Shown in pieces: positions 1 through 64,000 of a stretch of DNA of 64,000 nt. The translations under genes and the position numbers were made by a program. This DNA comes from Raillietiella orientalis. Lineage: Eukaryota. The notes below the pieces were generated by a model. The model saw only the letters and a list, made by a program, of their open reading frames with translations. It did no database searches and was not told where the DNA came from. The number at the start of each line of letters is the position of its first letter. Within the stretch, counting starts at the first letter, position 1. The stretch is from NCBI GenBank assembly GCA_036172245.1, contig JAYWIR010000008.1, positions 1,612,001 to 1,676,000 on the forward strand. The letters run 5' to 3'.

Positions 1-699
1 AGACACCGCGACAGGAGCTGCCTTAACGAGGTGTTGCTCACCAATTCGATCAGACGCGGTCGCGCTTTCTCGCTCGACCCGACGACAAGCCCAAGAGCAG
101 TCAGACGTGGAGAGGGGCCGCTCCCTGGAAGCGGGCATGAGACAGTCGCCGAGGCCGGATTCACATTTACTGGACCATGAAATGGAGGCAGCAGAGATAG
201 CGATTCTCACTGATGCGTGCGTTCCTTCTTGCGATGATGGCCCCTGGGTTCGGATCGGGACCGTTACGTGAGCGCGAGACCGTCTGTGGCGAACGTCCTT
301 CCTTGCGGACTCCGAGGCACGCAGAGCGTTCCTGCTGAAGTCCGGGAAAAGATCTGGGGCACGGACAGCCAGCCAGAACGGAGGACCGGTGCGGCCGCTC
401 GTGATGGCCTCGGGCGAATCTCCAGCGACCGGTCCACTGATCTGTAAGGCAGCTGAATCCGCCGCGGCTCCTTGCCGGAGTTGGCGCCCCGGGAGTCGCA
501 CATGACTGCTTCTACGTGCCCTCCCTTCCCTCATCCCTTCCCCTCCCTCTGCGAGCCGTCTGAAAGCACTCGCTCGCCTTGCGTCGGCGAGATGAGCGGC
601 CGCCTGACTTTCTGCTGGCGCTGGAGTGGTGCTGCTGCTGCCGCCTGTGGCTCGCCCGAGTCGAGGCTGGCGCCGAAGACGACGGAGCCACGACTTCCG

Positions 700-2450
700 G
701 TGCCACCAGCGCCTTTCCTGAAGACGAAAAGGAGGGAAAAAGGAGAAGGAGTGCGCCGCTGCAGCATCAGGTGGTGCTGCTGACGCGCCAGCTGGAGGTC
801 AGAGCGGGCGTGACCGCCCCGACGGCGTGCGAGGAGGCCGCCGGGCAGTACCGTCGGGAGGAGCGCGACTTTGCTGGGCTCGAGAGCTCCATCCGGGATC
901 TCACGAGCGGGAGAAATCATCAGCAGCTGCTGGACCGCGACCTCCTCACCTTTTGACGTTCGCAGAGCATAGAAATCCTCTCTCAGCGGCACAGAGACCA
1001 CGGAAGCCTCTTCTCCCGATGAGCATGGATCGCGCTCCGGGAAGCGGTCCAGGGAAATCAGAGGAGTGCTGAGGACCGTAGACCCTTCCGGAATGCTCAG
1101 ACGAAGGGACCTAAGGATGCTTTGCTCGCCTGATCGCACTCGTTCCAGCAGCAGGAGTGGGAAAGGGAGGTCACCCCTGCAGGCTATCACCCCGGACGAC
1201 AGTGGTTTGCTCCGAAGCTGCGGCTGAGCCCGGTAGGCGTCGGCATCCGGAAAGGGCGCGTGGGTCCTCTTCGGGGCCTCTCGGGTCATTCAGGGTGTGT
1301 TCGTTCGCGGGTTCTCCCGGGTCCGCTCCCATCTCGTGGCAGGCGAACCGCTGCCTCCCTTCCTCTCCTCGGGACCGACGATGGTTCCATGTGAAAGATG
1401 CCTTCTTACGGTCCACCGTGTATGCCGGGACTCCTGGACTCCTCTGCAGCTAAACAGGGGACCTCCTGCCCGGGGACTCCTCCGAGTCGCGTTCACGGTC
1501 TGCGCATCGACGCGAGCTCTTGGGAGGGAGGCTGTTTGTCTCTCGGTGAACCACAGTGCTTTTTTCTACTGCGAGTTCCTTCTTGCAGATGATGCAGCGT
1601 CAGTAGCAACTTCTGCTTCAGTCGACTGCCTCCTCCCCTTTCCCCTCCATCCTATCGCAAGGACCCACCGTCTCGCCACATCAGCAGTTCCCCCCCCCCC
1701 CCCCCCGCCTATCCTCTCCATAATTCCCCAAGAATGGTTAAATCTTTTATTGCTGCTGACCTATTGTCTCGCGCGGGGTCATTCGGCTCGAAATTCTCAG
1801 TGGCACGAGGACCTGCTGTTGCCTCCAGATCCCCCCTCCTAGCGGCGACGGGTCTCTCCCCCGCAACTCAGAGGGCTCCGGGTACATGACCTTCAGTTCG
1901 TTAGCACTCTATCTAATTCCACATTTGTTTGCATGGAGCTCAAATAATCGTGGAGATTCCCATAGCAAGGAAACGGCTTGCAGATGCGTTCATCCGCTCG
2001 TAAAACCCTAATTACTCGAGCCGTTGAACTCATCTTGGAGACATCCCCGAACTCGGCTGCCCTTGGTGCCTCTCAATCAAGGATAGGGTTAAGCCAACAT
2101 CCAAGCCTATGGCTTCATTGATTTAATAGCTAATTTTAGAGGATCACTCGGATGCTGAATAGATCAATTAGCTGCTGCCTACGCGACGGATGGAGGAATC
2201 CCATCCCACGAAGATTGCTTTTTTACGACTGCTGGATCCGTTCTTCGCTCCCTCTGAGCTCGCCGTTTCCAACCCGCTCCACGGTCCTCTTAGGGCGCCC
2301 GCGACTCTGTTTCCGCCTAGTCGAAGTCACGGATCGATGGCGGACAGCTGGTGTGTTCGCCGCAGCTGCACGCGTTTCAGAACGGAACGCTTGACGTCAT
2401 CCCGGCTCGATGCCTTTTGAAGCACGAGGGTTCCTCTTCGAGGAATGTCA
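700..2450 (+). mobile_element. Possible very decayed piggyBac-like fragments
   Basis: SIRDLTSGRNHQQLLDRDLLT (~890) and KIAFLRLLDPFF (~2210). Weak, by-eye only. Confidence 0.28.
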
Positions 2451-3949
2451 CTTTCTGCGTCAGAGCCAGCTTCAGGAAAATCCGGCAGGAGAGAGCAGGC
2501 GGGAATCGGTAGGCGCTTCGGGACTGGATGAGATTCCCCGGAAGGTAGAGTCGTACTCCGGCGTAATCGTCCCACATCCGGCCCTGTAATGATGTGCGCC
2601 ACGAAACCTCACCCCCCTCTGCCCCCGCATCCAATTCCCTTGGCTCCATCAGCTGCGTGTCTGAGGACGGATCCACCCCCCGCAACGCTCTCTGAAACAC
2701 GCGGACACATGGACCACGGAGATTATAGCTGACGCAGCGCGCGCTCCGCTTACGCCGCCGTCGCCTGCCAGTAGGGAGGGTCAGCGAATCCGCCGTCGCG
2801 GACATTCCCGATCACTTGATGCTCGCTGGGAGTTCCTCTCAAGGTTCACGTGGAACGTTGATTTCCAGAGCCGGTCCACCGGAGGTGACCAGAGGGAAAT
2901 CGTCCCTCCCGTTTCCGTTATCCCCTCTCCCCTTCATTTGCAGAAATGTCCCGGGCTCTACGAAATCAGAGAGCACTCCGTCCTTGTGAGCCTCCTCATC
3001 AAACCCCTCAGGGCGTTCCGTCCATCCGTCACTCTGGTCCCATTCCACTTTTGCACAGGACTCCGAAGAACCAGACGTCCCGCTGCATGCCCGTGTGCCG
3101 CTGTATGCGTTGGTGCCACGGGTTCTCTCGTTCATATCCCCAGCATCCAAAGAAAGTACCACCTCATTCCTCAATTTGAAAAGAGAGAAGGAGAGAATCT
3201 GCGGCAATGAAGGCTGCAGCAACCAAACCATGTGAGCGTAAAACCAAGCGCAGAATCATTGAAGCAGCATGGAAGTCGAGGTCACCGAAGGATAAGGCGG
3301 CATAAGCAGGAAATTAAAGGCCGAGCAAAGCTGAGAGGAAACAGCTCTGCGGCAACAGCCTGAGGTAGACGCATAGGTTACCAGAGCACAGCAGTGGTCC
3401 AATCGGAAAACCTCAAAATGGTTGGTTCAGCAGCAGTCGCCAAACGGAGAATTGTGTTTTCGGGAACCCACTTTTCGATCCGATCTGGTTCCTGTATTTA
3501 ATTACTGGAGACGAAATGAGGTTGACTGGAGCATCTGTGTTCTCCGTGATCATCAAAGTGAAAGTGGTAATCAAGATTTAGGCGCCAGAGATTTCACGGA
3601 GAGCATCCTCACTCGCGGGCATGTGAAAGAACGCGAAGCTCTTCCGAGGATTCAAAATGAATGACCTGAATGCGGGCTGGTGAAATCTCTGGTGCAAATA
3701 TCGAAGACATTAGAATGGTCGATAGTCTCCGGAGCATTCATCTAATGACCCCCTGGGAAGCATCAATCCTGCAAAACTTGGGGATTGCATAGAAAGGACT
3801 ACATTCCATCTGAAGGCGTCAGCACCACAGAACTGCCGCTAGCGTGCTCTGATAAATTCCAGACTGACGAAGATATGCAAAAGGAACAGCAGCAGTCACG
3901 GCGAATGCGCCAGCGAGGAGCATCGTCAAACAAATGGCGCATAGGAAAT

Positions 3950-4700
3950 CATGAGTTTTTATTTTTTATTTCATCTTTCTTGCCTGAGAAAGCAGAAGGA
4001 GATCGATGTGCTGGCGATCGGAGGATGGAGAACCCCTCCTAGAAACAGGGAACAGATCACTTCTTCACCCATTATCCAATCTCTTAATCTTGTTGACAGG
4101 CATTTGGCATGCAGAACGTAGATGCTGTTGCTGATGGAGATCGGTCTCCGATCTTCGATATTCATGAAAGATTCTGATGCCTTGGGCAACAAAATAGTCT
4201 TGGTTTTCTTTCACTGACTGAAGACTCCCCTCTTTTTCATTAGCACGTTGTAAATGGGTGTGATCGGATCTAGAAGCAATGACGAATTCGTGAGAATTCA
4301 AGTCTCTGAACTCACCCGGGTCTGGGGGTCGTCCCGGGGAAATTCCGGCTACCTGGATGGGACAGCTGGGTTCGGTGCTTTCGCGCTTGTTTTCCACAGC
4401 AACACCCCACGGATGTTCTCAGATTCTGGAGCGTGCGTCTCTCCGTGCTCTTGTCATACACGTGCGAAAACACCGAACTGTCCGCAGGAAGATATTGACC
4501 GTGCTCTGCTGCACCGACGTAGAGAGCGCTCTGTCCCTGGGGAAGAGGTGGGAAAACACCGAATGAAATTGGGGGAGGTAAAGCACGGTCAGGGAGAGAT
4601 GCGTGCGAATGCAACCACAGAGGAACTGTGGATGAATGCACCGCAGAGGAGTAAACGCGTGCATTGAATAATGGTATATAATGCACGAATAGAAATTCAT
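3950..4700 (-). mobile_element. Decayed piggyBac-like transposase fragment
   Basis: TVNIFLRTVRCFR (cf. I..GTVR.NR) followed by IRIFHEYRRSETDLHQQ (cf. I..YN..MGGVD..DQ). By-eye call; boundaries approximate. Confidence 0.35.
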
Positions 4701-4765
4701 GAAAATTACTTATAAATATTATTATTATTGAGGTACAAGTTATGATCGTATGTATCGTTGTTGCA

Positions 4766-5339
4766 TTAACCCTTTGGGAGCGGAGCTCATCAGATTTGAA
4801 CGTTCTGCGTTGACGGCACGCGAGTCGTAGGGACGACCTCTGTGGACGGAACGCTTTTTCGCGTGTCGCTTACTCTGTCAGGGGTGCCGACTGACTTTAT
4901 AAAGTGCTCTTTATAAAGTTACCATTGTAATTGTTCATTTACACCACATGAAACAAAATGGTTTCATTTTTACCAGGAATACATTGTTTATTTAAAAGTT
5001 ACAATTATAGTTCCAATAAAATCAACAATTCATTTGGGTGCGGTACAATATAATACATTACATACGACATCTCTGTAATATTGTGCCATTCTGGTTTTTT
5101 CGAAGTGACTGAAAAAACGAGAATAATTGGCCGATATAAATAGGTTTTTGTTTACTGCCGTTGCTAAGGGAATTATAGTAACTTATGTGTATGCGTCCAT
5201 CTCAAACGTGGATAGTGTTTAACTTTTGCCGCGAGGATAAGGTAGAAACACTTCCCAAACGCATTTATAGTCTCCACAGTGTCCACACCGATAATTTTCG
5301 CCCAACCCATATATGCGTCCATGGCACTCAAGGGGTTAA
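4766..5339. mobile_element. Non-autonomous piggyBac-type insertion with TTAA target duplication
   Basis: TTAA-CCCTTTGGGAGC ... GCACTCAAGGGG-TTAA (TIR 9/12 match). The AT-rich interior contrasts with its GC-rich surroundings. Minus strand has FYLILAAKVKHYPRLRW, resembling the piggyBac L.ILMG.VK.P...YW motif. Confidence 0.55.
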
Positions 5340-5950
5340 TAAGTGTAAAGACGTACTGTATATAAATGTGTACATGCATGTTTATCGTATCAGTAACCAG
5401 GGATGCTTTCTCCACTCCTTGACGAGAAGTCTTTTCACAAACCTGAGCATTCAGTCATCCCGTAAGTTGGTGTTTTCCAAAGAGCGTAAGGATCGAAAGG
5501 GTCACTGGTGCCAGGGTGACAGGAACCAGTGTCGAGCGCACTTGTCGCTCACCATTGCTCACCATGAAGCTCGTCGAAAGGTCTGGGACGCTGATGACCA
5601 GCTACAGCCTTGCATTCCCCCAAGCGGGACGGATCCGGCCGGTCCAAGCAGCTCCTTTGATTGCCTGGGCTGCACAGCATCAAAATCTGCTGAGGGGTTC
5701 CCCACAAGAGTGAGCACCCCTGGGCCTCGCACACGGTTGTTTCCATGGTTCCAACGGAATCGGCGATTCAGGGATGATGGTGCGAATGGCCAAATCCCAC
5801 TTTGGGGAGCATAGCGAGGAAGAGTAAATCCGGCCGGACGCACTTAAGCTCTTTCAATTCCCTGAAAGAAGGTCAGCACGGGGAACAGCGTCTCACTCGT
5901 GGATCAACTCGTTATGATGAACTCGTTCCCGAGGTGATCGTTCAGTTTAT

Positions 5951-6589
5951 TCAATGAACGCAGGGGTTGCATAGAATGAAGAGGCGAGGATTTTCACATT
6001 CTCTACCACCTTCGTGTCTTGTCCATGTTATTGTTCTGTCCGCGTAATTTCCAGGAACCCTCCTCCCACATCTGCAACGCTTGGCATCGCAACCATATTG
6101 GATGTGAGGGACAACCAGCCAAGGCTCCTTGCGGAAGTCAGCCTCTCTCATTACTTCGTCATTTTGGAAATCCCGGAACCACAAAGAGCCACTTTCAAAG
6201 CTGACACGGTCACTTAGACGTCCTTCGTCGGCAGGAAAACAATGAGGTCTTTGTATTGTTCTCCTTTCTGGAGCACTTCTGAACGCTTCAGGGATGCGCT
6301 TCAAAACGTGCAGGATGAGCATTTTTTCTCCCCTGGAGCAGTATCGGATCCGGACGGAGCCGAGAGACCACTCAAGGGAGGAGCCGATTGTAGGAAACCA
6401 CTTCCCATCTCCTTTCCACTGCTGTCTGCGACCTTGCAGTTCAGTTCGCCGAATACACATGAGTGTCACAAGCAACAACGTGACGTATACGACGGCGTGT
6501 AGATAGTTGCAGAAGCTGTGGAAGATATCCAGTACGATTTTGCTCTTGAGCGCATGAGGGTTCTGAAGCATCCCGGTCTGTGACCGCAT
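5951..6589 (-). mobile_element. Decayed piggyBac-like transposase, N-terminal/DDD part
   Basis: LLLVTLMCIRR...QWKGDG..FP, PADEGRL...GSLWFRDF (cf. VDE.L..FRGRC.FRQY) and GCDAK (cf. CDAKT.Y), in the expected order. Confidence 0.5.
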
Positions 6590-6940
6590 TTTTGCTTTTC
6601 TTTAGGAAGGACGGACGTTTCTCTATGCAGGAAATGGAACGCCACTTTTTCCCACGCGGGAGCACCGACTCGTCATTATCATCGTCACCGTTCCCGGCGG
6701 CAAGTTCGCCTCGTGGTCCAGTGGGAACACGGGAACGCTCTGCTGTGGGGTAGCTCCACGGAACTCCACGCGTGTGGGAAGACGAAACCCGGGGGAGCAG
6801 AGAATCCACAGAGCCGAGGAGGGCTAATCCTTGCGCGGAAAAGGGCCGCATAGGGACCTCGTAGGGAAGAGTTGACCTCGCAATATTCCCAGCACCCAGC
6901 AAGAATGCAACTTTTCCGGTTCGCGCCATTGTGACTCTCT

Positions 6941-7480
6941 TCAGAACTTCCAGCGCATTCCCCAGGCGGCGGCAGAAAACGCCGTTCCTGATCGAAGGGG
7001 CCTTTCTATACAGAATTTAGAAGCGTTGTCCGAATGCAATTTAGAGCGACGTGATGCAGTTTCCTTTATTTGTTGCATGCGAATCCGTTGGAGCCGATGC
7101 ATCCAGCAGACACGGCAATCTCTTGTTGTGAGCCCATAGGTGGCAAGATGCTTCGAAAATGTCCGCCATCGTGACGTTCTTCCGGAAGAATTGCCGGTGG
7201 GGATGGGAGCGAACGAAACGAATGGCCATCTGAAGCATTGAAAAGTCAGCCGTGTGCACAAACGTATCTGTATCCATGTCTTCATCTGTAATGTTTGCGT
7301 ACCACAGGAGTACACGTACGTCTGCGCACATGCGTAGTTTTGCGGGATTGGAATTTCCTCCTTGTGACGTGGTATTCCCGATGAAAAGGGGTACACTGTC
7401 TGAGGACGAGACGCTGCCTGAAAAGTGATCCACGCAACCACAAACACGCGCTCTACGCGCTCTCCATACAAGAATAGTTT
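6941..7480 (-). mobile_element. Decayed piggyBac-like transposase, C-terminal part
   Basis: VVAW, WYANITDEDMDT (cf. YN.TK.GVDT), FRWPFVSF (cf. RRWP..F) and RDCRVC (Cys-rich tail). Confidence 0.5.
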
Positions 7481-8429
7481 GGAGTTTAGAGTGGTTTCTA
7501 CGGAGGGACGATCACGTATCTCCCAAACCTTTCTTTAATCATTCTTATCAGAAAGCAGTCTTGTGTTGATGGTGATACACGGCTCATCGTACGGGACTTC
7601 AGAGATGGGTCAACGGAATGCGTGTGCTTGGTGGGCAGCCGGTTGCTCACCACTGCTATAGAGAGGTGGGATGGTCAGAGGAATGGGGTGCTTCTAGAGG
7701 TGAGATGGATGAATCGTTGAGGGTATGAACTTTCTCAGAGGATGACAAAATGTAGGCTATTGCAAAAAAAAAAGAAGAAACCGGAAGCGATGATCAAGCA
7801 GCAGAACTGAGCGTCTCTGGAAAAAAAAATAGAATCAAAAGTTGTGGGGGCTTCTTGGGACTCTGGAGAGACAACACTCTGAATGGGGTATGAACCAGCT
7901 CCAGCGTACGCGATGAAGTGTACTCCGCTCGGGGAGAGACGGCTTCATTTGCACACCGTAGGGGAGCTCTAAAGGGCTCCTTGATTCCTAGAAGGACTCC
8001 GGAAAGTCATCTTCCAATCCTTACCAATGAGCGGTCAACGGAAGCTTCCGGGGGCATCCGGCTTCCACCAGTGCCGCACCCGCAGGCCAACCGAGGCCAG
8101 CCAGCGTCATCCTGCGAGGAGGACTCGGAACCCACGAAGCGCCCATTTTTCAGCATCGACCCTCCACATGGGGATTCGAACCTGCAACGCTGGGTGCCAC
8201 GCGCGGGGAGCGCAGCCACGGGTCCACCGCCTACGCGGGCAGATCAATGCCAAAGTTGCCAGTTCGAGCGAACGAGAGCTTGGCTGCAGGACGAACTCAT
8301 CTCATCTCACGGTAGCACGGAGGGAAGCTGTGGAAGACTTTTGTGTTCCTGAGGACCCCACAAATCAAATTTGACTCGACGTTTCCATTTCCGGAGAAAC
8401 CGAATTCCCGCTAATCTCTGGAAGCACTG

Positions 8430-9330
8430 CGCAGTCATGCGCCGTGAGTCACAGAGATCAGCACGGATCCCATGAAAACGATGGATTTCTTCCCTCCTTC
8501 ATCTTCGCAGGATTTGCTTCCTCCGCAGTGTTTTCGCCCGTTTTCATCCACTCCAGGACTGTGGGTCTTTCGGCGCGTCAGAAATTCGCTGGAACATTCG
8601 CCTGGTACCTTTCCTTCCTTTCCCATGGCTCGTCTCCGTCAGGCGTTGACAGGAGTTTCACCGGCACCACAAAGAATCTGCAAGGTTGCAACCGAGCTCG
8701 GACTTCAAAGTCGGGCGCCGACCTCGGCGCACGACTTCGAAGTCGGACGTCGATAGCCTTCCTGAAAACCCATGCAACTTCCAGAGGGGCTTCCCCACCC
8801 GCTCTTTCTGTGCGCTGACACGGTTGGCAGGGGCCTTCACAACCACGGCGCACGAAGACAGACGTGGCCATCGAAACCGCCCACTCGTATCCTGTTTCGT
8901 TCCCGAGTTGCGGGCCAGAAGCGTTCAGTTCTGCATCCGTCTGGAAAATGGCGCCGGGCTCGCTGCAGGGCAGCTCCATCTGCACCATGGTGCCCCCAGG
9001 AGTTGCTGAGAAGAGTGCTGAGAAGAAACTTGACAAAAGCCGTCTCGCTGATGGTCACCTTCTGCCACTTAGTGCGATGGGCAGTAGCCGACAAAACGGA
9101 ATTGCTCAACGGTCAGCCCGGAGAACCGTCTGCAACCCCTATCGCTCCCTCATTAGAGGTGCGACGAAACGGCTCGAGTGGGAAGGCGGCATCAAAGAGG
9201 ACCCCGCAGGGCAACGGCGAACAGATTAGGTGTTTACCAGCGATGGCATCCCATTTCCTTCCGACACACGTTTTCGGGAATCATGGTCACTACCGTGAGC
9301 TGGCTCACCCAACCCCCCATTAGTTTGTTG
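8430..9330 (+). mobile_element. Decayed piggyBac-like transposase
   Basis: GLWVFRRVRN...FPSFPMARLR, RICKV, SDVDSLPENPCNFQRG (cf. SIDE.M..FKGR) and AIETAHSYPVSFPSCG...SVWKM...LQG, in order. Confidence 0.45.
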
Positions 9331-9489
9331 ATCATTGACCCGCCCTCCTTTCCCGCCCTGGTCATGTTCTCGGTGAGCTTGGGATCGTCTCGTTTGGGGC
9401 CGGAACATGTCTGACCCTTTCTCGTAATACGTGTTTACTTTCTATGAATGACCCTGCGGGATAAGGCAGCTCGAGCTGCCAGCTCGCTC

Positions 9490-11000
9490 GCGTCTTGTGC
9501 CTTTCATCTTCAGGCCTGCCTTCACTTCAATTCATTCTTTGTTTTTTCGGCTCAATGAGAAAACTCTGAGATGCAATTTCCGGATTCTTCCCTTCCTCAT
9601 ATACTTGCGCAGCAAGAAGCCGTCCTCGACAACCTGCTTTTCCTTGCCACATCTTTTCGGTCATATACAGGGCAGGGATGCCAACTTTTTATGCACCCAC
9701 TTCTATCTATCGTCACGGGTTTTTCGACGCTCTTCATAACGGAGACTGAAGCAAACCCTGGCACCCATCTTAATCGGCATCCGATTGCATCCCGCGGAAG
9801 CGACGCATCTCTGTTCGTCCTTATCCAGAAGTTTTCTCTCGCCCAGATGTTTCGGCATCAAGGTCATCAAGTCATCAAGCTCACGCTGTAATCTTACCCT
9901 CGCTAGGCACTGACATCCCTAAGCGAAGAACAGACTCCTCGCTGGCCGCAGTCCTTGACGATATCATCTCAGCCCTCGCCCTCGCCGTCAACCAACAAAC
10001 ATCAACTGAAGTCTTGCATCAATCGTACCAACGTTTTGTCTCGGAAAAAAAAAAGAGAAGAGAAGAAAAGAGAGGAAGAAGAACAAGAAAAACGAATGCC
10101 CCTGTTTCCAGGGGCATTCGTTTTTCGTTTCGTCGTTCCCTGTTTCCAGGGAACAACGAAAACTTGCAGCCCTCATGTTTCCGATTCCCGAAATCCTCTC
10201 AGGGTCACATCACGTCGTGGTTACGGCAGTTCGGGATCCCAGAGTGCTGTTCTACAGCTACTCGTAAACATGATGGTGCCATTTGGACTCGCCTTCAAGA
10301 GCGATCCCCTCTTCGGAGTTGCAACTGTGTCTATGCAAATGAGTTTCCCATCCTATCGGATCTGCCGACTCCGTTTCCACGATGCATGTTTACGATGGTT
10401 GCATACTTGCCTCCTGAACATCTATGAGATGGAAGTGGATTCCCGACGGAATGACATCCAAGAAAAAGATAAATTTCGCGTTCGCTTCGGCTTTCACGCG
10501 CTCCCTTCCACCCTTTCTTCTGAAGAGTCCCGAAATGAAATCCACGCTGATTAAGTGCATCCCTGGAAACGAGATTGAATTCTTGATAAAGTGTAGTTAC
10601 CATCCGTTCCCACCAGGATCGCGGATCAATTACTTTTAAATAGCCAGTAATCGCTTATAATCGCCGTTTACGACCCATCCTCGCTGAGCAGACTTTTTAC
10701 TTTGTGGAGCACCAGTCACTCTGTACATATAAACTACCATGATGGCTCTCAATGATTCGTCTTCACTCGCATCTCTTTGCTACATATGCCTTGGGAGCGA
10801 CGGCGAACAGAGGAATCTTGCAGCTCGGAAGGAACTCAAGCTCGAGGGATGCGAAAACATGCCTGGGGGATTGCCGATCTTTTCGTCATCTTTTTCATCT
10901 ACGTTTTGTCAAACCCGAGTTTCGCAACTCGCACTGGGAAGGATGTCTTCTGCACGCCCATAATGGGCGCCAGCAACTTGCGAGAGCTGCAAGATGGGAA
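9490..11000 (+). mobile_element. Decayed piggyBac-like transposase
   Basis: FRILPFLIYLRSKKPSSTTCFS, GSQSAVLQLL...GLAFKSDPLF (cf. VVL.L...GH.LY.DNFF) and RKHAWGIADLF (cf. YNKHMGGVDL). Confidence 0.5.
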
Positions 11001-12249
11001 AGGCCAAATAAAGGGAATGTGAAATTGATATGAAGGCAAAGGCAGGAGCAACAGCGCAACGCAGTGTTCAACGCCGGTTCACCACTTGGTTTTAACCATC
11101 CATCCTTCTTCTTCGTCCCTCCGCGTGCGAGGAAGCAAGGAAAATGGGGGAAAAGTCCTTTCAGAACATGGATTTCTCTCGAGCACCAAAGACGGGATAA
11201 CACGGATGCCGAGCAACCAAACACACCGCTCCAACTTCCTCCTAGAGGTCCAACCTTCTCCTCGCCCCAGGACAAGGTTCCTTGTTCCCGAGAACAGATT
11301 CGTGAAAACGCAGATACGTGAGCCATACGAGTGCCATCTGTCGGTCTGTTCAGTAGTTACCGATGTCTAAAAACCGTAAAAATACTGCTAATTAAATTCT
11401 GAGATGCAAAGCGCAGTCTTTGAAGAAGAAGGAGGAAAAATGATGCGGAGGAGAGGACAACAGGGGAAAAGAATTAACCAAAAGAAATGAATCAAACGAA
11501 GCGAAAGTCAAAGTGCGACTTGGATGCTGCAAAAAAGACTCGCTCGCGGCACACAAAAGGGACTCTGGTGCCATCGTGAGTCTGCTAGCAATGCGACGTA
11601 GGCAGATTAATCATGTAATTCGCAGCTGAACTACTAACGAGGCTCTTATGTCTGTGAAAAGAAGACCTGTGTGACAAGATATAAATGAGCAGCAAAAGCG
11701 AATAGAAAGGGGGGAAAAGCAAATCAAAAAGTAGAAAATACTGATTTCGAGTGAAGGAAGGACAATGCAACCACGCATTTATCCCAGAAGAATCGGCTCT
11801 CAGCCCGACGAAAATAGAGAAATCAAGAAGACGCTGTAGCCCACAAGATGCGCACTTTCGGGAACACGAAAGGAACAATAGCGTCTGATACCGATGGATT
11901 GGGATTTCTCACGAGTGCCTTCCAGCTGCTTGCCTTGTGGCGGGGCACGCAGCAGCGTCTGCCATACGAAATCCTGGATCCTGGTGATCAGCTCGCATCA
12001 TCCCCCCCAACGTTAGAGAAAGACAGCTGAGGTGGCTGAGCCCAGACGTGAAAGCGTTCGAGAAAACACGGTATGTTAGAAGCAAAGGCTCCTGAACTCT
12101 GCTAACGCTGGAAAAAAAAAAAAAAAAAAACTCTTTCATCAACTTTGCCTTTAAACAGAGCCTTGAAAGCAATTCGAAACGCCCGCCTCTAAAATCAAGT
12201 GAAGAAATCGGCAATGACAGGGACCTGCGGCGCAACCCTTTGACTCATG

Positions 12250-13350
12250 ATTACCGCAGATTTCTGAAGCCTCCTCGGAACCGCATGGAAGCTGCGGACG
12301 CGTAGTCCCTGGAGTAACATCGAGCGTTCGTTGGGCATTTCCACCTTCCAGCTGTTACATGCGTAAGTACACTACAAACAACGACTGTATTTCCCTTATC
12401 GATGGTGATGGTGAGCGAACTGCGGGAGCGGAGCCACCGAAGGCACAGCCGCACACAAGCGAGAACTTGCAGTGGGAGCCTAAAACACGTCACCGCAAAT
12501 TGCATTTAATGAATCCACTCTCGGGCTACATAAAAAGGGAATGAATGCATGGAGAATGACAGGAGGCGCCCACGGTCATCGTTTCTCCAGGCCTCGACGT
12601 GTCGTTTCGTGCTGCTCCGCTCCCAAGTCGACAAAGAAGGGAAACGTCGGATTCGTGCGTTCTGCCGACAGACACAACGGCAGGCACTCCGGATCAAATC
12701 TGTTCACGCAAACGAACGTCGCCGCAAGCCTTGAAGACCGGGGAAAAAAAACCGCATCCTCAATGATGACCTGTGCTGAAAACAACTGAACAGTAGGGCT
12801 ACTACGCCCAATGCAATTTGATGGTCCGCGCGCAGTGGCAGCCCAAGGAGGATGTTTCGTAACGTACCCTTGCACATGCCATTCTTCCTTCTGAAGAAGA
12901 ATGGAACCTCTCTAGAGAGAAAAAAAAAAAAAAAAAAATCGAATAGGGAAACATATAAACGTGGACACAGTTTCTCTTTAAGTTCATTTTTCATTCTCAA
13001 AAGACTCAGGAATGAGGAAATCGATCGATCTTTCAAATTTGACGTCCATTAGTCCAGCAAGTGTCTTCGAGTCTGCGCCTTGCGAAACCCTTGTCGTTCC
13101 ACTTATATAACAAAGTCGGCAATGACCTTGTCGACCCGGAGACAGCCGGTCGAGCTATGAACGAAGGTTCCACACTGAAGCAGACTTCTCGACACAGAAA
13201 GCATCCCATCGACGACTCGACGATTTTTCAACGCTCGAATTCTGCCAACAAGCTGGCTGTCCTCGCAGCTGCATTAAAAAAAAAGGGGGAGGAAAAAACA
13301 AAACCTGCGCTATATACTTTTTGGAGCCGTTATCCTGATATCCACTCATA
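12250..13350 (+). mobile_element. Decayed piggyBac-like transposase
   Basis: KYTTNNDCISLIDG...QWEPK...LMNPLSGYI and KPLSFHLYNKVGNDLVD (cf. KP..V..YNK.MGGVD). Confidence 0.5.
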
Positions 13351-13496
13351 ACTCTGGATCAGGCGTTGGCACGTTCCAATCGGATTGGAAAGAAAACCGA
13401 CTCTTCGTGGTCTGTGCTCTCACAACAACCCCGGTGACAGCTGTTCGACGTCAAAGTTAATCTACCGACACAACGAACACTCCATTCACAAATCTG

Positions 13497-13833
13497 GTGC
13501 ACAACAAGCAGCATAGCACAACAGTTGCAGACACCAAGACAGTGACATCAGGAGCTTCTAAGATAGAGGCAGTGGGTAACCATGTTTTCAAAGTAACACA
13601 GGTATTGCTGGAGAACGGTGAAATGGCTGGTCATGAAGAATTGACTTTTCATGATAAGAAACAGTTTTTTGAGAGGGAAATGAAGCAGCAACAAGAGCCT
13701 CAAGTCAAAACTACAGGCATGCTTGCTTTTACGTTGCACGGCCAATAGCTAAACTTTGATATGTCGCCAGGGAATTCGGTTTTCTCAGTAAGAATGGTTG
13801 AGGAAGAAGGTGAGACACCATTCAAGAATTCAT
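13497..13833 (+). pseudogene. Inverted, intron-containing partial duplicate of scrib 3' exons (source 15232-15578)
   Basis: Aligns by eye to the reverse complement of 15232-15578, including the short introns. About 20 substitutions, one small indel and a 15-bp deletion. Two GT donors became GC and one AG acceptor became CG. Confidence 0.92.
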
Positions 13834-14146
13834 TTACAAGATTCCTCTTGTACAAATCGCCCGTACACAAGCAAACTAGGGCACTGCAACAGAACTCGAT
13901 TAAACAGCTGCATGGATGGTTATACTTTGTAAGAACTCTTTGTGACCGCTGAAAGGCACACCGCCCGTACACCACTGTAGGGCGGGACCTTCGGTACTCG
14001 CCGGCAGAAGCAGGGGAGCAAATAAGAATCTCGAATGAGGGTGGACCCTGCTACCTGCTTAATGAACACTATAATGTTCAATAAGCAACCGCTGAACTTT
14101 CTAAAGAGTGACCCGAGCCAACGGACTCGAGTCATTCCACTTATGA

Positions 14147-14152
14147 TTTATT
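14147..14152 (-). promoter_or_regulatory. Candidate polyadenylation signal (AATAAA) of scrib
   Basis: TTTATT on + strand, ~330 nt downstream of the scrib stop codon. Confidence 0.35.
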
Positions 14153-14477
14153 TACTACACATGCATGCACTTCTCTCTATGGAAGGCAAAAAAACTCCCA
14201 GTAGTTCAAATTCCTTCTACCAAGATTGGATTTTAAATACGTGTGCGATTGTTAGAAACTGGTCAATAGAATTCTTCAGACATGGAATGATATGCTGGCA
14301 CCAACACGTAAGGTTGCAAACGAACAGTCTATGAAAGTAAATAACTGTATTCATCTAATTTACCACAGTAAGAACCTTAAAGCACAACTTTTTTTTTTGT
14401 GTTTTTTTTTTTGGCCCCAAGCATCGAAGTAATCGTATTATAGATAAACTGAAGGTGTGCACAGGTTGAAATGATTG

Positions 14478-33025
<18,548 letters not shown>

Positions 33026-34989
33026 TTATGAACATTTGAGCTTCGATGTTTTTGTTCGAATTTATCTGCATTTACCTTGCATTAGTCTTGAGAACGGGGT
33101 GTGAATTCACTTGACATTTCGAAAGAAAGTTAAAACACATCCTATCAACGCATCACACCATATTTTCTCGGTGGAAGTGTGCTAATTACGCAACAAATTG
33201 AAAACACTATTCCAAACGTCTGGCAGGGGAATTTTCACATCCTTGCACACCACATTGGTAGGTTTTCCACGGGGTACACACATCCTAAGTTTTTCTCCAG
33301 TTTCCACATTATTGACCGTGCCCAGAAGCGCTGCACGATTTCGCTTTCAGCTGCAGGTGGGCATTGTGCACGGGCATCTCTGCCGAGCCGTACAAATTTG
33401 CTTTCCCAACGAAAGCTCCCGGGACGAATTCCTACCCGCCATCCTCAAAAAAGTGAATGCATTTACTAATCACTTAGCTACTTGTGAATTTGTTGATATG
33501 CATTCCCCTTCTTTCAGGTCGTGGAAAACACTTGGCGATTTGTGGCTGGCGAGGCGTAGCAATGGAAACCCTGTACATATTGGGTAGTCTGTACTGAGGT
33601 TGCTCCAATAACCCGTAAACATGTTTTGGAAAAAAAAAAAAAAAAGGGATCCAGAGCTATCGTATCCGTCTTGAAGTATTCGTCCCTTTGGTCGAAATCT
33701 CATAAAGCCCGTTTAAGCTTTGTTATCATCACTCTCGGAATGCAGAGAACTGGCAGTCGGGAAGTTTCATGTTTCTCCATTTAGGAGAGGCCAACGTACA
33801 ACATGAGGTGAACAGGAAATGGTCGACAGCTTCAAAACATGATGAACCTCGTGCATCCGTTCTTTTTTGTCATATCATCTGAAGAGATGCTAAAAAAATG
33901 CTAAACAGCTTTCTGGTTCATGAAACCCCATATATTGCTTCCCTACTGATGTTTTTCAAGAAGGTAAATAGAATGTTTTGTCCTATCAAAGTGACTGATT
34001 TTGAGACATTAGAATTGAAACCAGAAAATTTTGCAAAGGTACTGACTGTATTAAGGTGCAAATTTATCTGCTTGGGTTCTTGTTGATCTCCATCCTCATA
34101 ACTATTCGAAAATCTGATTGTGTATCAATGAAATACAAATGAGTTCGGTCAGAGGTCGATCCATGAGAGCCGTGTGATATTTTCTCATGGACTTCGCTGG
34201 CCAGAGGATGTGGAACTTACAATGCAGGACCTTAACATCCGTCTTGGTGAATATGTGAATCATGAAAGAATGAGTGTTTTTATTTGTTTCAATGTTCTCT
34301 GTTTGAGATTGTACTTAAATGCGAATGATTTCAGGAACTGATTTTGGACGAAGACTTTGCATAGTCTTTAATTCAATGCCTTGGATAAAGCTGTACTTTC
34401 CACCTCCAAAAAGGATGGTTTCAAGAATAGATTGGGTTTATATGACGTTTCCCAGTATAAAGGATCCCATTTCCTATCGACAAAACACCGTTGAATAAGG
34501 ATCCACCTCTCCTTCATCAATTCTGGATGCCCCCTGCATCAAAACCTCATTCGCAGATATTATCTGCGGATACACTGACTTCTAGAACAACAACAGAATC
34601 ATCTTCTCAGGACCAGTATCTCGAACCACAAGAAATTTCCCAAAATAAACGAGATGTTCACGCGAGCCTTCACTGCCTGTAGTTTCCATCCTCATTCTTG
34701 CTCCCCCAAAACCTAAAGCTTCCACTTTTTAATTTCGAGAAATCTGAGAGTCTAGGCCCATACCAACTATAGTGGATTCATTGGAAAAACAAGGATCAAG
34801 ACGAAGATCTCAGCTGATGACACTTATGAAGCCAACTCCTATAGTTGAGAAATAGTTGTTCATAATTTATGTATTTAGAAAATTCGTAACCCTCCTTTTT
34901 TAATTTTGTATCCATGAAACTGAAATTTGGAAATTTTTCATTGTAGTATCTGTTTCAGGATCTTTATTTTGTCCTGTGAGCTGAAATCA

Positions 34990-35610
34990 TTTGGTTATCG
35001 TAAATTCAGTTTCTTCCTTGAAAAGACGCCAAGCTGATAATTTGCAAGTGTAGGACAGCACCAATAAAAGTATTGAAACTTGCAGTCCTTTAAAGTTGCA
35101 GACAAGGAGTTTTCTTTCTCTTCAAGGAAAGAGTTAACGAGTTCGAAATCCCCAAAACTGGCGGGGACATTTCTTGCTGATACAATTTTTGTAGCGTAGG
35201 ACACAATAGCATTGCTTGAGATCTATTTCAGGGTGAAATTTCGAATTCTACATCATTTTTTTTTGCTTTCTTGAATGTTCCATTAAATTCGAAAACTGAT
35301 TGTGCATATCTTCCACAGTATGGAATAAGCTGAACTTTGCGATGGACGTGGTAAGCGACAAAGAACTTGGAAAAATCAAGTCCAAAAAAAAACAAATTAA
35401 CAGAATTAGCATTTCCCATCATGAAAAAGATGCCATCTGCTGTAATTATCACAAAGTTTCATTGGTGCTTCTATTCTCTTTGTTCGTCAAATGTGCTCTT
35501 TACGTGAAGGTAAACGTCTCATCCGATCCGACAAAGCTCAGCATTCGTGTGGATTATGAAATAAATCTACGTCTTTCAAGAAAGAGTTTTTATGAAAGCA
35601 GTTAGGATTT
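34990..35610 (+). mobile_element. Decayed piggyBac-like fragment
   Basis: FKVADKEFSFSSRK...KSPKLAG...IFVA*DTIALLEIYFRVK, then STVWNK and RVDYE. Confidence 0.4.
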
Positions 35611-36849
35611 CTCAAATCTTCTTTACTTTTTTACATATATGCATGTAAAGGAAAAATATAATGGATGTATATATATATATTCGTGAAGCTGAGGAATACT
35701 TGAAATGATCACTGCATCTGGACCTTGATCTCATTTCTCTACCGCTTGCGTTCAAAGTAATGGATCACAGATCCTACTGTTCTAACTATTGTCTGTGTTT
35801 GGTATGATGGAGGATCATGACGTTAAACAACATTACAACATTTATAAAACTTATTTACTTGGCAACGTTTACAAACTTATTGTTTTCCGGCTTCTCAAAA
35901 CAGCGGAATTTCGTTTCTCTTACAGGATCTGTTTAGGGAATGTAGAAAGGATGTTTTTCAAATAATATGCATTCCGCGATAATTAGGCACTGATGTCTCG
36001 CCCAGATTGTTCTATAAAAACATATTAGTATGAAGAAAACATCGCTCTTAGTACTCCTTTGTAAAGAGAGCCCCGAAGAAGTTAGCAAAGAATGTGGATG
36101 CAAATTGGAGAAAACAATGCTTTATTGCAAAATTGTGTACATCGGGGATGTGGACCCAGGAAAACTGCAATAAAGAATCGTTGCGAGGAAAAATTAGCAA
36201 TAAAAGATTAAGAAACTGCTCTGAATTAGTGAGAGATCAAAATTAGATCAAAATTTCAAAAGTAATGAATCATAAAAAAAGAAAAAAAAACGGTTACGAA
36301 GGAAGTGAAATTTTGGTATTTGCTGAAAATCGATGAAAATATTTGGTTAAGAGCGGTATTGCATCAAACGTTTACTGTTCCTTAAAATTGTATATTCGTG
36401 TTTTATACAAACCATTGCATCTTGCAAAGAAAAGAAATCAAAAAATAAAAAAAAATAAGAAAATGCATGTCAGTATGTCCAACTCTGAATCTCATCTTAA
36501 GTACATCTGATTTCCGAAAATCGAAATTGCCACGCCGTTCCTCATTCTCTCCCTCTAACTCTTTTTCCCTTCCGGAAACCGACGTGCGTTAAACCCACGG
36601 ACAACATGCGTCCACGGCCCAGGAGGGAATTTCGGCAACAGGAAGCGAGGTGCTACACCGTTCCTGCAGCTTCCCATTCACGGAAACATCGATGGACCCC
36701 TGCTCCTCTCGGCAGGGGACTTCTTCTGGCCATCGTTTACGCTGTGCCGCTGGTGCTTTTCGGCGACTCCCTTCCTAGCACACTCCGCGACGATCACGCG
36801 ACGTTTTTTGACAGAACCGGGAATGTGCACACACCGAAGCACAGACCAC

Positions 36850-37500
36850 GCGGCAGGGGATTCCAGTATACCACCACGTGTACTGTACACCCATGTTGTT
36901 TACCTCCGGTGTTTGCGCGCCGCTGCCTTGGGTGCTCCGCGGCGTCGCGCTTTGCGTCCTCCGTGGGCATCGCGCTCGCAGCGTGCAACGAGATGGAGCC
37001 GTTGCTGTCGGTTCTTTTCAGCAAAATGCCCAAAAGTCCCGAGCCAGGAGTTTGGTATTGGGGTCGCGAATTATACTACGGAAGTCCAGGGTTCATCCGT
37101 GGTCGGTGCCAATTAGGCCTTTACGGAAAATAATAAACTTCCTCAGCTGGAACAGGCTTTCGTCTCGCCAGTGTAAAAGAGTGAGGTGCAAATTGTCCTG
37201 GAGGTATAATTTCCAACTTCACCTTTTACACCACGGAGATCCGAGAAGGAAACACAACGGCAGAAAAAAACACACAAAAAAAAAACGCGTGGTCCGAGGT
37301 ACATTTCGGCAAGACACACAGCACTGTTCAAAAGACGATCCCCAACCATAGACACATGCAACTCCATGTAACAGCTCCGTCCTTGATAACGAAGCGGTGG
37401 TTATGCTGTCCTTCAACAAAGAGGCATTCTGAAGATATTAAAACATTACACTCCTTTCCATGCGAAACAACGTCGACTACGCAGAGTGCGGCCGACGGAA
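36850..37500 (+). mobile_element. Decayed piggyBac-like fragment (N-terminal part)
   Basis: EMEPLLSVLFSKMPKSPEPGVWYWGRELYYGSPGF (cf. EM..FLG.L..M..K.P....YWS......P.F). Confidence 0.45.
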
Positions 37501-38051
37501 TGGGAACAACCACCACTCAGATCCATACATCAAATAGGAGTAGCTGCTACACAGTATGATGATGACAAAACCGCCTGAAGCCATGGTACGTGCACTGACC
37601 TTAAAAGCGGTAGCGGTAAGACGACGACGACATTCGTTAAGCTTTTATAACTCAAAGGAAATGCATGCTACCTAACCTGCGAGAAAAGGCATGCAGCATA
37701 TTTATGCAATTACGAGGCAATAATCATTATTGGTTTTACAAGGAGGCGATGCAATTTGCGCGATGAGGTTTTGTAGCACAGACGGAGAAAGAGGTATTGC
37801 ATTTGCGTAGCACAAACTCCAGGTCGCTCGCACATAAATGTCATTCAGTGGTGCCATGGTCCACAAAATTGGTTACAAAAGATAAAAGTGGGGCTCCGGA
37901 ATTCCACTGGTTTCTCAGCTGATGTATTCTTAATTCTCTTCTTTGCTGACGTTTTCTTCTGTGGTGCCTTTATACTACAGAATTTGGTGAAAAGGTTGCA
38001 TTTTTGATGCTAATACTCTGGAAAATCAGCAAACAGCTTATACAATAAATA

Positions 38052-38057
38052 TTTATT
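38052..38057 (-). promoter_or_regulatory. Candidate polyadenylation signal (AATAAA) of TMEM184B
   Basis: TTTATT on + strand, ~316 nt downstream of the stop codon, at the end of an AT-rich 3' tract. Confidence 0.4.
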
Positions 38058-38372
38058 AATATGAATTTCTTCTGTGCTGCAATACTATTTTTACAACATC
38101 AATATCAGTGCCAGTTTCTGAGCCATCTCTATACACTGCAATCATTGGATTTGAGAATCCTTTTTCAAAACAAAGGTTGGGAATATTAAAGGCATGATAA
38201 CTGAATTTCCAAAGATGGGTTTTTATAAGAGCCAATTTACATTCAGACAACATCTCATTCCTTTTCAGTATTCTTTGCAAACCAGGAGTCTGATATGAAG
38301 GTAGAAGTTTAGAAGAGCTACCCTTGCTGCTGCACAAAAGACATTTTCATATCAAGAAGAACCAGTTGTACT

Positions 38373-40015
<1,643 letters not shown>

Positions 40016-42189
40016 TTAATACAAAACAAATTTGTCAAAGCACAAAATGAAAAGTAATTACAAAAATCACCGAACATTCACAGGCAAACATAATTAGATT
40101 GTCCACAATCAAATTTGCATTCACATTACATTATCTTATGTATATTTGTATTTAACACATTTCATGCTAAAACCTATTCCTCTTCCAGGTAACAGATATC
40201 TGCTACCACTAGCATGGGTCGAAAAAGGGCTACTTGATTTCAATCACAGTCATTATAATGAATCTGCAGATGAATCACACCAGAAGGAGTATATAAACTG
40301 CTTGAGGAATACAAATATAAGTTCTTACAATAAAAGTATAAGTGAGAAATCGTTCACTCAGAGAAGCTTTACGAGAAATATGGGAAAAAAAAAAAATTGT
40401 TCCGATGTTTTTTTGGCTTTTAGAGCATCCCTTTTTGTTTTGTTTTGTTTTTAATCCTTAAGAATCATTGCAATGCACTTAAACCCACCACTTTTCATGT
40501 TTCTGAAATCCGGCTTATGCGCACATAATGCGAGCAGGCCACTTTTAAATGACAAAAGATTTGAAAGTATGGTCGCAAACACTTAAAAAAAGTAACGAAA
40601 CTCATTATAGGAGACGGTGCAATGCATTTTCTGTTTTTTTCAAACAAACCTGGACCTGCCCTAGTCTGGATGCAAAGCATGTCGGTGAATAGCAACGAAC
40701 AAGATTGCAACTTCCAATATGGAATACGTGTTTATCCCAATTATGTCAGCATTAACTAAAGGATGATGACTAATGGTTCAATTTCGTTTTCCAAACTTCC
40801 TTATCCTCGCAACTTGCTTCCCATTTCCTCGCAGGGGCCAACAACTTCAAATTATGGTGAACACCTAGGGCCAATGCTGCATCCCTTCATACGAAATATG
40901 AGACTCGGGCTCGAAAGATGGGAAAAACAAAAGACAAATGGGTTAACTACACACAAAGTCTGCAATTTCGGAAACAAACGAAATCACGAAGTACGTACAC
41001 AGTTTGGTGGAGCAAGAACGAAATGGTACACATTGCAAACCCCCCCCCCCCCCCCCCCAGTTCAGCAGAGTGGTACCTTACCTTAGGTTCATTCTGCGTT
41101 GAAAACTTTTTGAATCAATATATCATATGCTGGAGCTTAGTGGACTCTGCAACCCACCACAAACCCGCATATTCGTGGATGCAACAACACGGTTAACCAA
41201 ATCCTATGCTGCCTTCCGAGAGGGACGTGGAGCACGCATGCTAGCCGTTTAACGAACCAAAAACAGGAAGGTGCCTTCCCTTTGCTTCAAAACACACGCT
41301 CACCCAACGTCCGTACGGTACTGTACCATGGTCAGACAGTGAAACCGACCGACTCGCGCGGGGGAAAAATTTCGGCACGCCGAAGTGAAGTGACGCAGGG
41401 AACGGTGCGATGGGCGGAAAATCAATAATACGAAGGCAATTTACTCATTACCGATTACGCACGCGATAATTACGCGCGGAGTGTTTTTTTTTTTTTCTTC
41501 TGCTGCCGAGAAACCTCATGGACCGAAGGTGTAAAGTGGGAGGGCTAGGGTGTTTCAAAGGTGAACTTTTGCTCTTAAGGACTTTTGAGTGTTTCGTGAG
41601 GTGTTTTTTTTTTTTTTTTTCCCTTTCCCCCTTTTTTTTTTTTTTTTTTTGGGGGGGGGGGGGGGGGGAATTCACACTTTGGGGATGTCGGAGTCGCGCG
41701 TATTGCTCCTTTCATTCATCGCCGCCGCCTGCCTGTCAGGTTGCCATTTTCTGAATCAGCTGGAAATGGCTGAATGGACGACAAGTTTTTTCCCGATTTC
41801 TTGCAAGTTGGAAGGGGGGGGGGGGGGGAAGAAAAAGAAAAGTCTGTGCCGATCTGACCCTCCGGAACCCTTTTGAAATTTGATCCCGTGTTTTCCACCC
41901 GGTAAGCATAAATTGTAGGCCAGTAAGCAATTTGCTCACGTAAATCAATTATTGCTTTCAGTGTTTCAGTTAGCTACTTTTCAGATTCTGATTTATGTGG
42001 GAGGTGAATTGTGATTGCACAGGTCTTGTCGACTTTAAGCCCTGCTCGTTCATCCATCGTGTTTCATTAGGTGCTCCCATCATCCCTGATCCGAGGAAAT
42101 CTCTTAGGCTCCTCTCCCGGCTTGCAGATGGTTGCCGGTCTTCGTTTTGATAGCTTATAGCTCCAGAAACCATCCTCGATTAAACCCAT

Positions 42190-42870
42190 CTTATCCATGA
42201 CCAGTCACTTACGTGATTCTCAAGGATCATTTATGCAGTTCATTGCTCATCCCTCTCTGCTTAGCTTTGGATGTATCCGTGGCCCGAGATGGATTCATAT
42301 CATTGGTTTCCGTATAACCGCTTCCTTCTGTCTCTCCTTCGTTGGTTGCCTTCACTACATTACCATCTGCACTGTGAGCCAAAAGGGTATTCTAAAGCTG
42401 TCAGCAGTTCGTTCTTGGAGAATCGAAAGCTAGCAAGACTTGGAAAGTAACGGTGCCTCCTTAATAGTATTCGTGATGGTATGGACAGTGAGATTTCAAT
42501 GACACGAAAACAAAGGGCACTGTGCTATTAGCTTGGCAACGAAATCATCCTTCTGTTAGTCTACCTGAAATTGACGGTTGCTGTTCCCAGATCTCATGGA
42601 CCTTCGACGCCGCATCGGATTTTCCCGCGTCTCCTCTCTTGGCATGAAATCCTGCAATGGGTTCTCACGAGGGGGGCGTTTCCTCCTGCAGATTTTGGAG
42701 CCTTGCATTGAGTTTCGTCACTTTGTGGAAGAAGTACCCGAGATCTGTGCGATCGGGAAAACCCTTGGATGCTTTGAATCTGCCCTGGGGAACCTGCAGC
42801 TCTCCCGAGGCTCTTGCTGCCCAAAGCGCTGTTCTTTTTGCTACCCTCGAGGCTTCTTGAGACTGTAATT
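42190..42870 (+). mobile_element. Possible decayed piggyBac-like fragment
   Basis: SQGSFMQFIAHPSLLSFG and CNGFSRGGRFLLQIL. Weak. Confidence 0.28.
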
Positions 42871-43199
42871 AAGGTCTTCATTATGAGACTCCCTGATGTA
42901 AATCCGCTGCGTGACGTTTAAGAACCGCGTAACAGTAATTCATCGTGAATGACTTCGGGTCATACAAAGGGGAGTCTGAATATTGTACAGGGCGTTTCGC
43001 TCTTGGTAGCCTTGTAGGTTTCAAGGTTTGAAGGCATGTGTAAGAAGCGCGATTAAATTCCTGTACTTGCTTAGTGGACTTTTTTTCGCTTCGGTACTTC
43101 GAGTACGATGTTTCGAATCGGTACGAATACACAGTGATGCCACTTGTTGGTAATGCGAATGATGCGCGATGAGCACCAGTAGTTTCAGTCTTTCAGTCT

Positions 43200-44800
43200 G
43201 CTTGGCATCGACAATTCTTAGAAGCAAATGGGAAGGGAGGATGCATAGTCAATTTGTCCTGAATCTAGTTCTGCTATGGAAGCTCTTAGTGTGAAGAGGC
43301 ATTTTGCTAAGAAACATAAAGAATTTAAAAATACTGTTGGTTGAGCTTGAAAGATGAAGGCGTGTGAATCTACAAACCCTGCAGCTCCAGAAGCATTTGA
43401 AAATCACAATATCGTTTGTGCAAGCTGCTCAATCAGTGAAGGTGACTGCTAAATATTCTGCATCACACTCGGAGAGGGAGCCTGTCATGGAAACGTCTCT
43501 TTAGCACCTGCTGAGATCTTGAACCCAAGCCAGGTTCATGTGTCGGAAAGAATCGCTTGCTCCTGCAGAGATGTACCCGGAAGAATCGATGAGATGGAGG
43601 CTAATTCGATCGACCCTGCATTTGGGAAGTGCAAAACCCTTGTTCTCTTCTCTTTGGCACTTGATGAGACAGCTGCTCGTTTATCCATCTTCGTCAAGGA
43701 GTGGACGAAGAGATGCATATTTTCGAGAACTACATTACTACAGGTACTACAAAGGGAAGAGGCCTATCCGAGGAAGTGGAAGTAGCATTACTAAAGCTTG
43801 AACATGGGAAACTTGCGGGTGTCGTTACGCGTCAATGCTTGGGAAGAACACGCAAGCGTCACACAAGGAGGAATCGAACTGTAGCTGCCAGAGTCCGGAA
43901 AGTTTGGTTTTCCTATCCTTCATCCTGCCTCATGAACGTCTTTGGGGCTAATGCTTAACCATCAATGCGATATGATATCTGTGGTGCTAACAAAGTGCGA
44001 AAATTCCATTTAGAATCATTAAGTGTCGTCAGTCTGAGCAATTTTTATGGATTCGGAGGCAGATCACGAGCATCTGATGTATTGTTCCGGGAGGGACGGT
44101 TTCGTAGAAGCAAAATTTTCAAAATTTTTTACCAAAGAAAAGATTATGCTGCTTATCTATATGAAAGGTAGTACGTCGTTCCGGAAATGGAAAAGAATGA
44201 CTAGCTTTGCTATCTAACATTCCTCGTCTAGTCCATTTAACAGAACTGGATACCAAACTTCAAGATCAGTGGATGGACTCTCAACATCTGATTACCACTA
44301 CGTAGCAAACAGAACCTAATTGTGAAAAATGCAGCTCCCTCATAAAGGATTAACGCATTTTCCCAGCTACTGGCGAGTGGCAGTGTGGAATATGGGAATG
44401 GATGTCCAAAAATTAGAGAATAATTTGAAAACGCGTCCGGAGTGTTTAATGGAGTTCAGGATGGAGTTGCAATTATTTTCTGCTCGCTCCTCGGTGCAAA
44501 CAGGGAGAGCCTCCTTCGAATTTCAATCTCGAGTTAATCGGCTTACAAGCTATCGATTCCCTTGGCTTATTAGTTCATTAAGTTCAGTTCACCTCTAACA
44601 CCTGAATCCCGTGAAGATTATCGCGTGTTCCTAAAGAAAAGCATCCTTTCGTAAAACGACACGCCCTGAACATTGGTTTCCTGTTTGGAAGGACATGTCG
44701 GTGTGGAGAGAGTGTTTTCCTCACCATTGCAAAGGCATAAAATTAGGAGTAGCATGTGAAACACAGGTGAAACAAGGGTGACCAACCACGCATTGCTAAT
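43200..44800 (+). mobile_element. Decayed hAT transposase (GTF2IRD2/Buster/SPIN-like)
   Basis: Frameshifted pieces in the expected order: ICPESSSAMEALSVKRHFAKKH (BED-like), FSLALDETAARLSIFV, GTTKGRGLSEEV...KLAGVVT, HLTELDTKLQD, FLFGRTCRCGESVF (dimerisation-like). Termini not defined. Confidence 0.75.
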
Positions 44801-45249
44801 TCACAACAACCTGCTGGCGCAGACAAGCTTACACAGGAGGAACGAACAGAAATCTCGTGGTGGTGCATTTATAGTCAGCGATAATGGCAAATAATTAATA
44901 ATAAAATTTCATGTTTTGTATTATTTTGGTCCGTTTGTTTTTATTGGAGCATACGTTGCAGGGAAAGGAGTGCTATAGCATTATCTTCATAAGTATTAAG
45001 ATACCAAGATAAATAGCGCATAATATCATCTGATAAATTTCGAGTATTTTTATTCCGCTTTACTGAATGACAGCAGCCCTCTGAAGAGACAGCGTTTTTA
45101 TACCCGGATGCACATATACGTTCAGTTTCATCCGAAAACAGCAAACAAACTGCGGATGACCAGATGTACCAAATCTGACGTTTTCGTCCGGCTGAGCGGG
45201 TAATACGGCGAGGGTTTCCTTTCCAGTTGCAATAGCAAGATGATTTCCC

Positions 45250-46140
45250 TTTGTTAAACAAGAATTACATCCATAAAAAATGAAATAAGGCAATCCTAGA
45301 GATGAAGCAAAAACATCTCTTTTGTTTATCTTCATCTTCCTTGAAGTAGAGTAGGATGACCAACCTAATGTTTGGGCCGGTGGAATCGGAAGGCATTCCA
45401 TCTGATTGATATAAAAAAATAAATTCATTTGCTTATTACAAATGGCTAATTCAAGAAATCGGATTCGATTTTTGCCTGTATTTCTTGAACGCTCACGAGT
45501 CCATTTGGGACAGATACGTCCTCCAGACAGAAATTCCTTCGGCTTCCGATTGCTGGCTCTGATCGCCGATATCTTTAAAAGTGTTCCAATATCAAAGCGC
45601 CCACGGATAAAATGTAAGTCATTCAGAATAGTCCTTCGAGTTTTTGGACTGTTTACTGATGGCAGCTTTTCCCAGAATCAGTGCAGAGCAGGTGACCATT
45701 TGAAGACCGAAGACTTGCCATTCAGAAGAATCGAATGCGCGCACCGAACGGTCGCATAAAGCCAAATTTCGTCAAAAAGTGAGGCTGAGAAGTCAGTTTC
45801 ATGGATTTTCCTTGCTTCGGTGAGTTCGGAACGGTTTTCCCACATCACTGCTGATGCACTCTGCGAGTGAAAAATAAGGATGCAACCAGCTCCACGCGCG
45901 CAGCGTCTTGAAAAGTCATCGCGAGGCAAAATCGGTACACGTGGGAAGCATCTTGGGGTCTGGATCCGCACCTTGCAGAACCAGGCAGCCTCAAAGCATT
46001 CACGATGGAAGTTGCCTTGTTGCGTTGACGACGACGCACAACAGCTCGGCTGACTTGAAGGATGCTTGTGTGGGAAACATCTGGCAATCGCAGCGCCAGT
46101 TTATGTTTCTGCTGCATTCGGGAGTCAGAGACCATTGACG
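45250..46140 (+). mobile_element. Decayed piggyBac-like transposase
   Basis: DEAKTSLLFIFIFL, MANSRNR, FLERSRVHLGQIRPPDRNSFGFRLLAL (cf. FKGRS.LKQY.P.KP.KWGFKL). Confidence 0.5.
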
Positions 46141-46699
46141 ACAGAGGACTCTTGGGTGTTTCCCAGTAGGCCTGTCCTGGGCATTGCTACTCAACATTTC
46201 CTTTTTCGAGCTCTACAGCTCTCCTCCACGGTCTCTTCAGCTTCTTCAGAGAGCCCCTTGTCGTTTTGCCAGGTCTCATTCACCGAGAGATCCCACCGCG
46301 AGGGTGCCGCACACTGGGTCCAGGTCAGCTCGGAGGCTGGAATCCACTGAGCTGGATTCCAGCCTCCAGCATCCCTCATCATCATTTGGTTCTTCTGAGC
46401 TTGAGCACGGGCACACCATGGTGCTCGGTTATTGCGCCTCTGTTAATAGAGCAGTGATTAAGGTGTGCTGCTGGCGAGACTCCTGCCAGCATCCGATGCG
46501 GCCTCCACACGGTGCTATATAGAAGTCCGGTACGTGGCTGAGCGCACAATGCTTGCCCACGCAGGGCGTGACCTTGGCCTTTCTCCTTATTTGGGCGTTC
46601 CTCGATCGGGGAACGCTACGGCTACCCTGCTCTGGAGCGTGCGCGCATGCGCTTCGCGTACTGACCAAACGTGAACTCCCAATTGTCATTCGCGGTTTT

Positions 46700-59650: not shown

Positions 59651-59899
59651 CAGAAAAGAAGGATTTCCATCATCCAAAAATTCCATCATGCAATCATTTT
59701 CCATGGAACGATGAGTGCATGTGCTCTTCAGCTTGATGTCAATCTTTCCTTAGCTCAGCACCAGGTCCATTAACCTCCGTTCCATGACCCACGAAAGCCT
59801 GACAACGAAATGTACTAAGGAAAACAAATGTTTACGTCCAACTTGCAGATTTCTCCAAGTTGGCTGGGCACCCGGAAGTTCAAAAATGCCTGTAGATGC

Positions 59900-60600
59900 C
59901 CGTAAAGATTATCTAGGGGCCAGGTACGCCTGCAGCGATAAAATGAGACTCATATTCTAAAGTGGGGATGGCTCAGGCGACCGTCGAGGAGCAGATTTCT
60001 GGACGAGCGCTGTTGTGGGAGAAAAGGAAATTCTCGCCTAGAGATCATTGGGGGAGCTATGGCAACGAGTCACGCTCATCCTGTTCTCACGCAACTGGTA
60101 TCCGCGTGGATTCTTTTGTGAAACCATGCAAGCAGAATGCTCCTCTGGTGTCCTGTCTACCGAATCATCCGTTTCAAGGAAGCAGGCATCCGTCTCTCTT
60201 GCAGGATATCTTCTGCAACGCATTTGATTTCCCAAAAGTGAGTGCTGCTTTCTTTGGCGAAGCAGCTGAGAAATCTGCCACAGCAAGGTCATACGGGACG
60301 CACGCTCCTGGAGTTTTGGGTAAATGAGCTCGTGAATCACCTTTGCTTCTTCCTCCATCCACTTTTGATGCGTTATCCACAACTCGCGGTGCGCTCAATC
60401 ATGCAAGCATCTCAAGCAGGCGTGATAATACATCCATTAAACCATTCTATCGAGGGAGCGCATCCATATTGGATAGCATTCCGGCATTCTAACCTTCGTG
60501 ACCAAATTTCCCCTCCTTTGCTATTATGTATCTTACATGTGTGTCATGGCAGGAAACTTGGTATTGTGTGCATGTAGAGCTTTTCTCCAGTCATTTCCTC
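59900..60600 (-). mobile_element. Decayed piggyBac-like transposase
   Basis: VRYIIAKEGKFGHE (cf. RQYIP.KPGKYGIK), then VIHELIYP...SRMTLLWQIS...HSLLG. Confidence 0.5.
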
Positions 60601-61064
60601 AATAACTTCCCCTGCGACGGTTATGATGATGATGATAGAGTAATGTTAATCAAATTCTATTATGACATAATTAATACTTTTTTTCCGTTCATACAGTAGG
60701 TCCCTGTATAACGTGGGAGGCACTCTCCGTGCTATGCGAGTTCTGTGGGCTACATGACGCTATTTCCAAATGGTCGTAAAATGTATCTTGGGCATTATAA
60801 CAGTAGAATATTTTACTCTTTCGTTTTGAGAAAAAAAAAAAAAAATGAAAAGTCTTTATTGCTACCTTTAAAGTCTTGCCGGCGTTGCTCCAATTGCAAA
60901 AAAAAAAAAAAAAGAACATCGCTACAGGCTCCACCGATCTCGTTGCTGAAAAAAGTATCATCCAGACCGGCATCTCCCAAACTTTTCCTATGAAGGAACA
61001 CTTCACAAATCCTGAAATTCTAACGGAATACCCTGGTTGTTTTGATAGAGTAGGTAGATATTAA

Positions 61065-61603
61065 TACAGTGCGCATCCGATGTAGTGACCTTTGATAAGA
61101 GCAAACTTTTGACGTAGGCAACCCTTGACGCAGTCAACATATTAAGCTTTCTGTCATTCGATGAAAGATACTCTTAAAGATGGGGAAAAATAAGAGGAAT
61201 TCACTGACCATTCAACAAAAGTTAGACATATTGAAAATTGAGTTGAATCTACCGATCGGCTATTTTACTGATGAATCTGACACATCCATTGCTACACGAT
61301 TGAATTCCATAATAAGGGAGAGGAAGTGTAGCGGATGACTCTGAGACTACGGGATGGGAGGAAGGAGAAAACGAAGGAAATCATGATCTGGATGCCATAA
61401 CGAATGCTACTGTGGAGCATGCAGAAGAAAATTGAGATGAGAGAGTGACCATGTTCAAAATTTGATACTGGCAAAGTTACTGACCACTCGTTCAAATCGG
61501 CTATGGAATAGTCGGAAAGTGCCTGCCTTCCTGTTCACCATCTCCTGAGAAGAACACGGGAGAAAGCAATTCGCGAAGAAGTTTGAATAAAATTTCATAC
61601 CGT

Positions 61604-61648
<45 letters not shown>

Positions 61649-61886
61649 TACCATACAGTATCATTCTTTTTACTTTTGCAATGCTACCAAGTTTGTTCAT
61701 TCGATTGTAAAAATGCATATTACTGCTCAAATATTTGGTTTCTTTTATTTCATTATCCAAAATTAAGTTTTCTTTTTTTTTTTAATTTCGACTACCCATC
61801 TCGATACAATCAACATTTTATAAAGGCAACAGCATTTCTAAAATTTCCATTCCAGCAAAGGTGTTCTATATCGAATGTGCACTGTA
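61065..61886 (+). mobile_element. Tigger/pogo (Tc1-mariner superfamily) internally deleted element
   Basis: TA target duplication (61065-66, 61885-86). Imperfect TIRs CAGTGCGCATCCGATGTAG / CAGTGCACATTCGATATAG. ATG at 61180 encodes MGKNKRNSLTIQQKLDILK, a CENP-B-type N-terminal HTH start; the DDE core is absent. Confidence 0.75.
61604..61648. repeat. (ATC)15 microsatellite
   Basis: Perfect trinucleotide run inside the Tigger-like element. Confidence 0.95.
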
Positions 61887-62070
61887 ATAAATAAATTAGG
61901 CAAGTAAATACAAGAGCTGAGAAAACAAAAGAAGCGTTTATGCTCAAATTTTAACTATGTAAAACAAAGCACACGAAAATAGCAAAATAAACCTTTTAGC
62001 ATTTAAAATGTATTAATTTTCATAATTTTCCACGGAAAACTTTCCGCGCAGCACACGTTCGGCGGGCAGT

Positions 62071-63432
62071 CCATGGGCCGATGTTCGGCGGAAGACGGGT
62101 GCTCGGTGGAGTGTCCATGGGCCGATGTTCGGCGGAACACGGGTGCTCGGTGGAGTGTCCATGGGCCGATGTTCGGCGGAAGACGGGTGCTCGGTGGAGT
62201 GTCCATGGGCCGATGTTCGGCGGAAGACGGGTGCTCGGTGGAGTGTCCATGGGCCGATGTTCGGCGGAAGACGGGTGCTCGGTGGAGTGTCCATGGGCCG
62301 ATGTTCGGCGGAAGACGGGTGCTCGGTGGAGTGTCCATGGGCCGATGTTCGGCGGAAGACGGGTGCTCGGTGGAGTGTCCATGGGTAGATTTTCGGCGGA
62401 AGACGGGTGCTCGGTGGAGTGTCCATGGGTAGATGTTCGGCGGAAGACGGGTGCTCGGTGGCGTGTCCATGGGCCGATGTTCGGCGGAAGACGGGTGCTC
62501 GGTGGAGTGTCCATGGGTCGATGTTTGGCGGAAGACGGGTGCTCGGTGGCGTGTCCATGGGTCGATGTTTGGCGGAAGACGGGTGCTCGGTGGAGTGTCC
62601 ATGGGTAGATGTTTGGCGGAAGACGGGTGCTCGGTGGAGTGTCCATGGGCCGATGTTCGGCGGAAGACGGGTGCTCGGTGGAGTGTCCATGGGTAGATTT
62701 TCGGCGGAAGACGGGTGCTCGGTGGAGTGTCCATGGGTAGATGTTCGGCGGAAGACGGGTGCTCGGTGGCGTGTCCATGGGCCGATGTTCGGCGGAAGAC
62801 GGGTGCTCGGTGGAGTGTCCATGGGTCGATGTTTGGCGGAAGACGGGTGCTCGGTGGAGTGTCCATGGGTAGATGTTTGGCGGAAGACGGGTGCTCGGTG
62901 GCGTGTCCATGGGTCGATGTTCGGCGGAAGACGGGTGCTCGGTGGAGTGTCCATGGGTAGATGTTTGGCGGAAGACGGGTGCTCGGTGGAGTGTCCATGG
63001 GCCGATGTTCGGCGGAAGACGGGTGCTCGGTGGAGTGTCCATGGGTCGATGTTTGGCGGAAGACGGGTGCTCGGTGGAGTGTCCATGGGTCGATGTTTGG
63101 CGGAAGACGGGTGCTCGGTGGAGTGTCCATGGGTCGATGTTCGGCGGAAGACGGGTGCTCGGTGGAGTGTCCATGGGTAGATGTTTGGCGGAAGACGGGT
63201 GCTCGGTGGAGTGTCCATGGGCCGATGTTCGGCGGAAGACGGGTGCTCGGTGGAGTGTCCATGGGTCGATGTTTGGCGAAAGACGGGTGCTCGGTGGAGT
63301 GTCCATGGGTCGATGTTTGGCGGAAGACGGGTGCTCGGTGGAGTGTCCATGGGTCGATGTTCGGCGGAAGACGGGTGCTCGGTGGAGTGTCCATGGGTCG
63401 ATGTTCGGCGGAACACGGGTGTTCGGCGGACA
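62071..63432. repeat. GC-rich 44-bp tandem minisatellite, ~31 units
   Basis: Unit CCATGGG(CC/TA/TC)GATGTT(C/T)GGCGGAAGACGGGTGCTCGGTGG(A/C)GTGT repeated head-to-tail with no spacers. Confidence 0.98.
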
Positions 63433-63499
63433 TGGTTCGGGGAACGCTGTTCTGGACTCACGATAGACCAAAACAGAATTCAACGTGAGTTTGCGAATT

Positions 63500-64000
63500 A
63501 TGCATTGTTTTTTTTGTTCTGGACAGATGAGAATAAAGAGGAAAGGAAAAACAGCTGTTTCGTTGCCGTAGCACAAAATTGAAAGTTTTTTAGCCGCAGC
63601 GTCGCACGGGTCGGACTGACCACACCATGCGAGGACAGCCGCCATTTTTTCTTCGTCGTGTTATGCACCAGTCTACTGGAGGTTCGTGCTTGTTTCAGCG
63701 ACATCGGGGTTTCCTTTTCGTTTGGCGCATCCAAAGATGACACAGCAAAATCGTCCTGCCACGCCCTGGTTTCATGCAAGACTGCTGCTCTGTAAGAACT
63801 GTTGCTTCTGCTACAAGCTGCACACGTACAAAATCCGAAGAATCTCATGATCTGCAAAGGTCAACGAAACCACAGTGCCTGCTTCAGCGGCTGCACGCTG
63901 AAGGCTGAACGCTTTGGACGGAACACACATCTAATCTCGCCGTGCATAATGCAAGATTACTCGGTGCATCCATCGACCACGGAGGACAAATCAGACACGA
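63500..64000 (-). mobile_element. Decayed piggyBac-like fragment, running off the window edge
   Basis: AWQDDFAVSSL (cf. WQDNK.V..LS) and LVHNTTKKK (cf. YNTTK.GVD). Confidence 0.45.

What the first reader, a model, noticed from the sequence alone, without database searches (positions are those of the whole stretch)
13497..13833. Strong A/T->G/C substitution asymmetry in the dead scribble duplicate
Seen: in a manual alignment to the genic source (15232-15578), about 16 of ~20 substitutions are A/T in the gene and G/C in the copy, mostly A->G and T->C transitions on both strands. Three are G<->C and only one is G/C->A/T. Direction is anchored at sites that must be ancestral in the gene: GT donors became GC and an AG acceptor became CG. 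Established: pseudogenes in most eukaryotes drift toward AT. Inference: DNA outside the gene body evolves under a GC-ward regime such as GC-biased gene conversion or an unusual mutation/repair spectrum. Methylation-driven AT drift in the genic copy may contribute but cannot explain the splice-site changes.
Basis: partly seen in the sequence, partly recalled or inferred. Interest (0 to 1): 0.72.

Follow-up and report, generated by a model that had tools for sequence, protein, structure and literature searches.

The report
Dead gene copy drifting toward GC
A broken, flipped copy of a piece of the scribble gene in an arthropod has mutated mostly from A/T to G/C, and dead transposons and mitochondrial inserts elsewhere in the genome show a milder form of the same pull, strongest at TpA steps, which may explain why non-genic DNA here is GC-rich and TpA-poor.

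Summary
Observation confirmed: an inverted, intron-retaining duplicate of a scribble fragment differs from the gene at 20 sites, 16 A/T(gene)->G/C(copy) against 1 reverse (Fisher p=0.004). Seven W->S and no S->W changes lie at constrained sites, so most of the pull is on the copy; perhaps 5-6 of 20 differences arose in the gene. No outgroup or reads were available, so I polarised substitutions in two AT-rich MITE families and 21 NUMTs: equilibrium GC 0.58, 0.60 and 0.49, strongly uneven between loci (0.25-1.0). The copy (0.91, CI 0.60-1.0) lies in the upper tail. In all three sets TpA->CpA/TpG is 1.4-2.2x faster and the reverse 0.4-0.7x slower than other contexts; rates from the MITEs simulate GC 0.55 and TpA o/e 0.41-0.47, as observed in non-genic DNA (0.55, 0.45). 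Genes are CpG-poor and AT-rich; DNMT1 is present. Best reading: sequence from a methylated gene relaxing under a neighbour-dependent GC-ward fixation or repair bias (honeybee-like gBGC, TpA-centred). Conversion versus mutation is untested. The scan noted GC-ward, TpA-poor decay before on other DNA of this genome.

The parts
13497..13834 (+). Inverted, intron-retaining, disabled duplicate of a scribble fragment (three exon pieces, two whole introns, start of a third); GC 0.426, flanks CpG o/e 1.16 and 0.85
15232..15578 (-). Source segment in the scribble/lap4 gene, encoding the conserved C-terminal motifs ([17 protein letters not shown]); GC 0.380, CpG o/e 0.17
15474..15506 (-). Inferred 33-nt intron (GT..AG, in frame, ends in a TAG stop); donor GT is GC in the copy, acceptor TAG is CAG
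   Evidence: not confirmed by RNA
15315..15358 (-). Inferred 44-nt intron; donor GT is GC and acceptor AG is CG in the copy; splicing restores the frame into FSFLS
14478..33019 (-). scribble/lap4 coding span (LRR, four PDZ, C-terminal motifs), CpG-poor and AT-rich
14147..14152 (-). Only AATAAA between the stop codon and the copy; suggests the copy lies just beyond the transcript end (inferred)
4766..5339 (.). AT-rich MITE with TTAA flanks and CCC..GGG ends (piggyBac-type, label recalled); its family served as the neutral-decay control

Best explanation
A DNA-level inverted duplication placed 338 bases of an AT-rich, CpG-poor (germline-methylated, inferred) scribble gene body just outside the gene, in DNA with normal CpG. 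Freed of selection, it relaxes towards the higher equilibrium GC of that compartment (shown for other dead sequences: about 0.55-0.60 on average, 0.7-0.9 at many loci). A large part of this pull is neighbour-dependent: TpA changes to CpA/TpG faster, and CpA/TpG changes to TpA more slowly, than other contexts (shown in three data sets). The near-reciprocal pattern is what a directional bias acting on T:G mismatches gives; I take it to be a GC-biased conversion-type fixation bias that varies between loci and is weak in methylated genes (inferred, not shown). A minority of the 20 differences are ordinary changes on the gene's lineage.
For: Constrained sites (non-synonymous plus splice): 7 W->S, 0 S->W; S->G at the FSFLS serine kept in 3 of 4 orthologues with an alignment there. 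piggyBac-type MITE, 25 lineages: 618/5847 up vs 230/3018 down, GC* 0.58 (0.54-0.62); hAT-type MITE, 21 copies: 342/3778 vs 111/1869, GC* 0.60 (0.55-0.66), 0.74 in flanks >=50% GC vs 0.45 in flanks <45%, rho 0.51, p=0.019. NUMTs: 7 of 19 with at least 8 changes have GC* 0.71-1.0, e.g. 28:3 and 49:8. TpA->CpA x2.24, 1.39, 1.73 and CpA->TpA x0.39, 0.66, 0.52; a one-parameter fixation-bias model gives 2.11/0.37, 1.42/0.67, 1.72/0.52. Effect holds per column with shared-clade variants merged (p=1.5e-10 and 0.0013). MITE rates simulate GC 0.553-0.558 and TpA o/e 0.41-0.47 against 0.549 and 0.45 observed in 366 kb; without the 3'-A effect GC is 0.483. Low-CpG DNA: GC 0.36, CpG 0.38, CpA 1.33; DNMT1 present. 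Honeybee precedent for neighbour-dependent gBGC and low crossover in methylated genes (PMC4406589, passages).
Against: Pooled NUMT GC* is only 0.49 (0.46-0.53) and 12 of 19 lie at 0.25-0.53; NUMT GC* does not follow flank GC (rho -0.12, n=19), nor does piggyBac-type GC* (rho 0.09). Recent private changes among four C33 NUMT paralogues run 15 up vs 23 down. Keeping only variants seen in <=2 copies lowers MITE GC* to 0.52 and 0.55 and removes the TpA excess (53/1926 vs 108/3921; 43/1008 vs 115/2770); this filter discards fast columns by construction, but it is a weaker result. TpA->ApA, which gBGC should not touch, is also somewhat raised (24/1926 vs 39/3921, 15/1008 vs 16/2770, 39/3117 vs 97/9768). 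In the scrib copy itself TpA enrichment is not significant (6 of 40 vs 10 of 175, p=0.086), the hAT reverse effect has a CI spanning 1, and 16:1 exceeds the average regime (p=0.02-0.045). No polymorphism, recombination or methylation data.
Confidence: 0.55

Rival explanations
1. Same compartment contrast, but caused at the mutation or somatic-type repair level: T:G mismatches in TpA/CpA context are resolved towards C:G, or TpA is intrinsically more mutable, in unmethylated DNA, with no role for meiotic recombination.
For: A repair-direction bias also raises one direction and lowers the other (inference). TpA->ApA and TpA->GpA are raised too. The TpA share of transitions is even across copies (p=0.93 and 0.40) although total GC* is not (p=0.004 and 3e-6), as if the TpA effect were a constant background.
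Against: Forward and reverse factors fit a one-parameter fixation model in all three sets; strong locus-to-locus heterogeneity in GC* is expected of a recombination-linked force; mutation is AT-biased in most eukaryotes (established knowledge).
Confidence: 0.27
2. The asymmetry is mainly AT drift of the methylated gene after duplication, plus chance in a sample of 17.
For: Neutral sites differ three times as often as non-synonymous ones; gene fragment has CpG o/e 0.17; 2 neutral-site differences are CpG in the copy and TpG in the gene.
Against: 7:0 at constrained sites (p=0.003 at GC* 0.35); only 4 of 16 changes give a CpG in the copy and 2 of these are anchored as copy-derived; independent dead sequences drift GC-ward.
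Confidence: 0.08
3. Targeted TpA hypermutation (adenine deamination) of duplicated or foreign DNA, as proposed for viral inserts of Bigelowiella natans; a reverse of fungal RIP.
For: Same dinucleotide and direction (bioRxiv 10.64898/2026.01.13.699255, abstract and passages); all my control sequences are repeats or inserts.
Against: Only 6 of 16 changes are at TpA and 2 of those are transversions; excess is about 2-fold, with no hypermutated copies and no strand coordination (adjacent hits on the same strand 160 of 309 and 41 of 102); a deaminase cannot slow CpA->TpA; TpA o/e is 0.45 in 325 kb not matched as repeat against 0.42 in 41 kb of repeats (masking was local and incomplete).
Confidence: 0.05
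4. GC-biased ectopic conversion between the two inverted arms (1.4 kb apart) erases S->W changes in the copy and leaves W->S changes where the gene is constrained.
For: Inverted geometry; 3 of 10 splice-dinucleotide positions differ; such conversion was suggested for another locus of this genome (note e1-7591350, not checked).
Against: The gene arm is not GC-enriched (0.380 vs 0.380 for 15579-17000); neutral sites differ more, not less, than constrained ones; indels persist and no long identical tract; the splice hits are explained by their TpA steps.
Confidence: 0.05

Closest known systems
Honeybee GC domains with strong, neighbour-dependent GC-biased gene conversion (Wallberg et al. 2015, PMC4406589; passages read)
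   Same: Arthropod with gene-body methylation; CpG-poor genes set against non-genic DNA under a W->S bias dominated by transitions; bias depends on the neighbouring base.
   Different: In the bee the favoured product is CpG (o/e about 1.65) and the genome is 34% GC and far from equilibrium; here CpG o/e is 0.86, non-genic DNA is 55% GC and near the simulated equilibrium, and the disfavoured step is TpA (o/e 0.45). The bee case rests on allele frequencies and a recombination map; none exist here.
TpA->CpA/TpG hypermutation of integrated viral DNA in Bigelowiella natans (bioRxiv 10.64898/2026.01.13.699255; abstract and passages read)
   Same: Same dinucleotide, same direction, similar TpA o/e (0.45) in the affected DNA.
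   Different: There about 1000-fold, episodic, confined to foreign regions and exclusively at TpA; here about 2-fold, even across copies, with a slowed reverse change and a general W->S component.
General TpA depletion of eukaryotic genomes and the CpG-decay by-product model (Simmonds et al. 2013, PMC3829696, abstract and passages read; Duret and Galtier as cited there)
   Same: TpA is under-represented and more so at high GC.
   Different: Here TpA loss is deepest where CpG is not depleted and MITE CpGs are not hypermutable, so it is not a by-product of CpG decay, and it is seen directly as a substitution asymmetry in non-coding DNA.
Unprocessed (DNA-level) pseudogene fragment
   Same: Local duplicate with introns, frameshifting deletion and lost splice sites.
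   Different: Decays GC-ward instead of AT-ward.

Membership tests
GC-biased gene conversion regime | Excess of W->S over S->W substitutions per site in neutral DNA | tested here: met
   MITE GC* 0.58 and 0.60; NUMTs 0.49 pooled, 7 of 19 at 0.71-1.0
GC-biased gene conversion regime | W->W and S->S changes unaffected | tested here: inconclusive
   TpA->ApA raised 1.25x, 2.6x and 1.26x on small counts
GC-biased gene conversion regime | W->S variants segregate at higher derived frequency than S->W | not testable with these tools
   No population reads could be laid on the locus
GC-biased gene conversion regime | Strength follows recombination rate | not testable with these tools
   No map; proxy flank GC correlates for hAT-type copies only
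Invertebrate mosaic gene-body methylation | CpG depletion with CpA/TpG excess in gene bodies, not outside | tested here: met
   CpG o/e 0.38, CpA 1.33 in 26 kb vs 0.86, 0.98 in 366 kb; window profile follows scrib
Invertebrate mosaic gene-body methylation | DNMT1 encoded | tested here: met
   G000:C11 locus, E 6e-62 to solved DNMT1; second locus is DNMT2; no DNMT3 among 4 matches
Invertebrate mosaic gene-body methylation | 5mC measured at genic CpG | not testable with these tools
   No bisulfite or modification data
Bigelowiella-type TpA hypermutation / RIP-like defence | Changes almost exclusively TpA transitions | tested here: not met
   4 of 20 changes in the copy are TpA transitions; 266 of 508 T>C in the larger MITE set
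Bigelowiella-type TpA hypermutation / RIP-like defence | Episodic, very high rate in a subset of copies | tested here: not met
   Per-copy TpA transition fraction 0.01-0.19, no heterogeneity or strand runs
Bigelowiella-type TpA hypermutation / RIP-like defence | Confined to foreign or repeated DNA | tested here: inconclusive
   TpA o/e 0.45 outside locally detected repeats vs 0.42 inside; masking incomplete
Unprocessed pseudogene fragment | Introns retained and coding capacity disabled | tested here: met
   Both introns present, 14-nt deletion, three splice dinucleotides lost
ADAR-edited retrocopy | Spliced copy with A>G on one strand only | tested here: not met
   Introns kept; A>G 8 and T>C 6

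The most novel reading that the evidence does not exclude
This arthropod (probably a pentastomid) has a genome-wide, TpA-directed mismatch-resolution bias (T:G in TpA/CpA context driven to C:G, in meiotic conversion or in repair) that operates outside methylated genes and by itself lifts non-genic DNA from about 48% to 55% GC and halves TpA: an animal counterpart of context-specific very-short-patch repair, and a second kind of neighbour-dependent gBGC after the honeybee's CpG-favouring one.
Probability: 0.3. Interest if true: 0.75.

Novelty: new variant of a known kind. Interest (0 to 1): 0.5.

Why it matters
The locus alone is a 20-substitution example. The regime behind it matters more: GC-ward decay of dead DNA breaks the usual AT-drift assumption used to date pseudogenes and repeats, and a reciprocal TpA<->CpA bias measured directly in non-coding DNA bears on the open question of why genomes lose TpA. 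A genome with 36% GC methylated genes beside 55% GC unmethylated DNA, many NUMTs and old MITEs is a clean system for separating conversion from mutation once population data exist.

Tried and rejected
Outgroup polarisation: nearest scribble proteins are at most 66% identical, too far for DNA. Sequencing runs: none was listed, so splicing, expression and polymorphism stay open. Search for more gene-fragment duplicates with 19.9 kb of scrib gave 7 short matches, one usable 91-bp piece with 2 W->S and 1 S->W: uninformative. Raw NUMT-versus-mitochondrion counts are confounded by synonymous mitochondrial change and were replaced by non-degenerate sites. One search used ATP6 in a wrong frame and one search had two hAT-type copies reversed; both were redone. 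Consensus artefact from decayed ancestral CpG rejected: 16 CG among 1342 observations at majority-TA columns and no CpG hypermutability. Structured RNA in the copy: z -0.40. Intronisation in the gene (copy ancestral at the 33-nt intron) considered because the copy reads through it for 95 codons; not excluded without RNA or outgroup, but GTA->GCA and TAG->CAG are the commonest TpA changes. Bacterial-type N6/N4 methyltransferase: no match. One uracil-DNA glycosylase family match was not examined. About 15 older COX1 NUMT fragments listed were not analysed.

Full report
OBSERVATION. Self-comparison of the window finds one duplicate of scribble DNA: 13497-13834 on + matches 15578-15232 on -, 88% identity; the genome search finds no third copy (2 matches). 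In gene-sense orientation the 20 substitutions are A>G 8, T>C 6, A>C 2, G>C 2, C>G 1, C>T 1, with a 14-nt deletion and small indels. That is 16 of 215 A/T sites against 1 of 132 G/C sites (Fisher p=0.0039), an implied equilibrium GC (GC*) of 0.91, CI 0.60-1.0, if all changes are on the copy.

WHAT THE PIECES ARE. The gene is scribble/lap4 on the minus strand (tblastn with 5 of the 120 listed homologues), coding from 33019 to a stop near 14478, with one AATAAA at 14152, so the copy probably lies just beyond the transcript. The duplicated stretch spans three exon pieces, introns of 33 nt (15506-15474) and 44 nt (15358-15315) and the start of a third; splicing them gives an open frame through motifs seen in orthologues. 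The introns are inferred. The copy keeps them, so it is a DNA-level duplication, not a retrocopy. Mitochondrial COX1 of the assembly is closest to pentastomids (73-74%, next hits 71%), so the host is probably a tongue worm; nothing close enough to serve as a DNA outgroup turned up.

POLARITY. Sites under constraint in the gene carry 7 W->S changes (two GT donors, one AG acceptor, four amino-acid changes) and no S->W change; P is 0.003 at GC* 0.35, 0.044 at 0.555 and 0.21 at 0.74. GC donors do occur (recalled), so the AG->CG acceptor and the S->G change in FSFLS are the firmest anchors. Synonymous and intronic sites differ more often (12 of 137) than non-synonymous ones (5 of 185; p=0.022), so by inference about 5-6 of the 20 differences may belong to the gene's lineage. 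Only 4 of the 16 changes give a CpG in the copy, two of them anchored as copy-derived, so CpG decay in the gene is a minor part.

COMPARTMENTS. Over 464 kb around the window, 15 of 232 two-kb windows have CpG o/e below 0.6 and mean GC 0.37; 144 have o/e above 0.8 and mean GC 0.53. Low-CpG DNA (26 kb): GC 0.361, CpG 0.38, CpA 1.33, TpA 0.68; GC-rich DNA (366 kb): GC 0.549, CpG 0.86, CpA 0.98, TpA 0.45. The scrib source has CpG o/e 0.17; the copy's flanks 1.16 and 0.85. The genome encodes DNMT1 (E 6e-62 to solved structures) and DNMT2. This is the signature of invertebrate gene-body methylation (established knowledge; described for the bee in PMC4406589); methylation itself was not measured.

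INDEPENDENT TEST OF THE REGIME. (a) piggyBac-type MITE: 30 of 49 matches fetched, 5 near-duplicates dropped, star-like tree; against the majority base, 618/5847 W->S and 230/3018 S->W, GC* 0.58 (0.54-0.62), with heterogeneity p=0.004 and no link to flank GC. (b) hAT-type MITE (label recalled): 21 of 41 matches; 342/3778 vs 111/1869, GC* 0.60 (0.55-0.66), heterogeneity p=3e-6, 0.74 in 7 copies with flanks >=50% GC and 0.45 in 6 with flanks <45%. (c) NUMTs: 83 DNA matches to the mitochondrial contig, 33 blocks assembled from the loci held, 21 kept as separate lineages; private changes at non-degenerate positions of 7 genes give 584/12885 vs 344/7323, GC* 0.49 (0.46-0.53), heterogeneity p=5e-10; of 19 with at least 8 changes, 12 lie at 0.25-0.53 and 7 at 0.71-1.0, and GC* falls with CpG decay (rho -0.50, p=0.03). 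COX1 invariant residues alone (13 NUMTs) give 0.49. NUMT GC* does not follow flank GC but falls with insert length (rho -0.53, p=0.02, one of three tests). So dead DNA here does not show ordinary AT decay on average, many loci match the scrib copy (28:3, 49:8, 34:3, 29:2), and the copy is in the upper tail: P(>=16 of 17) is 0.02, 0.045 and 0.28 under the three rate sets. Against: four recent C33 paralogues show 15 up vs 23 down, and a <=2-copies filter lowers MITE GC* to 0.52-0.55.

THE TpA COMPONENT. TpA->CpA/TpG runs at 266/1926 vs 242/3921 for other T>C (piggyBac-type), 94/1008 vs 186/2770 (hAT-type) and 150/3117 vs 271/9768 (NUMT); CpA/TpG->TpA at 24/907 vs 85/1263, 19/651 vs 38/856 and 44/2273 vs 164/4425. 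Factors are x2.24, 1.39, 1.73 forward and x0.39, 0.66, 0.52 reverse, close to a one-parameter fixation-bias model (hAT reverse CI includes 1). The effect is spread over columns, survives merging of shared-clade variants, and is not a decayed-CpG artefact; it disappears under the <=2-copies filter, which removes fast columns, but the NUMT test uses private variants only and shows it. Evolving random DNA under the pooled MITE rates gives GC 0.553-0.558, TpA 0.41-0.47, ApA 1.13-1.16, GpA 1.16-1.23, CpG 0.76, CpA 1.13, against 0.549, 0.45, 1.25, 1.27, 0.86, 0.98 observed; CpA and CpG fit least. Without the 3'-A effect GC is 0.483. In the scrib copy 6 of 16 W->S changes hit TpA (40 of 215 sites; p=0.086), including all three splice-dinucleotide changes, since these donors read GTA and the acceptor TAG. 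TpA->ApA is also somewhat raised, which a pure W->S bias does not predict.

MECHANISM. Shown: the asymmetry; a GC-ward average regime with strong locus heterogeneity; a reciprocal TpA/CpA context effect; composition near the simulated equilibrium. Inferred: methylation of the gene and not the copy; a conversion-type fixation bias (0.55) rather than a mutation or repair spectrum (0.27). Gene-side drift (0.08), targeted TpA deamination (0.05; no bursts or strand runs) and arm-to-arm conversion (0.05; gene arm not GC-enriched) fit worse.

COMPARISON. It works like the honeybee regime (PMC4406589, passages), where gBGC is neighbour-dependent and methylated genes recombine less, but the context is TpA, not CpG; membership in gBGC is untested on its two defining population features. 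The dinucleotide signature matches Bigelowiella TpA hypermutation (bioRxiv 10.64898/2026.01.13.699255, abstract and passages) but fails its exclusivity and burst features. PMC3829696 (abstract and passages) treats TpA/UpA loss mainly as selection on cytoplasmic RNA and notes that CpG decay does not account for all TpA depletion. Ten library searches listed no report of a reciprocal TpA<->CpA bias in an animal's non-coding DNA or of a pentastomid nuclear substitution pattern; the library lacks most subscription papers, other papers were seen as listings only, and no supplements were read. Earlier notes of this scan report GC-ward, TpA-poor decay and sharp GC compartments on other DNA of this genome; they are leads, and one of them prompted the context test.

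VERDICT. Real; a new variant of a known kind; interest 0.5.

Noticed in passing
window 14000-33000: scribble has very short introns (33, 42, 44 nt inferred from frame and homology) beside kb-sized ones.
   Followed up: partly
G000:C282 and C285; 54 COX1 matches genome-wide: Two near-identical 9-kb mitochondrial contigs (G only 6.7% on one strand, with an extra duplicated segment between COX1 and COX2) and an unusually large load of NUMTs, several re-duplicated in the nucleus (three to four copies on C33).
   Followed up: partly
G000:C18:3642276-3644054 (L082): This NUMT has an excess of G<->C transversions (21 of 214 G/C sites at invariant COX1 positions), more than any other class; C>G is highest after T in NUMTs overall. 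Three of 20 scrib-copy changes are G<->C too.
   Followed up: no
G000:C220:419-4300 (L072): The one NUMT with clear CpG decay (16 of 40 CpG sites) and AT-ward drift (GC* 0.25) although its flank is about 50% GC; probably methylated.
   Followed up: partly
19 NUMTs: Equilibrium GC looks bimodal and is higher in short inserts than in long ones.
   Followed up: partly
window 51426-52246 and 54094-54914: 821-bp inverted repeat pair at 99.8% identity bounding a 3.5-kb element; arms belong to an abundant family with a tRNA B-box-like motif (label recalled).
   Followed up: no
window 62069-63430: GC-rich tandem array, 31 copies of a 44-bp unit, 95% matches.
   Followed up: no
window 38373-40015 (-): Second CpG-poor gene upstream of scribble with TMEM184-like reading frames (label recalled, not searched).
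   Followed up: no
L043:1501-1591 (G000:C1:2345523-2345613): A 91-bp, 97% identical copy of scribble intronic DNA (window 15954-16044) on another contig.
   Followed up: yes
window 13834-13975: The copy's 3' junction carries a small inverted repeat and an 11-bp word repeated about 100 bases further on, suggestive of templated repair at insertion.
   Followed up: no
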